64,000 nucleotides of DNA, taken from the NCBI GenBank assembly GCA_043807255.1, contig JAZDGD010000009.1, forward strand, positions 29,476 through 93,475. Reading direction: 5' to 3'. Positions 1 to 64,000 of this stretch are shown here, one piece after another. This DNA comes from Patescibacteria group bacterium. Lineage in GTDB: Bacteria; Patescibacteriota; Minisyncoccia; RBG-13-40-8-A. The position numbers and the translations under genes are program-made. A model generated the notes under the pieces. That model did not search any database and had not been told where the DNA came from. It worked only from the letters and a program-made list of their open reading frames with translations. How positions within the stretch are numbered: the first letter of the stretch is position 1; each line of letters starts with the position of its first letter.

Positions 1-1240
1 TGGAATTGTTATTTGATACATTTCTAACTGATTTTTCGATTCTTAAGCTTGGATTATCATAAACAGTATTTACAGAAACCGTTGTTGAACAAGTATCCGA
101 ACCACCATTGTAACCATAACATGTAAGTGTATAGGTAGATGTTGAACTTGGTGAAACAGATTGGTTCCCTGACAATGATTTTGATCCCGACCAAGCATTT
201 GAAGCCGTACAATAACTTGCATTATTTGAACTCCAATTTAAATTTGAATAATTACCATTAGTAATTGAACTTGGACTTGCATAAATTGAACAGCTAGGGA
301 CCGAAGTGGTTCCTACGCTTATGGTTGTCTGACAATATGCTGGAACAGCAGTATCTCTTTCAACTTTAACATTTACCACGTAAGTGCCCGCCGAAGAATA
401 ATCACAAGCGTCTATTACTGTTTTTGGATTATCCAAAATACTATCGAATGCATGTTCCCACGTTCCGTCATTTTTACAATCAAATTTATAATTAATTGTT
501 CCCGTAGCGGTTCCTTGAACCGTGGCGGTCAAATCTACATCATTTAATGGAGATGTTCCTGAGTTCGGGGTGGCATAGACAGAACAAGAAAGAGTGGGAA
601 TAACTATATTTGTAACTGTAACTGGAGCAGAACAAGTAGTTGTTCCGCCAGCACCAGTACAGGTTAATGCATAGGTTGAATTTGAACTTGGTGAAACAGA
701 TTGGTTTCCTGACAATGATTTTGATCCCGACCAAGCATTTGAAGCCGTACAAGATGTTGCATTTGTCGATGTCCAAATCAATAAGGAAGACTGACTATTT
801 GTAATTGAGATAGGATTTGCTGAAATTGAACAGGTAGGAACTGGTTCATGATTTTGTTCACAATAATTATATCCTAATGCACCACTGATGTCGCAATGAA
901 AATCCGAACCACATATTGGATCTTCTCTATAATCTCCGCAAGGATAAAAATGTCTTCCTTTGCATTGACCACCGTAACAGTCCATGGTATTGTTCCAGGT
1001 GCTTCCGGTACAATCAGATGTAACGCTACAAGCTGAATCTGGCTGCGCCAAACAAACACCAAGCACACAACTGCCAGAGGCACATTCTGCATTTATTGAA
1101 CAACTGGATCCATTTGGTAAGCTTGTAGCATTTACGGTCCCGATTACAGCAAAAACAGAAATTAAAACACAGACACCGGTTAAAACAACCATTGCTGTAG
1201 TCGAAAATTTTACATTTTGATTAAATGTTAGATTTTTCAT
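1..1240 (-). CDS. Secreted/surface protein with tandem repeat domains (partial; start at 1240, 3' end beyond window edge)
   Basis: Minus-strand frame is open from ATG (rc of 1238-1240) to the window start. N-terminus MKNLTFNQNVKFSTTAMVVLTGVCVLISVFAVIG is a signal/TM anchor. Two near-identical ~100-nt internal repeats (ca. 100-250 and 640-780) imply tandem Ig-like domains. The protein is Ser/Thr/Cys-rich. Not listed in the ORF track because it is incomplete. Confidence 0.55.
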   Translation of the reverse strand, partial: MKNLTFNQNVKFSTTAMVVLTGVCVLISVFAVIGTVNATSLPNGSSCSINAECASGSCVLGVCLAQPDSACSVTSDCTGSTWNNTMDCYGGQCKGRHFYPCGDYREDPICGSDFHCDISGALGYNYCEQNHEPVPTCSISANPISITNSQSSLLIWTSTNATSCTASNAWSGSKSLSGNQSVSPSSNSTYALTCTGAGGTTTCSAPVTVTNIVIPTLSCSVYATPNSGTSPLNDVDLTATVQGTATGTINYKFDCKNDGTWEHAFDSILDNPKTVIDACDYSSAGTYVVNVKVERDTAVPAYCQTTISVGTTSVPSCSIYASPSSITNGNYSNLNWSSNNASYCTASNAWSGSKSLSGNQSVSPSSTSTYTLTCYGYNGGSDTCSTTVSVNTVYDNPSLRIEKSVRNVSNNNS

Positions 1241-1294
1241 AAATTTTTATATTTATACTGTTTTTATACTTATATGATAAGTATATCACAATAA

Positions 1295-1924
1295 CTAATT
1301 GTTGTCAAGGACTTGTACGGTTTTCACAACAATTCTTTTCCACGCTGTATTTACTGGCCAACAACTAACTAAATATAAAACTGAATTATTTTCATCCTTT
1401 TGAAAAATTAAATCCTTTGGTGCCTTGATTTCCTTGCCTTCTACTCTATAAACAAAACTTTTTTGCTTGGATAAAACAATAATTTCGTCTCCAATGTTAA
1501 GTTTGTTTAGTAATGCGAAAATAGACCCATATTGCCCCTTATACCATGGATAAGCAGAACTATGTCCCATAATAACCATAGTCCCGTTTTCGTTTAAAGC
1601 AGTTGAGCCGGGGAGGAAAATTACTCCCTTTTCAAGGTCTGCTTGCAAGCTTTTCTCTTCTGGGTTCTGTGAAAGAACTACTGGCGCCTCTATATTTAAG
1701 GAAGGAATTAAAAGTCTGTCGGGAAATAAATATTCTTTACTGGGCAACACCAAATTAATTATTCCCTGTAATTCAGATTGATTTAGGGTTAATTGGTCTG
1801 AAGCTGGCGGTGGTCCAATAAAAGAATATTTAATTTGCATATAGATAAATCTGCCATTAAAAATAATCATCATCACGCCCAAGACAATAATGCAGATTAA
1901 AATAAAAATTAAAACTTCTTTCAT
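1295..1924 (-). CDS. Sortase family transpeptidase
   Basis: 209 aa with an N-terminal TM anchor. Has the conserved His context (VIMGHSS) and an LVSCWP motif resembling the sortase TLxTC catalytic-Cys motif. Lies adjacent to the surface protein. Confidence 0.65.
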   Translation of the reverse strand: MKEVLIFILICIIVLGVMMIIFNGRFIYMQIKYSFIGPPPASDQLTLNQSELQGIINLVLPSKEYLFPDRLLIPSLNIEAPVVLSQNPEEKSLQADLEKGVIFLPGSTALNENGTMVIMGHSSAYPWYKGQYGSIFALLNKLNIGDEIIVLSKQKSFVYRVEGKEIKAPKDLIFQKDENNSVLYLVSCWPVNTAWKRIVVKTVQVLDNN

Positions 1925-1925
1925 A

Positions 1926-2879
1926 TTAAATTATATCTATTTTACTATTTAATAATGCTCCGCCATTAAACAATGCTATGGCCGCGATTAAAACAATAAA
2001 AATTAAAACCATTAAAATCATTTTTGGATATTGAATTTTTATGTTTATAAAGAAGCTAAGCATTAAAATTAAGCTCACAATGCCTAAGACAATTACGAAA
2101 ACAGTATTCATCCATGATTCTGGTTGATATAAGGCGCTCCTTTGCTTAAAAACTTCCGGACCTTTTAATAATTCTATTTCTTCTCCTTGAACAATCGGTT
2201 TGCTTACCGGGACATTAATGACTGCGGGGGTTTCTGTTTTATTGGCGTCTGGAGTTATAACTGGCGTTGGTAAAACAGCAACCTGTTGGGTTGTTGTTTT
2301 ACCAAAAAGCTCAACAGCAACTGTTGTTTCTTTGCCATTAATAGTTCCCCTAATCACGGCAATGCCAATGTCTTTATAGTTTCCATTTAGAATATTTGCT
2401 TTGTGTGTTGGAGAATTCATCCATGCTTGATGAACATATTCGCTTTCACTAAATCCCCTAGCCAAATTTTCTCCTGCTGCTGAATATTTATATCCTGCTT
2501 TTGTAAACCAATACCAGGGACTTAGCCCCTTGGGACTGGTATGAGAAAAATATCCTTGGTTTATCATGTCTATTGCTTTTTTGGTTGCTGCGTCGACTAG
2601 TCTGGCATTTACAATTAACGGCTCCAACCCTTGTGCTGACCTCTCTTGATTTGTTAATTCAATTAATTCGGCCCCCGTAACAACGGCAAAATTGCTGGTT
2701 TGAGGAAAATATGCCAACCAAGTAAAGGCAATAAATTTAAAAACCAATAAAACCACAGCCAACTTAAACAGATTTTTAGGCCTAAAAATCTGTGGTTTCC
2801 ATAAGTTCTTTTTCGTAGGAATAAACATCCTACTAAACCATTTGACAATATTTCTCATATTTGTCATTATAGCATACAA
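1926..2879 (-). CDS. CAP/SCP/PR-1 domain protein (YkwD-like) with C-terminal TM
   Basis: CAP-domain motifs GYFSHTSPKG, AAGENLARG, HQAWMNSPTHKANIL. Signal anchor at the N-terminus and a hydrophobic C-terminal tail. Confidence 0.65.
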   Translation of the reverse strand: MYAIMTNMRNIVKWFSRMFIPTKKNLWKPQIFRPKNLFKLAVVLLVFKFIAFTWLAYFPQTSNFAVVTGAELIELTNQERSAQGLEPLIVNARLVDAATKKAIDMINQGYFSHTSPKGLSPWYWFTKAGYKYSAAGENLARGFSESEYVHQAWMNSPTHKANILNGNYKDIGIAVIRGTINGKETTVAVELFGKTTTQQVAVLPTPVITPDANKTETPAVINVPVSKPIVQGEEIELLKGPEVFKQRSALYQPESWMNTVFVIVLGIVSLILMLSFFINIKIQYPKMILMVLIFIVLIAAIALFNGGALLNSKIDII

Positions 2880-2911
2880 ACCATATGCTCGTCAAGTTTT
2901 TTTTAAAAATG

Positions 2912-2937
2912 TCAGAGGTCATACCTCTGACATTTGT
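2912..2937. repeat. GC-rich palindrome tgtcagaggtcatacctctgaca; second copy at 63948-63975
   Basis: Perfect 10-bp stem read directly from the sequence. A near-identical copy sits at the other end of the window. Confidence 0.6.
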
Positions 2938-3000
2938 TATTTCGCGACATCGGATATTTCCTATATTACGACATCGCAAGTCGTAATATAGCCAACAAAC

Positions 3001-3570
3001 TTAAATTCTAAAAATATCATTTATTGTTTTTGGCGTAAGTTTAAATTTTTCTTTTCGAAAAGATTTTTTTGTTACCTCGTCAATGTCTTGTGTTGAAAAA
3101 GTGTCAGCACCAATCAACTCATAATGATCGTCCACTTTACCTATTCTGCCAAAAAACACATAACCCTTCTCGGTATCAAAAGTAGCCCTATATTCATTCA
3201 TCAACCATTTTTTGTTAGTTTGTAAATCCTTAATTGTAAGACTTTTGCTTCGTTCCATGTCTAACACTTCAAACATTCCGTATTCGCTATCAAGCAAATC
3301 TTTATAGAGTTTCATTTCTAATTCATTAAGATTAAAAGGATTAGTAATAATAAAATTTTTAATTGGCGTATAGCCATTATTTAATACAAAATCGTATAGG
3401 AACCATTCGTTAAAAAAGATTTCGCCTTGTTTGGTGGTTCCAAGAGAACCGCCTCTCTCTAAATCTGGACGATTATAAAATTCACGCAAAGCGCACATTA
3501 CTTCTTCGCTAAACTCGGGCGCAGTAAAATAATATTTATATACTTTTGCTATTGATCCTTTTGGTAGCAT
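3001..3570 (-). CDS. Hypothetical protein
   Basis: 189-aa ORF with typical AT-rich codon usage. No motif recognised. Confidence 0.4.
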   Translation of the reverse strand: MLPKGSIAKVYKYYFTAPEFSEEVMCALREFYNRPDLERGGSLGTTKQGEIFFNEWFLYDFVLNNGYTPIKNFIITNPFNLNELEMKLYKDLLDSEYGMFEVLDMERSKSLTIKDLQTNKKWLMNEYRATFDTEKGYVFFGRIGKVDDHYELIGADTFSTQDIDEVTKKSFRKEKFKLTPKTINDIFRI

Positions 3571-3573
3571 AAT

Positions 3574-3888
3574 TTATAAATTTTCAACGGCTTTTTTGCG
3601 ATATAACAAAATCAATCTTTCAGAATCATATTCTTTAATTTTATCTTGTGCCATAATTATTAATCCCTCCCATGCCAAAATATTAGCTTTTATTTGAGAA
3701 ATCGCTTCGTTCTTTAACTCGTGATTTTGGATTTCTGAATCATTTTCAGCAATTTTCAAAGTCGCTTTTTCTATTTCTATGTCTTCTTCCAATCTAACTA
3801 TATCGTCTTTCTCTTCCATTTTTATTTTCTCAAGTCCCTCTAATTCTTGATTTATTCTTTCCAGTTTTTTATTTTTAACTATTTCCAT
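3574..3888 (-). CDS. Hypothetical coiled-coil protein
   Basis: 104-aa Glu/Lys-rich ORF, tightly packed (3-nt gap) with the upstream ORF. Confidence 0.35.
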   Translation of the reverse strand: MEIVKNKKLERINQELEGLEKIKMEEKDDIVRLEEDIEIEKATLKIAENDSEIQNHELKNEAISQIKANILAWEGLIIMAQDKIKEYDSERLILLYRKKAVENL

Positions 3889-4112
3889 AAATTTATTTTA
3901 ATTAATTCGTTATCTTATCTTAAATCACCCTTAATTGCCTTAGATCTTTGAAGTTATGTTTTTCAACCAAAGTATCTCTATGCCAAACTTTTAAAAGTTT
4001 GGCATCCCATTCTAAATAATCGAAGGGTTCGCAAGTAGTCTTAAAATAAGAATAAATTTTATTATATTGAGATTGGAAAATTTTATATTTCATTTTTTAT
4101 ATTTTTTTAACT

Positions 4113-4880
4113 TCATAATAATTCGTATTTGCCCGAACCAATAAATCTTAAATAATTTTTATTTCTTAAAAATTGTAATTGTTGTCGGATTTTATCCTTA
4201 ATGTGTTTATTTTCCGGATGAATAATTTTTAGGTCAGTTTCGAAATTATAAATATCTTGTAAATAAAATTCTTTTTTATCTATAAAATCAATACAATTCA
4301 TAATATCTAAAATCCAGCCCCTTGCGTCTGCTTTTTTAATTTTTTTAAGAAAAACCGTTTTTTGCCATTTATCTAAAACTTGTTTTTTAGAAATTTCTTT
4401 TCCGTTTTCTACGTAAAATACTTGCCCCGCTTTGGGAATTTTTGAAAATAAAATATTTGAACCGATCCAGCCAGCTCTTCTGGCTGTCTCTTTTAGGGGT
4501 TTTCTTTTCTCAACAATTTCAGAAACAAAAAAATGTTTTGGCACAACTAAAAAATCATTTACATACAGCGACTCTAAATATCCCATAAAAAAGAAATTTG
4601 GTTTAACTTGAGAATTTATTCTTTCTATCATTTTCGAATATGCTCCAGCGGGTATAATTTTATTAATCTTTCCTTTTTTTGATTTTAATTCAAAATCTTC
4701 ATTACATTTTTCACAATAAAAATCTGCTACTGGCTTATTGTTCTCATAATTAGTAATCTTTATATTCCCACAATTAGGACAAAAAATTTCATTGTTGACC
4801 CAGTTCTCCGTTAAAACTCTCGTTTTTTGAGATAAACTTTTGTATTTATCGGCAATTTTTGTATCGAAAGATAAATTCAT
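4113..4880 (-). CDS. DpnI-like methylation-dependent (GmATC-type) restriction endonuclease
   Basis: 255 aa. N-terminus has SQKTRVLTENWV...FCPNCGN...NNKPVADFYCEKCNEDFELKSKKG (zinc ribbon plus PD-(D/E)xK region). C-terminus has IKDKIRQQLQFLRNKNYLRFIGSGKYELL (winged helix). The layout and many residues match my recollection of S. pneumoniae DpnI (254 aa). Confidence 0.55.
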   Translation of the reverse strand: MNLSFDTKIADKYKSLSQKTRVLTENWVNNEIFCPNCGNIKITNYENNKPVADFYCEKCNEDFELKSKKGKINKIIPAGAYSKMIERINSQVKPNFFFMGYLESLYVNDFLVVPKHFFVSEIVEKRKPLKETARRAGWIGSNILFSKIPKAGQVFYVENGKEISKKQVLDKWQKTVFLKKIKKADARGWILDIMNCIDFIDKKEFYLQDIYNFETDLKIIHPENKHIKDKIRQQLQFLRNKNYLRFIGSGKYELL

Positions 4881-4939
4881 ATATTTTTATCATACCTCTT
4901 TTAATAAATTTTTACCAGCATTATAGATATTTTAACAGA

Positions 4940-5137
4940 AATACCCGAGGTCTGACCTCGGGTATTTCTGTATCTTATGAGGCTAAGCCTCGTAAGATAT
5001 AATCCTGATATCGGGAGGTTCGACCTCTAACGCCCCCCCGCATCAACACTTAATATTGGGAGGTCGAACCTCTTATTATGTGGGACGTGCGACGTCCCAC
5101 ATAAATACGAAACATACGGAGAACTGTTCTCCGTATC
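4940..5137. repeat. Array of six different GC-rich hairpins in tandem
   Basis: Hairpins: cccgaggtctgacctcggg (4945), cttatgaggctaagcctcgtaag (4975), gggaggttcgacctc (5013), gggaggtcgaacctc (5058), gtgggacgtgcgacgtcccac (5080), atacggagaactgttctccgtat (5115). Confidence 0.6.
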
Positions 5138-5173
5138 TTCTATCTGTCCACTATTAATGAGAATTTGTTTGTC

Positions 5174-5291
5174 ACTGAGACAATTTCGCAGGCAAAATGC
5201 ATGGTTTCGTCCCAACAAACATGTCGTGGACGAAATTTTGCCGAGAATTAGCACGGCCACTCGCTGGAGTGGCCGATGCGTGTCGACATGA
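5174..5291 (-). ncRNA. Conserved structured element, copy A, in the 3' region of rpsI (candidate ncRNA or cis-RNA element)
   Basis: About 75% identical to 52317-52422. Compensatory changes preserve three stems. The element ends 18 nt from the rpsI stop codon. Confidence 0.4.
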
Positions 5292-5309
5292 CAAATAAAT
5301 TCGAGTGCT

Positions 5310-5843
5310 CTATCTCTTGCTCCACTGTGGCGCCTTACGGGCTTTCTTGAGGCCGAATTTTCGACGCTCTTTCTCTCTTGGGTCTCTTTTTAAAAATCCT
5401 GCCTTCTTTAGTTTCTTTCTAAAATTAATATCAAAAATAATCAATGCTCTAGAAATACCATGTCTGATTGCTTCCGCTTGTCCAGAAATTCCACCGCCAT
5501 TAACTTTCACTGTTCCTGAAAATCGGTTTGCTGATTTTAGCTTTGCAAACGGAGATTCGATTGTTTGTTGTAAAATTTGGGTTGGAAAATATTGCTTATA
5601 ATTTTTTCCATTAACTATAAGATTCCCTGCTTCCATTGATTCTGATGGATTGACAGTAAAAAGCCGAACACGAGCAACTGCTCTTTTTCTTCTGCCAACG
5701 GCCTCAATATATTCTGACTTTTTGAGCTTCCTCTCTCCAACAACGTCTTCAGAAATAGGCAGGACAACCTGAATATCCTCTGTACTTTCAGCGGGTTTTT
5801 TGGCCACTTTAACAGATTTAATTTTACTTGATTTCTCCGGCAT
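5310..5843 (-). CDS. rpsI: 30S ribosomal protein S9 (with N-terminal extension)
   Basis: C-terminus GRRKRAVARVRLF...RKFGLKKARKAPQWSKR is typical of S9. Confidence 0.85.
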   Translation of the reverse strand: MPEKSSKIKSVKVAKKPAESTEDIQVVLPISEDVVGERKLKKSEYIEAVGRRKRAVARVRLFTVNPSESMEAGNLIVNGKNYKQYFPTQILQQTIESPFAKLKSANRFSGTVKVNGGGISGQAEAIRHGISRALIIFDINFRKKLKKAGFLKRDPREKERRKFGLKKARKAPQWSKR

Positions 5844-6183
5844 ATAATTTTAAATTTTTTATTGTTTTATCTCTTAATGTATTTTTGGGGAGCATATCCC
5901 TCACTGCCATTCGTAGTGGCGCACTTGGATCTTTTACGATTAAATCCTTTAACTTGATCTCACTCACACCACCGGGATATCCTGAATGACGTCTATAAAT
6001 TTTCCCTTCCATTTTATTGCCCGTATAAATAATTTTTTCTGTATTAAAAACTACAACCTTGTTATCGCTTACCTTATAAGCCTTGAAGTCTGTACTATTT
6101 TTGCCACGCAAAAGAACAGCAATTTCAGTTGCTAATTTTCCGAGTTTTTTTTCTGAAGCGTCTATTGTGTAGTCCTTTGCCAT
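5824..6183 (-). CDS. rplM: 50S ribosomal protein L13
   Basis: 119 aa with L13-like sequence. In the conserved L13-S9 gene order. Confidence 0.85.
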   Translation of the reverse strand: MAKDYTIDASEKKLGKLATEIAVLLRGKNSTDFKAYKVSDNKVVVFNTEKIIYTGNKMEGKIYRRHSGYPGGVSEIKLKDLIVKDPSAPLRMAVRDMLPKNTLRDKTIKNLKLYAGEIK

Positions 6184-6187
6184 AAAA

Positions 6188-6541
6188 TTATTTTTTTATT
6201 AACTCTATAAAAGCCATTGGTGCGGCATCGTTCTTTCTCTGCCCGGTTTTCATGATTCTCGTATAGCCACCAGTTTGATTAATATATTTTGGTGCAATGT
6301 CTTTCATTAACTTGTCCACTATTCTTGGTTTAAAATCCATTAACAGCAACCTTCTGCTTGCCAGGGTATTTTTTCTGGCTCTTGTTATCGCCTTCTCAAT
6401 AAAAGGCTTAACTTTTTTTGCCTTACCTTCGGTTGTAGAAATCCTTCCTTTCAAAATTATTGCAGTCGCTAAGGAGCACAAGATTGCTTTGCGCTGATGA
6501 AACGAACTGCCTAATTTTTGTTTTTTCTTTCGGTGTCGCAT
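6188..6541 (-). CDS. rplQ: 50S ribosomal protein L17
   Basis: 117 aa, basic, L17-like. Follows rpoA as in the canonical alpha operon. Confidence 0.8.
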   Translation of the reverse strand: MRHRKKKQKLGSSFHQRKAILCSLATAIILKGRISTTEGKAKKVKPFIEKAITRARKNTLASRRLLLMDFKPRIVDKLMKDIAPKYINQTGGYTRIMKTGQRKNDAAPMAFIELIKK

Positions 6542-6544
6542 GGA

Positions 6545-7315
6545 TTACTTTTTCTTGGCTTTTTTTGTTACTTTTTTAGATTTTTTTTCTCCGACCTCGG
6601 TCCCGATCTTCATCGGGACAACGATTGGAGCGGGTGCGAAAACTCCAAATTGTTCAAGTAAAATTTCCGCTGCTCTATTAAATGCGTATTCTGGTTCAAC
6701 GCTACCGTCGGTTTCAATATCAATTTTAACTCTATTAAAATCGGTTTTATCTCCAACGCGCATATTCTCTACTTCATAATTAACCCTCTTTACTGGAGTA
6801 TAAATTGCATCTAAAGCAATTGCGCCAATTTCTAGTTTGTCTTTCTTTCTTTGTTCAACCGGAACATAACCTAACCCCGTCCCAATTTCAAGTTCCATTT
6901 CTAATTTTGCCTTAGCACTGGTGAGCGTTGCGATATGTGCATCTTTATTAACAACCTCAATTTCTGCGGTTGTTTTAATGTCTTTTGCCTTCACTTCTTT
7001 TTCTCCACTTGCCTTTAATTCTATTTTTATTGAAGGAATTTCTGCGTTTACCTTAAATCTTATTTGTTTTAAATTTAAAATTATTTGAATCACGTCTTCC
7101 AAAACATTGGGAATAGTAGAAAATTCATGACTTACTCCCTTAATCTTAACCGAAGTGATTGCAGCGCCAGACAAAGATGACAAAATCACTCTTCGAAAGG
7201 CGTTACCAATAGTTATGCCATAGCCGGGGTAACAATTATCTATTTCAAAAATTGCACGGTTATCGCCTTTTTTAATAACTTTCGGTTTTATTGGTAAAGA
7301 TATTTTGTGTTCCAT
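6545..7315 (-). CDS. rpoA: DNA-directed RNA polymerase alpha subunit, N-terminal domain only with a Lys-rich tail (no alpha-CTD)
   Basis: 256 aa with RpoA NTD motifs (GYGITIGNAFRRVLLSS-like). Ends in KKSKKVTKKAKKK. Bacterial RpoA is normally about 330 aa. Confidence 0.8.
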   Translation of the reverse strand: MEHKISLPIKPKVIKKGDNRAIFEIDNCYPGYGITIGNAFRRVILSSLSGAAITSVKIKGVSHEFSTIPNVLEDVIQIILNLKQIRFKVNAEIPSIKIELKASGEKEVKAKDIKTTAEIEVVNKDAHIATLTSAKAKLEMELEIGTGLGYVPVEQRKKDKLEIGAIALDAIYTPVKRVNYEVENMRVGDKTDFNRVKIDIETDGSVEPEYAFNRAAEILLEQFGVFAPAPIVVPMKIGTEVGEKKSKKVTKKAKKK

Positions 7316-7324
7316 ATAAATTAT

Positions 7325-7412
7325 TATTCAAATCTACAAATTGTTATGCGAATCTACGAATTATTCGTTGATTCGGATACAGATTCGTATCATTCGGATA
7401 ATGTATTAATTA
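7325..7412. repeat. Palindromic intergenic repeat, family 2 (rpoA leader); copies at 60245-60340 and, inverted, at 40935-41003
   Basis: Shared sequence cgaatctacaaatt..gcgaatctacgaattattcgttgattcggata...attcg.atcattcggataat. Confidence 0.6.
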
Positions 7413-7416
7413 AAAA

Positions 7417-8049
7417 TTATCTTGAATAAAATTCAATAATCATTGCTAGGTCAACCGGAAGTTCAACCTGTGCCCTGCCCGGAGCCCCATGAACAATTGC
7501 TTTAAATGTTTCACCCTCCTTGCTCTCAACTGAAAGCCATGACGGAATAGTTTGTTTTTTAATTTTTGCTTCCATGTCTTTAAATATGATCTTTTTTATA
7601 CTTTCTGGCCTGATTGCAATAACATCGCCCTTCTTAAGATGAATTGATGGAATGTCAACCCTTTTGTTGTTTAACAAAACATGACCATGGCTAACTATTT
7701 GTCTGGCCTTGGCCCTCGATCCGGCAATTCCTAATCTAAAAATAGCGTTATCTATTCTGGTTTCTAATTTTGCAATTAGAACATCGGGCACAACACCCTT
7801 TACCCTTGAAGCTTCTTCAAAATATTTTCTAAACTGTCTCTCGGTTATTCCATAAATTTTCTTAACTTTTTGTTTTTCAGCTAATTGAGCACCATATTCA
7901 GATAGAGCTGATTTATGTTTCTTTGCTTTCATGCCCGGAGGATATGGCTTTTTGATCATTGCGCACTTTACACTAAAACATCGCTCTTCTCGTAAAAAGA
8001 GTTTTTGCCCTGAACGTCTACATTTTTTACAAATTGGTCCTCTTAACAT
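7417..8049 (-). CDS. rpsD: 30S ribosomal protein S4
   Basis: 210 aa with the N-terminal Cys cluster and an S4 domain. Confidence 0.85.
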   Translation of the reverse strand: MLRGPICKKCRRSGQKLFLREERCFSVKCAMIKKPYPPGMKAKKHKSALSEYGAQLAEKQKVKKIYGITERQFRKYFEEASRVKGVVPDVLIAKLETRIDNAIFRLGIAGSRAKARQIVSHGHVLLNNKRVDIPSIHLKKGDVIAIRPESIKKIIFKDMEAKIKKQTIPSWLSVESKEGETFKAIVHGAPGRAQVELPVDLAMIIEFYSR

Positions 8050-8054
8050 AAATT

Positions 8055-8507
8055 TTAAACGCGCCTTGGTTTTGGTGGCCTACAACCATTGTGTGGAATC
8101 GGAGTAATATCTTTAATCGCCTGGATATCTAATCCCGCTCCAGCGATTGCTCGAATTGCTCCTTCTCGACCAGAACCGACGCCTTTTACATATACAAACA
8201 CCTCCCTAACTCCCGTTTTATTGACTTTATTCATTAAAGATTCAACAACTCTTGATGCGGCAAATGGAGTGGCTTTTTTGGGCCCCTTAAATCCGACAGC
8301 TCCTGCGCTTTCAGTGGCAACAACTTCGCCTTTCATGTCAGTCATAGTAATAATCGTATTATTATATGTTGCTTGAATATAAACCCTTGCCTGTTCTAAA
8401 TGACGGCCACCTTTTGCTTCTTTTTTGCCTTTTATTTTGGCATCAGTTGCCTCGCCTGCTTTTAAAGCCTCTTCTGTTGTTTCTTTTGTAATTTTTTTCT
8501 TTCCCAT
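8055..8507 (-). CDS. rpsK: 30S ribosomal protein S11
   Basis: 150 aa. S11-like C-terminus and conserved order. Confidence 0.85.
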   Translation of the reverse strand: MGKKKITKETTEEALKAGEATDAKIKGKKEAKGGRHLEQARVYIQATYNNTIITMTDMKGEVVATESAGAVGFKGPKKATPFAASRVVESLMNKVNKTGVREVFVYVKGVGSGREGAIRAIAGAGLDIQAIKDITPIPHNGCRPPKPRRV

Positions 8508-8515
8508 AATAATTT

Positions 8516-8911
8516 TTAGGTTTTTTCGGACGATTTCTTTCGACCGCTTCCCATTGTTTTTCTTTGATTACCCCTAATTGTTCGATTGTTGGTTTTAGTA
8601 TTTTGTCCTCTTACTGGCAATCCCTTAATATGTCGGAGGCCACGATAACAACCAATTTCCTTTAATCGTTTTATGTTCATCATTTTTTCTCTACGTAAAT
8701 CTCCTTCAATCTTATATTTACCACTTCCCTCAATAATTTCTCTTAATTTGGTGCTTTGATTCTCGTTTAATTCTTTGGTTCTTGTGTCTGGGTTTATCCC
8801 TGCTTTTTTCAAAATTTCTTGACTTAAAACCAAACCTATCCCATATACGTAGGTTAAAGCAACTTCTATTCTTTTGTTGTCTGGGACATTTACCCCTGCG
8901 ATTCTTAACAT
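8516..8911 (-). CDS. rpsM: 30S ribosomal protein S13
   Basis: 131 aa, S13-like ([16 protein letters not shown]...). Confidence 0.85.
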
Positions 8912-8919
8912 ATTAAAAA

Positions 8920-9033
8920 TTATCCTTGTCTTTGTTTGTGCTTAGGATTTGAACAAATAACGTAAATTCGACGTTTACGTCGAACTATTTTGCATTTACT
9001 GCAGATCTTTTTTACCGAAGTTCGAACTTTCAT
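8920..9033 (-). CDS. rpmJ: 50S ribosomal protein L36
   Basis: Hand-translated 37 aa: [37 protein letters not shown]. Below the ORF-track length cutoff. Confidence 0.8.
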
Positions 9034-9040
9034 AATATTT

Positions 9041-9256
9041 TTATTTTTCGCGATATACGATTCTTCCTCTTGTGCTGTCATAGGGGCTCAATTCAATCTT
9101 CACCCTATCTCCGGCCAAAATCTTAATGAAATGAATTCTCATTTTGCCAGAAACGTGTGCCAAAACCTCTGATCCGTCATCAAGTTTAACCTTGAAATTT
9201 GCGTTTGGCAATCCCTCGATAATTATTCCGTCTTTCTTTATTCCTTCTTGTTTCAT
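9041..9256 (-). CDS. infA: Translation initiation factor IF-1
   Basis: [40 protein letters not shown]... The longer listed ORF (to 9322) is probably an N-terminal over-extension. Confidence 0.8.
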
Positions 9257-9341
9257 TTTTATTTCTTGCCTGCCGATAGGCAGGAGTATTTTGAGTATAT
9301 ACAAAATATATTTACGCGTCAACCCCCTTTAATGTTTTTGC

Positions 9342-11006
9342 TTAATTTATTTTAATTAACACCTTAATTCTGCCTTCTTTGTCTGGAACCTGTTTTACCC
9401 AAAACGGCCACAATACTATCTTCGCTGTTTCAATTTCTGCCAAAGACGAAAGATACGTTCTTGCCTCTGTTTCTGTTTTGCCAATTAAGTCCTTCCTGAT
9501 CTGATTGGCATCGAAATTCCAAACCGAATCTGCTTCTACGCTACAAATTAAATTAGAGCTACCCTTTTTAGAATCAAATTTAGATGTCTTATAGTCAATT
9601 TTGATTGTTGAAAAAAGCAAAGTTCTATTTTCAGAAATTTTATCAGCAACATTTTTTTCTAATAAATTCAGAACGTCCTGTTCTTTGAATGCCAAGCCAA
9701 CGGCCCTTACTTTCACCGTAACTGTAAACTTTTCTCCCGGCATATTTGCTTTAACGGTCGAAGACGATTCTGTGACTTCTAGTGATTGACTATCGCTTAA
9801 TAATTTCAAATCATTGGGAATAGTTCCCCGAAACTCTTGTGATGCCCTTTCTTTAAGTCCTACGGCAACAATATTTATTGCTCCAGTAATATCGTCCTGG
9901 GTTGCAACTTTCATTTTTCCTTTTGCTCCGCCAGTCATTGGTTGTGTCGATTTGCCGTAAAATGCACTATATTTTGGTGTTCCCTCAAAGCCGGGAATTT
10001 TAAAATCTGAAGGACCAATATTAAAATCTGCTCCCGCCTCATCTGCCTCAACATCTACTTCTTTACTGCTGGCAACAATTTTTCCCTCGTCGATAATTGC
10101 TCCGGGAATTGTAACCGTGGCAGTCAATCTAAAAATTTTGCCATCAGTTGATTTTAATCGAGTCGTTTTAACTAATGTTTGTGGGCTTGAACTATATTGA
10201 TTGTAAATAGTAATTTTCCCCTTAGCTTTTTCTGAAACATCCCTTTCTCCTGTACTGGGAAATTCTCTGCTCTCCATTTTTTCAACTTCAAAAAGTTGCC
10301 CAGGAATTGTTGCCTGATCAACGTTTATGGCACTAATATCTTTATTAACCGCTATGTCCGTTTCAAATTTAACGCTTTCTTTTTTAGGATTAATTACAAT
10401 TTGAGCATGCGGTAAAACAAAATAAACCACATATGCTAAGCCCAAGACGGCAATTAAAATTCCTAAACTTATTAATATTTTTTTTATGGGAATTCTAAAT
10501 TTTCTTGTTTTCTTTATTCTTTGTATTTTTTCTGGCAACGGCTCGGCAAAAACTTTTTCATCGGAAAATCTTTCTTTGTAGAAAAAATCATTTTCTGGCT
10601 GTGTTTTTATTTGTGGTTCAAATTCAAATTTTGGTTCTGGTTCAAAATTCTCAACCACCTCTTCTTCTTTTCTGGAATTAACAACGTCTGCCATGGTTCT
10701 TAGGTCAACAACCCTACCCATAATTTTGTCTGGTCTTTTAATCTGTGGTTGTCCGGCATCCTGGACTTCTAAAATATCAATCCCTGCCTGCATCGAAAGT
10801 TTTCTAATCAATCCATCGGCAGTAGAAATATAAACCTTTTTACCTAGAAATATTGATTCCTCTTTAAGAATTCTTAGATTGATAATACTTTTCAATGCTG
10901 CTGTTCCCGACGGAACAACCAAGGCAAGGTTAATGTCCTTGCTTAATTTGATATTATCAATTATCGAAAAAAACTCTTCGTTTGATTTTAAATAAAACCT
11001 CTCCAT
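9342..11006 (-). CDS. Hypothetical single-pass membrane protein (large extracytoplasmic domain)
   Basis: 554 aa with a TM helix around residue 180. Downstream of a PilM/FtsA-like gene. Confidence 0.45.
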   Translation of the reverse strand: MERFYLKSNEEFFSIIDNIKLSKDINLALVVPSGTAALKSIINLRILKEESIFLGKKVYISTADGLIRKLSMQAGIDILEVQDAGQPQIKRPDKIMGRVVDLRTMADVVNSRKEEEVVENFEPEPKFEFEPQIKTQPENDFFYKERFSDEKVFAEPLPEKIQRIKKTRKFRIPIKKILISLGILIAVLGLAYVVYFVLPHAQIVINPKKESVKFETDIAVNKDISAINVDQATIPGQLFEVEKMESREFPSTGERDVSEKAKGKITIYNQYSSSPQTLVKTTRLKSTDGKIFRLTATVTIPGAIIDEGKIVASSKEVDVEADEAGADFNIGPSDFKIPGFEGTPKYSAFYGKSTQPMTGGAKGKMKVATQDDITGAINIVAVGLKERASQEFRGTIPNDLKLLSDSQSLEVTESSSTVKANMPGEKFTVTVKVRAVGLAFKEQDVLNLLEKNVADKISENRTLLFSTIKIDYKTSKFDSKKGSSNLICSVEADSVWNFDANQIRKDLIGKTETEARTYLSSLAEIETAKIVLWPFWVKQVPDKEGRIKVLIKIN

Positions 11007-11011
11007 ATATA

Positions 11012-12109
11012 TTAATTTTGAATTAGTTTGATTACTCTTTTTAAGATTGGAGAAAATATATTTTTCTCTTCCAATAAATTAGAACTTAATTGATCGAGTG
11101 CAATACAAGATAGATTTTTATTATCATTTGAATCCTCAATATTCAAAATTTTTAAATTTTTCTCTTTCTTTAAATTCGATTCTATAAACGGCATTTTTGA
11201 TCCACCGCCACATAAGAAAATTTTATTTGGCAAAGAGTCATATTTTTCTGAAAAATCTTTTAAAATAATCTTAAGTCCCTTAAACCAAAACGACGTACTT
11301 GGCACAAATAATTTATCTATCTTCTTTTTGGTTTCGACACTTAATCCGTTTTTATATTGTATTTTAATGTTCTCAACGTCTTCTGGTTTTAAATTAAGAA
11401 AGTTGGCCAGAGCCTGACTAACAATTTGCCCTCCCAAATGAAAATTTTTCGTATCAATTATTTCGCCGTTATTTTTGATTAATGTGATTTCGGTTAGTTT
11501 CCCCCCAACATCAATAATCAATGCTCCACTTTTTTGTAGTTTATCTAAACTCAAATAATGATATAAGGCATAGGCATTGGGAACAATACTCAATAAATTC
11601 ATCTTTAAGTCATCAGCTAATTTTTCTAAATTTTCCAATGCTTGTGAGGACGCATATGTGTTATAAACGCTCAAACAAATATTTTGTCCTTGATCACCTA
11701 TGGGATCCGCAACCAATCTATTGTCAATTTTAATGTCTGTTACAAAAGCATCTATAATTTTAATTTCCGTATCTTTGCATTCCGTTTCGTCTCTAAATTC
11801 TTTACGAATACTATCCAATGCCTTCCATTCTAATTTCTGAATTAAATACTTCAACTCTGCTGTATCAATTTTATTATGAGAATTTTCTCTTTTAAGACAA
11901 AGGGTTGTGGTTTTGCCTTTCAGGGTGTCGTTATTTACACCCAAAATAATATCTTCTGATTTTATTTTCGATTCTTTTAAAAGTTTTTTAACTACTTTTT
12001 TACAAGATGAAAAAATATCCTCCGAGCAACTTTCTCTCACAAACACATCTGAAAGTTTGGCTTTCACATATTGTGTTCCAATATCTAAAACAATAACATT
12101 TCTCATCAA
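11012..12109 (-). CDS. Actin-like ATPase, PilM/FtsA family
   Basis: 365 aa. VLDIGTQYVKAKL (phosphate 1), IIDVGGKLTEITL, and LCGGGSKMP motifs typical of PilM/FtsA. Confidence 0.45.
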   Translation of the reverse strand: MMRNVIVLDIGTQYVKAKLSDVFVRESCSEDIFSSCKKVVKKLLKESKIKSEDIILGVNNDTLKGKTTTLCLKRENSHNKIDTAELKYLIQKLEWKALDSIRKEFRDETECKDTEIKIIDAFVTDIKIDNRLVADPIGDQGQNICLSVYNTYASSQALENLEKLADDLKMNLLSIVPNAYALYHYLSLDKLQKSGALIIDVGGKLTEITLIKNNGEIIDTKNFHLGGQIVSQALANFLNLKPEDVENIKIQYKNGLSVETKKKIDKLFVPSTSFWFKGLKIILKDFSEKYDSLPNKIFLCGGGSKMPFIESNLKKEKNLKILNIEDSNDNKNLSCIALDQLSSNLLEEKNIFSPILKRVIKLIQN

Positions 12110-12212
12110 CTATATTATATCATTAATTTTAAAACAAAACAAAACAAAGAGCAAATAAAAAAAGTCTATACGGGTTCACCGCATAGACCAGACGATTTTA
12201 TAGTCCTTTCCA

Positions 12213-12512
12213 CTACAGGCCAGCAAAAATCTCTCCACCGAGCACATCTATCTCTTGTAACCATTTTCGAAATTTTATTAATTGTCTCACGATTGTATTA
12301 AACTCACCCGCCCCATAGAATAAGTTTCTCAAGTAAGTAATAGGATATTCCACAATCGTTATCGGAATAATTAAAATGGTTATTAATAGCGATGCTAGCT
12401 GAATTAAAACAAACCATAAAACAAGAAAAAATGTGACCATAAAAAAAAGCAAAAAAAATGATATTGCCAAAAACCATTCTCCAAGCCCATCACACAATTT
12501 TTCTTTTTGCAA
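12213..12512 (-). CDS. Small membrane protein, hypothetical
   Basis: 99 aa with two predicted TM helices. Confidence 0.35.
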   Translation of the reverse strand: MQKEKLCDGLGEWFLAISFFLLFFMVTFFLVLWFVLIQLASLLITILIIPITIVEYPITYLRNLFYGAGEFNTIVRQLIKFRKWLQEIDVLGGEIFAGL

Positions 12513-12639
12513 GGTACTCTCCTTTTCGCTTTTTAGCGATAATTTAATGTATCAAATTAAAAAAATTTCGTCAAGCGTTTGCAAACACAAACACCACATA
12601 AATACCATAAACACTATATCAATATTATAAACATTCTTT

Positions 12640-12675
12640 GTTTCCATTTTTGTACGGCCGTAATAAAATGGAAAC
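12640..12675. repeat. Nested-palindrome repeat, family A, 3' copy (gtttccatttttgtacggccgtaataaaatggaaac)
   Basis: 11-bp outer stem enclosing a tacggccgta inner palindrome. Lies 30 nt downstream of the stop codon of 12706..13266. Confidence 0.7.
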
Positions 12676-12705
12676 AAAATTATCTGTTAAAAAACATGAA
12701 CTATG

Positions 12706-13266
12706 TTATTCGAATCTTACTTTTTTAACTAAAAGAAAATCTACAAAAGATTTTAAATTATATTGTTCAATCAATTCTTTGGTTTCTTTCTCTGTGTCAT
12801 ATTGGCAAACCCAAATACTTTGTTGCATTTTTTTATATCCTAAATATTTCAATCCCCTCCTAAACCAATCCCTGTCTTTTCGCCTACTTTCCGATATGTC
12901 AAATAAAACCATTTGCCACTTTCTGTCTTTTCTTAGGTTATTGTCTGTCAATTTTAATTTTGTGATAAATAATTTTTCGAAACCTTTTGATGTAATTATT
13001 ACGGCCGATTTATCCTTCGCTCTTAACGTTTTCAAATAACCACTACTTTTTAACTTACAAACCGTTCCAGCAAATCTTCTTTTGCTTTTTTCCCTTTCGC
13101 GTTTCTTTTTGTTTTCATTTGTCCACTCGTCTCTGAATGTATTGAAGTCGGAAAAACGCAACCCTCCTCTTTCGGGAATAATTTTGCCAATTACGTCTTT
13201 TGTTTTATTTTTGAAATTATATAAATCCCAAAGAAATTGTTCGGTAAATGGTAATTTAAGTCTCAT
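12706..13266 (-). CDS. Winged-helix / Cas2-VapD-like fusion protein (paralog 1)
   Basis: The C-terminal half, KWQMVLFDISESRRKDRDWFRRGLKYLGYKKMQQSIWVCQYD, matches the Cas2 core pattern (hVhhhYDI..RR..h...L...G.RhQxSVFxC). The N-terminal half, CKLKSSGYLKTL...VIITSKGFEKL, looks like a winged helix. Confidence 0.55.
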   Translation of the reverse strand: MRLKLPFTEQFLWDLYNFKNKTKDVIGKIIPERGGLRFSDFNTFRDEWTNENKKKREREKSKRRFAGTVCKLKSSGYLKTLRAKDKSAVIITSKGFEKLFITKLKLTDNNLRKDRKWQMVLFDISESRRKDRDWFRRGLKYLGYKKMQQSIWVCQYDTEKETKELIEQYNLKSFVDFLLVKKVRFE

Positions 13267-13278
13267 AGAATATTATTA

Positions 13279-13315
13279 TGTTTCTATTTTATTACGGCCG
13301 TAATAAAATAGAAAC
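13279..13315. repeat. Nested-palindrome repeat, family A, 5' copy (gtttctattttattacggccgtaataaaatagaaac)
   Basis: 13 nt upstream of the ATG of 12706..13266. Differs from the 3' copy by a compensatory C/G to T/A change that keeps the outer stem intact. Confidence 0.7.
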
Positions 13316-13396
13316 AATTTGAATTTAATAATTAAAATTAATAAATCCCATAATTAATAAACGATTAAATTTATAAATCTTTCGATTATTAAAATT

Positions 13397-15160
13397 TTAT
13401 TCCAAAATTGCCTTGATGCGACGAACGCCGGATGATGATGCTTCTTCTTTTAAAATTTTAAAATGTCCCAATTCCCCTGTTTTTTGAACGTGTGGTCCAG
13501 AACAAATTTCCTGGCTGAAGGCCAGTACCGAGGCCGTCGAGGGAGCACCACCTATTGTATAAACTTTAACCATATCTCCATATTTTGATTCAAAAACTCC
13601 CATTGCTCCAATTTCTTTCGCTTTTTCTAATGACACCTCTACACAATTCACCGGTAAATTTTGTATAATCACTTCATTCACTGCATCCTCGACTTGTTTA
13701 AGTTGATCCGCGGTCATTTTTTCTGAATGCGAAAAATCTAAACGTAATCTTTCGGCAGTAATATTTGAACCTTTTTGAAAAACATGATCACCCAAAACTT
13801 TTCTTAGTGTTGCCAACAACAAATGTGTTGCAGTGTGATATTTTACAACTTGTTCTGAATTATCCGCTAATCCCGATTTAAATTTTCCTGCAGTTGCAGT
13901 GCGTGAAAGTTCTTGATGTTGTTCGAATTCTTTTTGAAATTTTTCTTTATCAATTTTTATTCCTTTTTCTTTTGCCAACTCTTCGGTGATTTCGATCGGA
14001 AAGCCGTAAGTTTGATATAAATTAAAAGCGTCTTTGCCAGAAATTAATTCTAATTTTTTCTCGCTACGCGAGATCTCGTAAAGCGAGACAAATTCTTTTA
14101 ATCCTTTTTCTATTGTTGCTCTAAATTTTCTAGTCTCATGAGAAAGTTTGTTTAAAACTTCCGCACATTTGTCTTCGAGTTCGAACTCTCGATAATCGTT
14201 TTTATAAACGTCTATAACTTTCTGAGCAACCGATTTCAAATTTTTGGAATCGAAATTTTTATCATTTGTATAGGTGTAAACTATGGCTCGTCGAATTAAA
14301 CGACGCAAAATATATCCCTGATCCTTATTAGATGGTTCAACGCCGTCAAAAAGTAAAAACACGCTAGCTTTTATATGGTCGGCAATTATTCTTTGAGACT
14401 TGAGATTAATTGATGGCAAAAGATCTTTAATTTTATCCATTATCGGTTTGAACGTATCAATTTCATAAACATTGTTATAACCATTTAAAATCGCAGTCGT
14501 TCTTTCTAACCCCATCCCTGTATCAACATTCTTTTGTTTTAACGGTTCAAGCTTTCCATCTGCTGTTTTATTAAATTCCATAAAAACATTGTTCCAAATT
14601 TCCACTCCATCATAAAAAATCTCTGTATCTGGACCACAAGGTCCGCCAGCTGATTGCCCCCACCAATTGTCTTCTTTTCCTAAAAATTTGATTTTATTTT
14701 TTGGAATTCCTAATGATTCCCAGGTTTTTGCTGAAATCTCATCTTTCGGAACAGCTTGCCCTGAGGAACTCGAAGGGTCGCCCTTAAAGCAAGTAACCGA
14801 TAATTTTTCGATTGGCAAATTTAATTCTTTGGTCAAAAATTCCCAACTCATCTTAATTGATTCTTCTTTCCAATATGATCCGAGCCCCCAATTCCCCAGC
14901 ATTTCAAAAAAGGTTAGATGCCAATTATCGCCAACTTCGTCAATATCGATTGTTCTGATGCATTTTTGTGAATTAACCAATCTATCGCCCATGGGATGTT
15001 TTTCTCCCAATAAATACGGAACCAATGGATGCATTCCTGCGGAAATAAATAAAGCACCAGGATCATTTTCCGGAATCAAAGAAGCAGAAGGAATAATTTT
15101 GTGTCCCCTCTCTTCAAAAAACTTCAGATATTTTTCTTTCAACTCTTTTGTCGTAATCAT
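13397..15160 (-). CDS. alaS: Alanyl-tRNA synthetase (short form lacking the C-terminal region)
   Basis: 587 aa with a class II catalytic core and the editing-domain motif HTATHLL. Confidence 0.8.
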   Translation of the reverse strand: MITTKELKEKYLKFFEERGHKIIPSASLIPENDPGALFISAGMHPLVPYLLGEKHPMGDRLVNSQKCIRTIDIDEVGDNWHLTFFEMLGNWGLGSYWKEESIKMSWEFLTKELNLPIEKLSVTCFKGDPSSSSGQAVPKDEISAKTWESLGIPKNKIKFLGKEDNWWGQSAGGPCGPDTEIFYDGVEIWNNVFMEFNKTADGKLEPLKQKNVDTGMGLERTTAILNGYNNVYEIDTFKPIMDKIKDLLPSINLKSQRIIADHIKASVFLLFDGVEPSNKDQGYILRRLIRRAIVYTYTNDKNFDSKNLKSVAQKVIDVYKNDYREFELEDKCAEVLNKLSHETRKFRATIEKGLKEFVSLYEISRSEKKLELISGKDAFNLYQTYGFPIEITEELAKEKGIKIDKEKFQKEFEQHQELSRTATAGKFKSGLADNSEQVVKYHTATHLLLATLRKVLGDHVFQKGSNITAERLRLDFSHSEKMTADQLKQVEDAVNEVIIQNLPVNCVEVSLEKAKEIGAMGVFESKYGDMVKVYTIGGAPSTASVLAFSQEICSGPHVQKTGELGHFKILKEEASSSGVRRIKAILE

Positions 15161-15199
15161 TGCTTAAATTATACAATAATAAAAAAAACAAATCCACTG

Positions 15200-15228
15200 T
15201 TGACAAAAATAATGGATATGGTACAATT
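15200..15228 (+). promoter_or_regulatory. Consensus sigma70-type promoter (TTGACA, 17-bp spacer, TACAAT)
   Basis: Exact hexamers with optimal spacing, read directly from the sequence. Confidence 0.6.
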
Positions 15229-15261
15229 ATATTGTCTTAAAAATTCTACTGGAGGTGTAAA

Positions 15262-15426
15262 GTGTTTAAAAAGAATTATTTTGTGATGCTGGAAGACGGC
15301 AAGATGATATCCGAACCCTTCGGATGGCGTGGCGTCCACAAGCAGGTCAAATTCCTGTTCGAGAAGGGAAAGACGTGCCGGGTCTTCAAGGAAAGAAAAA
15401 TCGGACTGAGGGTCAAAGTAGTATAG
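15262..15426 (+). other. GC-rich small transcription unit: sRNA or 54-aa small protein (GTG start, SD GGAGG)
   Basis: GGAGG lies 6 nt upstream of GTG. The reading frame VFKKNYFVMLEDGKMISEPFGWRGVHKQVKFLFEKGKTCRVFKERKIGLRVKVV uses GC-rich codons unlike neighbouring genes. The unit is bracketed by a consensus promoter and a strong terminator. Confidence 0.35.
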
Positions 15427-15455
15427 CTCCACCGACATCAGTTCTCGATCACAAC

Positions 15456-15492
15456 GGCCGATGCGGGCGAACCCGCATCGGCTTTTTTTATT
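15456..15492 (+). terminator. Intrinsic terminator (cggccgatgcgggcgaacccgcatcggc plus T8)
   Basis: Perfect GC-rich stem followed by a T tract. Confidence 0.7.
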
Positions 15493-15569
15493 TAACCCCT
15501 CCACACCTCCCCTTATCAAGGGAGGTTATTGTTTTTTGCCGAATAAAATAGAGGTGGCCCGTGCCACCC

Positions 15570-16193
15570 CTACATGTTTCTTATTCTATCGAACTCCTCC
15601 TCAGAAAATACCATCCACCGTTTTTGGTGCTTGGCGTAATATTTTTCGGCGTTTGTGCGTGTAGTTATTATCCTCCTATTGTCATTAAAAAAATAACTTT
15701 TTCTGTCGGTATTGAACGCCTTGTCATGCTCGCCAATAATCCTCTCTAAGGCACTGGCCATGCATCTTGTATCGTAATGCATGCGTGCCAACAACTTTAT
15801 TGTTGCGAAATCAACGGAAGCCTCTCGCTCTTGATCGTCAAATGCTACAATATTGTTCAAGGCATGGCAAATCTCATGCAAAACAATGGAGACTAGTTCG
15901 GCTTCGTTGTTAACAGCCTCAACAACCCTTTCGTCGATATATATTTCTTTCGTATCATTAATAATATATGCCCATTCGGGATTATTGAGCGAGGCACTAA
16001 CATAATAAATTTTAAATCCGATTTTATTTGCCCCGTCAACAAAATTAATGATTTTGTCGAGAATCTTATTTAACAATACATCACCATAGACGCCCTTATT
16101 CTCAAAATCATTAATTGTTTGCGCGAAGCAAAAATACAGGACGAGAAAGAACAAGGCCACTAAACCTTTCTTTTCCATTGTTTCCCTCCTCAA
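15570..16193 (-). CDS. Secreted/lipoprotein HExxH zinc metallopeptidase
   Basis: 207 aa with a signal peptide and the HEICH motif. Confidence 0.5.
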   Translation of the reverse strand: MRRETMEKKGLVALFFLVLYFCFAQTINDFENKGVYGDVLLNKILDKIINFVDGANKIGFKIYYVSASLNNPEWAYIINDTKEIYIDERVVEAVNNEAELVSIVLHEICHALNNIVAFDDQEREASVDFATIKLLARMHYDTRCMASALERIIGEHDKAFNTDRKSYFFNDNRRIITTRTNAEKYYAKHQKRWMVFSEEEFDRIRNM

Positions 16194-16228
16194 AATGACT
16201 TATGTTTATAATACCAAATAATTAAATT

Positions 16229-17230
16229 TTAGTCAATAATCCCCCCTCCAATAAGTTCGCTGCCTAGATAAAATACTGCGCTTTGACCAGAGGTTATCGC
16301 ACGTTGCGACTTTTTGAAAATAATTTTATTACCTTTTATTGTTGCATCTTGTGCTTTCGTAGTAGAGCGGATTTTAACTTTGCATTTTCCGTTATACTGT
16401 TTTCCCGATAGCCAATTTACATCTTTTATAATTAATTCTTTTTGCATTAAATCTTTTTCATTTTTTGATACGATTAAAATATTTTTCTTAAAATCTTTTT
16501 TCACAACATAGAACGGACCAATGCCACCAATCTCTATTCCTTTACGCTGTCCGATGGTATAGAAAATCAATCCTTTGTGCTCGCCCATCTTTTTGCCATC
16601 AACAGTAATTATATCTCCCGTTTTTGTTTTAATGTTTTGTCTTAAAAAATTATTTAAATCATTTATGAAGCATATTTCTTGACTATCTGGTTTTTTATAG
16701 ACCGGGAGTTTAAATTTCTTCGCCAATTCCCTAACTCGTTCTTTGGTGTAATCACTAAGCGGAAATAAAACTTTATTTAATTGTTTTTGATCTAATTTCC
16801 AAAGAAAATATGATTGGTCTTTTTGTTTGTCCTTGGCAACCAATAATTTTGAGCTTTTTATTTTCGCGTAATGACCAGTGGCAACATAATCCGCGCCGAG
16901 TTCCATCGCCTTGTCAATTAAAAATTTAAATTTAATATGCTTATTGCACATTACACACGGATTTGGTGTGTTTCCTTTTTTGTATTCATCAATAAAATAA
17001 TCGACAACTTTTTTCTTAAATTCTTTTTGCACATCAAGAACGTAAAATGGAATTTTTAATTTTTGAGCAACAATCTTTGCGTCTTTAGCGTTGCTATTTT
17101 TGTGCATGCGCATAAAAACACCGACAACATCATATCCTCGGTTTTTTAACAGGGCGGCAACAATAGAACTATCTACTCCGCCACTCATTGCGACAAGAAC
17201 CCTGCCTCCTCGGCGGGCAAGTTTTTTCAT
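16229..17230 (-). CDS. mnmA: tRNA-specific 2-thiouridylase MnmA
   Basis: VLVAMSGGVDSSV PP-loop and full-length similarity to MnmA. Confidence 0.8.
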   Translation of the reverse strand: MKKLARRGGRVLVAMSGGVDSSIVAALLKNRGYDVVGVFMRMHKNSNAKDAKIVAQKLKIPFYVLDVQKEFKKKVVDYFIDEYKKGNTPNPCVMCNKHIKFKFLIDKAMELGADYVATGHYAKIKSSKLLVAKDKQKDQSYFLWKLDQKQLNKVLFPLSDYTKERVRELAKKFKLPVYKKPDSQEICFINDLNNFLRQNIKTKTGDIITVDGKKMGEHKGLIFYTIGQRKGIEIGGIGPFYVVKKDFKKNILIVSKNEKDLMQKELIIKDVNWLSGKQYNGKCKVKIRSTTKAQDATIKGNKIIFKKSQRAITSGQSAVFYLGSELIGGGIID

Positions 17231-17232
17231 AA

Positions 17233-17733
17233 CTATTTTTTACTTCTAAAAATTCCGATAAAAATTAATGGCACTATAAACCAAATTATCCGTGCAAGGG
17301 TTGTATTAAAAACTTCTAATGGCAAACTACTAAACTTAGAAATCAAATCAGCGGGCAAAAAAGAAAAAATCATACTTACAACAATCCCAACCAAAAATAT
17401 TCCATAAAAAAATGCTTGAAAAATTGCACGATTGGCCTTTCTTCTTGCTTTTAATATTGATTTTGAAAACAAGAGATAGACAATGCCAATTAACAATAAA
17501 AACAAAACAATCATCACCACAAAATTTTCTTCTGCTTTAAAAAAATCGGGCAGAAGTTTTTTAATCGGCACGATACTTATTATTGCCGAGGAAACATAAC
17601 CACCCAACAACATTAAAAAAAGCTTGTCCTTGCCAATCATTAGTCCCAATAAAAATCCCCCCGCGAACAAAAACAAAAAAACAATCATCTCCCAACTCGT
17701 AATATTTAAATTTACATTCGCTAATTGCGTCAT
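17233..17733 (-). CDS. Membrane protein (CvpA-like)
   Basis: 166 aa with four predicted TM helices. Confidence 0.35.
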   Translation of the reverse strand: MTQLANVNLNITSWEMIVFLFLFAGGFLLGLMIGKDKLFLMLLGGYVSSAIISIVPIKKLLPDFFKAEENFVVMIVLFLLLIGIVYLLFSKSILKARRKANRAIFQAFFYGIFLVGIVVSMIFSFLPADLISKFSSLPLEVFNTTLARIIWFIVPLIFIGIFRSKK

Positions 17734-18857
17734 AATCCCTCCCCTTTTAGTTCTTCGATTAATTCTTCTTGCTTTCTTGATAATTTATGCGGGACTTTGA
17801 TGTGAATTTTTACATACTGATCACCGCGACCATAAGAATTGAGTCGTGGCATCCCCTTGCCCGACAACCTGAAAGTTTTTCCAGCCTCGGTCCCTGCCGG
17901 AATCTTCAATTGCAAATCCCCTTCTAATGTTAAAATATTAATCTTATCTCCTAAAATTGCCTGACTATATTTTATTTCTGTATCAGAATACAAATCATCT
18001 CTTTTGCGTGTAAAATAGTCGTGTTGCTTTAAATGCACCCGCACATACAAATCCCCAGAAACCCCGCCTTTTTTGGCCGCCTCACCTTTCCCAGAAATTT
18101 TTATAGTTTGTTCATTATCAACTCCCGCCGGTAAATCAATCTTAATATTCTCAATTTCGTGGGTTCTTCCCGACCCCTTACATTCCTTACATTCTTTTTC
18201 GTTAAGCTCACCTTCTCCTAAACATTTAGGACAAGTTATAACTTGCGAAAAAGTTCCAAACATAGTTCTTCTGGTTTGTTGAACCTGTCCTTGACCATCA
18301 CATTCTGAACATTTTTTCTTGCCACTCCCCGGTTCTCCGCCAACACCCTTGCAGTGCTTACAAATAATATATTTCTTTAAATTGATTTCTTTAGAAACTC
18401 CTGCAAATGCTTCTTCTAGGTTAATGTCTAAATCAACAACAATGTCTTTGCCTTTTTCTTTTCTTGTTCTGCGTCCACCCCCACCACCATTGCCACCAAA
18501 GAACTGACTGAAAATATCCGAAAATCCACCACCACTTCCACCAAAAATATCGTTTAAATCAAATTCTACATTTTGACCCTGTGACTGATAATTTCTAAAT
18601 ATATCATCCCAACTCATCCCCCCACCAAAACCAGCTTGTCCGCCTTGAGTGGAAAAAATATCTCCAAATTGATCGTATTGCTGACGCTTTTCGTCGTTAG
18701 ACAAAATAGAATATGCCTCATTAATTTCTTTGAATTTCTTCTCATCACCGCCTTTATCGGGATGGTGCTGATGCGCAAGTTTTCTAAAAGCCTGCTTGAT
18801 TTCATCCCTGGAAGCATTTTTTTCTACACCCAATAATTTGTAGTAATCTTTTGACAT
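17730..18857 (-). CDS. dnaJ: Chaperone DnaJ
   Basis: J-domain with HPD, a Gly-rich linker, and four CxxCxGxG repeats. Confidence 0.9.
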   Translation of the reverse strand: MSKDYYKLLGVEKNASRDEIKQAFRKLAHQHHPDKGGDEKKFKEINEAYSILSNDEKRQQYDQFGDIFSTQGGQAGFGGGMSWDDIFRNYQSQGQNVEFDLNDIFGGSGGGFSDIFSQFFGGNGGGGGRRTRKEKGKDIVVDLDINLEEAFAGVSKEINLKKYIICKHCKGVGGEPGSGKKKCSECDGQGQVQQTRRTMFGTFSQVITCPKCLGEGELNEKECKECKGSGRTHEIENIKIDLPAGVDNEQTIKISGKGEAAKKGGVSGDLYVRVHLKQHDYFTRKRDDLYSDTEIKYSQAILGDKINILTLEGDLQLKIPAGTEAGKTFRLSGKGMPRLNSYGRGDQYVKIHIKVPHKLSRKQEELIEELKGEGL

Positions 18858-18929
18858 GTTTTATTAACTTGACAATATATTTATAATATGATAGTATCAA
18901 ATTGACCAAATTTAACAAGGAGGATTCTA

Positions 18930-19112
18930 ATGATTTTAGAGACTTTCGAATCGCAAGAGTTTAGTTCCCTGAAAACGTCAATCGAATTTTATACGAGAGA
19001 AAAGAGGTACAAGGTCTTGTTCGTAAGTATCGCTTTCAACAGCATCGTTGATCCCAAAAAAGATTATTTTCCCTATATCGCTATCGTGGGATTTAAACGA
19101 AAATTTTTTTAA
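18930..19112 (+). CDS. Small hypothetical protein (60 aa) with its own promoter, SD and terminator
   Basis: TTGACA-17-TAGTAT at 18869-18897. AAGGAGG sits 6 nt before the ATG. Terminator hairpin at 19142-19177. Confidence 0.4.
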   Translation: MILETFESQEFSSLKTSIEFYTREKRYKVLFVSIAFNSIVDPKKDYFPYIAIVGFKRKFF

Positions 19113-19184
19113 TCATCGCGTGCTCAATTTTAATTCGATCCGACCCTGATTTTATAAATCGGGGTCATTTTTTTATTTAAAAAG

Positions 19185-20057
19185 TTACAAACTAATCATT
19201 TCTACTTCTTTTTGAATTTTTTCAAATTTAATAAATTTAAACTTGGTTAATAATTTGACCATCCCCCAACTCAACATTATCACTATTCCGACATACAGCA
19301 TGCTCACTATCTTTAGGGTAATGAACAATCCAACCGCCAATCCTAACGGGATTAAATACTGATAAGCACCGGTAACATTGTTTAATTGATAATCAATTAT
19401 TTTATATAAAACTTTTCTGCCCGTGTCATCTTTTTCCACTTTAATCCCAAATTTATTTTCCAATTCTTGTTTTTGTGACTCCTGAAGAATTTTATCGGCA
19501 TTTGAATCTAAATCAATCCCCAATGGAAGCTTTTTCTCAATTAGTCCTTCAAGTGGTTTTAAAATTGCATTTATGGTTTTTTCTGGAACATTTATTTTGG
19601 TCGTACTCTTTCTTGTTAGTTCTGGTGAAAAATAATAAACAATCGAAACAACCAGAATTAAAGCAGTTAAAAATATTGGCAGTCCTCTTTTAAAAATTCT
19701 AAAAAAGTTTAAATCAATTTGGACATCTTCTTCTTTTTTAATCTTTTTAGAAGCAGACATAAATGCCAGGAACAATAAGCCCAAAACAATCAGATAATAT
19801 AACGGTTCGGCGTTGAAGAAAATAAAAAATAGCAACAAGCTAATCACAAATCCACCAAAAAGAATTCGTTTATCTTTAACTAAAAGCATCGTCAAACAAT
19901 TGGCAATGCCGAATAGAACAAAAATTCCCACAATCAATGCCCAATGACTAACGAAATAATTGTGGCCATAAAATATCATTCTTAACATCCACCAACACAA
20001 AAAACTAAATAACACTAAAACACTAGCCAAAACTATTTCTTTTTGTTTCGTTTGCAT
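19185..20057 (-). CDS. Polytopic membrane protein, hypothetical
   Basis: 290 aa with multiple TM helices. Confidence 0.4.
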   Translation of the reverse strand: MQTKQKEIVLASVLVLFSFLCWWMLRMIFYGHNYFVSHWALIVGIFVLFGIANCLTMLLVKDKRILFGGFVISLLLFFIFFNAEPLYYLIVLGLLFLAFMSASKKIKKEEDVQIDLNFFRIFKRGLPIFLTALILVVSIVYYFSPELTRKSTTKINVPEKTINAILKPLEGLIEKKLPLGIDLDSNADKILQESQKQELENKFGIKVEKDDTGRKVLYKIIDYQLNNVTGAYQYLIPLGLAVGLFITLKIVSMLYVGIVIMLSWGMVKLLTKFKFIKFEKIQKEVEMISL

Positions 20058-20095
20058 ATTAGACCAATTAGGTTAATTAGAATAATTAGGTTAAT

Positions 20096-21960
20096 TTATT
20101 TTGTTGTCTCTCCTTCCTGGATATCCGGATTTTTGTCGTCTTTTTTTTGCGCTTCTTGTTGTGCTTTATATAATTCAGTTCCAACTTTTTGAATTGCTTG
20201 CGATAACGATTCTGACGCTTTTTTAATGCCCTCGATATCATCGCTATCTTTTATTTTCTTCAATGCCTCCACCCTGTCTTCAATTTCTTTTTTGTCTTCT
20301 GCTTTTATTTTATCACCAAATTCTTTTATTGTCTTCTCGGTTGAAAAAACTAAAGTATCGGCAGTATTTCTAATATCAACAACTTCTTTTTTCTTTTTAT
20401 CTTCTTCTGCGTGAATCTCTGCGTCTTTTTTCATTTTTTCAATGTCTTCTTTCGATAAACCTGAAGACGCTTCAATCCTAATTGATTGTTTTTTGTTTGT
20501 TGCTTTATCCAAGGCAGAAACATTTAAAACTCCGTTTGCATCAAGATCAAACGTAACTTCAACTTGCGGAATTCCTTTTGGTGCTGGCGGAATGCCATCC
20601 AAAATAAACCTACCTAGAGTTTTATTGTCACCAGCCATTGGTCTTTCGCCCTGAAGCACATGAATTTCAACTGACGGCTGATTGTCGCCTGCGGTAGAAA
20701 ACACCTGTGTCTTTGCAGCTGGAATGGTTGTGTTTTTTCAACCAATCTAGTCATAACACTACCTAAAGTTTCTATCCCCAATGATAATGGAGTGACGTCT
20801 AACAATAAAACATCTTTAACGTCTCCTTGAAATATGCCACCCTGAACAGCGGCACCCAAAGCAACTACTTCGTCGGGATTAATATCTTTGTGTGGTTCCT
20901 TGCCAAACAAATCTTTAACTTTTTGTTGCATTAATGGCATTCTGGTTTGACCGCCAACTAAAACAACTTCATCAATATCGGTAATTTTAAATCCTGAATC
21001 ATCAACAACTTGTTTGGTGATTTTTATTGCTTTGTCGATATATTCGCCAACTAAGTCCTCTAATTTTGCACGAGTAAATTTAACGTTTAAATGTTTTGGT
21101 CCATCCGAACCGCTAGTAATAAATGGAATGTTTACCTCTGTTTCAATCGCCGAAGATAATTCATGTTTTGCTTTTTCGGCAGCGTCTTTTAATCTCTGAA
21201 TTGCTAATTGATCTTTTGCCAAATCAATTCCCTCTTGTTTTTTAAATTCGTCAACAAGCCAATTCATAATGATTTGATCAAAGTCATCTCCGCCCAAGTG
21301 TGTATCGCCACCGGTTGATTTAACTTCGACGGTGTCTTTAGAAACTTCAAGCACTGAGACATCAAACGTTCCACCACCGAAATCAAAAACAACAATTTGC
21401 TCGTCTTTCTTTTTATTCAATCCGTAGGCAAGAGCAGCTGCGGTTGGTTCGTTAATAATTCTTTTAACTTTTAATCCAGCAATTTCCCCAGCGTCAATGG
21501 TCGCTTTTCTTTGTGCGTCATCAAAATAAGCCGGAACAGTAATAACTGCTTCAGTGATTTTTTCTCCCAACTTGTCTTCGGCGTCTTGTTTTAGTTTCTG
21601 TAAAATCATTGCAGAAATTTCAGCTGGTCCTTGCCATTTACCATTTAAATTAACTTCTACCGCACCTTCTTTTGATGCTCTGATTTCATAGGGTAAAAGT
21701 TTTTTATCACGCTGAACTTCGGCATCAGAAAATCTTCTGCCGATTAATCTTTTTACAGAATAAACTGTATTTTTCGAATTGGTTACAGCTTGTCTTTTTG
21801 CTAAAAGACCAACCAAACGTTCGCCTGCTTTTGAAACAGCAACAATCGAAGGAGTTGTTCTGTTTCCTTCTTTGTTTTCAATTATTCTTGGCTCGCCTCC
21901 CTCAACAATTGCCATCGCTGAATTAGTCGTGCCCAAATCGATACCTAATATCTTTGACAT
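20096..21960 (-). CDS. dnaK: Chaperone DnaK (Hsp70); reading frame broken by a -1 shift at a T6 homopolymer (20733-20738)
   Basis: ORFs 20614..21960 and 20096..20704 together span DnaK. With 7 T instead of 6, translation reads ...[33 protein letters not shown]. Confidence 0.85.
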
Positions 21961-22014
21961 ATATTTGCTTGCCCCGTTAAATCTCGCGAAGCGAATATTT
22001 AACTGGGGTTTTAC

Positions 22015-22527
22015 TTACTTATTAATTTTAACCTTACTTGCTCTAATTATTTTATTATTAAACCTATAGCCTTTTTGAATTTCTTCGGCGACAATCCCCT
22101 GTTCGCCACTGTCAACTTCGCCAACTGACTCATGAAACTCTGTGTTAAATTTTTCACCAAGTGCTTGAATTTCTTCGAGCCCTTGGCTTTTTAAAATACC
22201 CTTGAGCTGATTGTAAATCTGCGAAAGCCCGATCGCCTCTGGCGATTTAGAGTCCCCGTGTTTTATTGCTAATTCAAAACTATCTAAAACCGGCAAAATT
22301 TCATAAATCAAACCCTCGTTTGCAAATTTAAAAATTTCGGAAATTTTTGCTTCTTGCTCCTTTTTATAATTTATCAAATCTGCTTTTGCTCTTTGCCATC
22401 CACCCAAATATTCCGCCCTTTCTTGTTCGCAAAGACCCAATTTATCTTTGGTCTTCTTTATTTTGTGTTCGGCTTTTTCCGTATCTTCTTCCGTTTCGTA
22501 TTTAATTTCTTCGTTATCTTTATTCAT
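22015..22527 (-). CDS. grpE: Nucleotide exchange factor GrpE
   Basis: 170 aa, GrpE-like. Sits between hrcA and dnaK. Confidence 0.75.
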   Translation of the reverse strand: MNKDNEEIKYETEEDTEKAEHKIKKTKDKLGLCEQERAEYLGGWQRAKADLINYKKEQEAKISEIFKFANEGLIYEILPVLDSFELAIKHGDSKSPEAIGLSQIYNQLKGILKSQGLEEIQALGEKFNTEFHESVGEVDSGEQGIVAEEIQKGYRFNNKIIRASKVKINK

Positions 22528-23044
22528 AGAATTCCTCTAACATTTCTTTTAGTTTATTAATCAACGAAATATTGTGATCGTAATTTGTTCTCGTTGGACT
22601 TAAAAAACCAACAATTTCGTTTTTATTATTAGGGGTTTTATGCCCCGTAACAATCAATGAATATTTTTTGGTTTTAATCATTGGGATGTCTTTACCAATA
22701 AAAACCTGTGTTGTCTCTTCACCAACTTCCTTAAATAAATAATTAAAGTGTTGTTCAAAAATATCTTCTGTCGATTGTTGATTAATTTCTGTTGAAGCCT
22801 CTGTTTTCTTTTCTGATAAATTTATAAAAAATCGATATGCTTTTTCTGTGGGCACTCTTCCCGCTGATGTGTGTGGCTGATTTAAATACCCCGCCTGTTT
22901 TAATTCCATCATTTCGTTTCTTAGGGTCGCTGAACTTAACCCAAGCTTTTTTTGAGTTAATATTTTTGAACTTACGGGCTTAGAATTCTTAACATAATCT
23001 TTAACAATAAGTTCTAATATTTTTTGTTGTCTTTCTGTTATCAT
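22520..23044 (-). CDS. hrcA: Heat-inducible repressor HrcA (short form; ATG at 23044, the listed ORF uses an upstream TTG)
   Basis: MITERQQKILELIVKDYV...SSATLRNEM..PHTSAGRVPTEKAYRFF matches the HrcA N-terminal domain. Confidence 0.7.
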   Translation of the reverse strand: MITERQQKILELIVKDYVKNSKPVSSKILTQKKLGLSSATLRNEMMELKQAGYLNQPHTSAGRVPTEKAYRFFINLSEKKTEASTEINQQSTEDIFEQHFNYLFKEVGEETTQVFIGKDIPMIKTKKYSLIVTGHKTPNNKNEIVGFLSPTRTNYDHNISLINKLKEMLEEFYE

Positions 23045-23092
23045 AATATTGGCATCGCGCTGAGCGCGATTAGCCAACCACGCTCAGCGTGG

Positions 23093-23119
23093 TTGGCACT
23101 CTATTAATACGAGTGCTAA
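23093..23119. promoter_or_regulatory. CIRCE operator (TTGGCACTC-N9-GAGTGCTAA)
   Basis: Close match to the TTAGCACTC-N9-GAGTGCTAA consensus. Positioned directly upstream of hrcA-grpE-dnaK-dnaJ. Confidence 0.75.
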
Positions 23120-23235
23120 TTCAATATTATTACATAAAATAGAACGTGTCAAGTTTATCCCGACTCCACGTCGGGGCCCGACGCAAGGCCGGGGCAAGGT
23201 TTGTTGTATGAGATTTATTTTGGTATAATTAAGGC

Positions 23236-24150
23236 ATGCAAAAAATTCAAATCAAAAATTTAACTTGGGTTGACATAACTGACCCCAAAAAAGAAGATAT
23301 TGATTATCTTCAATCTTTAAGCTTTCACCCTGTTGTTTTAGGAGAACTACAATCTCCCACTTTGCGACCAAAGGTAGAAGAATATGACAATTATCTTTAT
23401 ATGGTCTTACATTTTCCAATTTACCATCCCAAAGAAAAAACCAGCAAATCAATGGAAATAGATTTTCTTATAACCAAATACTCCCTAATTACAGTACGAT
23501 ATGGAAAAATTCAACCCCTACAAGAGTTCTGGGAAAAATGTAAGTCTGGAGATGAAAGTATATTGTTTAATTACTCTTCTGCTTCTTTGCTCTATTACAT
23601 GCTTCAAGAACTAAATAAATTTTCATTTAGACAAATTGATCATATTACCAAAAAAATAGACGCACTCGAAGAAAAAGTTTTCAAAGAAAGAGACCCTAAA
23701 AACGAGGAAAAATTAGTTGAAGAAATTTCTATCATTAGACGAGACATCCTAGATTTTAGAAGAACCATTAAGCCGCAAGAAACAATTCTTAGTTCTCTAA
23801 AAACCAGAGGTGTCAATTTTTTTGGACAAACCACTCTTCCCTATTTTAACGATATAATTGGAGATCATTTAAGGGTGTGGGAACTATTAGACAATCACAA
23901 GGAAACGATAGAATCGTTACAACAAGCCAATGATTCACTTTTGTCGAACAAAACAAACCGCATTATGAAATTAATTACGTTGTTTGCGGTCATTGTTTTC
24001 CCGCTCAGCTTACTTGCTGCATTGTTTGGCATGAACACCCATTATATGCCAATTGTTGGCATTGAGCATGATTTTTGGATTATCTTAGGAATAATGGCCA
24101 CAGGAACATTCGGAATGATTGCCCTGTTTAAAAGAAAAAAATGGCTATAA
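23236..24150 (+). CDS. corA: CorA-family magnesium transporter
   Basis: FGMNTHYMP (GMN motif) followed by C-terminal TM helices. Confidence 0.75.
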
Positions 24151-25532
24151 GATTATACAATACGCTAACCAGAAAAAAGGAAATTTTTAAACCCATTAAG
24201 AAGGGTTTTGTTGGTATTTATACTTGCGGGCCAACCGTTTATTCTTTTGCTCACATTGGGAATTTAAGAAGTTATGTTTTTGCTGATATTTTAAAAAGAA
24301 TTTTTATTTACAATAAATATAAAGTAAAACACGTAATCAATGTAACTGATGTTGGACATTTAACCTCTGATGCCGATGAAGGCGAAGATAAAATAGAAAA
24401 AGCGGCCTTGCGCGAAAATAAAAAAGCTGAAGATATCGCAAATTATTATTTTGGATTTTTCAAACGAGACCTAGAAAAACTTAATATTTTAAAACCAGAA
24501 ATTTATTGTAAGGCAACCGAACACATTAAAGAACAAATTGAGTTAATCAAAAAGCTTGAAAAAAAAGGATTTACTTATAAAACCTCTGATGGAATTTATT
24601 TTGATACATCTAAAATAAAAGACTACGGTAAGCTTGCACAATTAAAAAAAGAAGGGTTAATTGCTGGCAAGAGAATTGATTTTAAAGAAAAGAAAAATAT
24701 CACTGATTTTGCTTTATGGAAATTCTCCCCGCCTATCGGCGGGGCAAGCTTCTCTCTTAAGAGACAACAGGAATGGAAAAGTCCTTGGGGCGTTGGCTTT
24801 CCCGGCTGGCACATTGAATGCTCGGCAATGTCTATAAAATATCTCAGTGAACATTTTGATATTCATACTGGCGGGATTGACCACATTCCAATTCATCACA
24901 CCAACGAGATTGCCCAGTCCGAAGCAGCTACCGAAAAGAAATTCGTAAATTATTGGATACACGGCGAATTCCTTAATTTTAAAGGGAAAAAAGTTTCGAA
25001 ATCGAAAGGCGGGCTTTATACCGTTTCGGAGTTGCAAGAAAAAGGATTTAATCCCCTTGCATTTCGTTATTTAACATTTATCACTCATTATCGTGACCCA
25101 TTAAATTTTTCCCTAGAATCATTACAAAGCGCACAAGAATCATATAATCGATTAAAAAATATTATATGGGAGAACCGAGACAAAAGAACCAAAAAAGAGT
25201 ATTTGAAAGAATTTCAAAAAGCTATTAACGATGACTTAAATATGCCCAAGGCATTAAGCATTGTTTGGAAAATGGTACGAGACAAGAAACCCGCCCGCAA
25301 CGCCAGCAAGCTGTCTTGCTTGGCAGGCGAGGTGGACAAGGTTTTTGGATTGGATTTGTTAAAGAAAGAAAAGATAGAAATTTCTTCCGGCGTTGAGGAT
25401 TTAATCAAAGACCGCGAACAATCAAGAAAGAATAAGGACTGGCAAAAATCCGACGAGCTTCGTGACAAAATAAAATCCCTCGGTTATACCGTCGAAGACA
25501 CCCCCGAAGGACAAAAAATTAAGAAAATATAA
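24141..25532 (+). CDS. cysS: Cysteinyl-tRNA synthetase
   Basis: HIGN and KVSKSKG (KMSKS) motifs and the SPWG..GWHIECS zinc site. Confidence 0.9.
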
Positions 25533-25604
25533 TACACCAGATATAAACAGATTCTTAGCAAAAGCTCGTTTGACGACGGGCTTTTCGATTGCTAAAATTA
25601 GGGT

Positions 25605-26972
25605 ATGGCAAAACATAACCAAGAGAAACAAGACAAACTTCCACCACAAAGCATTGAAGCAGAACAATCTGTTTTGGGTTCATTGCTTTTAAATAAAAAA
25701 GCGATTATTAGAATTGCTGATATTTTACATCCTGAAGATTTTTATCGCGATACCCACAGAATCATCTATGAAACAATGATTCAGCTTTTTGAAAAAAATG
25801 AACCAATCGATGTTTTGACTGTCGCTTCTCGACTGGAAGACAATGGACAATTGGAAAAAATTGGCGATTCAAGTTATCTAACCAATCTTGTAAATTGCGT
25901 TCCAACTGCCTCTAATATTGTCCATTACGCAAAAATTGTTCAAAGGAAAAAGCTTTTAAGAGACTTAATTGACGCAGCATACGATATTACTCAATTAAGT
26001 TTCGAGGAATCGCAAGATATTGAAAATATTTTAGATCAAGCAGAAAAAAATATATTTGCTGTCTCACAAAAATCATTAAAACAATATTTTATACCAATTA
26101 AACCCGCGCTTGCAGAAGCGTTTGAAAGAATTGATTTAATACACAAACACGAAGGTGGTGCGCTTCGCGGGACCCCAACTGGATTTAAGGATTTAGATAA
26201 TATTTTGGCAGGACTTCAAAAATCCGATTATATCTTATTGGCAGCCAGACCAAGTTTAGGAAAAACCACGTTAGCCCTTGATATCGCCAGACATGTTGCA
26301 ATTAGAGAAAAGAAAACTGTGGGGATTTTCAGTTTAGAAATGTCTTCTGCCCAACTTGTTGATAGAATGCTTTGCGCTGAAGCAAAAATTGATTTATGGA
26401 AATTAAGAACTGGCCGACTTTCAGATAAAGGCGAAGATAATGATTTTTCAAGAATTCAAGAGGCAATGGGAACACTTTCAGAAAGTCCAATATTTATTGA
26501 TGACACCGCTGGCTCGACAGTGCTAGAAATTAAAACTAAAGCCAGACGACTTCAATCAGAACACGAGTTAGGACTAATTATTGTTGATTATATTCAATTA
26601 ATAAATGCTCCTGGATACCAAAACAACCCCGTTCAACAAATGACTGATATTTCCAGATCATTGAAGGCATTGGCACGTGAATTAGATGTTCCCGTTTTAG
26701 CGGTTTCCCAATTAAATCGCGCAACCGAACAAAGATCACCAAGAATCCCGCGTTTATCTGACCTTAGAGAATCCGGCTCCTTAGAGCAAGATGCCGATGT
26801 TGTAATTTTGATTTACAGAGAGGACGTTGACATTAAACAAAGTGAAAGAAAAAATATTGCTGATATTTTTATTGCCAAACACAGAAACGGCCCAACCGGA
26901 CAAATCGAACTTTATTTCGACCAAGACAAGGTAAGCTTTCAAAATCTTGCCAAGCAAACATACGAGGAATAA
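25605..26972 (+). CDS. dnaB: Replicative DNA helicase DnaB
   Basis: Walker A GKT and full-length DnaB-like helicase motifs. Confidence 0.9.
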   Translation: MAKHNQEKQDKLPPQSIEAEQSVLGSLLLNKKAIIRIADILHPEDFYRDTHRIIYETMIQLFEKNEPIDVLTVASRLEDNGQLEKIGDSSYLTNLVNCVPTASNIVHYAKIVQRKKLLRDLIDAAYDITQLSFEESQDIENILDQAEKNIFAVSQKSLKQYFIPIKPALAEAFERIDLIHKHEGGALRGTPTGFKDLDNILAGLQKSDYILLAARPSLGKTTLALDIARHVAIREKKTVGIFSLEMSSAQLVDRMLCAEAKIDLWKLRTGRLSDKGEDNDFSRIQEAMGTLSESPIFIDDTAGSTVLEIKTKARRLQSEHELGLIIVDYIQLINAPGYQNNPVQQMTDISRSLKALARELDVPVLAVSQLNRATEQRSPRIPRLSDLRESGSLEQDADVVILIYREDVDIKQSERKNIADIFIAKHRNGPTGQIELYFDQDKVSFQNLAKQTYEE

Positions 26973-27005
26973 CGTCTAATTATTCTAATTGATCTAATTA
27001 TTCTA

Positions 27006-27626
27006 ATGTTACCAAGATCCATACAAAATTTAATTGATGAGTTTGCCAAACTTCCATCAGTGGGGCCGAGACAAGCGGCTCGTTTTGTTTTTTATTTATT
27101 AAATGAGCCCAAAGAAGATATTGAAAAATTCGCTAAGAAATTATTTATCCTAAAAAAGATTAAACATTGTCATTTCTGTAATCGTGCAATCGAGCCCTCC
27201 TTCGCCAAGGCTACGGAGGGCAAGCCCGCCTTGTGTGATATTTGCAAGAACAAAGATAGAGACAGAAGTTTAATCTGTATTATAGAAAAAGACACCGACA
27301 TTGAATCAATTGAAAAAACTAAAAGATACGATGGCATTTATTATGTAATTGGAACCGAAGATGAAAATATCCAATTGAACCGACTCAAGGATTTAATCTC
27401 GCGAATTAAAAAATCCGAAAAGGAATTAAATGAAATTATTATTGCTACTGACGCCACAACTGAGGGCGAAACAATTGCCCTATATTCCGCAAGACAACTC
27501 GAGGAACTTAAAAAAACCTACCCAGGGCTTAAAATAACCCGCTTAGGACGCGGTTTATCCACTGGAGCAGAGTTAGAGTATATGGACGAAGATACGCTTT
27601 CCAACGCATTGTTGGGGAGAAAATAA
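27006..27626 (+). CDS. recR: Recombination protein RecR (zinc finger carries an inserted loop)
   Basis: C4 zinc finger CHFC...CDIC and a Toprim domain (IIIATDATTEGE). Confidence 0.8.
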   Translation: MLPRSIQNLIDEFAKLPSVGPRQAARFVFYLLNEPKEDIEKFAKKLFILKKIKHCHFCNRAIEPSFAKATEGKPALCDICKNKDRDRSLICIIEKDTDIESIEKTKRYDGIYYVIGTEDENIQLNRLKDLISRIKKSEKELNEIIIATDATTEGETIALYSARQLEELKKTYPGLKITRLGRGLSTGAELEYMDEDTLSNALLGRK

Positions 27627-27642
27627 AGATTTAAGAATAAAA

Positions 27643-27680
27643 AAAACGCCCCGATGAACATCGGGGGCGTTTTTTTTATT
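27643..27680. terminator. Bidirectional intrinsic terminator (aaaaaaacgccccgatgaacatcgggggcgtttttttt)
   Basis: GC stem flanked by an A run on one side and a T run on the other. Lies between the convergent recR and rplU. Confidence 0.7.
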
Positions 27681-27691
27681 ATACAATTCAA

Positions 27692-28006
27692 TTAAGCAGC
27701 AATGATTTCTTTGATTTCGACTTCCGTATATGGTTGTCTGTGGCCTCTTTTTGTGTGCTGTCTTTTTTTTGCTTTGTATTTGAAAACGATAATTTTTTTG
27801 GCCCTGTCTTGTTTTAAAATGGTGCCAGTAACTTTGGCGCCTTTTATAAATGGCTTACCAATTTCAATAACTTTGTCATCTTCAAATAACAAAACATCAG
27901 TGAATTCAACTTGTCCACCCACTTCGCCTTCGAGTTTCTCAATTTTAAGTTTTTGTTTTGGAGAAACAATATATTGTTTCCCGCCAGTTTTTATAATTGC
28001 TAACAT
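27692..28006 (-). CDS. rplU: 50S ribosomal protein L21
   Basis: MLAIIKTGGKQYIVSP..., L21-like. Confidence 0.85.
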   Translation of the reverse strand: MLAIIKTGGKQYIVSPKQKLKIEKLEGEVGGQVEFTDVLLFEDDKVIEIGKPFIKGAKVTGTILKQDRAKKIIVFKYKAKKRQHTKRGHRQPYTEVEIKEIIAA

Positions 28007-28017
28007 ATTTTTATTTA

Positions 28018-29097
28018 CTATTCTTCCATATTTAGTGGTCCTTCAATTTCGATTGCCTCAACCTTTTCTTTGCCACTAGTAAGTTTAGCTGTGTCTTTTT
28101 CAATTTTAGCAAACTCCTTATAGGCCTTATTATAAGTACTAACCGTAGTTTGAAGGTGTGAACCCAGTTTAGCAAGAAATTCATTATAATTCAAGAGGTG
28201 CTTCCTTAAAACCTCAACTCTGCCCAAAATCTCCTTTGCCGACTCCTCTATACTTAATGCTCTTAGCCCCTGTAGAACGGTCTGCAAATAAGCATAAAAA
28301 GATGTTGGCGAAACAATAATTACATGTTTTTCTTTAAATGCGTACTCAATTAAGTCATAGGTGCTAACCTTAACTGCGCCAACTTGATTGATTAACAAAT
28401 CATAATAAATTCCCTCCGAAGGAATAAACATAAATGCAAAATCCATCGTCCCTTCTGTGGGTCGAATATACTTTGCAGTTTCTTCGATTCTAACTTTAAG
28501 GTCCTGTTTAAACAATTTTTCGAATTCCCCTTTTTTGGTCTCGTCTTTTTCTTCGACAATACGATTATAATTTTCTAAAGAAAACTTTGAATCAATCGGT
28601 ACAATTTTATCTTTAATAAAAATTACTGCGTCAACTTTATCGCCATTTTTAAATTTATATTGTAATTGATACTGATTAGGCGCAAATACATTTTGTAATA
28701 ATGTTTCCAAAAAATATTCTCCCAAACTTCCTCTTTGCTTAGGATTGGCTAAAATATCAGTTAATTTACCCAATTGATTTTTAACGTCAACCACATGTTG
28801 ATTATCAACATGAATTTTTTCCAATTGCGAAGTAATTTCTTTAATTCGGCTATTTGCGTCTCGAGAAATTCTTCCGCTCTCCTCAAATTGTCTTTGTAAT
28901 GACTCTAAACTCTTGTCTCTTGATTCACTCAATTCTTTTCTAATCTCTTTTAACTCGTCTCTTAGTTCCCTATCAGCATTTCCGCCCTTGTTTTGTTTGA
29001 AAAACAAATAAAAAATCCCTGCAATCAAAATAATTATTATAATATATAAAAAATATGTCATTGATATAATTCTACTACCTAAATATAAATTCCGCAA
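28018..29097 (-). CDS. rmuC: DNA recombination protein RmuC
   Basis: N-terminal TM helix, coiled coil, then an RmuC-like C-terminal domain. Confidence 0.6.
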   Translation of the reverse strand: MRNLYLGSRIISMTYFLYIIIIILIAGIFYLFFKQNKGGNADRELRDELKEIRKELSESRDKSLESLQRQFEESGRISRDANSRIKEITSQLEKIHVDNQHVVDVKNQLGKLTDILANPKQRGSLGEYFLETLLQNVFAPNQYQLQYKFKNGDKVDAVIFIKDKIVPIDSKFSLENYNRIVEEKDETKKGEFEKLFKQDLKVRIEETAKYIRPTEGTMDFAFMFIPSEGIYYDLLINQVGAVKVSTYDLIEYAFKEKHVIIVSPTSFYAYLQTVLQGLRALSIEESAKEILGRVEVLRKHLLNYNEFLAKLGSHLQTTVSTYNKAYKEFAKIEKDTAKLTSGKEKVEAIEIEGPLNMEE

Positions 29098-30028
29098 TTA
29101 AAAATAAAACATAAACACCAATCAAAATCCAGCCCTCTTTTTTGGAAACCTTTCTCCCGCTGGCCAAAAAAATATTAGCCAAAAAAATTGCCAATAACAT
29201 AAATCCCGCACCGATAAAAGTTACATTCAAATTCTCAAGTTTAATTGGACTAATGATTGCTGAGATTCCCAAAATAAATGTTGAATTAACCACAATGCTT
29301 CCAATAATATTCCCCAAACACATCCCCTCGTGTTTCACAATTGCAGATTTTATGCCAAAAACCAATTCCGGCAAAGCGGTTCCCATTGCCACCAAAACTA
29401 TACTTACCAGCGCCAACGGAATATATAATTCTTCGGCAATTAATTTGGCGCATTCAACAACTCCCCACGCAGACAAAATCAAAACCAATACTGCTAATGC
29501 AAAAAAACCAACAACTTTCAATAATTTATGTGAATTATTAATCTCACCTTTAATGTGATGAACTCTGTGTGTAAACGCATCTTTTGACTTTAATAAATGC
29601 CAAGCATACCAACCAAAAATAATCAATAACACAAATCCTTCTGGCCGTGAAAGTTTTTTATCAAGCAACAGAAGCAATGGAATTAAAGAAATAAAAAACA
29701 CAATCCAGGCATCCTTTTTGGCAATCTTGCTTTCAACTTTCAGCCCCCCAGAAACAACTGCGACCAACCCCAAGATAAAAGTTAAATTTATAAAATTCGA
29801 ACCGATAACATTGCCCAAAGAAACAACCGAAAGCCCCTTTATCCCGGAAGTAATGCCCACGACCAATTCTGGCAATGTGGTTGCAAAGGTAACCAAAATA
29901 AAAGCCAAAACAAATTCAGTTAACTTTAAATATTTCGATAATTGTGCTAATGACCTTACCAAATGTGCCCCACTGCGTATTAATATATAGCACAAAACAA
30001 CAAAAATTAAGAGATACAGAATAATCAT
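29075..30028 (-). CDS. Ca2+/Na+ antiporter (CaCA/YrbG family)
   Basis: 317 aa with two internally repeated membrane halves carrying GNVIGSN-type alpha repeats. Confidence 0.6.
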   Translation of the reverse strand: MIILYLLIFVVLCYILIRSGAHLVRSLAQLSKYLKLTEFVLAFILVTFATTLPELVVGITSGIKGLSVVSLGNVIGSNFINLTFILGLVAVVSGGLKVESKIAKKDAWIVFFISLIPLLLLLDKKLSRPEGFVLLIIFGWYAWHLLKSKDAFTHRVHHIKGEINNSHKLLKVVGFFALAVLVLILSAWGVVECAKLIAEELYIPLALVSIVLVAMGTALPELVFGIKSAIVKHEGMCLGNIIGSIVVNSTFILGISAIISPIKLENLNVTFIGAGFMLLAIFLANIFLASGRKVSKKEGWILIGVYVLFLIAEFIFR

Positions 30029-30117
30029 ATCTGTTTACATTTTAACACAAAAAAATCTTTTATTGAATTAAAAAGCGGTCATCCGCAGGATGACCGCTTT
30101 CGTATAATTAATTCTGA

Positions 30118-30780
30118 TTATTTATTAAACAATTTTACCAGCCAACCAAACAAACTAAACCTACTTTCGTTTGTTTTCACAAAATTTTCAATATTCAGTC
30201 TTTCTTGTTCCATGATCTGAATTTGGTTTTGAAGTTCGGTTTTATCTATTTCATCGGTTGTTTGTTCCATTAATCCTGTTAGTTTTTCTAATCTATTTCT
30301 GGTTTGTACCATTTCACTGCGTAATGCTCCGAGATTTTTATAGTTAGAACCGAACAAAAATGTCTTTATTTTGTTTCTTTCCTGAATTGATTCTATCTCG
30401 TCGGCAATTTTTTCCCTAACCTGATTTTGCTCTTGAGCAATAGTTCTCACCTGCGCACCAATTCCATCACCCTGATTGTCTGCAATCCCCTCTAGTTGAT
30501 GAATAAAGGTAGAAACCGTACTGCTGTGTTCTTCAATATTAATTCTTAATTGCTTGGTTTCTTGTACTTGATTCCCGTTTTGTAAAGAATTTTCTTCGCC
30601 CTCATTTTCCTGCCCTTGATTCTGTTCTTGGTTTTGGATGTCTTCTCCTTGGTTTTGTTCTTGATTCTGATTCTGATTTTGCTCAGTATCGCCAGTTTGA
30701 GCATTGTCTGATTTTGCCAAAACAAAACCAGCCAAACCCAAAACCAACACGCACACACAAATTATAGATAAAATTTTCAT
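30118..30780 (-). CDS. Secreted low-complexity Gln/Asn/Glu-rich protein, hypothetical
   Basis: Signal peptide, then QNQNQEQNQGE repeats and a coiled-coil tail. Confidence 0.4.
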   Translation of the reverse strand: MKILSIICVCVLVLGLAGFVLAKSDNAQTGDTEQNQNQNQEQNQGEDIQNQEQNQGQENEGEENSLQNGNQVQETKQLRINIEEHSSTVSTFIHQLEGIADNQGDGIGAQVRTIAQEQNQVREKIADEIESIQERNKIKTFLFGSNYKNLGALRSEMVQTRNRLEKLTGLMEQTTDEIDKTELQNQIQIMEQERLNIENFVKTNESRFSLFGWLVKLFNK

Positions 30781-30885
30781 TTTTTTATATATATTAATTA
30801 TTAATTTATTAATTGTTAGTTAATATACAGTATAGCACACATTTAATGTGGTGCCATGGGAATTCAAGCCCAAGTTTTTTAGAAT

Positions 30886-30916
30886 AAATCTTACGAGGTT
30901 AAACCTCGTAAGATTT
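30886..30916. repeat. REP-like palindrome, copy 1 (aaatcttacgaggttaaacctcgtaagattt)
   Basis: Perfect 14-bp inverted repeat overlapping the transposase stop codon. Confidence 0.7.
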
Positions 30917-31610
30917 ATTCTAATGACAATTCTCTTGCGTCGTTTACTGCCATGTCCTTCAGCCATTTTTCTATATTTTGTTTGTATTTCCCATCTCCAC
31001 CAAACACTCCCAATAAAAATTCTCTATTTGTAATTGAAGGAAAGTTCTTTTTACCTGCGTAATCCAAATAACTAGACCAACGATAATTGCCTAAATATTC
31101 CATCGCTCCGTTATAATTATTTAGTTTTCTTGCTCGCCATTCCGGAAAACTGAGATCTAGTGGATTCAAATGAATATAATATGGAAGGTTTAAGAAATGA
31201 TTTTGTTTGTCGATTAAAATTGATTTATACGTACTCTGAAATAATGTTCCCCTTCTTTTGTATTTTTTATTGAATGACATCGTATAACCGGTTCCTAATT
31301 TTTGCATAAACCTAGAAATACCATTATCTTTTTTCTGTTTCAACAATAAATGATAATGATTTGGCATCAAACAAAATGCTAAAATTTCCACAAGCAATTT
31401 TCTCTCTTTAATCTTGCGAGGTTTAACCTCGTAAGATTCTAGGTCCATAGATTTATAATATATATTTTCTGCGGGTGCCTCATCGTTAAATTCATACAGA
31501 TCGTGAATAAAACGAAGATGGTCCTTGTCGTCTGCAAATATGTTTCTCTGTTCAACTCCGTGATTTAAAACGTGATAAATTTCATTATTTTCAAATTGTG
31601 GTTTTTTCAT
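30915..31610 (-). mobile_element. tnpA: IS200/IS605-type Y1 (HUH) transposase, REP-associated (RAYT-like)
   Basis: N-terminal YHVLNHGVEQRNIF, HUH motif PNHYHLLL, and catalytic Tyr context GTLFQSTYKSILID. Flanked by REP-like palindromes. Confidence 0.6.
31410..31438. repeat. REP-like palindrome, copy 2, inside the transposase CDS in-frame
   Basis: aatcttgcgaggtttaacctcgtaagatt, which encodes SYEVKPRKI. Confidence 0.65.
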
Positions 31611-31640
31611 AATATTTTTATATTATCATAATTAAAATAT

Positions 31641-31667
31641 GTTTACGAGGTTAAACCTCGTAAGATT
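31641..31667. repeat. REP-like palindrome, copy 3
   Basis: gtttacgaggttaaacctcgtaagatta. Confidence 0.7.
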
Positions 31668-31721
31668 AATTGTAACATAAAAATTGATATTTAGATATAA
31701 TTCTGCTATATTTTAACTAAC

Positions 31722-31794
31722 GGCCCCATCGTCTAGTGGCCCAGGACATCAGATTCTCATTCTGAAAACACCGGTTCAACTCCGGTTGGGGCTA
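31722..31794 (+). tRNA. tRNA-Glu (anticodon CTC)
   Basis: Hand-folded cloverleaf: acceptor GGCCCCA/TGGGGCT, anticodon loop TTCTCAT, T-loop TTCAACT. Confidence 0.7.
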
Positions 31795-31800
31795 AAACCA

Positions 31801-31833
31801 AAAATCTTACGAGGTTTAACCTCGTAAGATTTT
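31801..31833. repeat. REP-like palindrome, copy 4
   Basis: aaaatcttacgaggtttaacctcgtaagatttt. Confidence 0.7.
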
Positions 31834-31862
31834 ATAATACAACCGAATAATCAGAATTAAAA

Positions 31863-33152
31863 TTATTTTTTAAGCCAAGTTTTGTCTTGACGGACTAAAA
31901 GCTGTTTTATTTTTTCTGGCTCTGCCATAATTTCCTCTATTATCTTTTCTAGTCTTATTGATTGAGATCCTTTTACAAAAACAATATCTTCTTCTTTTAT
32001 TTCTTTTTGCACAATTAATTTTGCTTCTTCGGATGTTGAAAATTTAAAAATCTTACTTTCATCAAAACCAACGCTCTTTGCTCCTTGTGCAATAAATTCT
32101 GTACTACTTCCAATTGCAAAAATTAGATTTACTGTTTCGCCCGCCTTTTTGCCAAGCTTGATATGTGCTTGTTCTGAATATTTCCCAATCTCCAACATAT
32201 CTCCCAAAATTGCGATTTTTCGTTTATCTGTAAAAACTTTTAAGGCATTAAGTCCTGCCTCCATTGATAGTGGTGCTGCGTTGTAGGAATCATCAATAAT
32301 AACACTATTTTTTATCCCTTTTAATAAATGCATTCTTCCTGGCAAAGGAACAATTTCTTTGATTGCCTGAGAAATCTCTACTAAGTTCATATTAAAAATA
32401 ATTCCTACCGCAGCTCCGGCCAAGGCCGAATATAAATGTTGTGTGCCCAAAACATTAATTAATTTTGCTGGCACACTGCTCCCCTTAAAATCTAATTTAA
32501 AATTAAGCTCACTAACGTTTTCTTTTTCAAACAACAATTTTAATTCATAATTTGTTGCCTTAATATCCGCTTTTTCATTCAATCCAAAGGTCATAACTTT
32601 AGCGTCGATATCATTTTCCATTTTTCTTACTCTTTCGTCGTCGTAATTTAAAATCGCAATTCCATCCTTGTCCAATGTTTTGACTATGGTCTTTTTTTCT
32701 TCAGCAACTTTTTCTGGGCTTTCGAAAAATTCAACATGAACTGGAATATCACCAACCGTAGTGACTACGCCAATTTTATGTTTTACAAAACCAAGCAAGT
32801 ACTTTATGTCTCCCGGTTTATCAGCCCCCATTTCTAAAATTAGGAAATCGGGATAATCAACTTTAACCAAAATCATATACAACATTTTAATAAATTTTGG
32901 AATCCATCTTAAAATTGAATTTCCTCCAGTTTTTAAATTAAAAATCGTTAACGGGACACCAATTTCATTATTATAATTTTTTTCATTCCTTCTGATTCGT
33001 TTTTCGCCAAAATGACTTTTTAAAACAGCATAAATTGCCTCCTTGGTAGAGGTTTTACCTACGCTACCAGTAATCGCAATAACAATTGGCTTATATTTTT
33101 TTAAAGCAATGATTGCTAATCTTTTTAATATTTTTTGTAAAATTTTTATCAT
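31863..33152 (-). CDS. murF: UDP-N-acetylmuramoyl-tripeptide--D-alanyl-D-alanine ligase MurF
   Basis: ITGSVGKTSTKE P-loop and Mur ligase domains. Confidence 0.8.
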   Translation of the reverse strand: MIKILQKILKRLAIIALKKYKPIVIAITGSVGKTSTKEAIYAVLKSHFGEKRIRRNEKNYNNEIGVPLTIFNLKTGGNSILRWIPKFIKMLYMILVKVDYPDFLILEMGADKPGDIKYLLGFVKHKIGVVTTVGDIPVHVEFFESPEKVAEEKKTIVKTLDKDGIAILNYDDERVRKMENDIDAKVMTFGLNEKADIKATNYELKLLFEKENVSELNFKLDFKGSSVPAKLINVLGTQHLYSALAGAAVGIIFNMNLVEISQAIKEIVPLPGRMHLLKGIKNSVIIDDSYNAAPLSMEAGLNALKVFTDKRKIAILGDMLEIGKYSEQAHIKLGKKAGETVNLIFAIGSSTEFIAQGAKSVGFDESKIFKFSTSEEAKLIVQKEIKEEDIVFVKGSQSIRLEKIIEEIMAEPEKIKQLLVRQDKTWLKK

Positions 33153-33153
33153 A

Positions 33154-34869
33154 TTATTCGCTTGGCATTATCTCATAATAATTTAACACATACTTGGCTA
33201 TTTCTCCAAACAATGGTGCTGATGTACTTTCGGCATATTGTGCGCCAACTGGTCTGTCCAATTTCACCAACATTGAAAATTGAGCATTAAAAGCTGGATA
33301 ATAACCAATTACAGAATGAATTGTTTCGTTTTCTAAATATCCTTTTACTGGATCTGGAATTTGAGCAGTCCCAGTCTTTGCAGCAATTTGATATCCTTCG
33401 ACTCCTGCACGTTGTGTGTGACCGTTTTCAACAACACTTACAAGCATTGCAGTTAACCTTGAGGCGGTGTCTTGAGAAATTACACGTCTTATTTCTTTGG
33501 GCCGTGTTTCTTCTTCTTTGTCACCGCGAATGATTTTTTCAACCACGTAGGGTTTCATCATTATGCCATTGTTAGCAATCGCTGCAAATGCGGTTACCAT
33601 TTGAATTGGCGTTACAGCAATGCCCTGACCAAAAGAAATGTTTGCGTAATTGATATCAATATCTTTATTCAAATTTAGAATGCTTCCTTTTACTTCGCCG
33701 TTTAAATCAATGCCCGTTTTCTCTCCGAAGCCAAATTTAATAACATACTCCTTAAACGCACTCTTACCCAGTTCTTGTTGGGCAAAAACAGCTCCTAGGT
33801 TCAGTGATTTTTCCAAAACCTGTGTCATTGTCTGAATTCCCTCTGCGCGCCTCAAGGCGTTTTCAATTATCTTGCCAGACACCTCTATCTTGCCGGTGTC
33901 ATTATAAGTAGTTTGGGGATTAACAACTTTTTTGTCAAGCGCAGCAGCCATGGTTATTGGCTTAAATATTGATCCTGGTTCATATAAACTTTGCACGATT
34001 GGATTTATAAAAACGTTTATATTTTTAACATTTCCGTAATTGTTGGGATTAAATTTTGGATAACTAGCCATGGCAATAATTTTGCCAGTTTGTACTTCCA
34101 TAATTACTACGCTGCCGGATGGAGATTTAAATTTATCAATATATTCTTTTAATTTATTTTCTACAAAAAATTGAACATTGGGATCGATAGTCAAAATTAA
34201 GTCTGCTCCCTCTTCTGGTTGTTCAATTATCTTTTTGCTTATGGGAATTAATTGCCCCTTGCTATCTTTTTCCATTATTGCTGACCCTGCCCTTCCTGAC
34301 AATTCTTGATTATACGCTTCTTCTACTCCATACTGACCCTGATCTGCTTCTCCGCTTGTCTGACGCACAAAACCGATTAAGTGGCAAACTGTTTCATTCG
34401 CAGGAAAATATCTTCTTTGTTCGACTTCGAATTTTATACCCTGCAAATTTAATTCTTTAATCTGTTCAATAATTTCCTCGCTGACCTTATTTTTTAATGG
34501 TTCATAGGGATCATTTTCCTTATAAATTCTTTCTCTAATTTTGTCTGCGTCCATTTCTAATAATGGAGCTAATAATTCTGCCGTTTCTTCTTTCTCTTCG
34601 ATCTCCATGGGAACGGCATAAAGATTGTAAAAATTTTTATTAATTGCTATTGGAGAAAATAAAGAGCGGGAGTTTTTCTCGATATACCGATCTTTAAGAA
34701 AAATTTCCCCCCGCTGAGGATAAATATTTTGATACACCTGTTGTTGGTTTTCGGCCTTCCCTTTATAGGAGCTGTGTTTTAATATTTGAAGATTAAACAA
34801 GCGAAAAACTACACCCGCAAAACAAAAAAATATAACCACGCTTAAAAAATAAAAACGCCAATTTTTCAT
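33154..34869 (-). CDS. ftsI: Penicillin-binding protein 2/3 transpeptidase (FtsI-like)
   Basis: N-terminal TM helix and transpeptidase motifs (S..K context, KTGTA). Confidence 0.8.
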   Translation of the reverse strand: MKNWRFYFLSVVIFFCFAGVVFRLFNLQILKHSSYKGKAENQQQVYQNIYPQRGEIFLKDRYIEKNSRSLFSPIAINKNFYNLYAVPMEIEEKEETAELLAPLLEMDADKIRERIYKENDPYEPLKNKVSEEIIEQIKELNLQGIKFEVEQRRYFPANETVCHLIGFVRQTSGEADQGQYGVEEAYNQELSGRAGSAIMEKDSKGQLIPISKKIIEQPEEGADLILTIDPNVQFFVENKLKEYIDKFKSPSGSVVIMEVQTGKIIAMASYPKFNPNNYGNVKNINVFINPIVQSLYEPGSIFKPITMAAALDKKVVNPQTTYNDTGKIEVSGKIIENALRRAEGIQTMTQVLEKSLNLGAVFAQQELGKSAFKEYVIKFGFGEKTGIDLNGEVKGSILNLNKDIDINYANISFGQGIAVTPIQMVTAFAAIANNGIMMKPYVVEKIIRGDKEEETRPKEIRRVISQDTASRLTAMLVSVVENGHTQRAGVEGYQIAAKTGTAQIPDPVKGYLENETIHSVIGYYPAFNAQFSMLVKLDRPVGAQYAESTSAPLFGEIAKYVLNYYEIMPSE

Positions 34870-34891
34870 AAGAAGTCAGACTTCTTCATAC

Positions 34892-35257
34892 TTATTTAAC
34901 TAGCATTGCACTGGCTCTGGGCAAAGAAACATATTCCGTTCTAGAAACCCTAATCATTTCTAATTGGCCAACTTTTGCTTCTAAAATATTTACCGAATTA
35001 AGGCTGGATATTTCAACTTGCAAATCTTTATTTATTGATTCTAACTCACCTAATTGTTTTGACAAGCTTCTTATTTTATATCCTTTTGCAGCAATACTAT
35101 TTGTTGCAAAAACATACAAAAAACCAAAAACAAATACAAATAAAATCAAAACACAGGCCGTACATTTTCTAGCTTTTATGCGTTGATTAACTTCCGCCCC
35201 ATAGACAGATCGATGAGAGCGAACAACATTTGTATGTACCAATGATGCTACTGTCAT
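34892..35257 (-). CDS. ftsL: Cell division protein FtsL-like
   Basis: 121 aa with a single TM helix and coiled coil. Sits between rsmH and ftsI. Confidence 0.5.
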   Translation of the reverse strand: MTVASLVHTNVVRSHRSVYGAEVNQRIKARKCTACVLILFVFVFGFLYVFATNSIAAKGYKIRSLSKQLGELESINKDLQVEISSLNSVNILEAKVGQLEMIRVSRTEYVSLPRASAMLVK

Positions 35258-35259
35258 AA

Positions 35260-36132
35260 TTATATATACATCGCGGCTCGCAGTTTTGCACTACGGCTAC
35301 GAGAATTAGCAATAAGCTCTGCCTCTCCGGCAGTAATCGGCTTCTTTGTCAGAATTTTTATCTTCCCTTGCTTTTCTAAATCCCTAAAGAACCATTTCAC
35401 TATTCGATCTTCTAATGAGTGAAACGAGATAACCACTACTCTACCCTCTTTGTTTAAAATTTGAAATGCTTGTTCCAGTCCTTTCTTTAAATTTTCCATT
35501 TCATCGTTAACTACAATTCTTAATGCTTGAAAAATTCTCGCTGCTGTACGATCCACCCTATAATGTCCTGCTTTTGAAAAGGGAACGCTTCTTTTTATAA
35601 TCTCAAATAATTGCGAGGTTGTCTGAATTGAACTTAGTCCCCTATGTTGAACAATCCTTTGTACAATTCTTCTGGCAAATCTTTCCTCGCCATAATCTCT
35701 AAAGATCTTAATCAACTCCTCTTCTGGCCAAGTATTGATTATTTCTTGCGCTGTCACCACCTGGCTACTATTAAAAATCATTGTCAGAGGTTCGTCTTTT
35801 TTGTACGAGAATCCCTTCTCGCTTTCATCAAGTTGCCAACTCGATAATCCTAAGTCAAATAAGACGCCATCCACTTTAATAAAATTATTTTCCTCTGCAA
35901 TTATTTTAAGATCTCTAAAGTTTCCGCAAACTAAATTTAATCTTTCTGTGGATTGAATTCTTTTTAATGATTCTGCGTCCACATCAATCCCCAAAATTTT
36001 TCCATCAGGAATTGTTTTTTCTAATATTTTTAAACTGTGCCCTGCCTCACCAACCGTGCAGTCAATAAAATTTTCATTCGGTTGTGGGTTAAGATATTCA
36101 ATTACTTCATTTAAAAGTACTGGTTTATGCAT
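35260..36132 (-). CDS. rsmH: 16S rRNA m4C1402 methyltransferase RsmH (MraW)
   Basis: Full-length similarity to RsmH. Conserved mraZ-rsmH order. Confidence 0.85.
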   Translation of the reverse strand: MHKPVLLNEVIEYLNPQPNENFIDCTVGEAGHSLKILEKTIPDGKILGIDVDAESLKRIQSTERLNLVCGNFRDLKIIAEENNFIKVDGVLFDLGLSSWQLDESEKGFSYKKDEPLTMIFNSSQVVTAQEIINTWPEEELIKIFRDYGEERFARRIVQRIVQHRGLSSIQTTSQLFEIIKRSVPFSKAGHYRVDRTAARIFQALRIVVNDEMENLKKGLEQAFQILNKEGRVVVISFHSLEDRIVKWFFRDLEKQGKIKILTKKPITAGEAELIANSRSRSAKLRAAMYI

Positions 36133-36138
36133 AGGACG

Positions 36139-36570
36139 TTAAACGCCCAAGTTACCTAAGCGTTCGGCAATATTATCAACTTCTTTTTCGCTTTGACTTT
36201 TGAATGCATTCCACTTAATTTCATCCCAAATTTCTAAACGATTATAAACTCCAGCAATCACAACATTCTTTTTAAGTTGAGCGTATTCTTTTAGGTAGTC
36301 GGGAATAAGAACTCTTCCTAGTGTGTCTAGATCAACTTCGCTTGCACCAGCAAGCATTAATCGACTGAATCCCCTGGTGTCGCGTTGACCAATTGGTAAA
36401 TTGCTTAACTTTTCAACTAACTTCTGCCACTCTTTAGACGGATAAATAAAAAGACAGTTATCCAGTCCCCTGGTAATAACCGCCTTAGCACCAAGCTCTT
36501 TCCTGATTTTCGCAGGAATCGCTAATCGCTTTTTGTCGTCTATTATGTGTGTGTATTCGCCAATTAACAT
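36139..36570 (-). CDS. mraZ: Transcriptional regulator MraZ
   Basis: 143 aa with MraZ duplicated motifs. Confidence 0.8.
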   Translation of the reverse strand: MLIGEYTHIIDDKKRLAIPAKIRKELGAKAVITRGLDNCLFIYPSKEWQKLVEKLSNLPIGQRDTRGFSRLMLAGASEVDLDTLGRVLIPDYLKEYAQLKKNVVIAGVYNRLEIWDEIKWNAFKSQSEKEVDNIAERLGNLGV

Positions 36571-36827
36571 TTTGTTTCTTTGTCTTGTTTCGGGGAGTTA
36601 TCCCCCGTTATGATTAGTTATCAACACTTCTATCCACATCTCACCACCTTGATTACATTTTAATCCACAAAAATACACGTGTCAACCCCGCAGCTGCGGG
36701 GTAAATCCCTTGTGGCTAAAATTACAAATTCCCCTCTATGCAAGGGGAATTTTCAATAATCACACAAAAAGTTATGCACAGCTTTTACACTATACTGATT
36801 TTATTAAAATTAATTTGTTAAATAAAA

Positions 36828-36860
36828 TAGCCCTTAACCGCTTCGCGCGATTAAGGGCTT
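36828..36860 (-). terminator. Intrinsic terminator of the GC-rich gene (gcccttaa..ttaagggc followed by TATTTT on the minus strand)
   Basis: 8-bp stem read on the minus strand, followed by a T-rich tract. Confidence 0.5.
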
Positions 36861-36874
36861 CTGAAATTCAGAGA

Positions 36875-37486
36875 CTAGAGATTTGGCTCTTTGGCAGAAG
36901 CGAGGCCGATGCTACTGTCGTCGTTGGAGTCATCCCAGTCGATGATGCGGAGACCGTCCTTGTCGAAGATGCCGAGACTGAAAGAATCGCCATACGAATT
37001 CACATTCGAAGTTCTGACCCAGATGCGTTTAAACAAGCGTTCATTGTTCTCCAGACAATTCAGCATGATGGCATAGGCCATTTGTCGAACCATGGGAACA
37101 ACTTCGTTGGTCTGGAGCAGATGCTGCTGTTTGCCCCAGTTCTTTTTGCGGGAATTGGGAACTTCTGCTTTCCGAATCAGACGCCACTGCGGAGTTTCCT
37201 GCTCCTCGGCCCAGCCGTACGATTCGCAAAAGCCTAAATGCTGGTCGCAGAATAGACCATCCTTCACTCTGCCACGAACATCAAGAAGCGAGATCCCGAA
37301 GTCGGCAATGAGGATATGGTCGTTCTTCGTTGCTTCCAACACCTCTTCGGTAAACGGAATCACCGAAAACGCCTTGGCGATTTCATTGGTCATCGAGACA
37401 TTGAAACGCCGGACGGCTACGTCTACGCCGAGAAGATTACGACCCATGATTTCACGAACAGAATTGAGTTTTAAAAACTTGCTCAC
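36875..37486 (-). CDS. GC-rich hypothetical protein of atypical composition (probable GTG start with SD AAGGAG; alternative ATG at 37447)
   Basis: Region 36880-37480 is far more GC-rich than its flanks. The 203-aa ORF VSKFLKLNSVREIMGRNLLGVDVAVRRF...HILIADFGISLLDVRGRV... has balanced amino-acid composition. Overlapping plus-strand ORFs look spurious. Confidence 0.45.
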   Translation of the reverse strand: MSKFLKLNSVREIMGRNLLGVDVAVRRFNVSMTNEIAKAFSVIPFTEEVLEATKNDHILIADFGISLLDVRGRVKDGLFCDQHLGFCESYGWAEEQETPQWRLIRKAEVPNSRKKNWGKQQHLLQTNEVVPMVRQMAYAIMLNCLENNERLFKRIWVRTSNVNSYGDSFSLGIFDKDGLRIIDWDDSNDDSSIGLASAKEPNL

Positions 37487-37607
37487 TCTAAATCTCCTTT
37501 TAATATAAATTTTATGGCTCTCTCCGACTTTTACGTCGTAGCTCGCCATAATTTCAAAGGACAAATACAATTCATATATACCATATCGCAAAAATCTTGT
37601 CAAATTA

Positions 37608-37648
37608 TTTCTTGTCGCCATTAGAACGCCATGGCGTAATTATGGCGT
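37608..37648. repeat. Nested-palindrome repeat, family B, 3' copy (tttcttgtcgccattagaacgccatggcgtaattatggcg)
   Basis: Inner perfect palindrome acgccatggcgt with an outer cgccat/atggcg stem. Lies 31 nt downstream of the stop codon of 37680..38255. Confidence 0.7.
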
Positions 37649-37679
37649 ATCAATTAATTGAGCAATATTGGCCAACCGA

Positions 37680-38255
37680 CTAATTGATTTTAAATGTTTC
37701 TCTTAACTCTCTATCATCTCCTATTCTGTCGGCCACGATTAATCTAATTTCGTTTTCGGTTAATCCAAAAAAATCTCTCAACAAATCGATTTCATCTTTA
37801 CAATTAAATGGATGGATCCAAACACTTTTTTGAATTAATTGAAATCCCAACTCTTTTAATTTTCCGCGAAAAGCATCTCTATGGGCCTTTTTCAAATGTG
37901 CAATATCAAACATAACCAATCTCCATTTCTTGTCCCATTTTTTCGGTTTACCGATCTTTAATTCGTCTATCTGCATCCAACCAGCTTTTCTCTTGCCTTT
38001 GTCCGTAAGCGAAATATGCATGCCACCTTTTTTGATTTCTATCTTTATCAATCCTTGTTTCTTGAGTTTATAAAAATTGTCTTGCACCTTTTTGTTGCCA
38101 TATCTTTTAAATTGCTTCAATCCCCTCATTAAATTTCGTATAAAATAAGGAGAACTAGCCGCGACGACAACTGCACCAGAAATTAATAGTGCTATCAAAA
38201 TATCTTTAACAATTTCAGATTTTGGTTTTTTAAAATAATATTTATATTTTGTCAT
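37680..38255 (-). CDS. Winged-helix / Cas2-VapD-like fusion protein (paralog 2, with N-terminal TM helix)
   Basis: KKWRLVMFDIAHLKKAHRDAFRGKLKELGFQLIQKSVWIHPFN is Cas2-like. FYKLKKQGLIKIEIKKGGMHISLTDKGKR is wHTH-like. Aligns along its length with paralog 1. Confidence 0.55.
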   Translation of the reverse strand: MTKYKYYFKKPKSEIVKDILIALLISGAVVVAASSPYFIRNLMRGLKQFKRYGNKKVQDNFYKLKKQGLIKIEIKKGGMHISLTDKGKRKAGWMQIDELKIGKPKKWDKKWRLVMFDIAHLKKAHRDAFRGKLKELGFQLIQKSVWIHPFNCKDEIDLLRDFFGLTENEIRLIVADRIGDDRELRETFKIN

Positions 38256-38268
38256 ATTTGTAATTCAC

Positions 38269-38310
38269 TTTCTTGTCGCCATTAGAACGCCATGGCGTAA
38301 ATACGGCGAC
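38269..38310. repeat. Nested-palindrome repeat, family B, 5' copy
   Basis: ctttcttgtcgccattagaacgccatggcgtaaatacggcgac, 14 nt upstream of the ATG. Confidence 0.7.
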
Positions 38311-38389
38311 AACAAATAAATAATTAACAATAGATCATAGAAACATAAATAAAAATAAAATAATAATTTAAATTAAAACTCAACAATAA

Positions 38390-40927
38390 TTATACTCCGC
38401 CACCGATTTCGCTTGCTTCAATTTTTACAAAATCACCACGTTTTAAGTCTTGTTCTAAAATTATTTTTGCAACCCGACTCTCAACTTCGTCTTGAATTGC
38501 CCTTCTCATCGGCCTTGCACCAAATTCTGGTTTATATCCAATTTTAACAATTTTCTCAATTAAATCAGGAGTTATTATTAATCTCACTCCCGTACCATCT
38601 AACAATCTCTTCGATAAATCGTTCATCATTAAAATCGCAATCTTAATTAAATGTTCGTGTGCCAATGGCCTAAATACCATAACCGCATCAAAACGATTTA
38701 AAAACTCTGCTCTAAATATTCCATCTTTCATTAAATAATCAACCAAATCATCTTTAAATGTTCGCAAATCTCTCCCCTGTCTTACGCATTGTCTAATTAA
38801 TTCTGCTCCGGCATTAGAGGTTCCAATAATTATTGATTCAGAAAAATTTATTTTTCTGCCAAAAGCATCAGTCAAGAATCCTTCATCCAAAACTTGTAAA
38901 AATAAATTCAAAATATTGGGATGAGCTTTTTCAATTTCATCCAAAAGAATAACTGAAAATGGATCATCCAAAACCGCTTTTGCCAAAAGCCCTGGTTCAT
39001 CTTTTTCTAAAGAACCAATTAAACGACTAATATTAGAAATTTCTTGATATTCGGACATATCGAATCTAATCATTTTCGTTTCTGATCCAAAATACGCTTC
39101 GGCCAATGCCTTAGCTGTTTCGGTTTTTCCAACTCCAGTTGGTCCAAGAAATAAAAAACTACCAATTGGTCTTTTATGAGATTTAATGCCCACCCTTGCC
39201 CTGCGCATTGCTTGAGCGATCGCCTTTACTGCCTCTTCCTGGTCAACTACTCGCCGATGTATTCTTTGTTCTAATTCTAAAAGTTTTTTCTTTTCATCTT
39301 CTTTAATCGCACCAATTGGGATCTCTACTCTTTCGGAAATAATTCGATTAACATATTCTGGAGGAATTATTTTTTCGCCTTTTTGCTTTGCATAAATTAG
39401 AACTTCGGTTAAAATATCAATTGCTTTTTGTGGAAATGGCTTGTCTTGTATGTAACGATCCGTCAATTGAACAATGTTTCTTAAAATTTTATAACTTACA
39501 GAAATGTCGTATTGTTTTTCAAATTTTGGCAACATGTCTTGAAGAACAAAAATCACCTGTTCTTGGGTTGGCATGTTCATTTCAACTTTCACAAATAAAT
39601 TTTTCACTGATGCATTATTTTCAATGTGTCTGTGCCAACCATCGAAGGTTGTCAGACCAATGATTTGAAAATTTGAAGAATTTAAATATGGCAATAAAAT
39701 CGAGGTAATATCTATGGTCCCCGGCCCCTTGTTAACACCTAAATAATTATGTATCTCGTCGACAATTAAAATTATATTCCCCGCGCTTACTGCTTCGGAA
39801 AAAATAATTCTTAATCTCTCTAATATTTTTCCCGGATCACTAATTCCAGCCAAAACTGCTTGCATATCCAACTCCAAGATTCTTTTATCGTTCAAATTTG
39901 AAAATGATCTACCTTCAATTACTTTTTTGGCAAATCCATATGCGACCGTTGATCTACCAGACCCCGACTCTCCAACCAATAAAACATTATTCTCTCCACT
40001 ACGAGATAAAATTCTTTCAATGGCATAAATTTCTTTTTGATGGCCAAGTAAGTGTATGGACAAGTCTTGCTTTTTAAAAACATCATTAATTTCAACACTG
40101 TAGTTATCTAAATTCACAGTGTAGCCAGCCGCCCAACGCTTGCCTACGCCCCTTTTACGCAATAAGTTTTCCAGTCTCCAAAATTGACTTTTTCTTCTTA
40201 TTTCGTTTTCAATATAATCTTCCCAAACCGCAACACGATCAACGTCTTCGGGATTCATTTCGTATTTAGACAGAATGTTTATAAAATTTTCATCTTCTTC
40301 TGCGGCTGCGATTAAAAAGTCTCTAATGTCAATGTTTCTGTGAAAATGAGAAATCGCTAATGTTGTGGCCCTTTTTAGGGTGGTAATAAATTTTTGTTCA
40401 TCAATATTGTCTTCAACGCTTTTTTTCATTTCCGTGATTAATTTTTCCCGAAACAAACCCTCATCCAGTCCTAATTTGGTAAAAATTTCTTTGCCTCGCG
40501 AATCGTTCCAAAAGTTACAAACAACTGCAAAAACATTTAATCCTCTTTTTTTTCTTTGACAAAATCTTATCGATTTTATAATTGCTCTCGCAACTCTAAA
40601 ATCCAAATATTCTGCCAAATTCACATCTTTTATCTTTTCTTCGGACAGTCTTTCTGCTAATGGTTTTTTAATTAAAAAGTTCTGACGCAAGGCATCAATA
40701 AACGCAACATAAATAATGCAAACAACAAAAAAACAAACGAAAATTATAAATAAAGCAAAATTCTGTTGCGTGTTCAATCCCAAAAGTCCTGGTTTGAAAA
40801 TTCCCAAGAAAAATATCAGTGCAATGACTATAAACACCATTCCCCAAATTCGTATAAATTTAAGAGGAAAGACTTTTTCCAATTGCACCGACCTATATAC
40901 AAGATTGTTTTTTTCTAAATCAAACAT
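38390..40927 (-). CDS. Clp/Hsp100-family double AAA+ ATPase with an N-terminal two-TM membrane anchor
   Basis: D2 Walker A GPTGVGKTE. D1 P-loop is GESGSGRST, with Arg in place of Lys. Clp N-domain-like repeats follow the TM segment. Confidence 0.7.
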   Translation of the reverse strand: MFDLEKNNLVYRSVQLEKVFPLKFIRIWGMVFIVIALIFFLGIFKPGLLGLNTQQNFALFIIFVCFFVVCIIYVAFIDALRQNFLIKKPLAERLSEEKIKDVNLAEYLDFRVARAIIKSIRFCQRKKRGLNVFAVVCNFWNDSRGKEIFTKLGLDEGLFREKLITEMKKSVEDNIDEQKFITTLKRATTLAISHFHRNIDIRDFLIAAAEEDENFINILSKYEMNPEDVDRVAVWEDYIENEIRRKSQFWRLENLLRKRGVGKRWAAGYTVNLDNYSVEINDVFKKQDLSIHLLGHQKEIYAIERILSRSGENNVLLVGESGSGRSTVAYGFAKKVIEGRSFSNLNDKRILELDMQAVLAGISDPGKILERLRIIFSEAVSAGNIILIVDEIHNYLGVNKGPGTIDITSILLPYLNSSNFQIIGLTTFDGWHRHIENNASVKNLFVKVEMNMPTQEQVIFVLQDMLPKFEKQYDISVSYKILRNIVQLTDRYIQDKPFPQKAIDILTEVLIYAKQKGEKIIPPEYVNRIISERVEIPIGAIKEDEKKKLLELEQRIHRRVVDQEEAVKAIAQAMRRARVGIKSHKRPIGSFLFLGPTGVGKTETAKALAEAYFGSETKMIRFDMSEYQEISNISRLIGSLEKDEPGLLAKAVLDDPFSVILLDEIEKAHPNILNLFLQVLDEGFLTDAFGRKINFSESIIIGTSNAGAELIRQCVRQGRDLRTFKDDLVDYLMKDGIFRAEFLNRFDAVMVFRPLAHEHLIKIAILMMNDLSKRLLDGTGVRLIITPDLIEKIVKIGYKPEFGARPMRRAIQDEVESRVAKIILEQDLKRGDFVKIEASEIGGGV

Positions 40928-40934
40928 AAGATAT

Positions 40935-41003
40935 TATTATTCGAATGATGCGAATTCTTATCCGAATCAACGAATTCGTAGATTCGGATATTTTATTTGT
41001 AGA
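40935..41003. repeat. Palindromic intergenic repeat, family 2, inverted copy (Clp ATPase leader)
   Basis: tatccgaatcaacgaattcgtagattcggata is a near-perfect 32-bp palindrome and the reverse complement of the 7325/60245 copies. Confidence 0.6.
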
Positions 41004-41378
41004 TTAGGATAATAAAATTATACTAAAAATTAAAAGCCCCAATATTAATAAGGGCAAAATAATCCACAAAATAAAGAATATTCCTCCAATAATAACCGTT
41101 AATACTAAATAAATAATCCCGACCAAAATTGTAAAAAATCTAATCAGAAAACCGGTTCCACGAGAAATCATATTGAATGCTAGATATTCAAAAAGTTTTT
41201 TAAAATCTAACCCCTGTGGTTTTTTTGTAATATCCCTTCTCCAGGGCGCAAATAGGGTTTTAAACAATAAGGGAATAGAAAAATAGCTTAAAGCAAAAAT
41301 AATAAAATTTCGCCAAGCGTCTAAAACGTTTCTCAGCGCCTCCCCGTAATACCATCTCCAAAACACCAAAACTATCAT
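41004..41378 (-). CDS. Small membrane protein, hypothetical
   Basis: 124 aa with three or four TM helices. Confidence 0.35.
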   Translation of the reverse strand: MIVLVFWRWYYGEALRNVLDAWRNFIIFALSYFSIPLLFKTLFAPWRRDITKKPQGLDFKKLFEYLAFNMISRGTGFLIRFFTILVGIIYLVLTVIIGGIFFILWIILPLLILGLLIFSIILLS

Positions 41379-41523
41379 ACCCCTATATTATACAATATTT
41401 TAGGAAAATAAAAAATAAACCGACAAGAAATCGGCTTATTTCCAAAAAATGCGCGCGGATGGAATCGGACCATCAGTCTCTGCAATGTGAATGCAATGTT
41501 ATCGTAATTCAATAACGATAACA

Positions 41524-43056
41524 TTATCGAATAGAAGCATTCTTTGAAAGTTTTTCTGCCCAAGATGGTAGTTTTCCGCCTTGTGCATTCGGCACCATTG
41601 TCTCGGGATTTATGCCAGCTAATTTTATCATTTGTTCAAAATATTTTTTTGCAGAATCTTTTAAATTTTTAGGAGCTAATTTTGTTTCCCCTCTTTTTTG
41701 AGTTTCTTGATATGCAAGCTCGAAAGACAATTGTGTAAATCCAGCGATCATTTCATTATATGATATTTGAAGATATTTTTTGTCATCTCCGCGGTCTTTT
41801 AAATCCATTGCCCTAAAAAGTTTATTGAGGTTTTTTGGTTCTGGGGCATAACTAATCCCTCGCACAATAGAAGTACTACTTGGCATATTTTTTTTCGCAC
41901 ATGCATCTTCTGGACATAATTTTTTAAATGCCTCCATAACTTTTCCCATTTCTTCATCACTAACATTATCAGTTTGATACACAATGATTGTTTCTTGACG
42001 ATTTGCAAGTTCCCCGGTTAATTTAAAATAAATTTTATCTTGTAATCCAGTTTCTATAAGCGCATTTTTCCACGCACTTACTAATTTTTCTGGTGAGCCA
42101 GAAAGATTAGCGCTTAAATAAAACCGATTTTTTACATTTTTATCTTCATCATCTTTTCTATTAAAATGATAAAAAACGCCTTCATAAATAATTTTATCTT
42201 CTCCATAAAAATCATATAAATCTTGGGTAGCTGCAAGATATTTTTCTTTTGCCTCTTCGCTTGGCTCTTCGGGATTTTCGACAATGTTATTATAATAATA
42301 ACTTTCTTTTAATGTGCGAAAATTCTCTAAAAATACTTTTGCAGTAAATAAATCTACTTCCCCGGACTGAATTAATTGATTAATATTTTTTTTAAGCCCT
42401 AAATACATTTCACTGTAATCTGCATTTCGTTTCTTATAGTCATCTTGATCTTTAGAAAAACGCATAAGTTTCTTTGCCATACCTTCTGTCCATATTCTTT
42501 CAAGCACCTGATCAATAGATTCATTTTCATCAATTTTTTCAATATGCACATCTTGATATTGTGCAAGCTTTTCTACAAAATTTTGCCCATTCTTTTTTTC
42601 ATCTATGCCTGGTTTTGGCTTTAATTGTTCATAAACATTATTAAAAATATTCTGAGCTTGTGATAAATTTTCATTTGTTGACTCTTGTTCTATGCCTAAT
42701 CTTTTTCTAACCTCTACCAATTTTTCTTTATCCTCTTGCTCTCGTTCGGCTTTCTCTTGTGCAAAACTTTTTCTCAAAATTCTTTTCTCTCCATTAATTC
42801 CAAGAACAACAGCTTCGTAGTCTCCCTTTTCTCCTTTATTTATTATAAATCTTTCTCCTTCTTGCAGTTCGTGGTATGTGCCATCAGGTGCGACTATCCC
42901 TTTTTCTGTCCTTTGCCCATTTTTTCCTGTTTCTATTTTTGATTGCCAAAGAGTATCCTCGGGTACAACACCACCTGGTCGCTTTGTTTCGTTAGAAACA
43001 ATATTTGGTTCTATATTTTCCGCGGGGTTAAATTGTGGTTCTTTATCAAGTTTCAT
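41524..43056 (-). CDS. Hypothetical 510-aa soluble protein
   Basis: Long, charged ORF with no recognisable motif. The next ORF lies 5 nt downstream. Confidence 0.45.
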   Translation of the reverse strand: MKLDKEPQFNPAENIEPNIVSNETKRPGGVVPEDTLWQSKIETGKNGQRTEKGIVAPDGTYHELQEGERFIINKGEKGDYEAVVLGINGEKRILRKSFAQEKAEREQEDKEKLVEVRKRLGIEQESTNENLSQAQNIFNNVYEQLKPKPGIDEKKNGQNFVEKLAQYQDVHIEKIDENESIDQVLERIWTEGMAKKLMRFSKDQDDYKKRNADYSEMYLGLKKNINQLIQSGEVDLFTAKVFLENFRTLKESYYYNNIVENPEEPSEEAKEKYLAATQDLYDFYGEDKIIYEGVFYHFNRKDDEDKNVKNRFYLSANLSGSPEKLVSAWKNALIETGLQDKIYFKLTGELANRQETIIVYQTDNVSDEEMGKVMEAFKKLCPEDACAKKNMPSSTSIVRGISYAPEPKNLNKLFRAMDLKDRGDDKKYLQISYNEMIAGFTQLSFELAYQETQKRGETKLAPKNLKDSAKKYFEQMIKLAGINPETMVPNAQGGKLPSWAEKLSKNASIR

Positions 43057-43061
43057 AAATA

Positions 43062-43595
43062 TTATTCTAAAAACTTATTTTTTAAAAATTTAGCAAAATC
43101 ATTCATTTCTTTCTGATAAATCAATAGTTTTTCTTTTTGTTCTACGTCGGAAATTATCGGCATTCTTTCTACGCTCATGCTTTGAATCCGAAATCCACCA
43201 TAAATACCGATATTACTAAAATTTAATTTCGCATCAAATGGTGTCTCTCTGTCTTTATAGAATTCTTCAAGCAATTCCATTGTTTTGACTCTATGTTTCA
43301 AATTTTCCACAATCCATTCTTTTTCTTTCTCCCCGCCTTCTTCCCATCCTCCCGGCTCTGGCGCATAAACCTCAATCCACGGAAATGATGCACCCTTTTC
43401 TTGCAAATGGCCTTCGCAGGATTGACTGGTTGGAATCCCCCAAACATTTAAAGCCACTACAGCATCTTTTATTTCTTTATCAATCGGCATTCCTAATTTA
43501 TCGGCAATTTCATCAACTTGTCTTTCAATATCTTTAATCCGACCTTCCCTTTCAGATTCGGGTTTTGTTTCAAAGTTTGGGTTTTCTCTGTTCAT
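43062..43595 (-). CDS. Hypothetical 177-aa acidic protein
   Basis: No motif recognised. Confidence 0.4.
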   Translation of the reverse strand: MNRENPNFETKPESEREGRIKDIERQVDEIADKLGMPIDKEIKDAVVALNVWGIPTSQSCEGHLQEKGASFPWIEVYAPEPGGWEEGGEKEKEWIVENLKHRVKTMELLEEFYKDRETPFDAKLNFSNIGIYGGFRIQSMSVERMPIISDVEQKEKLLIYQKEMNDFAKFLKNKFLE

Positions 43596-43646
43596 GTTTC
43601 TATTCTACCAAAAAATCGCCTCAATTAAAAGACGATTTCAATAATT

Positions 43647-43718
43647 TGGACGCGAGAGGGATCGGACCTCTGACCTTTCCGATGTGAACGGAACGCTCTA
43701 CCACTGAGCCACGCGTCC
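43647..43718 (-). tRNA. tRNA-Val (anticodon CAC)
   Basis: Hand-folded from the rc strand. Acceptor GGACGCG, anticodon loop TTCACAT. Confidence 0.65.
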
Positions 43719-43987
43719 TAATCAATTGACTCTGGTAGTATATCAAGTTTTAATCTATCTTTCAAAAATCTTCTGCCAAAACCTGTTTTAAAATATTTTT
43801 CTCTTTTTATTGCACTTTTTTCGTCCAAGCAAGCTTCATAATAAATTAATTCTATGGGTCTTCTATTTTTTGTAGAATCAACTTTTCCTGCTTGATGTTC
43901 TTCAAATCTTCTCTTTAAATTTTCTGTATACCCAATATAATGCTTCTTGTCTTTTAAACTTAACAATACGTAAGTATAATAAAACAC
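43718..43987 (-). CDS. GIY-YIG nuclease superfamily protein
   Basis: YTYVLLS...HYIGYTENLKRRFEEH. Confidence 0.65.
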   Translation of the reverse strand: MFYYTYVLLSLKDKKHYIGYTENLKRRFEEHQAGKVDSTKNRRPIELIYYEACLDEKSAIKREKYFKTGFGRRFLKDRLKLDILPESID

Positions 43988-44050
43988 GTTAATGTGAATG
44001 CAATGTTCCCTGCCCGCAACGCCAGCAAGCTGGCTTGCGTGGCGGGCGGG

Positions 44051-44734
44051 TTACCACAAATTCAGCTTGTTAATCAAAACGTCCTTATTCTCGTTAATCA
44101 AGTCTCTAACAAAACGGTCATACATATCATAACGATAATTAAATTCTTTTGCTGACATTGTGACAAAATTTAATTCCTTGCCTACCTCCGCTTCCAGGTC
44201 CTTGGAAAAAGTTGTTAATTTTCTTGTATTTATCTTGTCACCCACAATCAATAAATCCGCTCCGTCGGCTTCATTGTTTCTAAAAATTCCACCCAAAACC
44301 AAAAGCTTAACATTGCCAATTTTTCGTACATTATTAATCAATTCACCTTTTGAGGAAATTGTTGATTTTAAAATTAAGTCTTTTAATTCTTTCAAAAAGT
44401 CAAAATTATTATTCAAAGAATAAACTATTCTCCCCTGTTTTTTTCTGCTTTCAATCAGGCCAATTCTTTCTAATTTTTTAATTTCTTGTTTTACGGCAGA
44501 ATTATTCGTTCTTACCATTTTCAGAATTTCTCTAACCTGAAAGGCATCAACCGAATTTCTAAAAAAGAATTTCATCAATTTTACCTTTGCCAACGATTCA
44601 AATAACTGCTCTAATGTCCCCTTGCCTATTATGTTTTTGGCCTTTTGTCGGGATTTGTGCTTTAAAATTCGCTTCCTCGCCTTTTTGACGGGTTTTTTGG
44701 TCATTTTCTTGGTTTTCTTTATCTTCTTTTTCAT
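44051..44734 (-). CDS. Putative transcriptional regulator (Lys-rich N-terminus, wHTH, nucleotidyltransferase-like C-terminus)
   Basis: wHTH-like VREILKMVRTNNSAVKQEIKKLERIGLIE. C-terminal LGGIFRNNEADGADLLIVGD. Confidence 0.35.
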   Translation of the reverse strand: MKKKIKKTKKMTKKPVKKARKRILKHKSRQKAKNIIGKGTLEQLFESLAKVKLMKFFFRNSVDAFQVREILKMVRTNNSAVKQEIKKLERIGLIESRKKQGRIVYSLNNNFDFLKELKDLILKSTISSKGELINNVRKIGNVKLLVLGGIFRNNEADGADLLIVGDKINTRKLTTFSKDLEAEVGKELNFVTMSAKEFNYRYDMYDRFVRDLINENKDVLINKLNLW

Positions 44735-44798
44735 ATGCTTTCATCCTACATCTTAATTCCCCTTTTGTAAAGGTTTTTTTAATGGTAAAATAATATTA

Positions 44799-46784
44799 AT
44801 GGATTCAGAAAATCTTAATTTATATTACCGAGAAATTGTCTATCAAGACCCCAAAAAGAAAAAAGATTCAATTTGCGGGGTTTTTTCGTATGAAGCGATA
44901 AACAAACAAGACCTGGGACTAGGCAATCTTTATATTGTAGGAGAAATTACAAATATTCCCAAGAAAAAATATAAAAATTCTGACTTTATTTTAAACCTCT
45001 TAAGTTCGGCAATTAGGAGAGATTTTTATTCTAACCCACAAAGAAACACGCTGGAAGCATTAGAGTCAGCGCTTCAAAGCGCAAATATTTATTTAACCGA
45101 TTTCGTTAAAAAGGGACACAATGAATGGATTAACAATCTGCATTTTACTTGTTTAACCTTTTCTGGAAACAATATTCACGTGGGTCAAACCGGAGAAATG
45201 ATCGTACAATTGTTCCGCAACAACACAATGTCTAATATCAGTAGAAAATTTGAAACACCAGAAATCCCAGAGCCAACAAAAACATTTTCCAATATTGCCA
45301 GCGGAGAGATAGAAAAAGGCGACAAAATATTAATTAGCACTACCAATATTTCAAAAATTCTACCCTCTTCCAAAATAAAAGAAATAATTTCCAGTTCCAC
45401 TACCGACAAACTTTATCACTACATTAAAAACAATTTATCAGAATCAAGTTCATTGGCTTGCCTACTATTGGATGCGGCAACTCAAAAACCGGAAGAAGCT
45501 CCGACCGCAATCCAAGCCCAAGTCAGGACAGAAACCAGAAAAGAAGGGCCAACTAATTTTGGGTTAAACCTTAGGCAATCAATTGATTTTAAAATGGAAA
45601 AAATAGATCAAATTATAAAAGATCAAATTACTTTTCCTAATAAAATAACGATCTTTTTTCTAAAACATCAAATTATAAAATATTTTTTAATTTTATTTAT
45701 CGGATTAACAATTATCATTTCTCCGTACTTGATTTTGAAAATCAGTTATGACATTAAAATTAGACAAATAAACGAATTAATTCAACGCACACAGGAGAAT
45801 GTCGAACGCAGTAAGTTGTCTTTGGTCTACCAAAATCAACCAGAAGCAAAAACATTTTTAAAACAAGCGACTGTTTTTTTGGAAAATGCAAATTTATTAT
45901 TTGCCAACCTTCCTTTGGACGCAAAAAATAAAGTATCCAATAATCTACAATTAATACAGGGTCTGCTTGATCAACAAAAAAATAGTCTAAATAATGTTAT
46001 CAATATTCAGTTACCAGAAAAAATTACTGATTTATCACAAAGCGTCTATCCATTCAACCCCCAGGGATTAGTAAAACTAGAAAACCTGATTTATCTCTAC
46101 GAATTGAATTCTGGATTTTTGCATCAAATCGATTTAATTGATAACTCTTCAAAGCTTATATTCCTCTCATCAAAAGACACATTTAAACTCGGAACAGCTA
46201 CAGACAACGAAGTGCTATTGTTGGCCAACCCAGAAAAAATCGCTGTTTATAATTATAATGAAAATTACAATATCTATTTGCTTAAACCAAATCTAGAAAA
46301 CACCCTAAACATCAAAAGCATGACGAGTTATGATGATAATCTATTCTTTCTGGATGTCCAAAGATTAAATGTGTTTAAATATTCTAAAACCGAAGATATT
46401 TTAAACGGCTCGCAATGGATTATGAAAGGCCCAACTGACGAATTAAAAGACGCAACCTCTATTGCTGTAGATGGCGACATATATATTTCATTAAACACTG
46501 GAAAAATTATTCAATACTCCCAAGGCAAAAAAAATAAAGAATTAAAAATTGACATCTCCCCCGCCCTAATCAACGCAGAAAAATTATTTACTCAGTCCGA
46601 TTTCAAAAATTTATATATCCTAGATAAGACAAACAGCAGAATTATTTCTTATAATAAGAAAGATGGATTAATAAAACAATATTTTCTTTCTGGGCTTAAC
46701 AATCTTAAAGACTTTTGGGTTGATTATGACGAAAGCATAATTTATCTACTAAACGGTTCAGAAGTTTATAAAATAGAAATCTAA
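44799..46784 (+). CDS. Membrane protein with an N-terminal PP2C/SpoIIE-like phosphatase domain and a large extracytoplasmic region
   Basis: GDKILISTTNISKIL resembles the PPM GDxxLLxTDG motif. TM helix around residue 285. Confidence 0.35.
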   Translation: MDSENLNLYYREIVYQDPKKKKDSICGVFSYEAINKQDLGLGNLYIVGEITNIPKKKYKNSDFILNLLSSAIRRDFYSNPQRNTLEALESALQSANIYLTDFVKKGHNEWINNLHFTCLTFSGNNIHVGQTGEMIVQLFRNNTMSNISRKFETPEIPEPTKTFSNIASGEIEKGDKILISTTNISKILPSSKIKEIISSSTTDKLYHYIKNNLSESSSLACLLLDAATQKPEEAPTAIQAQVRTETRKEGPTNFGLNLRQSIDFKMEKIDQIIKDQITFPNKITIFFLKHQIIKYFLILFIGLTIIISPYLILKISYDIKIRQINELIQRTQENVERSKLSLVYQNQPEAKTFLKQATVFLENANLLFANLPLDAKNKVSNNLQLIQGLLDQQKNSLNNVINIQLPEKITDLSQSVYPFNPQGLVKLENLIYLYELNSGFLHQIDLIDNSSKLIFLSSKDTFKLGTATDNEVLLLANPEKIAVYNYNENYNIYLLKPNLENTLNIKSMTSYDDNLFFLDVQRLNVFKYSKTEDILNGSQWIMKGPTDELKDATSIAVDGDIYISLNTGKIIQYSQGKKNKELKIDISPALINAEKLFTQSDFKNLYILDKTNSRIISYNKKDGLIKQYFLSGLNNLKDFWVDYDESIIYLLNGSEVYKIEI

Positions 46785-46839
46785 CAGACCACGAATTACT
46801 AATCTGTACGAATATACAGATAAAAACAGAAACGCCCTG

Positions 46840-46878
46840 CAGTTGCAGGACGTTTCTGTTTGGAGGCCGAACCTCCGC
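46840..46878 (+). terminator. Intrinsic terminator (11-bp stem aaacagaaacg...cgtttctgttt)
   Basis: Nested hairpin plus a T tract after the 44799..46784 gene. Confidence 0.6.
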
Positions 46879-46951
46879 CTATTATTTCAATTCAATCGTT
46901 GCACCAATCCCGATCTCTATCGAGGATCCCGACCCGAGGTCGGGACTGCAC

Positions 46952-47359
46952 CTATTTAAGCTCTACGGTGGCTCCAACGCCTTCTAACCTTGTTTTTAAC
47001 TCTTCTGCATCTTCTTTCTTAAGATTTTCCTTAATAACTTTCGGAGCCGCGTCAACAATTGCTTTTGATTCCTTTAATCCAAGCCCAGAAATTTCACCGA
47101 TGATTTTAATAACCTGAATCTTTTGATCTCCAGCTGATTTTAATTCGACATTAAAAGCTGTTTTTTCAACTTCGACGCTCGCTTCTGGCGAGGTCGGAGT
47201 CCCGACTCCCGCGGACGTCGGGATTGCCGCACTAACTCCAAATTTTTCTTCTAAAACTTTAACAAGTTCAGACAAATCCATAACAGTCATTTTTTCAATT
47301 TCATCAACTAATTTTTTGAATTTTTCTGGAACCTTTACGTCCTTGTTTTTTTCAGTCAT
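46952..47359 (-). CDS. rplL: 50S ribosomal protein L7/L12
   Basis: Ala/Glu-rich and L12-like. Confidence 0.85.
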   Translation of the reverse strand: MTEKNKDVKVPEKFKKLVDEIEKMTVMDLSELVKVLEEKFGVSAAIPTSAGVGTPTSPEASVEVEKTAFNVELKSAGDQKIQVIKIIGEISGLGLKESKAIVDAAPKVIKENLKKEDAEELKTRLEGVGATVELK

Positions 47360-47364
47360 CTTAT

Positions 47365-47455
47365 TATGATGCCAATCTACTAATCTTATGCCAATCTACA
47401 GACTGCGAATTCGCAGTTCGCATAATTGGCATTAAATTCGCATATTCGCATTATG
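47365..47455. repeat. 90-bp palindromic leader repeat, family 1 (rplL leader); near-identical copy at 62985-63075 in the rplK leader
   Basis: gccaatctactaatcttatgccaatctacagactgcgaattcgcagttcgcataattggcat... Confidence 0.7.
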
Positions 47456-47966
47456 ATTTATTGCTTATCGCACTTAATACTCCAATCAAATTCCTTAAAT
47501 TGCCCTGCAATACGTTTGCAAAACCACTGATTGGACTCTTTATTGAACCAACTAATTTGGCCAATAAAATTTCTCGAGAAGGAATTTTTGATAACTCTTT
47601 AATTTCTAATGCCGACAAAACTCTGCCTTCAACCATACCGCCTAAAATTTTAAATTTATCATTGGTTTTGGCTAGCTTAGTAAGAACCTTGATTAAAGAT
47701 ATCGGATCGCCATATCCAAAACTTGATGCCAAAGAACCACTAAATTCTGACAAATCCATTTCTTTGCCTTCTTTTTTGAGAGCCAATTTCATTAAAGTTT
47801 TCTTCGCAACTCTATATTCCCCTTCTAGTTTTCGAAGTTCTTTTCGAATAATTTGAATGTCTTTAACCTTAACCCCTTTGGCGTCGGTAAAAATCAAAGA
47901 TTTCTGGCGTTTAATTTTGTCAGCTAACTCCTCTACAATTTCCTGTTTTTGTTTTTTTGTTAACAT
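47451..47966 (-). CDS. rplJ: 50S ribosomal protein L10
   Basis: MLTKKQKQEIVEELADKIK... The listed ORF is extended 23 codons upstream. Confidence 0.8.
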   Translation of the reverse strand: MLTKKQKQEIVEELADKIKRQKSLIFTDAKGVKVKDIQIIRKELRKLEGEYRVAKKTLMKLALKKEGKEMDLSEFSGSLASSFGYGDPISLIKVLTKLAKTNDKFKILGGMVEGRVLSALEIKELSKIPSREILLAKLVGSIKSPISGFANVLQGNLRNLIGVLSAISNKS

Positions 47967-48158
47967 TGTTTTTTTAATTAAAAATCTGCGACCTTTCCGC
48001 AGACAAACCTCTAAACTTATGGATATTAAACCCACAAATTTTCAGTCTCGACAGGATTTAAGCTTTCGCAACCTGTTGTCTACGACCATCTAATTATGCA
48101 TTAATAGTATTACAATTTTAAACCGTTGTCAAGCTTGCCCGCCTCTGACGAGATACCC

Positions 48159-49127
48159 TTAATTTAAATATTTCGCCTTGTTCGCATTGTGTTCTTCAAT
48201 TGTTTTTGAATAGATCATTGTGCCATCTGGAGCATTTAAAAAATACAAATAATCTGTTTGCTGGGGATTAAGTGCCGCCTCAATTGCTGATAATCCAGGG
48301 TTATTTATCGGTCCTGGCGGAAGTCCGGGATAAAGATAGGTATTGTATGGCGATTTTATGCGCGTATCTTCATATGTATATTGTGCCTTATCAACACCCA
48401 AAATATATCCTATTGTTGCGCATGATTGTAATGGAATGCCGGCGTTAATTCTTTTCCAAAAAATATTAGAAACAATTATTTTGTCCTGTTCGGTTTTAAC
48501 TTCTTTTTCAATAATGCTTGCCATAATTACTGTGTCGCGTAATTTCATACTAGAATCGAGCAATAAATTTTCTGAAATCCCTCCTATTTTTTGAAGAAAA
48601 TTATCACGCATTTTTTTTACAACCAAATCAACACTAGAGTTTGTATAGAAATAATAGGTATCAGGGAATAAATATCCTTCATTCTCTGTAGAAATTTTTG
48701 CGTCTTCGTTAATTACGTTATTATCTTTCAGGCGTGCTTCGATTTTTTTAATATCCCATCCTTCGGGAATCGTAATTTTTACATAATCTTCTTTAATTTC
48801 ACCATTAACAATTATCTTGGCAATCTGCGACATACTCATCTGTGAATTTAATAAATACTCCCCTGCCTGTATATGGTTAATGTGTCCCTTGGTCCATAAA
48901 TAAAACACAAACCCCCACTTACTATTTATGATTCCATTGTCTTTTAAAACCTGTGCAGTCTCATCAGAACCAAGTCCTTTTTCAATAACCACAATCTTGT
49001 CTTCTCCGCTACATTTTGGTTGTATCAATCCCAAACCAAGAATTAAAAAAAACAAAACAGCAAAAAATATTATTACTACTTTTCTATTTTTTGATAATTT
49101 AATTATTTTTTCGAATATTGGTTTCAT
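48159..49127 (-). CDS. mltG: Endolytic murein transglycosylase MltG (YceG-like)
   Basis: N-terminal TM helix; LQSCATIGYILG and GLPPGPINNPG motifs. Confidence 0.75.
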   Translation of the reverse strand: MKPIFEKIIKLSKNRKVVIIFFAVLFFLILGLGLIQPKCSGEDKIVVIEKGLGSDETAQVLKDNGIINSKWGFVFYLWTKGHINHIQAGEYLLNSQMSMSQIAKIIVNGEIKEDYVKITIPEGWDIKKIEARLKDNNVINEDAKISTENEGYLFPDTYYFYTNSSVDLVVKKMRDNFLQKIGGISENLLLDSSMKLRDTVIMASIIEKEVKTEQDKIIVSNIFWKRINAGIPLQSCATIGYILGVDKAQYTYEDTRIKSPYNTYLYPGLPPGPINNPGLSAIEAALNPQQTDYLYFLNAPDGTMIYSKTIEEHNANKAKYLN

Positions 49128-49132
49128 GCTTT

Positions 49133-49203
49133 CAGGCCCGGGAGGAATTGAACCCCCGACTAAGATTTTGGAGATCTTCGTGATACCACTTCACCACGAG
49201 CCT
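49133..49203 (-). tRNA. tRNA-Trp (anticodon CCA)
   Basis: Hand-folded. Anticodon loop CTCCAAA. Confidence 0.65.
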
Positions 49204-49209
49204 AATTTC

Positions 49210-49368
49210 CTATTTTTTTGTTTCCTTATGAATCGTGTTTTTTCTGCACCATTTGCAGAACTTGCTCAACTGCAATTTTTCCTCAACAGTTTTTTTATTT
49301 CTGCGAGTAAAATGGTTGACGCGCTTACACTTTTCACAAGCTAATTTTACCGTAAAATCTTTTTTCAT
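49210..49368 (-). CDS. rpmG: 50S ribosomal protein L33
   Basis: MKKDFTVKLACEKCKRVNHFTRRNKKTVEEKLQLSKFCKWCRKNTIHKETKK. The longer listed ORF runs over tRNA genes. Confidence 0.8.
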   Translation of the reverse strand: MKKDFTVKLACEKCKRVNHFTRRNKKTVEEKLQLSKFCKWCRKNTIHKETKK

Positions 49369-49394
49369 ATATTTGTTTTTATTTTTATTATTTT

Positions 49395-49470
49395 TGGAGC
49401 CAAGATCGGGAATCGAACCCGAGACCTTCCCCTTACCATGGGGATGCTCTGCCAGCTGAGCTATCTTGGC
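49395..49470 (-). tRNA. tRNA-Thr (anticodon GGT), CCA encoded
   Basis: Hand-folded. Confidence 0.65.
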
Positions 49471-49511
49471 ATTGTGGGCCTGCCCACCGAAGCTCCGCGG
49501 TGCGGAGCGAA

Positions 49512-49595
49512 GGTGGGAGCGGGTGGACTCGAACCACCGAAGCCGTGAGGCGACAGATTTACAGTCTGTTGCAATAGCCGCTATGCGACGCTCCC
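49512..49595 (-). tRNA. tRNA-Tyr (anticodon GTA), long variable arm
   Basis: Hand-folded. Anticodon loop CTGTAAA. Confidence 0.65.
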
Positions 49596-49600
49596 TCAAA

Positions 49601-49672
49601 AGCCGACGGGGTGAATCGAACACCCGACAAATAGTTTACAAAACTATTGCTCTACCACTGAGCTACATCGGC
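49601..49672 (-). tRNA. tRNA-Thr (anticodon TGT)
   Basis: Hand-folded. Anticodon loop TTTGTAA. Confidence 0.65.
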
Positions 49673-49974
49673 GGATCTTGTTTCTTCTTTTTTAAATAAC
49701 TAGTTATTCTTGCAGAAGAATTGTGAAGTTTTAAAACAAACACTCTAAATTTTCTTAAAAATTTTTCCGTTTTAGGAATAATGGCATTGTGTAAAACTTC
49801 GCTTTGATTTGCACTCTCTTTTATTTTTTTAATTCTACTAACAATCTTGTGCTTTAACGATGTTTCTTCAAATGGACGTCGCGGATAATTTAAAAGAACA
49901 GGGATCTTTTTGAAAACCACAACAAGAAACCCTGCGATGCCCACTCCTAAAATAATTTGAAAAACTAATACCAT
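49663..49974 (-). CDS. Small membrane-anchored basic protein, hypothetical (3' end overlaps the tRNA)
   Basis: 103 aa with an N-terminal TM helix. Overlaps tRNA-Thr by about 10 nt. Confidence 0.25.
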   Translation of the reverse strand: MVLVFQIILGVGIAGFLVVVFKKIPVLLNYPRRPFEETSLKHKIVSRIKKIKESANQSEVLHNAIIPKTEKFLRKFRVFVLKLHNSSARITSYLKKKKQDPPM

Positions 49975-49980
49975 CGTTAA

Positions 49981-50430
49981 TTAAAGCTCATATCTAATGA
50001 ACTTTTCTATTTTAATATTCTCTCCCAGCTTACCAATTTTAGCTTCAATTAAATCCTTAACGGTGATTGAAGGATTTTTTATAAATGGTTCGGCTAATAA
50101 TGTTTCTGGGTCTTTTGAATTCATGCCAGCAATATGCATTGCAATTTCATGTGCTAGTTCTTTAAATTCCTCGTTCTTGGCAACAAAATCGGTTTCGCAT
50201 TTTAATTCTAATAAAACACCAATTTTTGCATTGGCATGAATATATGCTTCAATTACACCCTGATTTGCGGTTCTGTCTGATTTTTTCATTGCCGTTAATT
50301 TGTCTTTTTCTTTTAAAATTTCGGTTGCCTTTGTTTCGTCGCCATTCGCCTCTTCCAGCGCCTTTTTACAATCCATCATTGAAGCTCCTGTTTTTTCTCT
50401 TAATTGTTTGACTAGGTCTGCGTTTATCAT
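49981..50430 (-). CDS. tsf: Elongation factor Ts (short form)
   Basis: UBA-like N-terminus LVKQLREKTGASMMDCKKAL. Confidence 0.8.
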   Translation of the reverse strand: MINADLVKQLREKTGASMMDCKKALEEANGDETKATEILKEKDKLTAMKKSDRTANQGVIEAYIHANAKIGVLLELKCETDFVAKNEEFKELAHEIAMHIAGMNSKDPETLLAEPFIKNPSITVKDLIEAKIGKLGENIKIEKFIRYEL

Positions 50431-50449
50431 ATATTGTTTACTTGCCCCA

Positions 50450-51187
50450 TTATGCGGGGATTATTACTTTTTCAACTTGATTAAGCATGAATTGAAGCGC
50501 ACTTACTGCTTCATCATTAGCGGGAATAATATAGTCCACTAACGCTGGATTACTGTCCGTATCAACCAAAGAAATTACTGGAATTTTCTTTATCTTGGCC
50601 TCCCTAATTGCGGTCAAATGATCCTTAACCCCCAAAACAAATATTGCGTCTGGCAATTTATCTAATGATTTTAATCCGCCAAAATTTTTATTCAATTTAT
50701 CGATTTCCTTATCGAATGCTTTTTGTTCTTTTTTGGTATATTTCTTTAGCTCCCCTTCTTCTCTTTTCTTTTCCAGGCCGATAAAGTGATCGATTCTTTT
50801 TCTGATTGTTCTGAAGTTTGTTAAAAGTCCACCAATCCAACGCAAAGAAACATATGGCATTTTACATCTTTCCGCTGTTTCTTTTAAAATTAACTGAGAT
50901 TGTGGTCTAACCCCAACAAAAAGAATTTTTCCACTATTTTTAATTATTTCTTCAATAAAATCCAATGCTTTTTCTAATCCTTTCATCGTTTCCTCTAAAT
51001 TGATAATCTGAATGTTGTTTTTTATGCCATGGATATATGGATCCATTTTTGGATGATGATTGCCTTTTTTGTGTCCAAAATGAACACCAGCACTAAACAT
51101 TTCTTTAGCTAATTCCTCTGAAACTATTGTTTTTTTATTTTCATTTGTCATATCAATTATACTATCATAAGAATTTCGATATTGCAA
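50450..51187 (-). CDS. rpsB: 30S ribosomal protein S2
   Basis: S2-like. Conserved rpsB-tsf order. Confidence 0.85.
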   Translation of the reverse strand: MQYRNSYDSIIDMTNENKKTIVSEELAKEMFSAGVHFGHKKGNHHPKMDPYIHGIKNNIQIINLEETMKGLEKALDFIEEIIKNSGKILFVGVRPQSQLILKETAERCKMPYVSLRWIGGLLTNFRTIRKRIDHFIGLEKKREEGELKKYTKKEQKAFDKEIDKLNKNFGGLKSLDKLPDAIFVLGVKDHLTAIREAKIKKIPVISLVDTDSNPALVDYIIPANDEAVSALQFMLNQVEKVIIPA

Positions 51188-51324
51188 GTCAACCCCACCA
51201 AGGCGGGGTTGACTCTTATATATTTATATTATATCATATACTATATGAAAAAAGATATTCATCTCCCGACCGCTGTCGGGATCCCGACCGAAGTCGGGAC
51301 AGGCCCAATAAGTAAAAATAGTTT

Positions 51325-51537
51325 ATGAAAAAAAATATACATCCAGAATATTACGAACAAGCAACAGTCCATTGTGGTTGTGGCAAAATATTTAAAATGG
51401 GTGCAACCAAGCCGGAAATACACGTTGAGGTGTGTAGCGCTTGCCATCCTTTTTATACTGGTCAAGACAAAATCTTGGACTCTGCTGGACGTGTTGATAA
51501 ATTCAAAAAACGATTAGCCAAAAAAACAATTAAATAA
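51325..51537 (+). CDS. rpmE: 50S ribosomal protein L31
   Basis: [11 protein letters not shown]...CGCG...[10 protein letters not shown]. Confidence 0.85.
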
Positions 51538-51551
51538 CAGTTACGCAACCT

Positions 51552-52286
51552 ATGAGCGCTAATCCCAACAGTATAATTATAGAAATTAGAGCTGGTGCTG
51601 GTGGCGACGAAGCTGCCATTTTTGCTGCTGATTTGTATCGAATGTATTCTCGTTTTGCCGAAAAACAGGGATGGAAATTAAGAGTTTTAGATTCTAGTGA
51701 ATCTGGATCGAAAGGGATCAAAGAAATTAGTTTTCAAATTTCCGGAGCTGATGTTTATAATCTATTGAAACAAGAAGGTGGGGTTCATCGCGTACAAAGA
51801 ATCCCTGAAACAGAAAAAAACGGTAGAATTCATACTTCAACCGCATCAGTGGCAGTACTTCCCTACGTTGAACCAAAAGAATTTGAAATTAAAGCAAGTG
51901 ATTTAAAAATTGACACTTTTAAGTCGTCTGGTCCAGGCGGGCAATACGTGAATAAAACCGAATCCGCAATTAGAATCACGCATATGCCATCTGGGTTTGT
52001 TGTTGCCTCTCAGCGCGAACGAAGCCAGGCGGCGAACAAAGAAACGGCCATGAACTTATTACGTTCACGGCTTTTCGCATTTTTAGAAAACAAAGAAATA
52101 CAAAAATTGGGACAAGAAAGAAATGCACAAATTGGCACCGCTGATAGGTCGGAAAAAATCCGCACCTACAACTTTCCCCAAGATCGCATCACCGACCATC
52201 GCATCAAAAAAGAATGGCACAATATTGAAGACATCATTAATGGCAACTTCTACCCGATTATCAAAAAATTCCAAAGACCCGAATAA
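51552..52286 (+). CDS. prfA: Peptide chain release factor 1, domains 2-4 only (domain 1 absent; PET in place of PAT)
   Basis: GGQ motif [44 protein letters not shown] aligns to the RF1 PAT region. 244 aa against about 360 aa typical. Confidence 0.75.
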
Positions 52287-52287
52287 A

Positions 52288-52315
52288 CCCTCACCCAAAG
52301 TGAGGATTTATTTTA
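52288..52315. terminator. Bidirectional terminator (ccctcacccaaagtgaggg with flanking T/A tracts)
   Basis: Hairpin followed by TTTATTTT. Confidence 0.65.
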
Positions 52316-52316
52316 T

Positions 52317-52422
52317 ACTGAGACAACTTCGGAAGCCAAAAGCACGGTTTTTTCTGAAAGAAAAATTTTGGCTGAGAATTAATGCAGCCACCCGCTGGGG
52401 TGGCTGACATGTGTCGACATAT
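52317..52422 (-). ncRNA. Conserved structured element, copy B (3' region of the SLT-domain gene)
   Basis: Aligns with 5174-5291. Ends 18 nt after the stop codon of 52441..53763. Confidence 0.4.
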
Positions 52423-52440
52423 AAAATGAATCTGAGCGTC

Positions 52441-53763
52441 CTACCCTTTTTCCATAATATCAATTTGTTCTTGAAAATTTTCTGCTCTTTCCATCACTTG
52501 ATCACCATAAAAACGCAAAGACGATTTTTGCCAATTTGCACCGGCCAAATACATCATTGTTGCTTTCCATTCTGCTTTTTCTGTTTTTTGATCAGCCCCC
52601 TTATTCACCAAATATAGTGCCGAAGCAATAAATGCATCTTTAACATTCCACGGTGATGGCGGATTATTTCCTGTTATTTCTGCAATTTTTGCCTTATACC
52701 CCAACCAAGTGGCTGGCATCATTTGCGCTGGGCCCATTGCCCCACCCCAACCATACCAAACCTTTTTTGATACTGGATATTTATCTGGGTCAATTCCCAA
52801 TTCTTCACAAATCTGTAAATAATAAGTTCTTTGGCTTAGTTTCATATCAACTCGCCACGTTCCTTTGCCAATATTTTTTCCCAATTCTGATTCTCTGCTT
52901 AAAATTGCCAAAAGAAACGCTGGCCTTATTCCAGTATGAATTCCTGCAAATTTTGCATATTTATATGCATCTTCAAACCTTAACGAACCATCAGTTGATA
53001 TGTCTTGCAAAAAATAAAGTTTGTTTTTTATCGTTTCTATGTCGGCCTGAGTTTTTTTCATTAACTGATTAAACAGATTTTCTTGGCCATTGGTTTGGGC
53101 CAATAAATTATTCCTTTGTTTTTTCTTTAGTTCCAACCCAGCCCTCTGTTCGGCTTGTATATATTTTAATGATGCCTGTTCTTCTTTCTCGTTCACTAAA
53201 TCTGTTTTTTCTTTTTCTAAGGTTGATTTTGCATTAGAAATTTTCTTAAGCTGTTCTTGAACCTGTTGATGAAAATTTTCTAAAGATCTTATTTCCGAAA
53301 GAAAATCCGATAAACTCCCTTCAGTCAAAACCACTTCTACAAGCGAAGTGTCGTCATATTTTCTCACTTCTCTCAATAATTCGGCAATAGTTGTTTTTTC
53401 TAAATCAACTTCGCGCTCTATTTCGCGAATTGATTTTTCTTTTTGATTTATTTGCTTGTCGAGTTTCTTAATCAACAAATCAGTTCTTTGAATTTCTAAT
53501 TCTGCAGAATTAATTTGTGCATCTAAAATCACGATTTCTGTTTTTAATGATTTTGCCTGTTGTTGATTTTCGGTTATTGCTTGCTGATACTGGCCAATTT
53601 TTGATTCCAATTCTTTTAGTCGTGCCTCTGCTTCTTGCTCTTGGACATCAATATCGAGAGATGTCTCGGCAAAAACAAAACCCGCTCTAAGCGGAAAAAC
53701 GCAAAAAATGGCAATAATTGCCATTAAAATAAAACTTTTATTAAGTTTAACAAACTTAATCAT
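52441..53763 (-). CDS. Secreted coiled-coil protein with a C-terminal lytic transglycosylase (SLT) domain
   Basis: Signal peptide, long coiled coil, and GGAMGPAQMMPATW with SLT-domain-like context. Confidence 0.6.
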   Translation of the reverse strand: MIKFVKLNKSFILMAIIAIFCVFPLRAGFVFAETSLDIDVQEQEAEARLKELESKIGQYQQAITENQQQAKSLKTEIVILDAQINSAELEIQRTDLLIKKLDKQINQKEKSIREIEREVDLEKTTIAELLREVRKYDDTSLVEVVLTEGSLSDFLSEIRSLENFHQQVQEQLKKISNAKSTLEKEKTDLVNEKEEQASLKYIQAEQRAGLELKKKQRNNLLAQTNGQENLFNQLMKKTQADIETIKNKLYFLQDISTDGSLRFEDAYKYAKFAGIHTGIRPAFLLAILSRESELGKNIGKGTWRVDMKLSQRTYYLQICEELGIDPDKYPVSKKVWYGWGGAMGPAQMMPATWLGYKAKIAEITGNNPPSPWNVKDAFIASALYLVNKGADQKTEKAEWKATMMYLAGANWQKSSLRFYGDQVMERAENFQEQIDIMEKG

Positions 53764-54428
53764 TCTTTGGGTTGTGGTTCTGTTTTTCCCTCCCCTTCAT
53801 CAACCTTCTTTTCCTCTTTAACTAGTTCTGGTTCGACAGTTTCTTTAACTTCGTCAGTAGATTTAATTTCTTCTTCAGTTCTTGGAGGTATCACAGAAAC
53901 AATTACCTCTTCTAAGTCAAGATCTATTTTTACGCCTGTTGGTAAAACTAAATCTTTAATTCTAATATTTTTATCAAAAGAATCTAAAATAGAAATATCG
54001 ATTCTGATTTCGTGTGGTAGATCTTTTGGCAATGCCTCTACTTCGATATGGTTCATGTTCTTAATCAAAACACCTTCCAAATTTTTAACTGCCGGCGCTT
54101 CGCCCTCAAAAATTAATGGTACTTCTGCTTTAATCACTTGATCCATTCTTACCTGGTAAAAATCAACATGGATAAATCGATCACTCATTGGATCTTTTGC
54201 AATTTCATTAATTAAAACATTTTTTGATTCACTGCCAATTTTTAATTTAACAAGCGTGTTTTCTCCTGATTGCTCAAAGATTTTTCTAAATTCTTCATAA
54301 TCAACCTGAACCGAAACTGACTTATGGCCCGAACCATAAATTACAGCAGGAATAATCCCTTTTTCTCGAAGGGCTTCCAACTTTTTTCCCACATCTTCTC
54401 TTTTTTCAGCTTTTAATTCTAAATCCAT
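53760..54428 (-). CDS. rplY: 50S ribosomal protein L25/general stress protein Ctc
   Basis: L25-like N-terminus with an acidic C-terminal extension. Confidence 0.75.
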   Translation of the reverse strand: MDLELKAEKREDVGKKLEALREKGIIPAVIYGSGHKSVSVQVDYEEFRKIFEQSGENTLVKLKIGSESKNVLINEIAKDPMSDRFIHVDFYQVRMDQVIKAEVPLIFEGEAPAVKNLEGVLIKNMNHIEVEALPKDLPHEIRIDISILDSFDKNIRIKDLVLPTGVKIDLDLEEVIVSVIPPRTEEEIKSTDEVKETVEPELVKEEKKVDEGEGKTEPQPKE

Positions 54429-54462
54429 TGCGTTTTTATATTATCAGAACTTAATTTAAAAA

Positions 54463-55329
54463 TCAAGCTTTGTTTTGGCCACCGAATAATACAACTTTAT
54501 CTGCGACTACCTTTTTTACTGCTTCCATCGCTGGAAACAAAATTTTGTACGGTTTTACTTCGTCTAAATTTTCTTCTAAAAATTTCTTTAAGGCGTTTTT
54601 ATAAGCAATCCTAATTTCTGTATTAATGTTAATTTTAACTATCCCTTTTTTAATTGCTTGTTGCAAATCATCTCTTGGTGTTCCCGATCCACCATGCAAA
54701 ACCAACATCGTGCTGGGCACGGCTCGTCTAATTTCTTCTAAACGATCAATATATAAATGTGGATCGTCATCACCGCCTTCTTTCATGCCATGAATGTTTC
54801 CAATTGCAATCGCCAACAAATCAACTCCTGTTTTTTTAATAAACTCCTTTGCTTCCTCTGGCTGGGTTAAATCAGAAAGTTTTATTTTCACATCTTGATG
54901 AATATCTGAACCGCCTGGCAAACAACCAATTTCTGCCTCCACCACAATATCTGGATTCACGCTTTTTGCATATTCAATAACTCGTTTCGTAATTGCTACA
55001 TTTTCATCAAACGGCAATTTAGATCCATCAAAGTGAACACTGTCGTAGCCAGCATCAACGACTTCTTTAATGCTTTCGAATGTTTTGCAATGATCAGCGT
55101 TCAAAATAATTGGTAAACCAGTTTGTTTTTGCCACGATTTAACCAAAGCAACAATCTGATCAACGCCAATAAATTCTCTCTCTCCCTCCGATGTCCCAAT
55201 AATCACTGGCGCATTTAATTCTTTGGCAACCTCAACAATCGCCGTTATTTGTTCGTCTGTAGAAACATTAAACTGACCAATCGCATAACCGTGCATTTGC
55301 GCTTTTTCAAAAATTTCTATTGTTTTCAT
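54463..55329 (-). CDS. fba: Class II fructose-bisphosphate aldolase
   Basis: 288 aa with aldolase class II motifs (LVLHGGSG). Confidence 0.8.
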   Translation of the reverse strand: MKTIEIFEKAQMHGYAIGQFNVSTDEQITAIVEVAKELNAPVIIGTSEGEREFIGVDQIVALVKSWQKQTGLPIILNADHCKTFESIKEVVDAGYDSVHFDGSKLPFDENVAITKRVIEYAKSVNPDIVVEAEIGCLPGGSDIHQDVKIKLSDLTQPEEAKEFIKKTGVDLLAIAIGNIHGMKEGGDDDPHLYIDRLEEIRRAVPSTMLVLHGGSGTPRDDLQQAIKKGIVKININTEIRIAYKNALKKFLEENLDEVKPYKILFPAMEAVKKVVADKVVLFGGQNKA

Positions 55330-56564
55330 AGTTCTATAAAACCTTTGTCAAAATTATCAACCATTAATTTTTCTAAATTTTCTGGGCCCATGTATTCGGA
55401 AAAAATTTCGTTCCACAATGCTTCCTGGTGATGATAAAGATATTTTAAACTTTGTTCTTTATTTACCAATCCCATCCAATTATCAATTAAATCAAAGCTA
55501 ACTAATTCCTCTTTGCCCTGATTATTTTTAAAGAATCCGCCAACCCAATCTAAATCATACCATAATTCTAAATCAATATTTTCAAATCTCTTTCCTAAAT
55601 CACTGATATCTTTTTCCGTTTTTTTCCAATGCAATGCTTCGGGATTAACGTGCGGAACAAACAAATACGGATCTTCTGGATTGTCCTTGGCCAAATATCT
55701 TTGAATAATCGGCCAGATCATTTTTTCTTGATTTTTTGGTTGTTCTAAAATTTCACCCTTCAACAGGGAAATAACCTTTTTACCAAAATTTTCCGACAAA
55801 CTAGCTTTTCTAAATAATCTTGAATAAAATTCTGTTTCGTGTAAATAATGCAAAACCATTGAAAACACCCTCAATGTTTCTCCGGGAGTATTAATTTTTA
55901 AAGGAATCACGAACACGACCCCCAACTCCTTAAGATGGCTAACATTATGATATTTCTTTTTTACAAATCCCTCTGCTATTTTTAACCATTTTTCTGACAG
56001 AACAATCAATTTTGTTTTTCTTTCTTCAAAGTCATCAGGAATTAGTTTTTGATATGTTTCATCAAATGCTTTATGCATCCACTCATTGTTTTCCACAAAG
56101 CGAAATGCAGCAAAAATTTCATACAAGTTTTCTTTTTCCAAAAGCTCATCCACATCCTTATACCCCAATACCTTCATTATGTTTGGTGGTGGGTTTTTTC
56201 TTAAAATATCTTTAGCAATTTCTTCTTTTAAAACAAACAACGGTTCGGTATTTGCTAATTCTAGGGCAAAATTAAATAAAGTTTTGTATCCCTCAACGCT
56301 GGCTCCGTCAGGATTTCTGAATAATTCACATACAGCGCGATCGTCTTTCTGTAATTTTGTGATTAAAGACAGGGCAACATTTTCTGCTGAATAATCGTGA
56401 CAATTCAAGGCAGACATTGTTTTACTGATTCGAAATTCGTTTTCTTTAACCACCTTATCGAGTACTCCCGTTTTTCCGGTAACTTTATTCATCTTTTCTT
56501 CCATTTCTTTGACAATTTCTGGTTTAGCCCTAAATATTCTTGCTATATATTCATATGATTTCAT
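55326..56564 (-). CDS. Hypothetical protein (412 aa), co-transcribed with sugar-phosphate genes
   Basis: 4-nt overlaps with both neighbours. No motif recognised. Confidence 0.4.
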   Translation of the reverse strand: MKSYEYIARIFRAKPEIVKEMEEKMNKVTGKTGVLDKVVKENEFRISKTMSALNCHDYSAENVALSLITKLQKDDRAVCELFRNPDGASVEGYKTLFNFALELANTEPLFVLKEEIAKDILRKNPPPNIMKVLGYKDVDELLEKENLYEIFAAFRFVENNEWMHKAFDETYQKLIPDDFEERKTKLIVLSEKWLKIAEGFVKKKYHNVSHLKELGVVFVIPLKINTPGETLRVFSMVLHYLHETEFYSRLFRKASLSENFGKKVISLLKGEILEQPKNQEKMIWPIIQRYLAKDNPEDPYLFVPHVNPEALHWKKTEKDISDLGKRFENIDLELWYDLDWVGGFFKNNQGKEELVSFDLIDNWMGLVNKEQSLKYLYHHQEALWNEIFSEYMGPENLEKLMVDNFDKGFIEL

Positions 56565-57553
56565 AATTTTATTTTACTTGTTTCTAATTTCTCCCAACGC
56601 GATTCGGTTTCGAATCGTTTTTTTGTTAATAAACCATTTTTTGCTCCCATCGCCTCTACAACCGCGGTACCATTGGCAGTTCCCAGTCTTATGGCTTCTT
56701 CAATTGTGTCGTAACGCATTATCCCGGAAACAAAACCCGAACCAAATGCATCTCCAGCACCAGTTCGATCAATGAATTTTTCTTCTTTAAACGTTCCCGC
56801 CCTATAGATATATTCTCCATCAGAAACAACAACTCCTTCTGGCCCCTTAGTCATAATAACGATTCCCCTGACATATTCGTCTAATTTTTTAAAAATCTCA
56901 TTCTCTTGTTCAAATGGAAGTTCGGCTAATTTTGCGCCCTCTTCTTGATTTAAATTTAAAATATCAACGGCATTCAAAACATCTTTCAATCCCTCTAGCC
57001 CCAAAGACAATTGATCCTTCCCTGGATTTAATGCAACTTTAATATTATTTTTCTTGGCAAAATTTATTATTGGCAAAAGTGTTTTTGCTGATTCTCCCGG
57101 CAAGGGTGCAATATAAAACCATTTTGCTTTTAGTTTATTAAGGGGTATATCATTTTCATTTAAATAATAACAAGCTCCGGGATAATTTAAAATTGTTCGT
57201 TCTTTGTCAGAAACTGACAGAATAATTGAATGCCCGGTTATTTGCTTTTTGTCCTCAATAATAAAATCTTTAACTTTTAATTCTTTAAGTTCCCTCTTAA
57301 TTGATTCTCCACTAATATCGTTCCCAACTTTTCCTACGCAACCAACCTTAAATCCCTGATAAGCAAAAGTGGTCGAAACATTTGTTCCACCGCCACCAGA
57401 AGCAAAAAATATCTCATCAATTTGATTTTTTGAACCCAAATCAAAACATATCCCCTGCCCGGTTGCAAAATCATCGCTTTTTATTACTCTAAAATTCTTA
57501 CTTCTTAAAAAGAAATCTCTAGTTGCCGAGCCGAATGTAATAATATCGAACAT
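56561..57553 (-). CDS. PfkB-family carbohydrate kinase
   Basis: DRTGAGDAFGSGFVSG (PfkB signature 2) and a GG motif. Confidence 0.75.
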   Translation of the reverse strand: MFDIITFGSATRDFFLRSKNFRVIKSDDFATGQGICFDLGSKNQIDEIFFASGGGGTNVSTTFAYQGFKVGCVGKVGNDISGESIKRELKELKVKDFIIEDKKQITGHSIILSVSDKERTILNYPGACYYLNENDIPLNKLKAKWFYIAPLPGESAKTLLPIINFAKKNNIKVALNPGKDQLSLGLEGLKDVLNAVDILNLNQEEGAKLAELPFEQENEIFKKLDEYVRGIVIMTKGPEGVVVSDGEYIYRAGTFKEEKFIDRTGAGDAFGSGFVSGIMRYDTIEEAIRLGTANGTAVVEAMGAKNGLLTKKRFETESRWEKLETSKIKL

Positions 57554-57560
57554 ACTTTGT

Positions 57561-58292
57561 TTATTTAATTAATTTGTTTAATTTTTCAATTGCTTTTTTA
57601 ACCCTATCACCTTCGTCCAAAGGTGAGGGGTTAATATCTTTGCTGCGATAAATATAGGTTCCCACGCCAAATAAATTTGTGCCTGCTTTGGCAATTTTTT
57701 TGATATTTTCATCATTCACTCCACCATCAACCTCGATATCTCCTTTCGGCCATCTTTTTCTTAGCGCTTCAATCTTTTCTAAAACCCAATATTTAAATTC
57801 TTGCCCACCCCACCCCGGCTGAACAGTCATAAATAAAACCAAATCCAAGTCCTTAATAAATGGCAAAACCGCTGCAAAATGAGTTTCCGGATTTAAGACC
57901 AAACCAAACTCCTTCCCCTGTGCATGCGCTTTTTCAATCATTGCCCGAATTCCCAATTCACGATTTGTGATTTTTGATTCAAAATGTACAAAAATTCTAT
58001 CTGCAACTTTCAACCAATCATCAAATTCATCTTCTGGCCTTTCTACCATTAAATGAATTTCGATTTTTAATTTTGTGTTTATTTTTTTTAATTTTTCAAT
58101 CTCTTTCGTATATGCTTTCCCTCTTTTCGCTTTCCCTGGCACAGCCGAATGTGGCCAAGTTTCATTATATACAAAAACACCGTCCATAACATCAATTTGG
58201 ACCCATTCCACATAGTCTTCAACCAGCTTAATCTTCTCTTCAACTTCTTCAAATGTCTTAACTAAAATTGTAGGTATTATTTGTTTTTGCAT
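57561..58292 (-). CDS. rpe: Ribulose-phosphate 3-epimerase
   Basis: Full-length RPE-like. Confidence 0.75.
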   Translation of the reverse strand: MQKQIIPTILVKTFEEVEEKIKLVEDYVEWVQIDVMDGVFVYNETWPHSAVPGKAKRGKAYTKEIEKLKKINTKLKIEIHLMVERPEDEFDDWLKVADRIFVHFESKITNRELGIRAMIEKAHAQGKEFGLVLNPETHFAAVLPFIKDLDLVLFMTVQPGWGGQEFKYWVLEKIEALRKRWPKGDIEVDGGVNDENIKKIAKAGTNLFGVGTYIYRSKDINPSPLDEGDRVKKAIEKLNKLIK

Positions 58293-58293
58293 T

Positions 58294-58731
58294 TTAATTT
58301 TCTAATTTTTTAATTTTATTTATTCTTCGAATATATCTTTCGGCATTGAAAAAATCCGTTTCCAGCCAAACTTTAATAATTTTCTTTGCCTCTCGGAACG
58401 ACAACGCATGTTCGCCTAAACACAAAATATTAGAATCTAAATCCTCTCTTGATCTTATCGCTGATTTTTTTGTTGACGGACTAACGGCAACAATCCCTTT
58501 AATTTTATTTGCTGCAACACACATTCCATCGGCGTGAGTGCAAATTAAAATCCCTTTCTGCTTCGTTTCTACAACCTTGTTCGCCACCAAAACAGCATAA
58601 TCTACAAAATCATCATCGCCTTGAAATTTCAAATTGCCCAAATCAACAAAATCTGTTTTTAGTTCTTTCAAATATTCTTTGATTTTTTCCTTAAAACTAA
58701 ACCCGCCATGATCAGCGCCAAGATATATCAT
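58294..58731 (-). CDS. rpiB: Ribose-5-phosphate isomerase B
   Basis: MIYLGADHGGFSFKEKIKEYL... Confidence 0.8.
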   Translation of the reverse strand: MIYLGADHGGFSFKEKIKEYLKELKTDFVDLGNLKFQGDDDFVDYAVLVANKVVETKQKGILICTHADGMCVAANKIKGIVAVSPSTKKSAIRSREDLDSNILCLGEHALSFREAKKIIKVWLETDFFNAERYIRRINKIKKLEN

Positions 58732-58770
58732 ATGTTTGTGAATTAAAAATTAAAAGTCAAAAATTAAAAG

Positions 58771-59142
58771 TTATTTTCCCCTCATCGTCCTAACACTAGA
58801 AGCTAAAATGTTTGCTAACTCAATTAATTCTTTCAATAATTCGTTAATTTCATTTTTGTCGCCCTTATTCGCGTCTCGTAACAGTGCCAACCAAAACTTT
58901 GATTCATTTGCAGACTTTAGGGCATAACTTAAAAAATTTACAAATTCTTTTTTAGAGCTTCCGGCTATTGCTTCAACATAATTAGCGCCAATACTTGTGC
59001 CACACCGCATAAGTTGATTATCAGCGGTTTTACATAAAGTATCTGTTTTCGATAAGGTGTCTAAAAATTTTATTAATCTCAATATCCAATTATAAATCCT
59101 TCTTTTTAATTCCTCGCTAAATTTTTTATTATCTTGTGACAT
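58771..59142 (-). CDS. Four-helix-bundle protein (23S rRNA intervening-sequence protein family)
   Basis: RCGTSIGANYVEAIAGSSKKEF..FLSYALKSANE matches the family signature. Confidence 0.55.
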   Translation of the reverse strand: MSQDNKKFSEELKRRIYNWILRLIKFLDTLSKTDTLCKTADNQLMRCGTSIGANYVEAIAGSSKKEFVNFLSYALKSANESKFWLALLRDANKGDKNEINELLKELIELANILASSVRTMRGK

Positions 59143-59197
59143 TTTAATTATTAAATTTAATACTGCAACTTTAAACTTTTGATTTTTAACTTTAAAC

Positions 59198-60229
59198 TCA
59201 CTTAATAAGTTTTCCGCTTTTAATTACATGTTCAACCAAAGTTGATGAATAACCCCATTCATTATCGTACCAGGCCATAACTTTTACTAAATCGCCATCA
59301 ATAACTTTTGTAAATCCCAAATCAACAATAGCAGCGGTAGTAATGCCAATAAAATCCGAGGAAACCAATTGTTCACTAGTTACACCTAAAATCCCTTTCC
59401 AGTGTGGTTTTTTAGATGCCTCAATTAAAATATTATTAATTTCCTCAACTGAAGTTTTTCGGTTGGCTACAAAAGTTATGTCCGCCAAAGAAACCGTTGG
59501 CACCGGAGTCCTGATTGCTAGACCATCAAATACGCCTTTTAAGTTTTTTACAACCTTCGTAACTGTAATCGCTGCTCCCGTAGAAGACGGAACCAAACTA
59601 ATTGCTCCCGCCCTGCCCCTGCGCCAATCCTTCGCATCTGGACCATCAACAATTTTTTGCGTTGCCGTATAAGCATGGGTTGTATTTAAGACTGCCTTTT
59701 TTATCCCTGGATTTTCTGATAAAACCGCCATCACCGGTGCAACTGCATTGGTTGTGCAAGAACCGTTAGAAGTAATGTTTACTCGCGACATATCTTTTTC
59801 ATTAATCCCTAAAAGCACGGTTCCGCCAAGCTTAAAGCTCTCGTCGTCGTCTTTTGATGGCGCAGTGATTACCACTCTCTTGGCTCCAGCTTTTATGTGC
59901 GCAGAACTTCCCTCAAAAGAATCAAAAAATCCTGTTGCCTCAACAACCACATCTATTCCCAATCTTGCCCATGGCAATTTTATTGGATCTTTTTCTTGAA
60001 AAAAATCAATTTTTTGATTATCAATAATTAATTTTTTTTGCTTTAAATCAACACTAACCCTGTGGTCATATGCACCATAAACGCTATCGTGTTTTAAAAG
60101 ATAGGCCAAATTTTCTAAATCAGCCAAATCATTAATTGCCACGATTCTTAAATCGTTTCGTTCATGGGCTATCCTTAAAAAACTTCGACCAATTCTCCCA
60201 AATCCACTTATTGCTACTTTCGTAAACAT
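59198..60229 (-). CDS. gap: Glyceraldehyde-3-phosphate dehydrogenase
   Basis: NGFGRIGR and SCTTN motifs. Confidence 0.9.
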   Translation of the reverse strand: MFTKVAISGFGRIGRSFLRIAHERNDLRIVAINDLADLENLAYLLKHDSVYGAYDHRVSVDLKQKKLIIDNQKIDFFQEKDPIKLPWARLGIDVVVEATGFFDSFEGSSAHIKAGAKRVVITAPSKDDDESFKLGGTVLLGINEKDMSRVNITSNGSCTTNAVAPVMAVLSENPGIKKAVLNTTHAYTATQKIVDGPDAKDWRRGRAGAISLVPSSTGAAITVTKVVKNLKGVFDGLAIRTPVPTVSLADITFVANRKTSVEEINNILIEASKKPHWKGILGVTSEQLVSSDFIGITTAAIVDLGFTKVIDGDLVKVMAWYDNEWGYSSTLVEHVIKSGKLIK

Positions 60230-60244
60230 ACAATTAAATATTCG

Positions 60245-60340
60245 AATCTACAAATTAGTATACGAATCTACGAATAATTCGTTGATTCGGATAAATATTC
60301 GCATCATTCGGATAATATTACTTATATTGTAATTATACCA
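60245..60340. repeat. Palindromic intergenic repeat, family 2 (gap leader)
   Basis: cgaatctacaaattagtatacgaatctacgaataattcgttgattcggataaatattcgcatcattcggataat. Confidence 0.6.
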
Positions 60341-60343
60341 CTT

Positions 60344-61420
60344 TTAAAACTTTTTTATAATCGCATCAATCATTTCAATTGTGCCCACAGCACTGGGATC
60401 ATTTCTGTCTAACTTTAGATCATAGGTTACATCCTTCCCCTCTTTGATCACTTCCTTCCATGCATTTTCTATTTTTAGAGCAATCTTATCTTCGCCAATG
60501 TGTCGCAACATCATAATCCCCGACAAAAGAGTTGCTGATGGATTAACTTTGTTTAAACCAGTATATTTTGGCGCTGAACCGTGCGTTGGCTCAAAAACAA
60601 CAATCCCCTCACCAATATTTGCCCCCGGCGCAACTCCCAATCCCCCAACCAGTCCTGCACATAAATCAGAAATAATATCGCCATACAAATTCGGCAGAAC
60701 TAAAACATCAAAATTGTTTGGTCTCAAAACAAGTTGCATTGTTAAATTATCCACAATTACTTCTTCAAATTCAATTTCTTTATATCGTCCTGCAATTTCC
60801 CTGGCCACTTTTAAGAATAAGCCATCTGTAAATTTCATAATATTTGCCTTATGGATACAGCTAACTTTTTTACGTTTATTTTCTACTGCATACTTAAAAG
60901 CAAATTCAATTATTCTTCTTGATGCCTTTTCAGAAATCGGTTTTATGCCCAAAGCAGTGCTCAAATCAAGATTTTTATTTGTTTTTTCTTTAATCCATTT
61001 CAATAATTCTTCAGTCTCTAGTTTGCCTTTTTCAAATTCAATTCCCGCATATAAATCCTCACTGTTTTCTCTCACGATTACAATATCAATATTGCTATAT
61101 TTAGAGTTTATCCCCGTATATGACCGACATGGCCTTAAACAAGCGTACAAGCCCAATTCTTGCCTTAAGGCCACATTAACAGAACGAAATCCACCACCAA
61201 TCGGCGTTGTAATTGGCCCCTTCAAGGCAACTTTGTTTCTTTTTATTGAATCTAATGTTTTGGGTGGAAACGGTGTTCCATATTTTTCAATTGCCGACAA
61301 TCCCGCGTCCATTTCTTCCCAATCGATATTTGCACCAGCAGCATCAATACATTTTTTTACTGCATAAACAATTTCTGGTCCCGTTCCGTCGCCGGGTATT
61401 AATGTAATTTTATGATTCAT
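60344..61420 (-). CDS. Isocitrate/isopropylmalate dehydrogenase family protein (probably NAD-dependent isocitrate dehydrogenase)
   Basis: [19 protein letters not shown], and NLYGDIISD motifs. Confidence 0.7.
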
Positions 61421-61422
61421 AA

Positions 61423-62331
61423 TTATTTTTTATTATTTAAAAATTTAAACACCTCCAATGTTGCAATTGCGCCTTCAGAGACAGCCGTAACAACTTGTCG
61501 GAAATTATTGGAATTAGTTGTAATGTCTCCGGCGGCAAAAATTCCAGAAACATTTGTTTTTTGTGCTTCGTCCACTTTAATAAAACCAAATTCATTGGTT
61601 ACAATGCCCAGATCTTGTAATAAAACGGTATTTGGCACTGAACCCGCTTCAATAATTAAACCGCTTGCCTCTAATTTTTTGCCATTGTCTAAAATAACTT
61701 CTTCTAACCAATCTTTTCCATTTACCTCTGTAACATTGGCATTGTAAATTATTTCCACATTTTTTAATTCCCCAACTCTCTTGGTCCATAAATCGTCTGC
61801 CCTTAATTTATCTTTTCTGTAAATTAAATAAATTTTTTCTGCTTCTTCGGCAAGCATGACCGCACCCATCACTGCCGAATTTGCACCGCCAACAATGGCG
61901 ATATTTTTGTGTTTAAATAAAGAGACACAGTTTTGTGAGCAATAACTCACTCCTTTTTGTTCAAATTTTTCTACGTTTTTAATTTCTAATTTTTTAGTTT
62001 CCGTGCCAATTGCTAAAATAATTGATTTCGCTTGATACTCCTCTTTTTCGGAAACAATTTTAAATCCATCATCAATTTTGGCAACTTGATTAACTCTGGT
62101 TTGTTCAAAATTAACTTTTAAATGTTCCAGATGTTCATAAAATTTTCCGGCCAATTCCTTACCATTTACTCCGAATATTCCTGGATAATTTTCTACTTTA
62201 TAGGCAGTATTAATAAGTCCGCCAGAAACTTCGCCAAGAACCAAAGAATTTATGCCGAAATTCTTAGCATAAATACCCGCCGAAACCCCCGCCGGCCCGG
62301 CACCAACAATAATTAAATCATAATTTTTCAT
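61423..62331 (-). CDS. Thioredoxin reductase-like FAD/NAD(P)-binding oxidoreductase
   Basis: [11 protein letters not shown] and a second GxGxxA motif. The redox-active Cys pair is CSQNC rather than the canonical CATC. Confidence 0.65.
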
Positions 62332-62557
62332 ACCCTGTAGTAGATTTTTGACTAATTTATTATCGTCCCTCGTAGCATTTTGATCCGATGAACATCGGAC
62401 CAGTCAAAAATTCACTACGGGGCATGTTTTTATTGTAACATAAAAAGCGGTCTTTTCCAACCGCTTTTTGTTTATCCCGACGCCCTGGTCGGGGACCTAA
62501 TCAACAATCTCTATGCCCCTATATCAAGCCATTGGCTTGATCGGGGCGACATTGAAT

Positions 62558-62980
62558 TTATTCAATGTTTATGCCCATATTCTTTGCCGTTCCTTCGATG
62601 ATTTTCATTGCTGCTTCGATGTCATTGGCATTTAGGTCTTCCATTTTTGTTTCTGCAATTTGTCTTACCTGTTCTCTGGTAACTTTTCCAACTTTGTCTT
62701 TTTGTGGAACCCCAGACCCCTTTTCAATTCCTGCTGCTTTTTTTAATAAATCAGCTGCTGGTGGAGTTTTTAATACAAAGCTAAAGGTTCTATCTGTAAA
62801 AATTGTAATTTCCGCTGGAATTACATTTCCCATTTTATCTTTTGTTGCTTCATTAAATTTTCCACAAAAATCTTGAAGGTTTAATCCGTGTGGACCTAAA
62901 ACCGTACCCACTGGTGGAGCTGGTGTAGCGCCTCCGGCGGGAAGTTGAATTTTAATAATTGTCTTTATTTCTTTTGCCAT
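62558..62980 (-). CDS. rplK: 50S ribosomal protein L11
   Basis: [23 protein letters not shown]. Confidence 0.9.
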
Positions 62981-62984
62981 AATA

Positions 62985-63075
62985 ATTATTATAATGCCAA
63001 TCTACTAATCTTATGCCAATCTACAGACTGCGAATTCGCAGTTCGCAATATTGGCATTAAGTTCGCATATTCGCA
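62985..63075. repeat. 90-bp palindromic leader repeat, family 1 (rplK leader copy)
   Basis: About 90% identical to 47365-47455. Confidence 0.7.
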
Positions 63076-63621
63076 TTATATCTTTTTGACTTGTAGGAAA
63101 TCCAACTCTACTGGAGTTTCCCGTCCAAACATATTTACTAAAACTTTAATTTTACCTTTGCCATGATCAACTTCGCTGATTTTGCCTTCCATGTCCTTAA
63201 ATGGCCCATCGGCAATTTTCACAATATCGCCAACCTCAACATCAATTTTATAAACTGGCTCATCTTTGGTTTCTGCTTTTAATATTTTTGTAATTTCCTC
63301 ATCAGAAACTGGAACCGGCGTAATCCCCGAACCAATAAAACCCGTTACTCTTGGCGTATTTCTAACCACATACCAGGAATCATCGGTCACAATCATGTCT
63401 ACAAAAACATAGTTTGGAAAAAATTTCTCTTCAATTATTTGTCTTTTTCCGCCCTTTATTTTTATCTTTTTTTCCTTGGGAACCACAATATTAAAAATTT
63501 TATCACCCATTCCCAACGACTCAATTCTTTGTTTCAAATTAAAAGCAACCGTATCTTCTGATGCAGGATAGGTATGAATTGCATACCAGTGTCTTTCCCC
63601 CGTTGTTTCTTGCTTTGGCAT
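63076..63621 (-). CDS. nusG: Transcription antitermination factor NusG
   Basis: NGN domain (WYAIHTY) and KOW domain. Confidence 0.85.
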   Translation of the reverse strand: MPKQETTGERHWYAIHTYPASEDTVAFNLKQRIESLGMGDKIFNIVVPKEKKIKIKGGKRQIIEEKFFPNYVFVDMIVTDDSWYVVRNTPRVTGFIGSGITPVPVSDEEITKILKAETKDEPVYKIDVEVGDIVKIADGPFKDMEGKISEVDHGKGKIKVLVNMFGRETPVELDFLQVKKI

Positions 63622-63830
63622 TATAACAAAAATTTACTAACTAAAAATGTAAACAAAAAATCTAGACCACCCAAAAAAATCGCAACAACCAAACTTAACC
63701 CGATAACAATTAGGGTATATTTTATGGTTTCTTGCTTGGTGGGCATATTTACTTTCTTAATTTCCACCTTAACCTCTTTTAAATAATTCGTTAATTTGCT
63801 TAAAATGCTCATGGTTTTTAAAATGGCCAA
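63621..63830 (-). CDS. secE: Preprotein translocase subunit SecE
   Basis: 69 aa with a single TM helix. Conserved secE-nusG-rplK order. Confidence 0.7.
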   Translation of the reverse strand: MAILKTMSILSKLTNYLKEVKVEIKKVNMPTKQETIKYTLIVIGLSLVVAIFLGGLDFLFTFLVSKFLL

Positions 63831-64000
63831 AGGCCATCTTAATTACAAGTTTATTATAAAATAATTCCCGTGTCAATAATTATTTATAACTATCTCTTTC
63901 GTAATTTGAATTAAAAAAATTTAATGATTTTGTTCATATTTGAAGATGTCAGAGGTCATACCTCAGACATCTATATTTTTAAGACTGTAAACTAAATTCA

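Follow-up and report, generated by a model that had tools for sequence, protein, structure and literature searches.

Organization of the locus

The window, which denotes here the whole stretch of DNA that was analysed (64,000 nucleotides), contains a junction between a ribosomal-protein operon and a small group of accessory genes, all read on the minus strand. The gene for ribosomal protein S9, rpsI (5310–5843, minus strand), is the last of the rplM-rpsI unit and its ORF ends with the typical ...PQWSKR C-terminus; the identities of the ribosomal proteins in the window were read from the sequences, and the homologous S9 gene in one of the related loci (L002; loci from other genomes are numbered in this way) has a precomputed PF00380 match. 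Downstream of rpsI lies a 429-bp spacer (4881–5309), composed of a mosaic of hairpins (H1 to H6, 4935–5139) and of a separate structured element, X, followed by the gene for a DpnI-family type IIM (methyl-directed) restriction endonuclease of 255 aa (4113–4880, minus strand) and by three small minus-strand ORFs within 3001–4093, located at 3920–4093 (57 aa), 3574–3888 (104 aa) and 3001–3570 (189 aa). None of these three ORFs has a match in Pfam, NCBIfam, PADLOC or PHROG, in agreement with the initial annotation, which had described the genes downstream of the endonuclease as uncharacterised. For the 189-aa ORF, 41 homologues were found, some of them of about 300 aa and with the few source names given being Patescibacteria, and in the two contexts examined they adjoin HicA or AbiEii genes, not DpnI. 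The GC content is 0.21–0.29 over approximately 3500–4900, compared with 0.35–0.40 in the ribosomal operon, and the DpnI gene is located in a small low-GC accessory islet (approximately 3001–4880) downstream of rplM-rpsI. On its far side, the islet is edged by two further hairpins (2905–2937 and 2961–2991), the first of them near-identically copied at 63944–63972.

The DpnI-type endonuclease

The Pfam profile PF06044 (DpnI) covers residues 1–180 of the 255-aa ORF (1.6e-74; 250 bits against a cutoff of 26.7), with positions 1–182 of its 183 aligned, and PF17726 (DpnI_C) covers residues 185–253 (1.7e-30; profile positions 1–69 of 70). The solved DpnI structure 4ESJ aligns with residues 1–253 (5.9e-83), the region of its winged-helix domain being the part matched by PF17726, and the PADLOC model mREase_II matches the same ORF at 3e-102. 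DpnI is defined by the PD-(D/E)XK residues E25, D53, E64 and K66, together with two zinc-binding CXXC motifs (PMC3424567). In a gapless alignment of residues 1–100, the four catalytic residues are intact at identical positions, and the zinc ligands C34, C37, C56 and C59 are conserved in the pairs CPNC (34–37) and CEKC (56–59); the C-terminus of the protein reads HIKDKIRQQLQFLRNKNYLRFIGSGKYELL. The initial annotation had reported a 255-aa protein with two CxxC motifs and this C-terminus, and had assigned it the DpnI architecture; the ORF is present as described, and the assignment is upheld by both domain profiles, by the catalytic residues and zinc ligands and by the full-length match to the solved structure. 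A 100% identical protein from a Patescibacteria MAG is already in NCBI under the name 'DpnI domain-containing protein', and 6589 homologues were found at E ≤ 1e-10. To judge from these matches, the ORF is a full-length, orthodox and already annotated DpnI-type enzyme, correctly called but ordinary.

In this enzyme, the N-terminal part is a nuclease of the PD-(D/E)XK type that carries a Cys4 zinc site, and the C-terminal part is a winged helix that reads N6-methyladenine. By homology, the predicted DpnI would cut incoming Dam-methylated G(m6A)TC DNA, and the GATC sites of the host would be left unmethylated. The enzyme had been called solitary, with no methyltransferase nearby, and this is borne out within the 64 kb by a motif scan, in which no [DNS]PP[YFWH] or PCQ methyltransferase motif was found in any ORF of at least 100 aa. 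The window contains 133 GATC sites, with an observed/expected ratio (0.74) that is not below that of most other 4-bp palindromes. Read from sequence alone, the DpnI gene appears to have its own promoter in a short, AT-rich leader (4881–4934, minus strand), where a TATAAT hexamer (4925–4920) and an AGAGGT motif (4899–4894) precede the ATG (4880–4878).

The hairpins of the rpsI–DpnI spacer

The spacer had been credited with six different, perfect and GC-rich hairpins at an unusual density. The density is real and far beyond chance: the predicted fold of 4881–5309 reaches -177.7 kcal/mol on the plus strand (shuffle mean -100.8, z -13.9) and -182.5 kcal/mol on the minus strand (shuffle mean -106.0, z -15.6), and, of the 24 strong hairpins that the 64 kb contain (10 pairs or more and a GC content of 0.35 or more), 4 are clustered in 205 bp, against an expectation of about 0.08. 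Six hairpins are indeed present, but only three are long and perfect and two, H3 and H4, represent a single unit; the GC content of the hairpins (0.38–0.52) is high relative to the genome (0.347 in the window), but not in absolute terms.

H1 (4935–4971) is a perfect 18-bp palindrome with a GAGGTC-T-GACCTC apex and belongs to the GAGG-N-CCTC class of hairpins, which, counted as GAGG-N3-7-CCTC, occurs 12 times in the window against 0.74 expected. H2 (4971–4999) is a diverged copy of a REP-like palindrome, ATCTTACGAGGYTWARCCTCGTAAGAT (family b; 14 positions, one of them G.T), and agrees with the family-b copies beside a Y1 transposase gene of the window at 24 of 27 positions and with L116 (957–983), the orthologous locus downstream of rpsI in another genome, at 26 of 27. 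At 5008–5073, H3, a spacer and H4 make up a doublet in inverted, REPIN-like arrangement, consisting of GGGAGGTTCGACCTC and GGGAGGTCGAACCTC; the cores of the two hairpins (5015–5027 and 5060–5072) have just five perfect pairs each (GAGGT/ACCTC) plus wobbles. Compared as direct repeats they share 81% identity, and over 13 nt each is the exact reverse complement of the other, so that they are two copies of one unit and not distinct hairpins. The doublet recurs in L023 (779–815) and in L119 (13–66), in the latter immediately upstream of the orthologous X and rpsI, and the units of this type in the window are those at 5015 and 5060 plus a related single one at 46863. H5 (5076–5104) is a perfect 13-bp palindrome, TTATGTGGGACGTGCGACGTCCCACATAA, present in one copy in the window, identical at 29 of 29 positions to L061 6173–6201, which lies within the coding sequence of alaS, near-identical in L090 and found also in L083; at the orthologous locus L116 (993–1025) it carries a compensatory G-C to A-T change. 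In L116 and L061, H2 and H5 have their loops in the opposite orientation. A clean insertion of H5 into alaS was considered and not borne out, the E. coli AlaRS segment being of similar length; the window has no alaS for comparison. H6 (5111–5139) is an 11-bp perfect palindrome (13 of 14 overall) and the sole unit with a terminator-like, T-rich tail. No homologues of H1 or H6 were detected in 780 kb of related loci, so these two may simply be local terminators.

The set of units differs between orthologous rpsI-X loci, with H1 to H6 in the window, H2 and H5 in L116, and H3 and H4 beside X in L119, where the contig ends. The combination of the H1 and H5 apices gave no match in metagenomes, a collection that thus contains no close relative of the complete array. 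At the gathering threshold, Rfam 15 recognized only six tRNAs in the window and nothing in the spacer, matches at E ≤ 10 over 4800–5400 were weak and at chance level, and ARAGORN found no tmRNA.

These data bear on the explanation that the six hairpins are tandem terminators, evolved in place, which stop the ribosomal-protein operon before DpnI and are neither mobile nor repeated. The position of the hairpins between the rpsI stop codon and the DpnI promoter region fits this explanation, as do the H6 stem, which passes the terminator-like scan on both strands, and H1, which is flanked by AAA/TTT in the manner of the clear bidirectional terminators at 30072–30100 and 46824–46861; moreover, most copies of X elsewhere have no other terminator before the next promoter. 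Nevertheless, the test for intrinsic terminators (stem plus T-tract) selects only H6 (5114–5136), with H1 to H5 and X failing, and H2, H3/H4 and H5 occur almost unchanged in other genomes and contexts, including coding sequences and a 5' leader. Evolution in place would not give such a pattern of recurring units and differing subsets, and terminators of this kind are an unlikely account of the whole array.

A Y1 transposase gene surrounded by family-b palindromes

A RAYT-like Y1 (HUH) transposase gene (30915–31610, minus strand; Pfam Y1_Tnp, 7.9e-11) stands with its palindromes at 30879–31833 and encodes a protein of about 231 aa, whose best and only NCBIfam match is REP_Tyr_transpos (NF047646; 3.1e-12), with a score of 46.6 bits that is below the cutoff of 80. 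Four of the five family-b copies of the window surround this gene, at 30879–30923, 31410–31438 (inside the transposase ORF), 31643–31663 and 31801–31833, and family-b copies read ...AATCTTACGAGG.... In the window, as in L125 and L127, palindromes are found about 30 nt upstream of the transposase gene, inside the ORF and at its stop, and in L125 and L127 the family-b palindrome brackets homologues of the Y1 transposase in different genomic contexts. The link to a transposase is limited to family b, and no mobilising enzyme was identified for H3/H4 or H5. In classical REPs, the foot of the palindrome bears a conserved 5' GT(A/G)G, and copies number in the hundreds. Neither H1 to H6 nor the family-b copies share a common GTAG or GTGG head, and each palindrome family has only a few copies in 64 kb; both points speak against a REP interpretation.

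DpnI homologues and the borders of the islet

Homologues of DpnI with 80–85% identity are located in three other genomic contexts, different in each relative, and neither the hairpin array nor X was found at the DpnI-homologue loci examined (L001–L007), which have at most one ordinary terminator upstream. Conversely, L116 has some of the hairpins and lacks DpnI. Both observations argue against the association between the endonuclease and the hairpins that the initial annotation had implied. A conserved two-gene module was also considered, as a small ORF follows DpnI at every locus examined, and was rejected because these trailing ORFs are not homologous across loci.

The proposal that the array marks a hotspot for recombination or insertion holds in part: the hairpin units and the gene that follows them vary between loci and the islet is low in GC, but the palindromes look like REP-like selfish elements and not like attachment sites for the DpnI gene. 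The stronger form of this idea, in which the hairpins would be attachment or recombination sites for the DpnI islet, or for successive cassettes downstream of rpsI, could draw on the GC content of the islet, below that of its flanks, on the occurrence of hairpins at both borders (2905–2991 and 4935–5139), on the gene after rpsI-X, which in L116 differs from that in the window, and on the changing context of DpnI among its relatives. We regard it as improbable, since no integrase or recombinase is present in or beside the islet, the hairpins at the two borders are not copies of one another, homologues of DpnI elsewhere are not flanked by such hairpins, and the same palindromes occur where there is no islet, for instance around the Y1 transposase gene and inside alaS.

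Element X

The GC-rich stretch of the spacer runs on to 5310 as the separate conserved structured element X, which the initial annotation had missed. Copy A of X (5153–5310, plus strand) is a three-stem element of 158 nt that ends at the stop codon of rpsI (5310–5312); it scores 139 bits with the R1 covariance model (E 3.7e-33) and is about 95% identical to its orthologue in L116. Copy B (52296–52441, plus strand; R1 score 156.7 bits, E 1.1e-37) reaches up to the stop codon of a gene on the opposite strand (52441–53763), where it ends, and the alignment of the two copies shows compensatory changes in all stems. More than 100 copies are present in other Patescibacteria, in several distinct genomes, some labelled Saccharibacteria or Portnoybacteria. 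The element measures 146–158 nt and is built around a three-way junction with about 33 near-invariant unpaired nucleotides, whereas the sequences of the stems are highly variable, even inside one genome. The covariation is strong: 97.2% of cells are paired and double changes occur in 32 of 47 pairs, with none of 500 shuffles as high and slid controls reaching 30–43%. An opposite-strand stop codon follows the core in 98 of 107 copies, at a distance of 12–32 nt in all but two and with a mode of 18–21.

No Rfam family matches X, a canonical copy in L017 giving only noise at E ≤ 10; hammerhead and hairpin ribozymes, group II domain V and the purine riboswitch were rejected, as their junctions misfit when compared by eye and the Rfam models of such families did not match. 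A small protein was likewise considered, in the form of a 29-codon ORF starting at a conserved GCATGG, and was rejected because stem lengths vary by non-multiples of three and many copies have ACG in place of the ATG. Neither constant-sequence terminal inverted repeats nor target duplications were seen at X, and a literature search on its motifs, or on REP/RAYT in Patescibacteria, returned nothing relevant. In L018 and L049, a GGAGGTCGCACCTCC hairpin sits inserted within a stem of X.

As regards the strand, 95 of 101 copies of X fold better on the displayed strand (by a mean of -5.6 kcal/mol), on which G.U wobbles outnumber A.C mismatches (115 vs 48). This excess arises almost entirely in the AT-rich outer stem (87 vs 26) and is small in P2a and P3 together (28 vs 22), so that shared ancestry could explain it. 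Of 101 copies, 5 have promoter-like sites directed into X and 26 have such sites pointing away on the gene strand, and scanning for terminators beyond X did not separate the strands (14 of 100 for one vs 22 of 100 for the other). In summary, the promoter scans favour co-transcription of X with the upstream gene, whereas fold energy and wobbles favour the displayed strand. That H1 to H6 and X make up one structured non-coding RNA of about 380 nt, on the plus strand and antisense to the flanking genes, is hardly plausible: this explanation would accommodate the strand bias of folds and wobbles, the G.T nature on the plus strand of every non-Watson-Crick position in H2, H3 and H4, and the purine-rich loops and bulges and frequent tandem G.A pairs of X, but the hairpins are not conserved as one block, the subsets in L116 and L119 differ, most copies of X have no hairpins, and both the promoter scans and the origin of the wobble excess in the outer stem speak against it.

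Interpretation and significance

The locus probably brings together two unrelated neighbours, namely an orthodox DpnI-type enzyme and a spacer composed of X and of a BIME-like mosaic of REP-like palindromes. The hairpins are best read as selfish palindromes, gathered in a BIME-like cluster at the end of an operon and next to a low-GC accessory islet. The palindrome units would spread by a single-strand mechanism of the HUH/Y1-transposase type, and the stack of stable stem-loops, as the tail of the rpsI operon transcript, might act as a 3'-end barrier against read-through and exonucleases; such a barrier would insulate a horizontally acquired DpnI islet from a strong ribosomal-protein operon.

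A broader reading, to which we give somewhat less than even odds, is that the window contains two previously undescribed features of Patescibacteria: X, as a new class of structured RNA or ssDNA element, and a REP-RAYT-like system with palindromes of 27–37 bp. In this broader reading, X has a conserved three-way junction, lies antisense to a gene and abuts its stop codon, and the small palindromes form BIME-like mosaics and are accommodated even in frame inside essential genes. It might serve as a terminator-like or 3'-end device peculiar to the lineage, or X might be a mobile element of a new type. Its abundance in more than 100 copies, its strong covariation, the lack of an Rfam family and its rigid position at gene 3' ends make X a candidate for lineage-specific formation of transcript ends or for a new mobile element. 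The DpnI gene itself adds little, being one among thousands of near-identical annotated homologues, although it points to methyl-directed restriction as a common trait of Patescibacteria. The spacer tells more: it suggests that even these streamlined genomes harbor selfish palindrome families tied to a domesticated-looking Y1 transposase, and it shows such palindromes accumulating at operon ends beside accessory islets.

Comparison with known systems

The closest counterpart of the endonuclease is R.DpnI of Streptococcus pneumoniae (type IIM; PDB 4ESJ and 4KYW; PF06044 and PF17726), with which the ORF of the window shares its length, the two-domain architecture with an end-to-end alignment, the PD-(D/E)XK residues, the two zinc-binding CxxC motifs and a winged helix at the C-terminus, as well as the lack of a partner methyltransferase nearby. 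It differs in its location, in a Patescibacteria MAG and outside the context of the pneumococcal dpn cassette.

The hairpins resemble Rho-independent terminators in being stable stem-loops immediately downstream of an operon; nevertheless, five of the six, and also X, have no U-tract, and six in a row would be unusual. X can be compared with ERIC/IRU, Correia and Rickettsia palindromic elements, with which it has in common its multiple copies, an intergenic location, a long closing stem and compensatory changes, but from which it is set apart by a near-invariant three-way junction combined with highly variable stems, and by a single fixed orientation at an opposite-strand stop codon.

The REP/BIME/REPIN and RAYT systems of E. 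coli and Pseudomonas offer the nearest parallel for the palindromes. The differences concern the units of the spacer, which lack the conserved GT(A/G)G head, are shorter (27–37 bp) and mostly perfect, the composition of the cluster, in which several unrelated families are mixed and few copies are found in 64 kb, the transposase of about 231 aa, which scores below the NCBIfam RAYT cutoff, and the in-frame copies within coding sequences, both in the transposase gene itself and in alaS of relatives. The likeness lies in the tandem clustering of short extragenic palindromes at an operon's 3' end, in the inverted doublet H3/H4, in a unit content that varies between orthologous loci and in a Y1/HUH gene bracketed by the palindrome family to which H2 belongs, an arrangement that is conserved in other genomes.

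The DpnI homolog and its neighborhood

The minus strand of the window carries a ribosomal-protein/rpoA operon comprising, as judged from ORF translations, infA, rpmJ, rpsM, rpsK, rpsD, rpoA, rplQ, rplM, and rpsI, and a 429-bp spacer (4881-5309) separates the rpsI stop codon (5310-5312, minus strand) from the minus-strand ORF 4113-4880, which encodes a 255-aa protein. The G+C content of the window is 34.7%, with 21-29% in the DpnI region versus 35-40% in the ribosomal operon; three window ORFs have identical annotated proteins in an NCBI MAG named 'Patescibacteria group bacterium', on a 103,096-bp contig.

The 255-aa product, which the initial annotation described as DpnI-like, to be checked by an HMM search, matches Pfam DpnI (PF06044, residues 1-180, E 1.6e-74), DpnI_C (PF17726, residues 185-253, 1.7e-30), and the PADLOC model 'type II methyl-directed restriction enzyme' (3e-102), and aligns end to end with the solved structure of S. 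pneumoniae R.DpnI (4ESJ, E 5.9e-83). The PD-(D/E)XK residues of R.DpnI are E25, D53, E64, and K66, and its zinc site consists of two CXXC motifs (PMC3424567); the window protein has E25, D53, E64, K66, C34/C37, and C56/C59 at the R.DpnI positions, where the alignment is ungapped. The DpnI reading of this ORF is right, but already known, and the gene is ordinary: NCBI has a 100%-identical entry named 'DpnI domain-containing protein', and another 6589 proteins give matches at E<=1e-10 (those with a named source all from Patescibacteria; 72-85% identity in the best 120 of the 6589).

The absence of a nearby methyltransferase is also borne out, as no ORF of at least 100 aa within the 64-kb window contains a [DNS]PP[YFWH] or PCQ motif. 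GATC occurs 133 times in the window (observed/expected 0.74; 0.77-0.95 for other 4-bp palindromes), and this count and the motif absence, over 64 kb, fit an unmethylated host. In one DpnI-homolog locus (L001, GCA_024654575.1), a DPPY-type DNA methyltransferase is represented by an N-terminal fragment of 88 aa (…DMIFADPPYNLSNGG…; locus positions 5754-6014) that lies directly upstream of the DpnI homolog and overlaps its start; the DpnI gene seems to have displaced a methylase and left this remnant, a situation similar to the pneumococcal exchange of DpnI and DpnII cassettes.

The neighborhoods of close DpnI homologs differ: in L001 the gene lies behind msrA/msrB, in L002 and L003 about 4.7 kb downstream of rpsI, with grpE-dnaK ahead of it and T4SS-like genes behind it, and in L004-L007 in a third context. 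A small ORF follows every homolog examined, with no homology between the ORFs of different loci. Pfam, NCBIfam, PADLOC, and PHROG searches returned no family match for the three ORFs after the window DpnI gene, in keeping with the description of the genes at 3001-3888 as uncharacterized. The family of the 189-aa ORF comprises 41 proteins, the few source-named ones being from Patescibacteria, and in the two contexts examined homologs of this ORF adjoin HicA or AbiEii genes, not DpnI; from protein lengths, the 104-aa and 189-aa ORFs (3001-3888) may in some relatives (P0249, P0256, and P0264) be joined as one protein of about 300 aa. We infer that 3001-4880 is a small accessory or defense islet.

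Hairpin units and their relatives

Inverted-repeat searches detected six hairpins in the spacer, namely H1 (4935-4971, 18 bp, perfect), H2 (4971-4999, 13 of 14 pairs plus one G.T), H3 (core 5015-5027), H4 (core 5060-5072), H5 (5076-5104, 13 bp, perfect), and H6 (5111-5139, 11 perfect pairs, 13 of 14 overall). The fold z-score of the spacer is -13.9 on the plus strand and -15.6 on the minus strand, and four of the 24 strong hairpins of the window fall within 205 bp, where about 0.08 would be expected. The six hairpins initially annotated are thus present, but the wording 'six distinct perfect GC-rich' needs correction. H3 and H4 are not distinct: they repeat a single unit and are exactly reverse-complementary over 13 nt. 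The structured stretch also extends further than first reported, through 5153-5310.

Hairpins of the form GAGG-N3-7-CCTC, among them H1-H4, number 12 in the window versus 0.74 expected. The palindrome ATCTTACGAGGTTWAACCTCGTAAGAT, of which H2 is a diverged copy, is found on both sides of ORF 30915-31610 and also within it; this ORF matches Pfam Y1_Tnp (7.9e-11), and its best NCBIfam match is 'REP-associated tyrosine transposase', with a score under the cutoff. Two homologs from other genomes (85% and 78% identity), one of them in a genomic context unlike that of the window, have the palindrome at three equivalent positions, and such bracketing of a Y1 transposase by a palindrome is the arrangement classical for RAYT-REP. 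The layout is conserved across genomes (window 30879-31833; Y1-homolog loci L125, 2942-3732, and L127, 2786-3727), with the 27-29-nt palindrome about 30 nt upstream of the gene, in the ORF at a fixed position (where it encodes ESYEVKPRKI), and at the stop codon, and it adjoins tRNA-Glu in the window and L127.

Two metagenome contigs, L116 and L119, are orthologous to the window locus, with a copy of element X (below) about 95% identical, followed by the rpsI 3' end. In L116, a hairpin resembling a terminator is accompanied by one H2-like and one H5-like unit, the latter with a compensatory change from G-C to A-T, and an unrelated 137-aa gene follows; in L119, an H3-spacer-H4 doublet immediately adjoins X. 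Elsewhere, H5 recurs with 29/29 identity in L061, inside an alanyl-tRNA synthetase coding sequence (Pfam tRNA-synt_2c, 1e-112), and near-identically at the same position in L090, the perfect 29-nt palindrome being read in frame (L061 6173-6201, L090 47-75; LCGTSHVPHK or LCGTSDVPHK). In L023, the H3/H4 doublet separates a TATAAT box from a start codon; a related hairpin is inserted within an X stem in L018 and L049. No relatives of H1 or H6 occur in 780 kb of related loci.

Other palindromes recur in the window. One family, CGAATCTACGAATWATTCGTTGATTCG, is found at 7349-7375, 40959-40990, and 60263-60289, each time in the short interval separating co-directional genes of the minus strand; ACTGCGAATTCGCAGT has two copies (47402-47417 and 63027-63042), as has ATGTCAGAGGTCATACCTC[T/A]GACAT (2905-2937, bordering the DpnI islet on its far side, and 63944-63972). 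Two neighboring, very GC-rich hairpins (GC 0.67-0.77) lie at 15457-15572, a region listed as ORF 15169-15519, where Rfam gave nothing at the gathering threshold; they could be part of an unannotated structured RNA.

Element X, a conserved three-stem structure

The stretch 5153-5310 has a same-strand counterpart at 52296-52441, and the alignment of the two shows compensatory changes in three stems. This element, X, is 146-158 nt long and has three stems around a three-way junction, in which about 33 nucleotides are near-invariant (CUGAGACAAYUUCG, GAGAAUUA, and GUGUCGACA). In GTDB representative genomes, an exact-pattern scan based on the three conserved single-stranded motifs yielded 17 copies, in MAGs labeled Saccharibacteria, Portnoybacteria RBG_13_40_8, and unclassified Patescibacteria, and in metagenome contigs it matched 101 stretches; X has more than 100 copies in Patescibacteria. 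For a four-helix structure on 42 diverse, gaplessly aligned copies, 97.2% of cells are paired and 32 of 47 pairs have changed on both sides, values reached by 0 of 500 shuffles, with slid controls at 30-43%. By covariance model, the window has exactly two copies (139 and 156.7 bits) and the DpnI-homolog and Y1-transposase loci have none; X has no match in Rfam 15.

Of 107 unique copies, 98 have an opposite-strand ORF that ends past the core, at 12-32 nt in all but two (mode 18-21), so that its stop codon falls at the base of the X closing stem; five of the remaining nine copies are at contig ends. Within 150 nt on the side of X opposite the abutting gene, 26 of 101 copies have promoter-like sites on the gene strand directed away from X, and only five have such sites directed into X. 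Either strand of X may be the functional one. The displayed strand is favored by its lower folding energy (more stable in 95 of 101 copies), an excess of G.U over A.C (115 vs 48), tandem G.A pairs, and purine-rich loops. Nevertheless, the wobble excess is limited to the AT-rich outer stem (87 vs 26; 28 vs 22 in P2a plus P3), which weakens this case, and, in favor of the gene strand, the layout suggests co-transcription with the upstream gene.

Interpretation and comparison with known systems

The most interesting item of this region is X together with the REP-like palindrome system, just outside the stretch initially singled out. At least four of the six units appear to belong to dispersed palindrome families common to several genomes, unit content varies between orthologous sites, a RAYT-like transposase is linked with one of the families, and two units together form a REPIN-like inverted doublet. 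From its position, the stack of stable stem-loops would end rpsI transcripts and shield the DpnI islet. Tandem terminators formed in place fit less well, as do one long plus-strand RNA and attachment sites for the islet. The implied association of DpnI with the hairpins is not supported: the DpnI-homolog loci examined have neither array nor X, and L116 has some of the units and no DpnI gene. The proposed recombination or insertion hotspot is partly right, in a weaker form. The adjacency of DpnI and the hairpins looks like the arrival of an accessory islet within or beside an operon end rich in repeats.

Compared with REP, BIME, and RAYT systems, the cluster is without the GT(A/G)G head, the window transposase is under the curated RAYT threshold, and copies were counted in the window and related loci; the cluster is thus no strict member of that class. 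With these differences, the closest known analog is a BIME-like cluster of REP elements at an operon 3' end.

Follow-up and report, generated by a model that had tools for sequence, protein, structure and literature searches.

What is one and the same folded sequence doing directly behind the stop codons of two unrelated genes? The question arises from a stretch of 64,000 nucleotides of a Patescibacteria genome (hereafter the window), in which two similar sequences, copy A (5174-5291) and copy B (52317-52422), lie behind rpsI and behind a gene for an SLT-domain protein. The original prediction saw in them a conserved structured element with three possible identities: a small RNA embedded in the 3′ untranslated region (UTR), an RNA stability or processing element, or a structured mobile insertion that targets gene ends. 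Its account of the two positions holds, as do the shared start ACTGAGACAA and finish GTGTCGACAT, the compensatory differences in all three of the stems that it named, and the 18 nt between the element's end as it was then drawn and the stop codons of the rpsI and SLT-domain open reading frames (ORFs). The element and its place behind the stop codon were rightly seen; its boundaries were placed too narrowly, and the 18-nt “linker” turns out to be the right arm of an outer stem.

The two copies in the window

The similarity of copies A and B reaches into both flanks, at 79% over 180 nt in a pairwise alignment, and comparison with further copies of the family allowed the pairing of these flanks to be recognized: the 18-nt “linker” and the matching 17-19 nt of the opposite side form the outer stem. 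The whole units span 5157-5306 (copy A) and 52300-52437 (copy B), the gap between the base of the element and the stop codon is 3 nt in both, and they have the junction sequence GAGAATTA in common. Folded as DNA and compared with shuffled sequences, the whole units reach z-scores of -6 to -10 and give the same fold; the core, folded as RNA on either strand, gives z-scores of -3.7 to -5.1. Pattern scans and the covariance model detect A and B only, with no third copy in the 64-kb window.

Copy A is described here on the plus strand, which is probably the folded one, and as a T-shaped unit it is delimited by flank alignment and pairing, by a covariance model score of 151.6 bits and by both DNA and RNA folds. 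The left arm of its outer stem (P0/P1, 5157-5175) pairs with 5288-5306, with a tandem G·A (5159-5160 with 5303-5304) and one G·T wobble. There follow, at 5176-5182, a UGA internal-loop strand and the 5′ strand GACA of helix P1b (5179-5182), invariant in all 85 distinct copies. The P2 arm (5191-5242; helices 3-4, with double changes at every pair) consists of P2a (5191-5197 with 5236-5242), the conserved bulge TGCATGG (5198-5204) and P2b (5205-5212 with 5228-5235), which carries a 15-nt loop insertion peculiar to this copy. The junction strand GAGAATTA (5243-5250), which on the gene strand reads UAAUUCUC directly after the P3 hairpin, leads into P3 itself (5251-5279), a hypervariable stem with the conserved loop C-GCTG-G. 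The 3′ side (5280-5306), most of it the former “linker”, is made up of a G, the P1b 3′ strand TGTC (5281-5284), the loop strand GAC (5285-5287) and the right arm of the outer stem (5288-5306). Three nucleotides from the base stands the TAG stop codon (5310-5312) of rpsI, a minus-strand ORF (5310-5843) with PF00380 homologues.

Copy B, likewise on the plus strand, scores 156.6 bits and is delimited by alignment and by RNA and DNA folds. Its arms (left 52300-52318, right 52419-52437) enclose the TGA (52319-52321), P1b (52322-52325 with 52412-52415), P2a (52334-52341 with 52366-52373), the bulge (52342-52348), P2b (52349-52355 with 52359-52365, closed by a GAA triloop), the junction GAGAATTA (52374-52381) and P3 (52382-52410). 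The TAG stop codon (52441-52443) of the minus-strand SLT-domain ORF (52441-53763) is again 3 nt from the base. At its other end the unit overlaps the plus-strand terminator hairpin (52289-52305) of a convergent release-factor gene: the 3′ half of this hairpin (GTGAGG) is also the outermost bases of the left arm of copy B, and ATTTATTTT of that arm is the T-tract of the terminator.

A family of about 130 copies

Further homologues, on which the original prediction had staked its case, exist in number. An exact 24-base pattern retrieved 17 further copies from five Patescibacteria metagenome-assembled genomes (MAGs) labelled Saccharibacteria, Portnoybacteria RBG_13_40_8 and Patescibacteria group, and a second pattern, which did not require the junction and P3, retrieved 99 metagenome stretches. 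Sediment samples of the Ga0315273-Ga0315295 series are rich in copies. A covariance model made from 19 copies scored 24, 90 and 21 matches in the fetched DNA, for about 130 in all, every one of them in Patescibacteria-type genomes and metagenomes. The matches take in diverged variants: a form with a short P2, copies with hairpins inserted at peripheral positions, a second subfamily in which the 4-bp helix and G·A loop are replaced by a Watson-Crick helix of 6-7 bp (AAAGAC/GTCTTT), and a distant relative (L025:310-474) at the same genomic position. To the two copies in the 64-kb window corresponds about one extra copy per 45 kb of flanking sequence at the other loci.

Searches of the catalogues returned little. 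A gathering-threshold scan of the window against Rfam 15 reported six tRNAs and nothing else, and E-value scans of both copies with their flanks, on both strands and up to E = 10, gave scattered sub-threshold matches only. Viral contigs held no match to the strict pattern and 20 chance matches to a loose one; no copy was found by BLAST in phage and plasmid records; and the literature searched, conserved sequence strings included, contained no description of the element. The T-shaped repeat is an uncatalogued Patescibacteria family of about 140 bases. Certain candidates were also rejected on their defining features: self-cleaving ribozymes (hammerhead, hairpin, twister and others) gave no Rfam match, and inspection by eye found CUGAGAC in place of CUGANGA and junction strands that are not GAAA; for K-turn or box C/D, parS, 5S-like and tRNA-like readings the defining sequences are absent.

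Could the likeness of the copies be due to chance, to assembly or to the simple duplication of a terminator? Three copies with mismatched arms (L060, L040 and L074) could be assembly chimeras at repeats. For the family as a whole such an explanation has next to no probability, being excluded by about 130 copies, by independent assemblies and studies, and by massive covariation.

Fold and covariation

The fold is a long stem followed by a three-way junction that bears two hairpins, P2 and P3. The outer stem, of 17-26 bp, is A/T-rich with tandem G·A mismatches and covaries across the family (helices 1-2). A 4-bp helix (GACA/UGUC) joins it to the three-way junction. The P2 arm has a conserved GCAYGGU bulge and a GNA triloop; in the P3 arm a CGCUGG loop caps a hypervariable “barcode” stem, whose flanks are invariant. 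The plus-strand consensus reads (A)GCGARG-ATTTATTTTACA-C-TGA-GACA-AYTTCGSA-(P2a, bulge GCAYGGT, P2b, triloop)-GAGAATTA and continues, after the junction, as (P3, loop CGCTGG)-G-TGTC-GAC-A-TGTAAAATAAAT-CYGAGC. GAGAATTA is invariant in all main-family copies that were not anchored on it, and also among those retrieved with the pattern that does not require it. Beyond the core anchors, conservation reaches 20 nt leftwards and 19 nt rightwards and then drops off sharply. The element combines high stability with a modular build, and has room for insertions at its periphery.

That this structure covaries genuinely, as originally proposed from two copies, is borne out by 85 distinct ones. In an alignment fitted to the covariance model, and leaning to that extent towards its fold, 96.3% of paired cells are occupied by standard pairs, against 35-48% when the partners are slid by one to three columns. 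The same 85 copies, which are not independent samples, have double changes in 41 of 50 pairs and 780 compensatory cells in total, and none of 500 shuffles reaches any of five covariation measures. An independent MAFFT/RNAalifold run on 19 copies gives double changes at 29 of 42 pairs. In helix 5, the P3 stem, 10 of the 12 pairs show them.

Which strand is folded?

Reading the element as an RNA structure in the 3′ UTR of the minus-strand genes, as had been supposed, runs into a consistent difficulty: the plus strand, which is antisense to rpsI, comes out ahead in wobbles, mismatches and folding energies. Across the family, too, they favour the strand antisense to the upstream gene as the better-folding one. 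RNA folding energies of whole units are lower for this strand in 20 of 21 copies, by a mean of 6.5 kcal/mol, and the same is true of the core in 87 of 95 and of the arms in 70 of 94; DNA parameters likewise give the plus strand the greater stability, in each of eight copies. G·U outnumbers A·C on the plus strand by 101 to 43 overall, and does so in 23 pairs against 9 (p = 0.02). Mismatches there are purine-purine, pyrimidine-pyrimidine ones being rare, and tandem G·A occurs at three places, near the base, beside the GACA helix and in a P2a variant, with Watson-Crick pairs as the replacements at these positions. The asymmetry is consistent yet modest (a mean of 6.5 in about 60 kcal/mol), and both strands fold into the same shape.

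Most P2b loops are triloops of the C-GNA-G type. Single-stranded DNA hairpins of high stability typically contain GNA triloops and sheared G·A pairs, and stable RNA hairpins seldom have triloops. Given its mismatch types and triloops, the folded element is more likely to be single-stranded DNA. The genes lie on the minus strand, and the GC skew of the plus strand runs from -0.06 to -0.26 across the window; with the direction of replication as we infer it, the favoured strand is most likely the leading-strand template.

One rival explanation makes the copies small-RNA genes on the better-folding, antisense strand, transcribed, for instance, from the promoter of the downstream gene if that fires in both directions, and running towards the 3′ end of the upstream gene. 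A stable and modular structure with G·U pairs, tandem sheared G·A and conserved junction and loop nucleotides would suit such genes. This explanation is nonetheless improbable: neither a conserved promoter upstream nor a terminator downstream accompanies the element, as the information content outside the unit is 0.5 bit or less; many copies are within 20 nt of the next start codon, with no room for a promoter; triloops are unusual for stable RNA hairpins; and there is no obvious logic to dozens of near-identical RNAs directed against unrelated housekeeping genes. The missing promoter and terminator speak equally against the embedded small RNA of the original prediction, as far as a free-standing gene is meant.

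Placement behind stop codons

The tie to gene ends that was suspected from two copies extends to 93 of 111: in these, an ORF of at least 50 amino acids on the opposite strand ends 13-33 nt from GTGTCGAC, mostly 18-24 nt, which puts the stop codon at or within the base of the stem, with a spacing of 0-6 nt between element and stop. Most of the remaining 18 copies are cut by contig ends. Orientation to the upstream gene is almost always the same; the sole minority arrangement is a copy (L084) that follows a terminator and is oriented like the genes. The upstream genes belong to 35 families, and the ones looked at are housekeeping genes (lysS, fba, murF, rlmE, apt, fpg, dnaJ, rpsI and ftsW are examples). 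The next gene on the same strand follows at a variable distance, with quartiles of 15, 64 and 130 nt, and in 22 of 79 copies the start codon of the downstream ORF is at most 20 nt away, often without a visible Shine-Dalgarno sequence. At one locus (L111) four copies occur within 5 kb, each intergenic gap holding one.

Both flanks are poor in G on the plus strand (4-5%), and flank information of 0.5 bit or less at either side leaves no conserved promoter or terminator beside the element. Stop codons adjacent to it are TAG in 54% of cases, against 20% in the same contigs, and in 18 of the 35 upstream gene families TAG accounts for the majority. In some subfamilies the stop codon forms pairs within the conserved end (TAGC...GCTA), which explains part of this excess. 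Three possible gene-strand signals were considered and dropped. A promoter within the element (a -10-like TAAAAT in the arm with a -35-like TTGSCY 17-18 nt upstream) was flagged in copy B only and is lost in many copies. A mini-ORF spanning P3 (AUG/UUG-UCG-ACA ... CAC-UAA) is absent from the second subfamily and from L143; in the main family it is a by-product of invariant bases. A UUCG tetraloop does not fit the register, the loop being a triloop.

The terminator slot

The rpsI site, compared between relatives, presents a graded series. In relatives with 81-82% RpsI identity (L138, L140-142) the site is empty, a plain terminator being followed by a promoter. In relatives at 87-88% (L143-145) only the stop-proximal half is present, consisting of the arm, GTCGAYAC and the P3 hairpin, directly followed by a U-tract and the same promoter. 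OZ246412.1 (L136) has at this site a copy without P2 and with TTTTG after P3, and the window has the full element. The element therefore holds the slot of a terminator and can decay into an ordinary one.

These comparisons give substance to the possibility that the copies act in cis on the gene strand, as mRNA elements that punctuate the spaces between cistrons or the 3′ end, be it by terminating or attenuating transcription, by stopping 3′ exonucleases, by offering RNase III a processing site in the long outer stem, or by clamping the upstream stop codon to the start codon downstream. Transcription together with the upstream gene is certain, the element has no conserved promoter of its own, and in 22 of 79 copies it lies within 20 nt of the next start. 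The slot at rpsI belongs to a terminator, and degenerate copies are canonical terminators, with full U-tracts in L136, L143 and L145. Only 13 of 96 copies are separated from the next gene by another canonical terminator, and the P3 of copy B is flagged as terminator-like on the gene strand. A role at the level of RNA would entail both the fixed orientation and the 0-6 nt spacing from the stop codon, and the retention of orthologous copies with compensatory change implies a function.

Such a role is the main rival of the reading that we put first below, and only somewhat less probable. In every helix it is the other strand to which wobbles, mismatches and energies point; read on the gene strand, the conserved internal loops turn into tandem pyrimidine mismatches and G·U into A·C. 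P3 is followed there by (G)CAC-UAAUUCUC, and a lenient terminator scan flags copy B and not copy A. UAAUUCUC, with four U in eight positions and invariant, is unlike a U-tract, and behind copy A as well as behind copy B there is a canonical terminator distinct from the element. If the element ended transcription within an operon, the effect would be polar. Finally, identical P3 stems at unrelated loci require copying in this case as well.

Copying, gain and loss

Could the element itself be moving? Comparison of the copies across loci shows that the family has been copied between sites. Identical 29-nt P3 segments stand behind up to 11 differing upstream-gene flanks, a few of which look orthologous, so that about nine distinct genes are represented. 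Conversely, orthologous sites (at murF, the SLT gene, the aldolase gene and ftsW) carry differing P3 stems in different organisms. Copies are about as similar within a genome (0.76) as between genomes (0.73), and nearest-neighbour copies are often at non-orthologous loci of other genomes. In the apt-mtnP operon the occupied positions vary among relatives. One truncated remnant exists, along with the copies with mismatched arms, which may be assembly chimeras at repeats. These observations point to copying or mobility of the element, and it is the third of the options first proposed, a structured mobile insertion that targets gene ends, that fits best, given identical P3 stems behind unrelated genes, empty and half-deleted sites, and the lack of clustering by genome.

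The marks of classical transposition were sought at the same loci. Direct repeats at the boundaries, as a target-site duplication would leave, are no commoner than in shuffled pairings of left and right sides, and a weak excess of one 4-mer is due to AGCG, which is part of the element itself. There is no conserved target motif at either boundary, where 31% of copies have TA next to the left end and about 10% next to the right end. About 0.73 Mb of flanking DNA contained no autonomous version, no adjacent transposase and no separated ends, and the one truncated remnant.

Orthologous copies are kept across species whose flanking proteins are about 80% identical, with compensatory substitutions in the element. 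This retention looks like purifying selection for a host function, and not like pure selfishness.

A single-strand DNA transposase in the same genome

A Pfam survey of the window brought up one relevant gene, a RAYT-like Y1 (HUH) single-strand DNA transposase on the minus strand (30915-31610; PF01797, E = 7.9e-11, above the cut-off). The protein has the HUH motif HYH and the motif YYIHLNP, and its best NCBIfam model is the REP-associated tyrosine transposase, whose cut-off of 80 bits it misses with 46.6. A 29-nt hairpin, ATCTTACGAGGTTNAACCTCGTAAGAT, lies on both sides of this gene and also interrupts it in frame, and the same arrangement recurs at homologues of 85% and 72% identity (L146 and L147). 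One further ATCTTACGAGGTTNAACCTCGTAAGAT hairpin occurs within a hairpin array beside copy A. Homologues of the protein are widespread in Patescibacteria.

Is this the mover of the T-shaped element? The 140-nt element does not contain the ATCTTACGAGGTTNAACCTCGTAAGAT hairpin, the covariance model finds no copy of it in the 20-kb neighbourhoods of two RAYT homologues, and tblastn finds no further RAYT gene in the fetched loci. The transposase is a candidate, and its presence a lead only. It does show that this genome has an active biology of single-strand DNA hairpins.

Comparison with known repeats

The closest parallels are the REP, BIME and REPIN sequences with their RAYT transposases. They too are short extragenic palindromes at gene 3′ ends or between cistrons, present in many copies per genome, without coding capacity or target-site duplication; they can stabilize the upstream mRNA and are thought to be handled as folded single-stranded DNA, and the window has a RAYT-like gene with REP hairpins of its own. 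However, a REP or REPIN is a simple hairpin or a doublet, whereas the T-shaped element is branched with a three-way junction, its repeats do not flank the RAYT-like gene, and its orientation and spacing from the stop codon are far stricter.

The Correia repeats of Neisseria, the enterobacterial ERIC/IRU and bcr1 of Bacillus cereus are MITE-like repeats of 100-160 bp with inverted ends, found in intergenic and 3′ regions. They fold into long mRNA hairpins, and compensatory changes have been reported for some. Target-site duplications are TA for Correia and TTTAT for bcr1, and both orientations occur. The T-shaped element resembles them in size, inverted ends, location and long hairpins transcribed with genes; it differs in that no duplication was found at its boundaries and its orientation is nearly fixed, and its inverted “ends” covary, which suggests conservation of structure and not of a transposase-binding sequence. 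As for the terminal inverted repeats by which MITEs are defined, the arms are inverted repeats of 17-26 nt that vary by compensatory change, a pattern more in keeping with a conserved structure than with end sequences bound by a protein.

PATE derived from IS200/IS605 make a poorer match. PATE have a conserved tetra- or pentanucleotide target just 5′ of their left end and hairpins at ends that are not complementary. No such motif was found 5′ of the left end of the T-shaped element, and its ends pair with each other. The active strand of IS200/IS605-type elements is on the lagging-strand template. The better-folding strand of the T-shaped element, in contrast, is most likely on the leading-strand template.

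Closer in geometry are the attC sites of integrons, above all the homogeneous VCR-type ones in chromosomal integrons, folded single-strand recombination sites at which a tyrosine recombinase moves the adjacent gene. The shared features are a length of 120-150 nt as an imperfect palindrome, a position directly behind an ORF and its stop codon, conserved unpaired bases, and a folded strand antisense to that ORF, which most likely serves as template for the leading strand; the runs of gene, element, gene, such as the four copies in 5 kb at L111, invite the same comparison. Yet the neighbours are core housekeeping genes in conserved synteny and not cassettes, core sites of the form RYYYAAC or GTTRRRY are lacking (the ends read (A)GCGARG ... 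CYGAGC), the copies are scattered, and no integrase gene or adjoining array was seen. A site of this kind is highly improbable.

Intrinsic terminators occupy the same slot and, on the gene strand, the element is comparable to them in plan: its G+C-rich hairpin, the stem of which covaries freely, precedes a stretch that is rich in U. The T-shaped element is, however, five times their size, and a terminator has no need of its conserved junction, second arm and enclosing stem; the tract after its P3 is invariant and only half U; and its structure is better on the other strand. In shape alone it also recalls the inverted terminal repeats of the parvovirus AAV, about 145 nt of single-stranded DNA with a long stem and two short arms, acted on by an HUH nuclease. 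Those are the ends of a eukaryotic viral genome and not chromosomal repeats, and there is no sequence relation.

A model for the T-shaped repeat

The reading that we tentatively put first, at somewhat less than even odds, is that of a non-autonomous palindromic repeat of the REP/REPIN/MITE kind that folds on the antisense strand and that the host tolerates for the 3′ hairpin it provides. The selected form would be the folded single-stranded nucleic acid, presumably recognized by a protein specific for strand and structure. The element settles in the slot directly behind the stop codon, the usual place of an intrinsic terminator, and its copies may persist because on the gene strand they give the mRNA a stable 3′ hairpin, the G+C-rich P3 hairpin followed by UAAUUCUC standing in, as we envisage it, for a terminator or a 3′ stabilizer. 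A repeat of this kind and a cis-acting mRNA element are not mutually exclusive.

A bolder version of the same idea is a new single-strand-active unit confined to Patescibacteria, which homes behind stop codons and has been co-opted as operon “punctuation”. Its branched hairpin would be recognized in the folded state by a dedicated protein, possibly an HUH enzyme, and intrinsic terminators would be displaced by it. It would explain why orthologous sites are under purifying selection, why the orientation is fixed and why TAG is in excess; we nevertheless regard it as unlikely.

Implications

Patescibacteria genomes are tiny and streamlined, with little intergenic DNA, and this element takes up about 140 nt perhaps once in every 30-45 kb. 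Its structure has been under selection across lineages labelled Saccharibacteria, Portnoybacteria and Patescibacteria group. The covariance model is ready for annotating Patescibacteria genomes, and the element draws attention to one cause of broken and chimeric assemblies in metagenome bins. If mobile, it would be a site- and orientation-specific non-autonomous element without a known mover; if functional, it would be a widespread 3′-end or intercistronic module in a major and poorly understood part of the bacterial tree.

Stop codons and orientation

The placement of the ~140-nt T-shaped hairpin element behind stop codons of genes on the opposite strand comes with a bias in the codon itself. 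The adjoining stop is TAG in 54% of cases (93 copies, 35 gene families), compared with a background of 20% in ORFs of at least 200 aa on the same contigs as the element copies. Read along the gene strand, a TAA directly follows the far end of the element in 19 of 70 copies (27%). No consistent insertion model was found for the TAG excess and the far-end TAA among the 93 copies and 35 gene families. One locus from the Patescibacteria-type genomes and metagenomes, L084, holds the sole copy in the opposite arrangement (2322-2475). This copy points the same way as the genes around it; it lies ~120 nt past a gene with its canonical terminator, and a promoter-like site comes after it.

Surroundings of the two window copies

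Copy A (5157-5306) lies behind rpsI, next to a stretch that sets the window apart from its relatives. In L136, L138, L140 and L143 the CAP-domain and sortase genes come straight after rpsI, whereas in the window an extra ~2.3 kb (2880-5156) separates these genes from rpsI. This insert encodes a DpnI-like methyl-directed restriction endonuclease (4113-4880), two small ORFs without a family match (3001-3570 and 3574-3888) and a third small ORF (3920-4093). Adjoining copy A is an array of six different perfect or near-perfect hairpins (4937-5140), several of which have a GAGG-N5-CCTC core in common, and the last of which (5114-5136) scores as a bidirectional terminator-like site. Element copies in L031/L061 and L054 also adjoin hairpins of a similar kind, CGGAGGT...ACCTCCG.

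The second hairpin of the array (4973-4997) is, with one mismatch, the 29-nt REP-like hairpin ATCTTACGAGGTTNAACCTCGTAAGAT that brackets the RAYT-like Y1/HUH transposase gene of the window (30915-31610, minus strand). Copies of that hairpin lie at 30889-30913, 31641-31665 and 31805-31829, the last on the far side of a tRNA gene (31722-31794). The transposase ORF itself contains the hairpin in frame (31412-31436, encoding ...SYEVKPRKI...), and homologues with 85% and 72% identity keep this intragenic hairpin at the same codon positions (L146:10175-10199 and L147:10175-10199).

Copy B (52300-52437) meets the terminator of the convergent release-factor gene (52289-52318), whose 3' half-stem consists of the outermost bases of the left arm of the element, and whose T-tract is ATTTATTTT of the same arm. 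Because these bases are shared, the two structures overlap and could compete for pairing.

Elsewhere in the window, dnaK (HSP70; 20096-21960) takes the form of two overlapping ORFs (20614-21960 and 20096-20704), a split that reflects a frameshift, a sequencing error or decay to a pseudogene. A PaaX central (Cas2-like) domain is present in two paralogous ORFs of ~190 aa each (12706-13266 and 37680-38255), and no CRISPR array was noticed near them in the window.

Variation among element copies

Three copies (L060:4662-4815, L040:11150-11301 and L074:974-1126) have left and right arms of differing subtypes that do not pair. In the L060 copy, the left flank matches L114 and the right flank L102. 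Such mismatched copies either arose by recombination among copies or are chimeras that metagenome assembly produced at the repeat. Two other copies, L105:2797-2971 and L136:10526-10648, contain the same 20-nt perfect palindrome, CCTGCCTGCCGGCAGGCAGG. Its occurrence at different internal positions, in copies from different assemblies, suggests that the palindrome may be a second, tiny mobile hairpin.

Diverged relatives with the same architecture, comprising subfamily 2 (a variant with a longer Watson-Crick helix) and one more distant form, occur at L025:310-474, L034:926-1077, L027:6851-6984, L111:3672-3824, L092:8223-8375 and L082:1979-2139. The L025 relative, too, lies behind a stop codon on the opposite strand. 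A broader superfamily of the element probably exists past the reach of the search patterns.

Follow-up and report, generated by a model that had tools for sequence, protein, structure and literature searches.

A palindromic element, probably of MITE-like nature, abuts the start codons of rpoA, gap and a Clp ATPase gene in a Patescibacteria genome

Correia repeat-enclosed elements (CREE/NEMIS), MITEs of Neisseria, are palindromic non-coding repeats of about 100 bp with inverted ends and a TA flank; they lie mostly immediately upstream of genes, and their insertions differ between related genomes. The ends of these elements can create promoters of the sigma-70 type, and their hairpins are co-transcribed and undergo RNase III processing (PMC2649163, PMC10969869). 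Putative mobile promoters are a purely operational class that comprises upstream regions of 50-100 nt with at least 80% identity preceding non-homologous genes within or between genomes (Matus-Garcia, Nijveen & van Passel 2012, PMC3488235). The sequences of REP/REPIN-RAYT systems are dispersed extragenic doublets that form hairpins and carry a GTAG motif. In the IR/DR ends of Tc1/mariner elements (Sleeping Beauty, Tc3), each end holds two directly repeated protein-binding units and the target is a TA dinucleotide.

Here we describe, from a 64-kb stretch of Patescibacteria DNA (the window, by which we mean the whole stretch that was analysed), a palindromic element that we call family 1 and that forms the leaders of rpoA, gap and a gene for a ClpB/C-type ATPase. 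Family 1 resembles the Correia elements in its small size, palindromic build, inverted ends, TA flank, position before genes and insertion differences between genomes, and probably also in ends able to form promoters and in a co-transcribed hairpin, but its hosts belong to the Patescibacteria, its interior is made of four phased direct-repeat units instead of a core with an IHF site, and its known copies stop 7-10 nt before the start codon in a genome nearly devoid of Shine-Dalgarno sequences. As far as we know the Correia ends, no sequence relation between the two is apparent. The three copies of the window, with 87-91% identity over 40-90 nt, fall within the definition of putative mobile promoters, and differ from that class in having defined ends and an internal architecture. 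As in the IR/DR ends there are two direct units per end, four per element, between TA flanks; unlike those ends, which extend over hundreds of bp in autonomous elements of eukaryotes, the whole arrangement is compressed into 76 bp. The likeness to the REP/REPIN-RAYT systems lies in the dispersed hairpin-forming doublets, in the GTAG motif and in the presence of a Y1 transposase gene in the same window. We hold, with a probability of roughly 0.55, that the three leaders are copies of a MITE-like element, with units that would serve its mobilisation, a hairpin that is co-transcribed and ends that mimic a -10 box at leaderless distance. The feature itself is real and well delimited, and we present family 1 as a new family that belongs to a known kind of element and comes from a phylum so far little studied.

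An earlier note on this DNA had described related leaders before rpoA, gap and the Clp ATPase gene, the last one inverted, and all three copies were recovered at or close to the places it gave; its loci are thus correct but its spans are too long, the conserved element measuring only 76 bp (Table 1). A profile built from 13 copies matched family 1 in the window at 7323-7402, 60238-60316 and 40936-41013 only, with E values from 2e-22 to 3e-20. For the core motif GAATCWACRAAT (12 nt, up to one mismatch allowed) the window has 15 matches where shuffles give 3.3 +/- 1.8, and 10 of these 15 fall in the three family-1 loci. According to the repeat finder, the rpoA and gap copies are 87% identical over 90 nt, and the inverted Clp copy is 88-91% identical to the other two. 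The near-perfect 32-bp palindrome that had also been noted, TATCCGAATCAACGAATTCGTAGATTCGGATA, was found at 40959-40990 with a single A.A/T.T mismatch. The neighbouring genes, identified by Pfam, are all on the minus strand (rpsD followed by rpoA, the dehydrogenase gene by gap, an ORF for a 124-aa membrane protein by the Clp ATPase gene, rplJ by rplL and nusG by rplK), and unit D of the Clp copy contains the stop codon (41004-41006) of the membrane-protein ORF.

Table 1. Positions in the window of the palindromic elements, of their units and flanks, and of the promoter-like boxes beside them.
Feature	Coordinates	Strand	Context
Family-1 copy 1	7325-7400	-	between rpsD (7417-8049) and rpoA (6545-7315)
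Units of copy 1	A 7383-7400, B 7363-7379, C 7345-7361, D 7325-7341	-	
TA flanks of copy 1	7399-7400 and 7325-7326		9 nt (7316-7324) left to the rpoA ATG at 7315
Family-1 copy 2	60239-60314	-	between the isocitrate/isopropylmalate dehydrogenase gene (60344-61420) and gap (59198-60229)
Units of copy 2	A 60297-60314, B 60277-60293, C 60259-60275, D 60239-60255		
TA flanks of copy 2	60313-60314 and 60239-60240		9 nt left to the gap ATG at 60229
Family-1 copy 3	40938-41011	+	inverted relative to the downstream ClpB/C-type ATPase gene (38390-40927, minus strand)
Units of copy 3	A 40938-40955, B 40959-40975, C 40974-40990, D 40995-41011	+	
Family-2 element	47363-47454	-	between rplJ (47451-48035) and rplL (46952-47359)
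Family-2 element	62988-63079	-	between nusG (63076-63621) and rplK (62558-62980)
-10-like AATAAT	7323-7328	-	element end plus TA plus flank, 7 nt before the rpoA ATG
-35-like TTCGCA	7347-7352	-	18 nt upstream of the rpoA AATAAT
-10-like GAATAT	60238-60243	-	element end, 8 nt before the gap ATG; weakest of the three
-10-like AATAAT	40936-40941	-	at the end formed by unit A of copy 3, 8 nt before the Clp ATPase ATG
Extended -10 promoter TGGTATAAT	60332-60340	-	upstream of copy 2; conserved as TGRTATAAT in relatives, whether or not they carry an insertion

The family-1 element opens with a TA followed by T-N-CGAAT, its end sequence reading TA-TNCGAATGAT..., and closes with ATTCG-N-A followed by a second TA. 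Each full copy holds four units of 17-18 bp, in the order A> B> <C <D and spaced 20-21 bp, of the form TAT-N-CGAAT-N3/4-CGAAT, so that the two CGAAT pentamers of a unit stand 8-9 bp apart, about one helical turn. The units have constant identities across copies, namely GAT(A/G) in A, CAA in B, CTA in C and CTA with CAAAT in D, and among the invariant unit-specific bases are CAAC in B and GTAG in C and D. Because each unit keeps its own identity the element is polar and its orientation can be defined, and the profile gives it 65-83 bits when read in one sense but 32-47 bits in the opposite one. The spacing at the centre, between the two halves, differs among copies by 0, +2 or +3 bp. The whole element, with its terminal inverted repeats, is an imperfect palindrome in which 89.5% of cells are paired, and with 76 bp and no ORF of its own it lies below the 300 bp that bound a MITE. 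Between the gene-proximal TA and the ATG 7-10 nt are left. A TA is present on both flanks in 12 of 13 copies, and the remaining copy has TG on both flanks; the latter is expected of a duplication and not of an inverted repeat, pointing to TA as the likely target, although a dinucleotide that is palindromic and invariant could belong to the inverted repeat instead. The flanks are too AT-rich and inconsistent to call a target-site duplication longer than TA.

A related palindromic cassette, family 2, occurs twice in the window, with units TATGCCAATCTAC..., a right arm GTAGATTGG and right flanks that vary among TA, CA and TT. The earlier note had seen motifs in common with these rplK and rplL leaders, in agreement with the weak matches that the family-1 profile gives on both cassettes (E 5e-4 and 6e-3). 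The motif GTAGAT is common to family 1, family 2 and the cassette family of a relative's contig (L031, 6203-6305). Further cassette families stand at the same junctions, at rpsM-rpsK of L030 and L031 and at rpsD-rpoA of L033, and in one cassette type CAAG(T/C)AT, placed immediately before the ATG, follows a GC hairpin; in the window an additional cassette site is found upstream of 49981-50430. The window also contains two hairpin families of two copies each (2902-2942 with 63939-63979, and 25288-25329 with 44009-44052), one of which, TGTCAGAGGT-CAT-ACCTCTGACA with a T-run behind it, has the appearance of an intrinsic terminator that has been reused, the other being a GC-rich CCCGCCCGCAACGCCAGCAAGCTG... 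repeat.

Outside the window, the central palindrome was used as the query in one scan of species-representative genomes and one of JGI metagenomes. Family-1 matches were confined to related Patescibacteria (UR.bin240, one diverged copy labelled as Roizmanbacteria and several metagenome contigs), apart from a few obvious chance matches, and the viral contigs that were scanned with a phage or plasmid origin in mind gave no match. With the profile, no fewer than 15 full and 3 half copies were counted in about 390 kb of related contigs. Family 1 is a dispersed family in several Portnoybacteria-like Patescibacteria, 'Portnoybacteria' being the nearest named relatives of the window genome. Every copy ends 5-8 nt before a start codon, save one at 22 nt that has its own TATAAT in between, and the distance from the upstream stop codon to the copy is variable (-8 to +27 nt). 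Eleven full copies have unit D proximal to the gene and four have unit A, and the three half elements, consisting of A and B only, are also A-proximal. Placement had been called orientation-independent; both orientations do occur, but with 11 against 7 of 18 the independence is not complete. Nor are highly expressed genes the only targets, as had been supposed. The genes downstream in relatives include rpoA, rpsK, rpsQ, nusG and, in two genomes, clpP, and also genes for a GtrA-like membrane protein, a lysine-rich protein, two glycosyltransferases, a radical-SAM enzyme and a small GxxExxY-like protein; diverged variants precede atpG, rpoD and the gene for an FtsX-type permease.

Comparison of orthologous junctions, on contigs that encode the RpoA and GAPDH orthologues of relatives, revealed an exchange of what lies between the same genes. 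At the rpsD-rpoA junction family 1 is present in the window and in L032, whose RpoA is 79% identical to that of the window, yet L030, with an RpoA 95% identical, has a small hairpin only; L031 carries a different phased-repeat palindrome with units ACGCAGAT / ATCAGCGTAGATC, L033 a GC hairpin and L034 a plain spacer of 37 nt. In blastn comparisons the collinearity of the window with L030, at about 80% identity, is interrupted exactly at the rpsD-rpoA spacer, and at six other loci the family-1 element is the sole similarity to the window, reaching 96% identity. The rpsM-rpsK and secE-nusG junctions are filled only in the UR.bin240-type genome, secE and nusG of the window overlapping as TAATG, and the nusG-rplK junction, where the window has family 2, is reduced to 1-3 nt in three relatives. 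The gap site is empty in L035 and L037, occupied by family 1 in the window and by family 2, inserted 3 nt away, in L036. A TG(G/A)TATAAT box is kept there in all four genomes compared, at 26 and 28 nt from the ATG in the empty L035 and L037, and subtraction of the element and one TA from the window site yields a promoter-to-ATG spacing of 28 nt. As to the gene content around this site, an isocitrate/isopropylmalate dehydrogenase gene is inserted in the window between a thioredoxin-reductase-like gene and gap, and directly after gap there is a gene for a '23S rRNA intervening-sequence protein' (four-helix bundle, 58771-59142) in the place where relatives have rpiB.

Family-1 elements are far more conserved than neutral sites: they are 84-97% identical between genomes, against a nearly saturated third-codon identity of 53-59% between the window and UR genomes. 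Non-orthologous copies in different genomes are closer to each other than orthologous copies are, and two sub-families, GATA-CTG-ACAA and GATG-ATT, are both found in the window and UR genomes, at different genes. Gain and loss at junctions, taken together with this similarity across genomes, form the pattern of a mobile or copy-pasted family and not that of vertically inherited operators. Copies dispersed before non-homologous genes, and their presence or absence at rpsD-rpoA, rpsM-rpsK, secE-nusG, nusG-rplK and gap, are likewise features of MITEs. Of the two proposals in the earlier note, a promoter-proximal mobile element is the one that this pattern favours, along with the abutment on start codons, the sub-families that cut across genomes and the -10-like ends.

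These ends deserve attention. Where the terminal ...CGAA of the element meets the TA and a following AT, a hexamer AATAAT results (GAATAT at gap), with TTCGNA 18 nt upstream. TTCGNA is a weak match to a -35 box (3-4 of 6 positions), and a promoter scan scored 9/12 at rpoA with no such report at the gap or Clp copies. In the half elements, which lack the hairpin, the -10-like box and the ATG stand in the same relation to each other. A Shine-Dalgarno core precedes only 4 of the 62 genes of the window, and -10-like hexamers concentrate 4-8 nt before starts, several being textbook TGnTATAAT and some having TTGACx 17 nt upstream, with boxes of the TGnTATAAT type 5-9 nt before many ATGs; the position of these boxes just before start codons indicates that many window genes are probably leaderless. 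At gap, with the conserved promoter 26-28 nt upstream (element excluded), the leader is short and also without Shine-Dalgarno sequence. With so few Shine-Dalgarno sequences and so many leaderless genes, an insertion at these sites must carry or preserve expression signals. The literature searched had nothing specific on either leaderless transcription in CPR or palindromic promoter repeats there. As a separate observation, two arrays of four CTAAT pentamers, one every 9 nt up to the ATG, were seen at 20058-20095 (minus strand) and 26976-27005 (plus strand); they precede the unrelated genes 19185-20057 and 27006-27626, and the sites are inverted copies of each other.

If the leaders are copies of a MITE-like element, the repeated units would be binding sites for a mobilising protein, two per end as in the IR/DR ends of Tc1/mariner elements, and insertion would occur at TA. 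The inserted element would be transcribed with the downstream gene, at gap from the TGGTATAAT box and at rpoA from the ribosomal-protein operon, and the transcript would fold into a long imperfect hairpin that leaves free the AU-rich 7-10 nt before the AUG. The outward end together with the TA may then recreate a -10/-35-like pair at the distance used by the leaderless genes of this genome. Given that the ends and the TA regenerate a -10-like box and that the half elements keep the geometry, the element probably doubles as a portable promoter, by analogy with the Correia elements of Neisseria. At gap, with the conserved promoter upstream, there is no need for one borne by the element. A search for Y1 homologues in about 390 kb turned up no transposase gene bounded by family-1 ends, and the only transposase gene in the window, a Y1/IS200-like one, is flanked by a different palindrome. 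The tight distance to the ATG and the invariant unit-specific bases could, in addition, reflect selection for a host function and not mobility.

One such function would be exerted by the RNA. Placed in a 5' UTR or an intercistronic spacer and ending a few nt short of the AUG, the long hairpin could be a site of RNase III processing or stabilisation, could insulate or terminate, or could hold stop and start codons in proximity for re-initiation without Shine-Dalgarno sequences, its spread being due to recombination; we consider this reading unlikely. All full copies fold, at -19 to -30 kcal/mol in family 1 and -36 to -39 kcal/mol in family 2, the z-scores of the two families together ranging from -3 to -7. 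The genes upstream are co-directional, and an element that lies inside operons, and at gap below a conserved promoter, must be transcribed there. Unrelated small hairpins at the same junctions in relatives also speak for a role of the RNA. One-sided changes in the stem mostly give G.U on the strand that is sense in most copies, by about 6-8 against 1-2, and the sense strand of family 2 folds 11-13 kcal/mol better than the antisense strand; this bias and this asymmetry hint at a constraint at the RNA level and count against the MITE-like reading. In family 1, however, the difference between sense and antisense folding is only -1.1 kcal/mol on average. Despite saturated synonymous divergence, none of the 30 stem pairs shows a compensatory change in 13 family-1 copies, the covariation score not exceeding that of shuffles, and three stem mismatches, one of them the A.A of the inner stem, are constant in all 13. 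Four full and three half copies are reversed or one-armed and yet keep their distance to the ATG. A search of the whole window at Rfam gathering thresholds returned six tRNAs and nothing else, and no intrinsic terminator, with a G+C-rich stem and U-tract, was detected at the three family-1 loci. From these comparisons of sequences we conclude that either the sequence itself is constrained, and not just its pairing, or the copies are young. The hairpin is likely to be relevant to the tolerance of the element in mRNA.

The other proposal of the earlier note was an operator for a dimeric DNA-binding regulator. Such an operator or activator array would place four dimer sites in a dyad before genes of housekeeping and of the stress response, which would make up one regulon (rpoA, gap, clp, clpP, nusG and ribosomal-protein genes), perhaps compensating for the missing C-terminal domain of the RNA polymerase alpha subunit. 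The RpoA of the window has 256 aa, with N-terminal and insert domains only; the lack of the alpha-CTD, already stated in the note, was confirmed by Pfam and extends to the best 120 RpoA homologues (247-292 aa), all of them without PF03118, so that the whole clade appears, from these domain assignments, to have a CTD-less alpha subunit. The dyad symmetry, the phasing of pentamers by about one helical turn, the spacing of units by 20-21 bp and the base-specific conservation without compensatory change all speak for such an array, the element spans -10 to -90 of the downstream start, and clpP and rpoA each carry family 1 in two genomes. The gene set is nevertheless not conserved: the closest relative has no family 1 at rpoA, a single genome has it at rpsK and nusG, and in another it stands before glycosyltransferase genes. 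A fixed operator is also difficult to reconcile with a half-to-half spacing of 0, +2 or +3 bp, with half elements, with a different family at the same site in another genome, with the coexistence of two families with different repeats in one genome, and with copies of different genomes that are more alike than orthologous copies. To our knowledge, neither the DnaA box (TTATCCGAA against TTATCCACA) nor CtsR, CIRCE, LexA/Cheo box, ARG box or IHF sites fit the spacing or the key bases. Family 1 most probably does not serve a host regulator as its operator, and we regard the array of dimer sites as very unlikely. We attach equally little credence to an adaptive mobile expression module in these Patescibacteria without Shine-Dalgarno sequences and alpha-CTD, which would join a hairpin insulator to a leaderless promoter between tightly coupled genes, its phased CGAAT pentamers being read by a lineage-specific host factor that replaces the UP-element/alpha-CTD contacts, and whose transposition would rewire which housekeeping genes are expressed independently and strongly.

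The least probable of the readings that we weighed, and a very doubtful one, is a REPIN-like doublet moved as a single-stranded hairpin by a Y1 (RAYT/IS200-like) transposase, with the GTAG of family 1, family 2 and the L031 family as the recognition head. A Y1 transposase gene with flanking palindromes does exist in the window (30915-31610), as does a second gene with GTAG-headed REPs in the relative L021; of all motifs GTAGAT alone is shared by the three cassette families, in a strand-specific manner, and a flanking REP holds CGTAAGATT where family 1 has CGTAGATT. The palindromes at the window Y1 gene, however, are a different family with ordinary REP behaviour and no fixed distance to start codons, in contrast to family 1 with its fixed position. 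The family-1 units are direct repeats of CGAAT and not small palindromes, GTAG is confined to C and D, and a TA on both flanks fits cut-and-paste DDE elements better; in about 390 kb no Y1 gene flanked by family-1 units was found. An epigenetic reading, suggested by GANTC sites in the units, was rejected, GANTC being neither depleted nor otherwise unusual in the window.

The Y1 gene of the window encodes a Y1/IS200-like (RAYT-type) transposase of 231 aa (gene 30915-31610, minus strand, within 30886-31839) and has on its flanks a perfect palindrome of 29 nt, AATCTTACGAGGTT(T)AACCTCGTAAGATT; one more copy of this palindrome lies in frame inside the gene (31410-31446), where it codes for ESYEVKPRKI, and others stand beside a tRNA and at 4972-5007, the last showing a compensatory change of GGTT/AACC to GGCT/AGCC. 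The gene and its flanking palindromes look like a REP-RAYT system in a Patescibacteria genome, and homologues of the same length are widespread in Parcubacteria. The contig L021 contains at 1124-1960 a second RAYT-like gene (176 aa) with GC-rich, GTAG-headed REPs (GGAGTAGCGCGACTTGTCGCGCGCC) on its flanks, and a family-1 copy 2.7 kb from that gene. Two small genes of the window with a PaaX_M/Cas2-like domain (12706-13266 and 37680-38255) each lie inside long inverted repeats, with arms of 66 nt (12638-12703/13252-13317) and 43 nt (37605-37647/38277-38319), and could be mobile gene cassettes or bear auto-operators.

Should the MITE-like nature of family 1 be correct, small mobile palindromes would be actively remodelling the few non-coding bases that precede the core genes of ultra-small Patescibacteria, among them those for RNA polymerase, ribosomal proteins, Clp and glycolysis. 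The finding would offer a handle on promoter architecture and on the break-up of operons in an uncultured phylum, in which the same element before different genes in different genomes would serve as a reporter provided by nature. The prediction of regulons from motifs should also take note that operators can be mimicked by dispersed repeats.

Follow-up and report, generated by a model that had tools for sequence, protein, structure and literature searches.

What is the role of a small gene that stands between two copies of a long palindrome, when a second gene of the same kind carries a different palindrome at both of its ends? Two genes, A and B, raise this question in the window analysed here, a stretch of 64,000 nucleotides from a Patescibacteria group bacterium, a member of the candidate phyla radiation (CPR). 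The elements concerned are the following.

12637..12678, no strand: palindrome A, copy after the stop, beginning 30 nt past the gene A stop
12706..13266, minus strand: gene A, mini-PaaX protein of 186 aa, probable winged helix and PaaX_M/Cas2-like domain
13279..13316, no strand: palindrome A, promoter-proximal copy (TGTTTCTATTTTATTACGG and CCGTAATAAAATAGAAACA on the two sides of the dyad), ending 12-13 nt before the gene A ATG
37612..37650, no strand: palindrome B, copy after the stop, ending 8 nt ahead of the next promoter's -35 box
37680..38255, minus strand: gene B, mini-PaaX paralogue of 191 aa with a hydrophobic N-terminal segment
38273..38312, no strand: palindrome B, promoter-proximal copy with outer and inner stems (TTGTCGCC-GTATTT-ACGCCA and TGGCGT-TCTAAT-GGCGACAA on the two sides of the dyad)

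Genes A and B are diverged paralogues. Both reading frames are present as first described, and residues 71–171 of A align with residues 63–165 of B (BLASTP, 33% identity, E 2e-13). The preliminary description extended this alignment to the whole length of the proteins, which is overstated, because the N-terminal ~70 residues show no significant alignment. Both proteins belong to Pfam PF20803 (PaaX_M, cut-off 24), with 67 bits for A (E 1.2e-18) and 70 bits for B (E 2.3e-19). Their scores remain below the cut-offs of the Cas2 models PF09827 (21.6 bits for A and 19.9 for B, cut-off 23.8) and TIGR01573 (23.9 and 21.5 bits, cut-off 24.5). The PaaX equivalog model TIGR02277 aligns with residues 67–177 of A and 38–161 of B and scores them at 27.8 and 39.8 bits (cut-off 264.55), and hhalign covers only residues 61–165 of the 316 residues of PaaX. 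The Pfam PaaX N-terminal domain has no match in A or B at E<=1. The PaaX_C effector domain has no Pfam match either, and both proteins stop directly after the Cas2-like domain.

The AlphaFold2 model of gene A contains a C-terminal β-α-β-β-α-β domain with pLDDT >90, composed of strand 117–122, helix 126–141, strands 145–148 and 151–154, helix 159–168 and strand 175–180, which corresponds to a ferredoxin-like fold. The N-terminal part is modelled as helices followed by a β-hairpin at residues 78–91, with pLDDT of 66–82. A Foldseek comparison with the PDB returned E. coli PaaX (8a39) as the best match, aligned over 124 columns, followed by many Cas2 structures with probability of at least 0.97. 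Neither the family profile nor protein A matched any PDB sequence at E<=10, and the PaaX and Cas2 relatives were reached by fold comparison only. The PaaX_M match, the confident C-terminal model and the fold comparison agree with the Cas2-like C-terminal core proposed earlier. The proposed fusion to a winged helix fits the predicted helices and hairpin and the length of the PaaX alignment. A and B are truncated PaaX-like regulators, composed of a probable winged helix and PaaX_M and lacking the effector domain. In gene A, the FDI(S)E motif occupies residues 122–126, Q149 is part of the QQSIW motif and G67 is located in the recognition helix. The Cas2-type aspartate D123 (FDIPE) is invariant in 29 family sequences and absent from E. 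coli PaaX, so a catalytic role is possible. The toxin-like RNase and RNA-processing roles offered in the preliminary description are conceivable.

Among described proteins, PaaX of E. coli and Pseudomonas (PDB 8a39 and 3l09; TIGR02277), the repressor of the phenylacetate catabolon, offers the best match both in fold and, through PaaX_M, in Pfam. In PaaX, an N-terminal winged helix stands ahead of the Cas2-like central domain, an order that the window proteins probably share. The preliminary description knew of no family with such an organisation. This statement has to be given up, as the window proteins are truncated members of the PaaX lineage, and E. coli PaaX recognises a palindrome of 39 bp (TGATTC-N27-GAATCA), repressing its own gene by occluding RNA polymerase (PMC9493321). 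PaaX differs from the window proteins in its length of 316 aa with a C-terminal effector (phenylacetyl-CoA) domain, in its paa neighbourhood, whereas no paa genes lie near genes A and B, whose products score far below the TIGR02277 cut-off, and in its missing FDIPE motif. Furthermore, the window elements are palindromic over their whole 36–40 bp, with a GC-rich core and a second copy after the stop, and a CPR genome holds several paralogues, each with a private site.

With Cas2 and VapD, the window proteins share the ferredoxin-like fold and two motifs, (Y/F)DI where strand 1 ends and Q-x-S-(V/I)-(F/W). They differ from Cas2 in the probable fusion to a winged helix and in their scores below the Cas2 gathering cut-offs; in addition, they have no adjoining cas1, and the 64 kb contain no array of spaced repeats. 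A and B are not CRISPR Cas2, in agreement with the earlier view that this is no CRISPR locus; the genes adjoining A and B are housekeeping genes. The family comprises 5,722 clusters at 50% identity, and its members are often named 'CRISPR-associated endonuclease Cas2' in public records, otherwise 'hypothetical'; the CRISPR-associated label is wrong. An assignment to the Y1 (HUH) proteins was also rejected, as neither protein matches Y1_Tnp. No paper linking PaaX to Cas2, or CPR to Cas2 with a winged helix, was found in the literature.

Each gene is surrounded by two palindrome copies, as first reported, and the reported spacing was likewise reproduced, with the 5' copy ~12-13 nt from the ATG and the 3' copy ~30 nt from the stop. 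The two copies of palindrome A differ by one compensated pair, the C-G to T-A change noted before, and by uncompensated changes near the core. In palindrome B, the upstream copy contains a non-complementary segment of 6+6 nt between the outer and inner stems, and one outer arm of the downstream copy is degenerate, with GGCGTA in place of GGCGAC. The cores of families A and B occur exactly twice each in the 64 kb, where 0.00–0.02 occurrences are expected by chance, and looser searches of the same 64 kb revealed no extra copies. Three of the four window copies form predicted DNA hairpins of -12 to -13.5 kcal/mol, with z-scores of -4 to -8. An Rfam scan yielded tRNAs only and no family matching the palindromes. 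A 66-nt inverted repeat around gene A was considered as a pair of terminal inverted repeats and rejected, as it consists of the palindrome plus an AT-rich flank with chance-level identity.

The layout is a property of the family. Among 75 homologous CPR loci, 51 have flanks with a common locus-specific palindrome, scored above the 99th percentile of a null of mismatched loci. Palindrome density at the gene ends is 3.04 per kb, compared with 0.10 per kb elsewhere in the same loci (~30-fold), and paralogues inside one genome carry different, private palindromes. The neighbouring genes show no conserved partner: the 147 neighbours form 105 clusters, most of them of housekeeping genes. The palindromes are near-perfect over 36–50 bp and far more symmetric than a dimer operator needs, and their dyad symmetry is kept through change. 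At arm positions 8–17, the changes between copies of one locus comprise 23 compensated doubles, 7 uncompensated doubles and 30 singles. Such symmetric, pairing-preserving changes point to hairpin or cruciform formation or to self-correction of the palindrome. The sense-strand mismatches include 39 G-T and 29 A-C, a bias that is not significant.

Solitary palindromes with the same architecture are dispersed in CPR metagenome contigs, often between unrelated housekeeping genes, and on other CPR contigs most such palindromes have no family member nearby. The genes beside them are equally diverse and none carries PaaX_M. When the solitary palindromes were considered as empty sites, no case was found in which both neighbours were common to an occupied locus.

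Protein and palindrome change together across the family. Residue 149 in the Cas2-like domain is Q at 36 loci with a G/C base adjacent to the dyad and K or R at 18 loci with A/T, so that 54 of 57 loci agree and 3 are exceptions. In path-independent contrasts, 10 of 12 agree, 2 are unchanged and none is opposite (sign test p = 0.002). Gene B, which combines a QKS motif with an A/T palindrome centre, obeys this centre rule, as do 7 out-of-sample metagenome members. Cas2 is not known to read sequence, and in this respect the window family, in which one residue of a Cas2-like motif covaries with a specific base, differs from it. In addition, residue 67 of the recognition helix tracks outer-arm position 15. 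It is Q in 15 of 16 loci with [AG]TAG arms and K, R or E in all 13 loci with [AG]TAC arms (Fisher 2e-7); it is N in 4 of 5 loci with TCTTA in the arms, and all 5 N loci have TCTT[AG] arms. Only 4 independent contrasts stand behind this recognition-helix covariation. The two covariations support the earlier proposal that the protein recognises its own flanking palindromes: each protein most likely reads its private palindrome, placing its Cas2-like dimer over the centre and its winged helices along the arms.

We consider it probable that a mini-PaaX dimer binds its private palindromic operator of 36–40 bp and represses its own gene. The protein would function as a small PaaX-type regulator in which a winged helix-turn-helix is joined to a Cas2-like dimerisation domain, without the ligand-binding C-terminal domain. 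In the proposed complex on duplex DNA, the two winged helices would read the outer arms ~11-17 bp from the dyad, the Cas2-like dimer would lie over the GC-rich centre, and T/A tracts would run between the centre and arm zones. The upstream copy would overlap the promoter of its own gene, the right end of the palindrome serving in many members as a TATAAT box 6-9 nt before the ATG. Binding at this copy would thus repress transcription of the gene, as is the case for E. coli PaaX at Px. By analogy, the geometry resembles that of the 39-bp E. coli PaaX operator, in which widely separated half-sites serve to repress the own promoter. No structure of a PaaX–operator complex had been reported as of a 2022 review (PMC9493321).

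The positions of promoter-like motifs are consistent with the proposed autorepression. A perfect TATAAT is found at arm positions 16–21 in 9 of 36 upstream copies, compared with 1 of 36 downstream copies, and in 9 of 17 cases the distance from the end of the -10 box to the ATG is 6-9 nt. The upstream copy thus appears to overlap a promoter that is often of leaderless type, and where the TATAAT is placed in this way, the own promoter would not transcribe the copy. A TGnTATAAT-N7-ATG design also precedes the ftsA-like gene in this lineage. In cassette A, CATAAT follows the right arm of the upstream palindrome 8 nt before the ATG, and the -35/-10 elements that can be matched within the palindrome are weak even at best. 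For cassette B, the start codon is uncertain, as the orthologue in L208 has ATA at this place, and with it the geometry of the promoter.

The downstream copy, located on or just past the stop codon, is probably a second operator that also acts as a hairpin or roadblock between the regulator and the transcription unit that follows. The downstream copies are transcribed over their full length, some of them with T-rich tails, and their T-richness is not significantly above that of upstream copies (p = 0.18). The lac, gal and deo repressors are autoregulated and use auxiliary operators and looping. They resemble the window units in having two operators a few hundred bp apart that bracket or overlap the regulated promoter and gene, but in the window the candidate second operator is found at the 3' end of the gene for the regulator itself, and the two long palindromes are near-identical. 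In both window cassettes, the next unit is an accessory gene without a family match that has its own sigma-70 promoter. The features of the two inserts are listed below.

12135..13396, minus strand: insert A in full, bounded by the stop of alaS and the TGATATAAT promoter of the ftsA-like gene
12153..12189, minus strand: intrinsic-terminator-like hairpin and T-run closing insert A
12213..12512, minus strand: cargo ORF of insert A, 99 aa, hydrophobic, no family match
12546..12575, minus strand: sigma-70-type promoter (CTTGACG-17-TGaTACATT) for the gene behind cassette A, kept in the orthologous locus L081
36791..38389, minus strand: insert B in full, bounded by the stop of the clpC-like gene and the conserved leader of mraZ
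36875..37549, minus strand: cargo ORF of insert B, ~224 aa (MASYDVKVGE...), no Pfam, PADLOC or PHROG match
37575..37603, minus strand: sigma-70-type promoter (TTGACA-17-TATATA) for the cargo ORF of insert B, read from sequence

Both units are accessory insertions, each with an extra gene that matches no family. The genes around them are alaS, the ftsA-like gene, the clpC-like gene and mraZ, with no paa gene among them. Insert A is missing in the relatives L203, L204 and L205, where the gap between alaS and the ftsA-like gene is 26 nt only. Insert B is missing in L206 and L207 and found in L208, and a repeat of the clpC 3' end (GTGTAA) forms its right junction. The empty sites in L203–L207 are clean, with no solo palindrome. 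The insert boundaries lie ~80 nt upstream of the first palindrome and, on the other side, past a further promoter, the cargo gene and the terminator, so the palindromes are internal to the inserts and are not recombination sites. The orthologue L081 keeps the layout, with both palindrome copies changed in the same direction, and carries at the place of the insert A cargo ORF an ORF that is not homologous to it. PADLOC and PHROGs gave no match that would assign a defence or phage role to either cargo ORF.

If the proposed autorepression is correct, a large CPR family labelled 'hypothetical' or Cas2 would become a set of compact private regulator–operator pairs with a testable recognition code, in which residue 149 specifies the central base pair and residue 67 arm position 15. 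The role of the N27 spacer in PaaX operators also becomes testable, provided that the Cas2-like dimer does touch the operator centre. Repressors of ~180 aa, each paired with its 40-bp operator and free of cross-reaction, could moreover serve as orthogonal genetic switches.

An unlikely alternative is that the protein is specific for hairpins, and that the palindromes act as single-stranded DNA or cruciform hairpins, or as RNA in read-through transcripts. The winged helix would then hold the stem and the Cas2-like domain would contact, perhaps cleave, the 4-nt loop, resulting in transcript processing, control of termination or a relation between protein and dispersed palindromes as in REP/RAYT. 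The near-perfect symmetry kept through change and the stable hairpins predicted for three window copies fit this alternative, but the non-significant G-T over A-C bias argues against selection on one RNA strand, and no Rfam family matches. In a hairpin, the base with which residue 149 covaries would belong to the loop, whereas the readout of arm bases by the recognition helix, as its covariation suggests, requires the major groove of B-form DNA and is hard to reconcile with RNA. As in Cas2, the FDIPE aspartate never varies, but among solved structures the nearest relative is a repressor of duplex DNA with the same operator length. Transcription of the downstream copies is also in favour, whereas many upstream copies, with their leaderless-placed TATAAT, would not be transcribed by their own promoter. 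The scatter of solitary palindromes over CPR contigs recalls REP elements; however, with two copies each of families A and B in the window and none scoring at least 12 in the 75 kb of the relatives' loci, the palindromes are not REP-like in number.

A further reading, which we regard as quite doubtful, goes beyond transcriptional control. The Cas2-like domain would read, and perhaps nick, the centre or extruded loop, the proteins and their palindromes, gene-flanking as well as solitary, would constitute a CPR-wide protein–palindrome system like RAYT/REP, and the family would represent a surviving link between DNA binders of the transcription-factor type and the Cas2 of CRISPR adaptation. The invariant Cas2-type aspartate, the symmetry kept through change and the occurrence of solitary palindromes are compatible with this reading. 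The base-reading part is the only one that the residue 149 covariation directly supports; if true, a sequence-reading Cas2-like fold would bear on the origin of Cas2. Like REP/RAYT (IS200-like Y1), the family has genes flanked by cognate palindrome copies, paralogues with different palindromes and solitary palindromes elsewhere. It differs in that the window proteins are not HUH/Y1 and in having two copies per palindrome family instead of dozens, and no evidence for multiplication of the palindromes was found. A RAYT example is present in the same window, separate from A and B: a Y1_Tnp gene at 30915-31610.

The preliminary description also offered a minimal mobile cassette. That the two palindromes are the ends or recombination sites of such an element, which would move the gene between sites, is now very improbable. 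Both units are present in some and missing from other close relatives whose gene order is otherwise the same, but the empty sites place the insert boundaries well outside the palindromes and retain no solo palindrome. Possible target duplications are short (AGTRTAA at insert B, TAAAAT at insert A), rich in A and T, and carry little information. No transposase or integrase is found in or adjoining the units, and no relative was found on viral contigs. The L081 protein is 81% identical to A, compared with 75% for the flanking AlaRS and 53% for the FtsA-like protein. However, the window alaS is closest to that of L203 and the window ftsA-like gene to that of L204, and exchange by homologous recombination would explain these mosaic identities. 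Site-specific gene cassettes (integron-like or dif-flanked) were rejected as well, since the empty sites in L203–L207 carry no palindrome and the junctions lie elsewhere.

That the palindromes are generic CPR intergenic terminators or punctuation, standing beside these genes by chance, is hardly credible: similar palindromes do occur between unrelated housekeeping genes on many CPR contigs, some with A/T-rich flanks as in bidirectional terminators, but the locus-specific pairs, the enrichment at the gene ends, the restriction of each window family to its own gene and above all the two independent protein–base covariations, which tie the proteins to their palindromes, contradict it.

Gene A and gene B, the two mini-PaaX paralogues of the window, each form a cassette with two copies of a private palindrome (family A and family B), and each cassette lies on a segment that also carries a cargo ORF (insert A and insert B).

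Features in the window
12706-13266, minus strand: gene A, ORF of 186 aa, locus tag V1686_02230 (Patescibacteria metagenome-assembled genome, 103-kb contig)
37680-38255, minus strand: gene B, ORF of 191 aa
13279-13316 and 12637-12678: palindrome family A, two copies bracketing gene A
38273-38312 and 37612-37650: palindrome family B, two copies bracketing gene B
~12135-13396: insert A, in the order 80-nt leader, palindrome, gene, second palindrome, sigma-70 promoter, 99-aa cargo ORF, terminator
~36791-38389: insert B, with cassette B, strong promoter, ~224-aa cargo ORF, terminator
4113-4880: DpnI-like methyl-directed restriction enzyme (PF06044, E 2e-74), inside a ~2880-5300 insertion

Both proteins match Pfam PF20803 ('PaaX protein central Cas2-like domain') with E values of 1e-18 to 1e-19. 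Cas2 models also match, under their curated cut-offs, and TIGR02277, the equivalog model of PaaX (the phenylacetate-catabolon repressor), scores far under its cut-off. The AlphaFold2 model of protein A (mean pLDDT 77, above 90 in the C-terminal domain) is composed of helices, a beta-hairpin wing and a beta-alpha-beta-beta-alpha-beta domain. In a Foldseek comparison with the PDB, E. coli W PaaX comes first (8a39, probability 1.00, 124 columns), followed by many Cas2 structures (probability at least 0.97). Profile and predicted fold agree with the Cas2/VapD-like C-terminal core proposed in the preliminary description. The two proteins end directly after this domain and therefore lack the effector-binding C-terminal domain present in PaaX; the hhalign alignment reaches only PaaX residues 61-165. 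The Cas2-type motif FDIPE, which E. coli PaaX lacks, is kept in the family, its aspartate D123 being invariant (29/29 sequences). The family is large: searching 1.84 billion representatives with a profile gives 3,667 clusters at E<=1e-10 and 5,722 at E<=1e-3, and the matches listed are almost all 170-200 aa long. In public records these proteins are named 'hypothetical protein' or 'CRISPR-associated endonuclease Cas2'. The family is a PaaX-type variant and not a new kind of system, and in PaaX it has a described relative, whereas the initial description knew of no described family with such an organisation.

Proteins A and B share 33% identity over 104 residues (BLASTP E 2e-13). This alignment covers the C-terminal two thirds and not the whole length as first described, the N-terminal ~70 residues giving no BLASTP alignment. 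The window holds no further family member. The palindrome cores TACGGCCGTA and ACGCCATGGCGT occur exactly twice each in 64 kb (chance expectation 0.00 and 0.02), and searches with the outer arms and a free spacer, or with the core allowing mismatches, found no further family A or B copy in the window. The palindrome-gene spacings reported earlier hold, as does the compensated C-G to T-A difference between the family A copies; the copy after the gene B stop has lost one outer arm. No CRISPR-like array was found within the 64-kb window, as first stated, and an Rfam scan returned six tRNAs and nothing else. A 20-nt unit forms 2.2 tandem repeats (12589-12633) in the stretch that separates the downstream copy of family A from the promoter of the cargo ORF. 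In the gene B orthologue of comparison locus L208 (3045-3113, against window 38196-38264), ATA replaces the ATG and the next ~20 codons keep the frame with synonymous changes, which would mean either a non-canonical start codon or a true start elsewhere.

The bracketing observed for both paralogues is confirmed and generalises to related genomes. In 80 loci from genomes of the candidate phyla radiation (CPR, Patescibacteria), the 150 nt upstream of the gene were compared with the 150 nt downstream; in 51/75 loci the best common segment lies above the 99th percentile of a null made from mismatched loci. The element common to both flanks is in every case a palindrome specific to its locus, with one architecture: a variable outer arm, often starting with TATAG or TATAC, leads into a T-run, then 1-3 variable bases and a GC-rich central palindrome (CGGCCG, CGATCG, AAGCTT, GCGGCCGC, CAATTG or CAGCTG), after which comes the mirror image; the dyad symmetry reaches ~18 nt per side. 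Long palindromes are 30-fold denser near the gene ends (up to 150 nt away) than elsewhere in these loci (3.04 versus 0.10 per kb). Moreover, several genomes have two or three paralogues with a different palindrome for each. Most neighbouring genes run in the same direction, and they are diverse (147 fall into 105 clusters). The paired-palindrome layout characterises the family. At two loci (L059 2276-3522 and L075 965-2310) the palindrome pair encloses the PaaX-like gene together with an upstream gene, HAM1/ITPase-like in L059, judged by its N-terminal sequence alone, and in L075 a 193-aa ORF of unassigned function.

Covariation links each protein to its own palindromes. We aligned 57 proteins with the consensus half-sites of their palindromes and calculated mutual information with average-product correction; the strongest pairs join central DNA positions with residues 126-149 of the Cas2-like domain. 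Residue 149, the x of L-Q-x-S-(I/V)-W in the beta2-beta3 turn, is Q where the dyad-adjacent base is G/C (centres CGG|CCG, AAG|CTT and CAG|CTG, the bar marking the dyad; 36 loci) and K or R where it is A/T (CGA|TCG and CAA|TTG; 18 loci), with 3 exceptions among the 57. A neighbour-joining tree from which that column was left out gives 12 path-independent pairs with different central bases; residue 149 switches as predicted in 10, is unchanged in 2 and is opposite in 0 (sign test p = 0.002). Gene B, outside this set, obeys the rule (QKS, centre CCA|TGG), and of seven metagenome members beside CGG|CCG palindromes five have Q, two have A and none has K/R. This pairing of K/R with A/T and of Q with G/C at the centre could reflect readout through the minor groove. 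In addition, residue 126 (E or Q in FDIP[E/Q]) tracks CG versus AA at positions 3-2. Residue 67, in the recognition helix two positions past the near-invariant F65, is Q in 15/16 loci with [AG]TAG arms and K, R or E in 13/13 with [AG]TAC arms (Fisher 2e-7); it is N in 4/5 loci with TCTTA arms, and TCTT[AG] arms are present in 5/5 N loci. Independent contrasts for this residue number only 4, of which 3 agree and 0 are opposite. These two covariations support the earlier proposal that each protein would recognise its own flanking palindromes, the winged helices probably lying on the arms and the Cas2-like domain at the centre. The known geometry of the PaaX operator, TGATTC-N27-GAATCA (PMC9493321), agrees with this placement.

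The best explanation is that the family consists of minimal PaaX-type autoregulators, each with a predicted private long palindromic operator, one copy of which would lie at its own promoter and the second at the gene end. To our knowledge, the bracketing layout, the private specificities, and the evidence suggesting that the Cas2-like domain shares in base-specific recognition are new to the searchable literature. The distance from upstream dyad to ATG peaks at 27-33 nt, and a perfect TATAAT stands at arm positions 16-21 in 9/36 upstream versus 1/36 downstream copies. In 9/17 cases the distance from the end of the -10 box to the ATG is 6-9 nt, a spacing that corresponds to leaderless-mRNA geometry as judged from sequence. 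Cassette A has CATAAT 8 nt ahead of the ATG, and its orthologue in locus L081 has TTGTCT-17-TATAAA inside the palindrome. The downstream dyad lies only 14-22 nt past the stop codon in most loci, so that the stop codon falls within the left arm; in the window it lies farther away, at 48 nt for gene A. T-richness is not significantly higher in the downstream copies than in the upstream ones (p = 0.18).

A hairpin-directed or catalytic role of the proteins is possible. Several features fit autoregulation poorly. The symmetry of the palindromes goes far beyond what an operator requires; between the two copies of a locus, arm positions 8-17 show 23 compensated doubles (~2 expected under independence), 7 uncompensated doubles and 30 singles. 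Hairpin formation, either selected or only templating repair, would explain such symmetric changes; the mismatches show no significant strand bias (39 G-T versus 29 A-C). The Cas2-type aspartate is likewise not explained by the autoregulator reading.

Both window examples sit on small accessory modules, and comparison with relatives indicates that both cassettes are accessory insertions. Three relatives (L203, L204 from a 626-kb contig of GCA_965231075.1, and L205; AlaRS 92%, 79% and 74% identical to the window) pass from the alaS stop through 26 nt (AATATTTTTGTGATATAATATAGTTG) to the ftsA-like ATG, cassette A and palindrome being absent from this junction. L081 has cassette A (PaaX-like protein 81% identical to A, AlaRS 75% and FtsA-like 53% identical to the window) and conserves the sigma-70 promoter of insert A; the cargo ORFs of the two are non-homologous. 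The window is mosaic, alaS being nearest L203, and the ftsA-like gene and the next gene nearest L204. Within 11012-15160, FtsA-like is 55% identical to that of L203 and 89% to that of L204; set against the AlaRS values, these opposite identities place a recombination breakpoint at the insertion point of cassette A. For insert B, L206 and L207 (ClpC-like 82% identical to the window) pass from the clpC-like gene to the mraZ leader without it, whereas in L208 (88%) the orthologue of B is present and its palindromes are the same. The insert B promoter (TTGACA-17-TATATA) starts 8 nt after the downstream palindrome, and its ~224-aa ORF has no family match. The right junction repeats the last clpC bases, GTGTAA, which may be a short target duplication of low information. 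The palindromes are internal to the inserts and no copy is kept at the empty sites, so they are not recombination sites, and the suggestion that they end a minimal mobile cassette fails.

An extended -10 promoter, TGATATAAT, of the same design as the -10 boxes of the upstream palindromes, stands 7 nt before the ftsA-like start codon (TGATATAAT-N7-ATG; window 12110-12134) with no ribosome-binding site, and is conserved at the alaS/ftsA-like junction in four genomes (window, L203, L204 and L205); leaderless mRNAs may therefore be common in the lineage.

Palindromes also occur alone, a further feature that autoregulation leaves unaccounted for. A metagenome scan for TTTTC-N0-2-ACGGCCGT-N0-2-GAAAA gave 121 sites, 8 with a family member within 120 nt; 14 are Neisseria uptake-sequence pairs, and ~55 are long CPR-type palindromes, 5 of which abut a family member. 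The other CPR-type palindromes lie mostly between co-directional housekeeping genes, with no gene family enriched beside them; additional binding sites, scars of deletions and a separate element are candidate explanations. They are scarce in the lineage of the window: no palindrome scores >=12 in 75 kb of relatives' loci, the L081 and L208 copies flanking PaaX-like genes being imperfect (score <12). A palindrome, GTAACAC(A)TTTTTCACGGCCGTGAAAAA(T)GTGTTAC (34-38 bp), is nearly identical across contigs of GC content 0.33-0.52 (L083, L084, L087, L102, L112, L115, L145, L155, L170, L178, L186, L188 and L193), beside unrelated housekeeping genes (leuS-like, tatD, dnaK/grpE) with no PaaX-like gene nearby.

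The window contains other elements. Four copies of a different palindrome, AATCTTACGAGGTT[A/T]AACCTCGTAAGATT (30879-31833), flank an IS200/Y1-transposase-like gene (30915-31610, minus strand; PF01797, E 8e-11), and two of them enclose tRNA-Glu (31722-31794); a fifth lies 26 kb away (4971-4999). Gene and palindrome look like a REP/RAYT pair. The rpsI and CAP-domain genes are adjacent in L204, so the segment between them, ~2880-5300, is another small insertion; besides the DpnI-like gene it holds a cluster of unrelated palindromes and two ORFs (3001-3570 and 3574-3888) with no family match. Finally, the ATTCG-rich palindrome TATCCGAATCAACGAATTCGTAGATTCGGATA (40959-40990) lies ~30 nt upstream of the clpC-like start, has two 90-nt relatives in the window (7313-7402 and 60227-60316) and is a candidate stress-regulon operator; the half-sites in it, GAATC/GATTC, resemble that of E. 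coli PaaX but are spaced differently.
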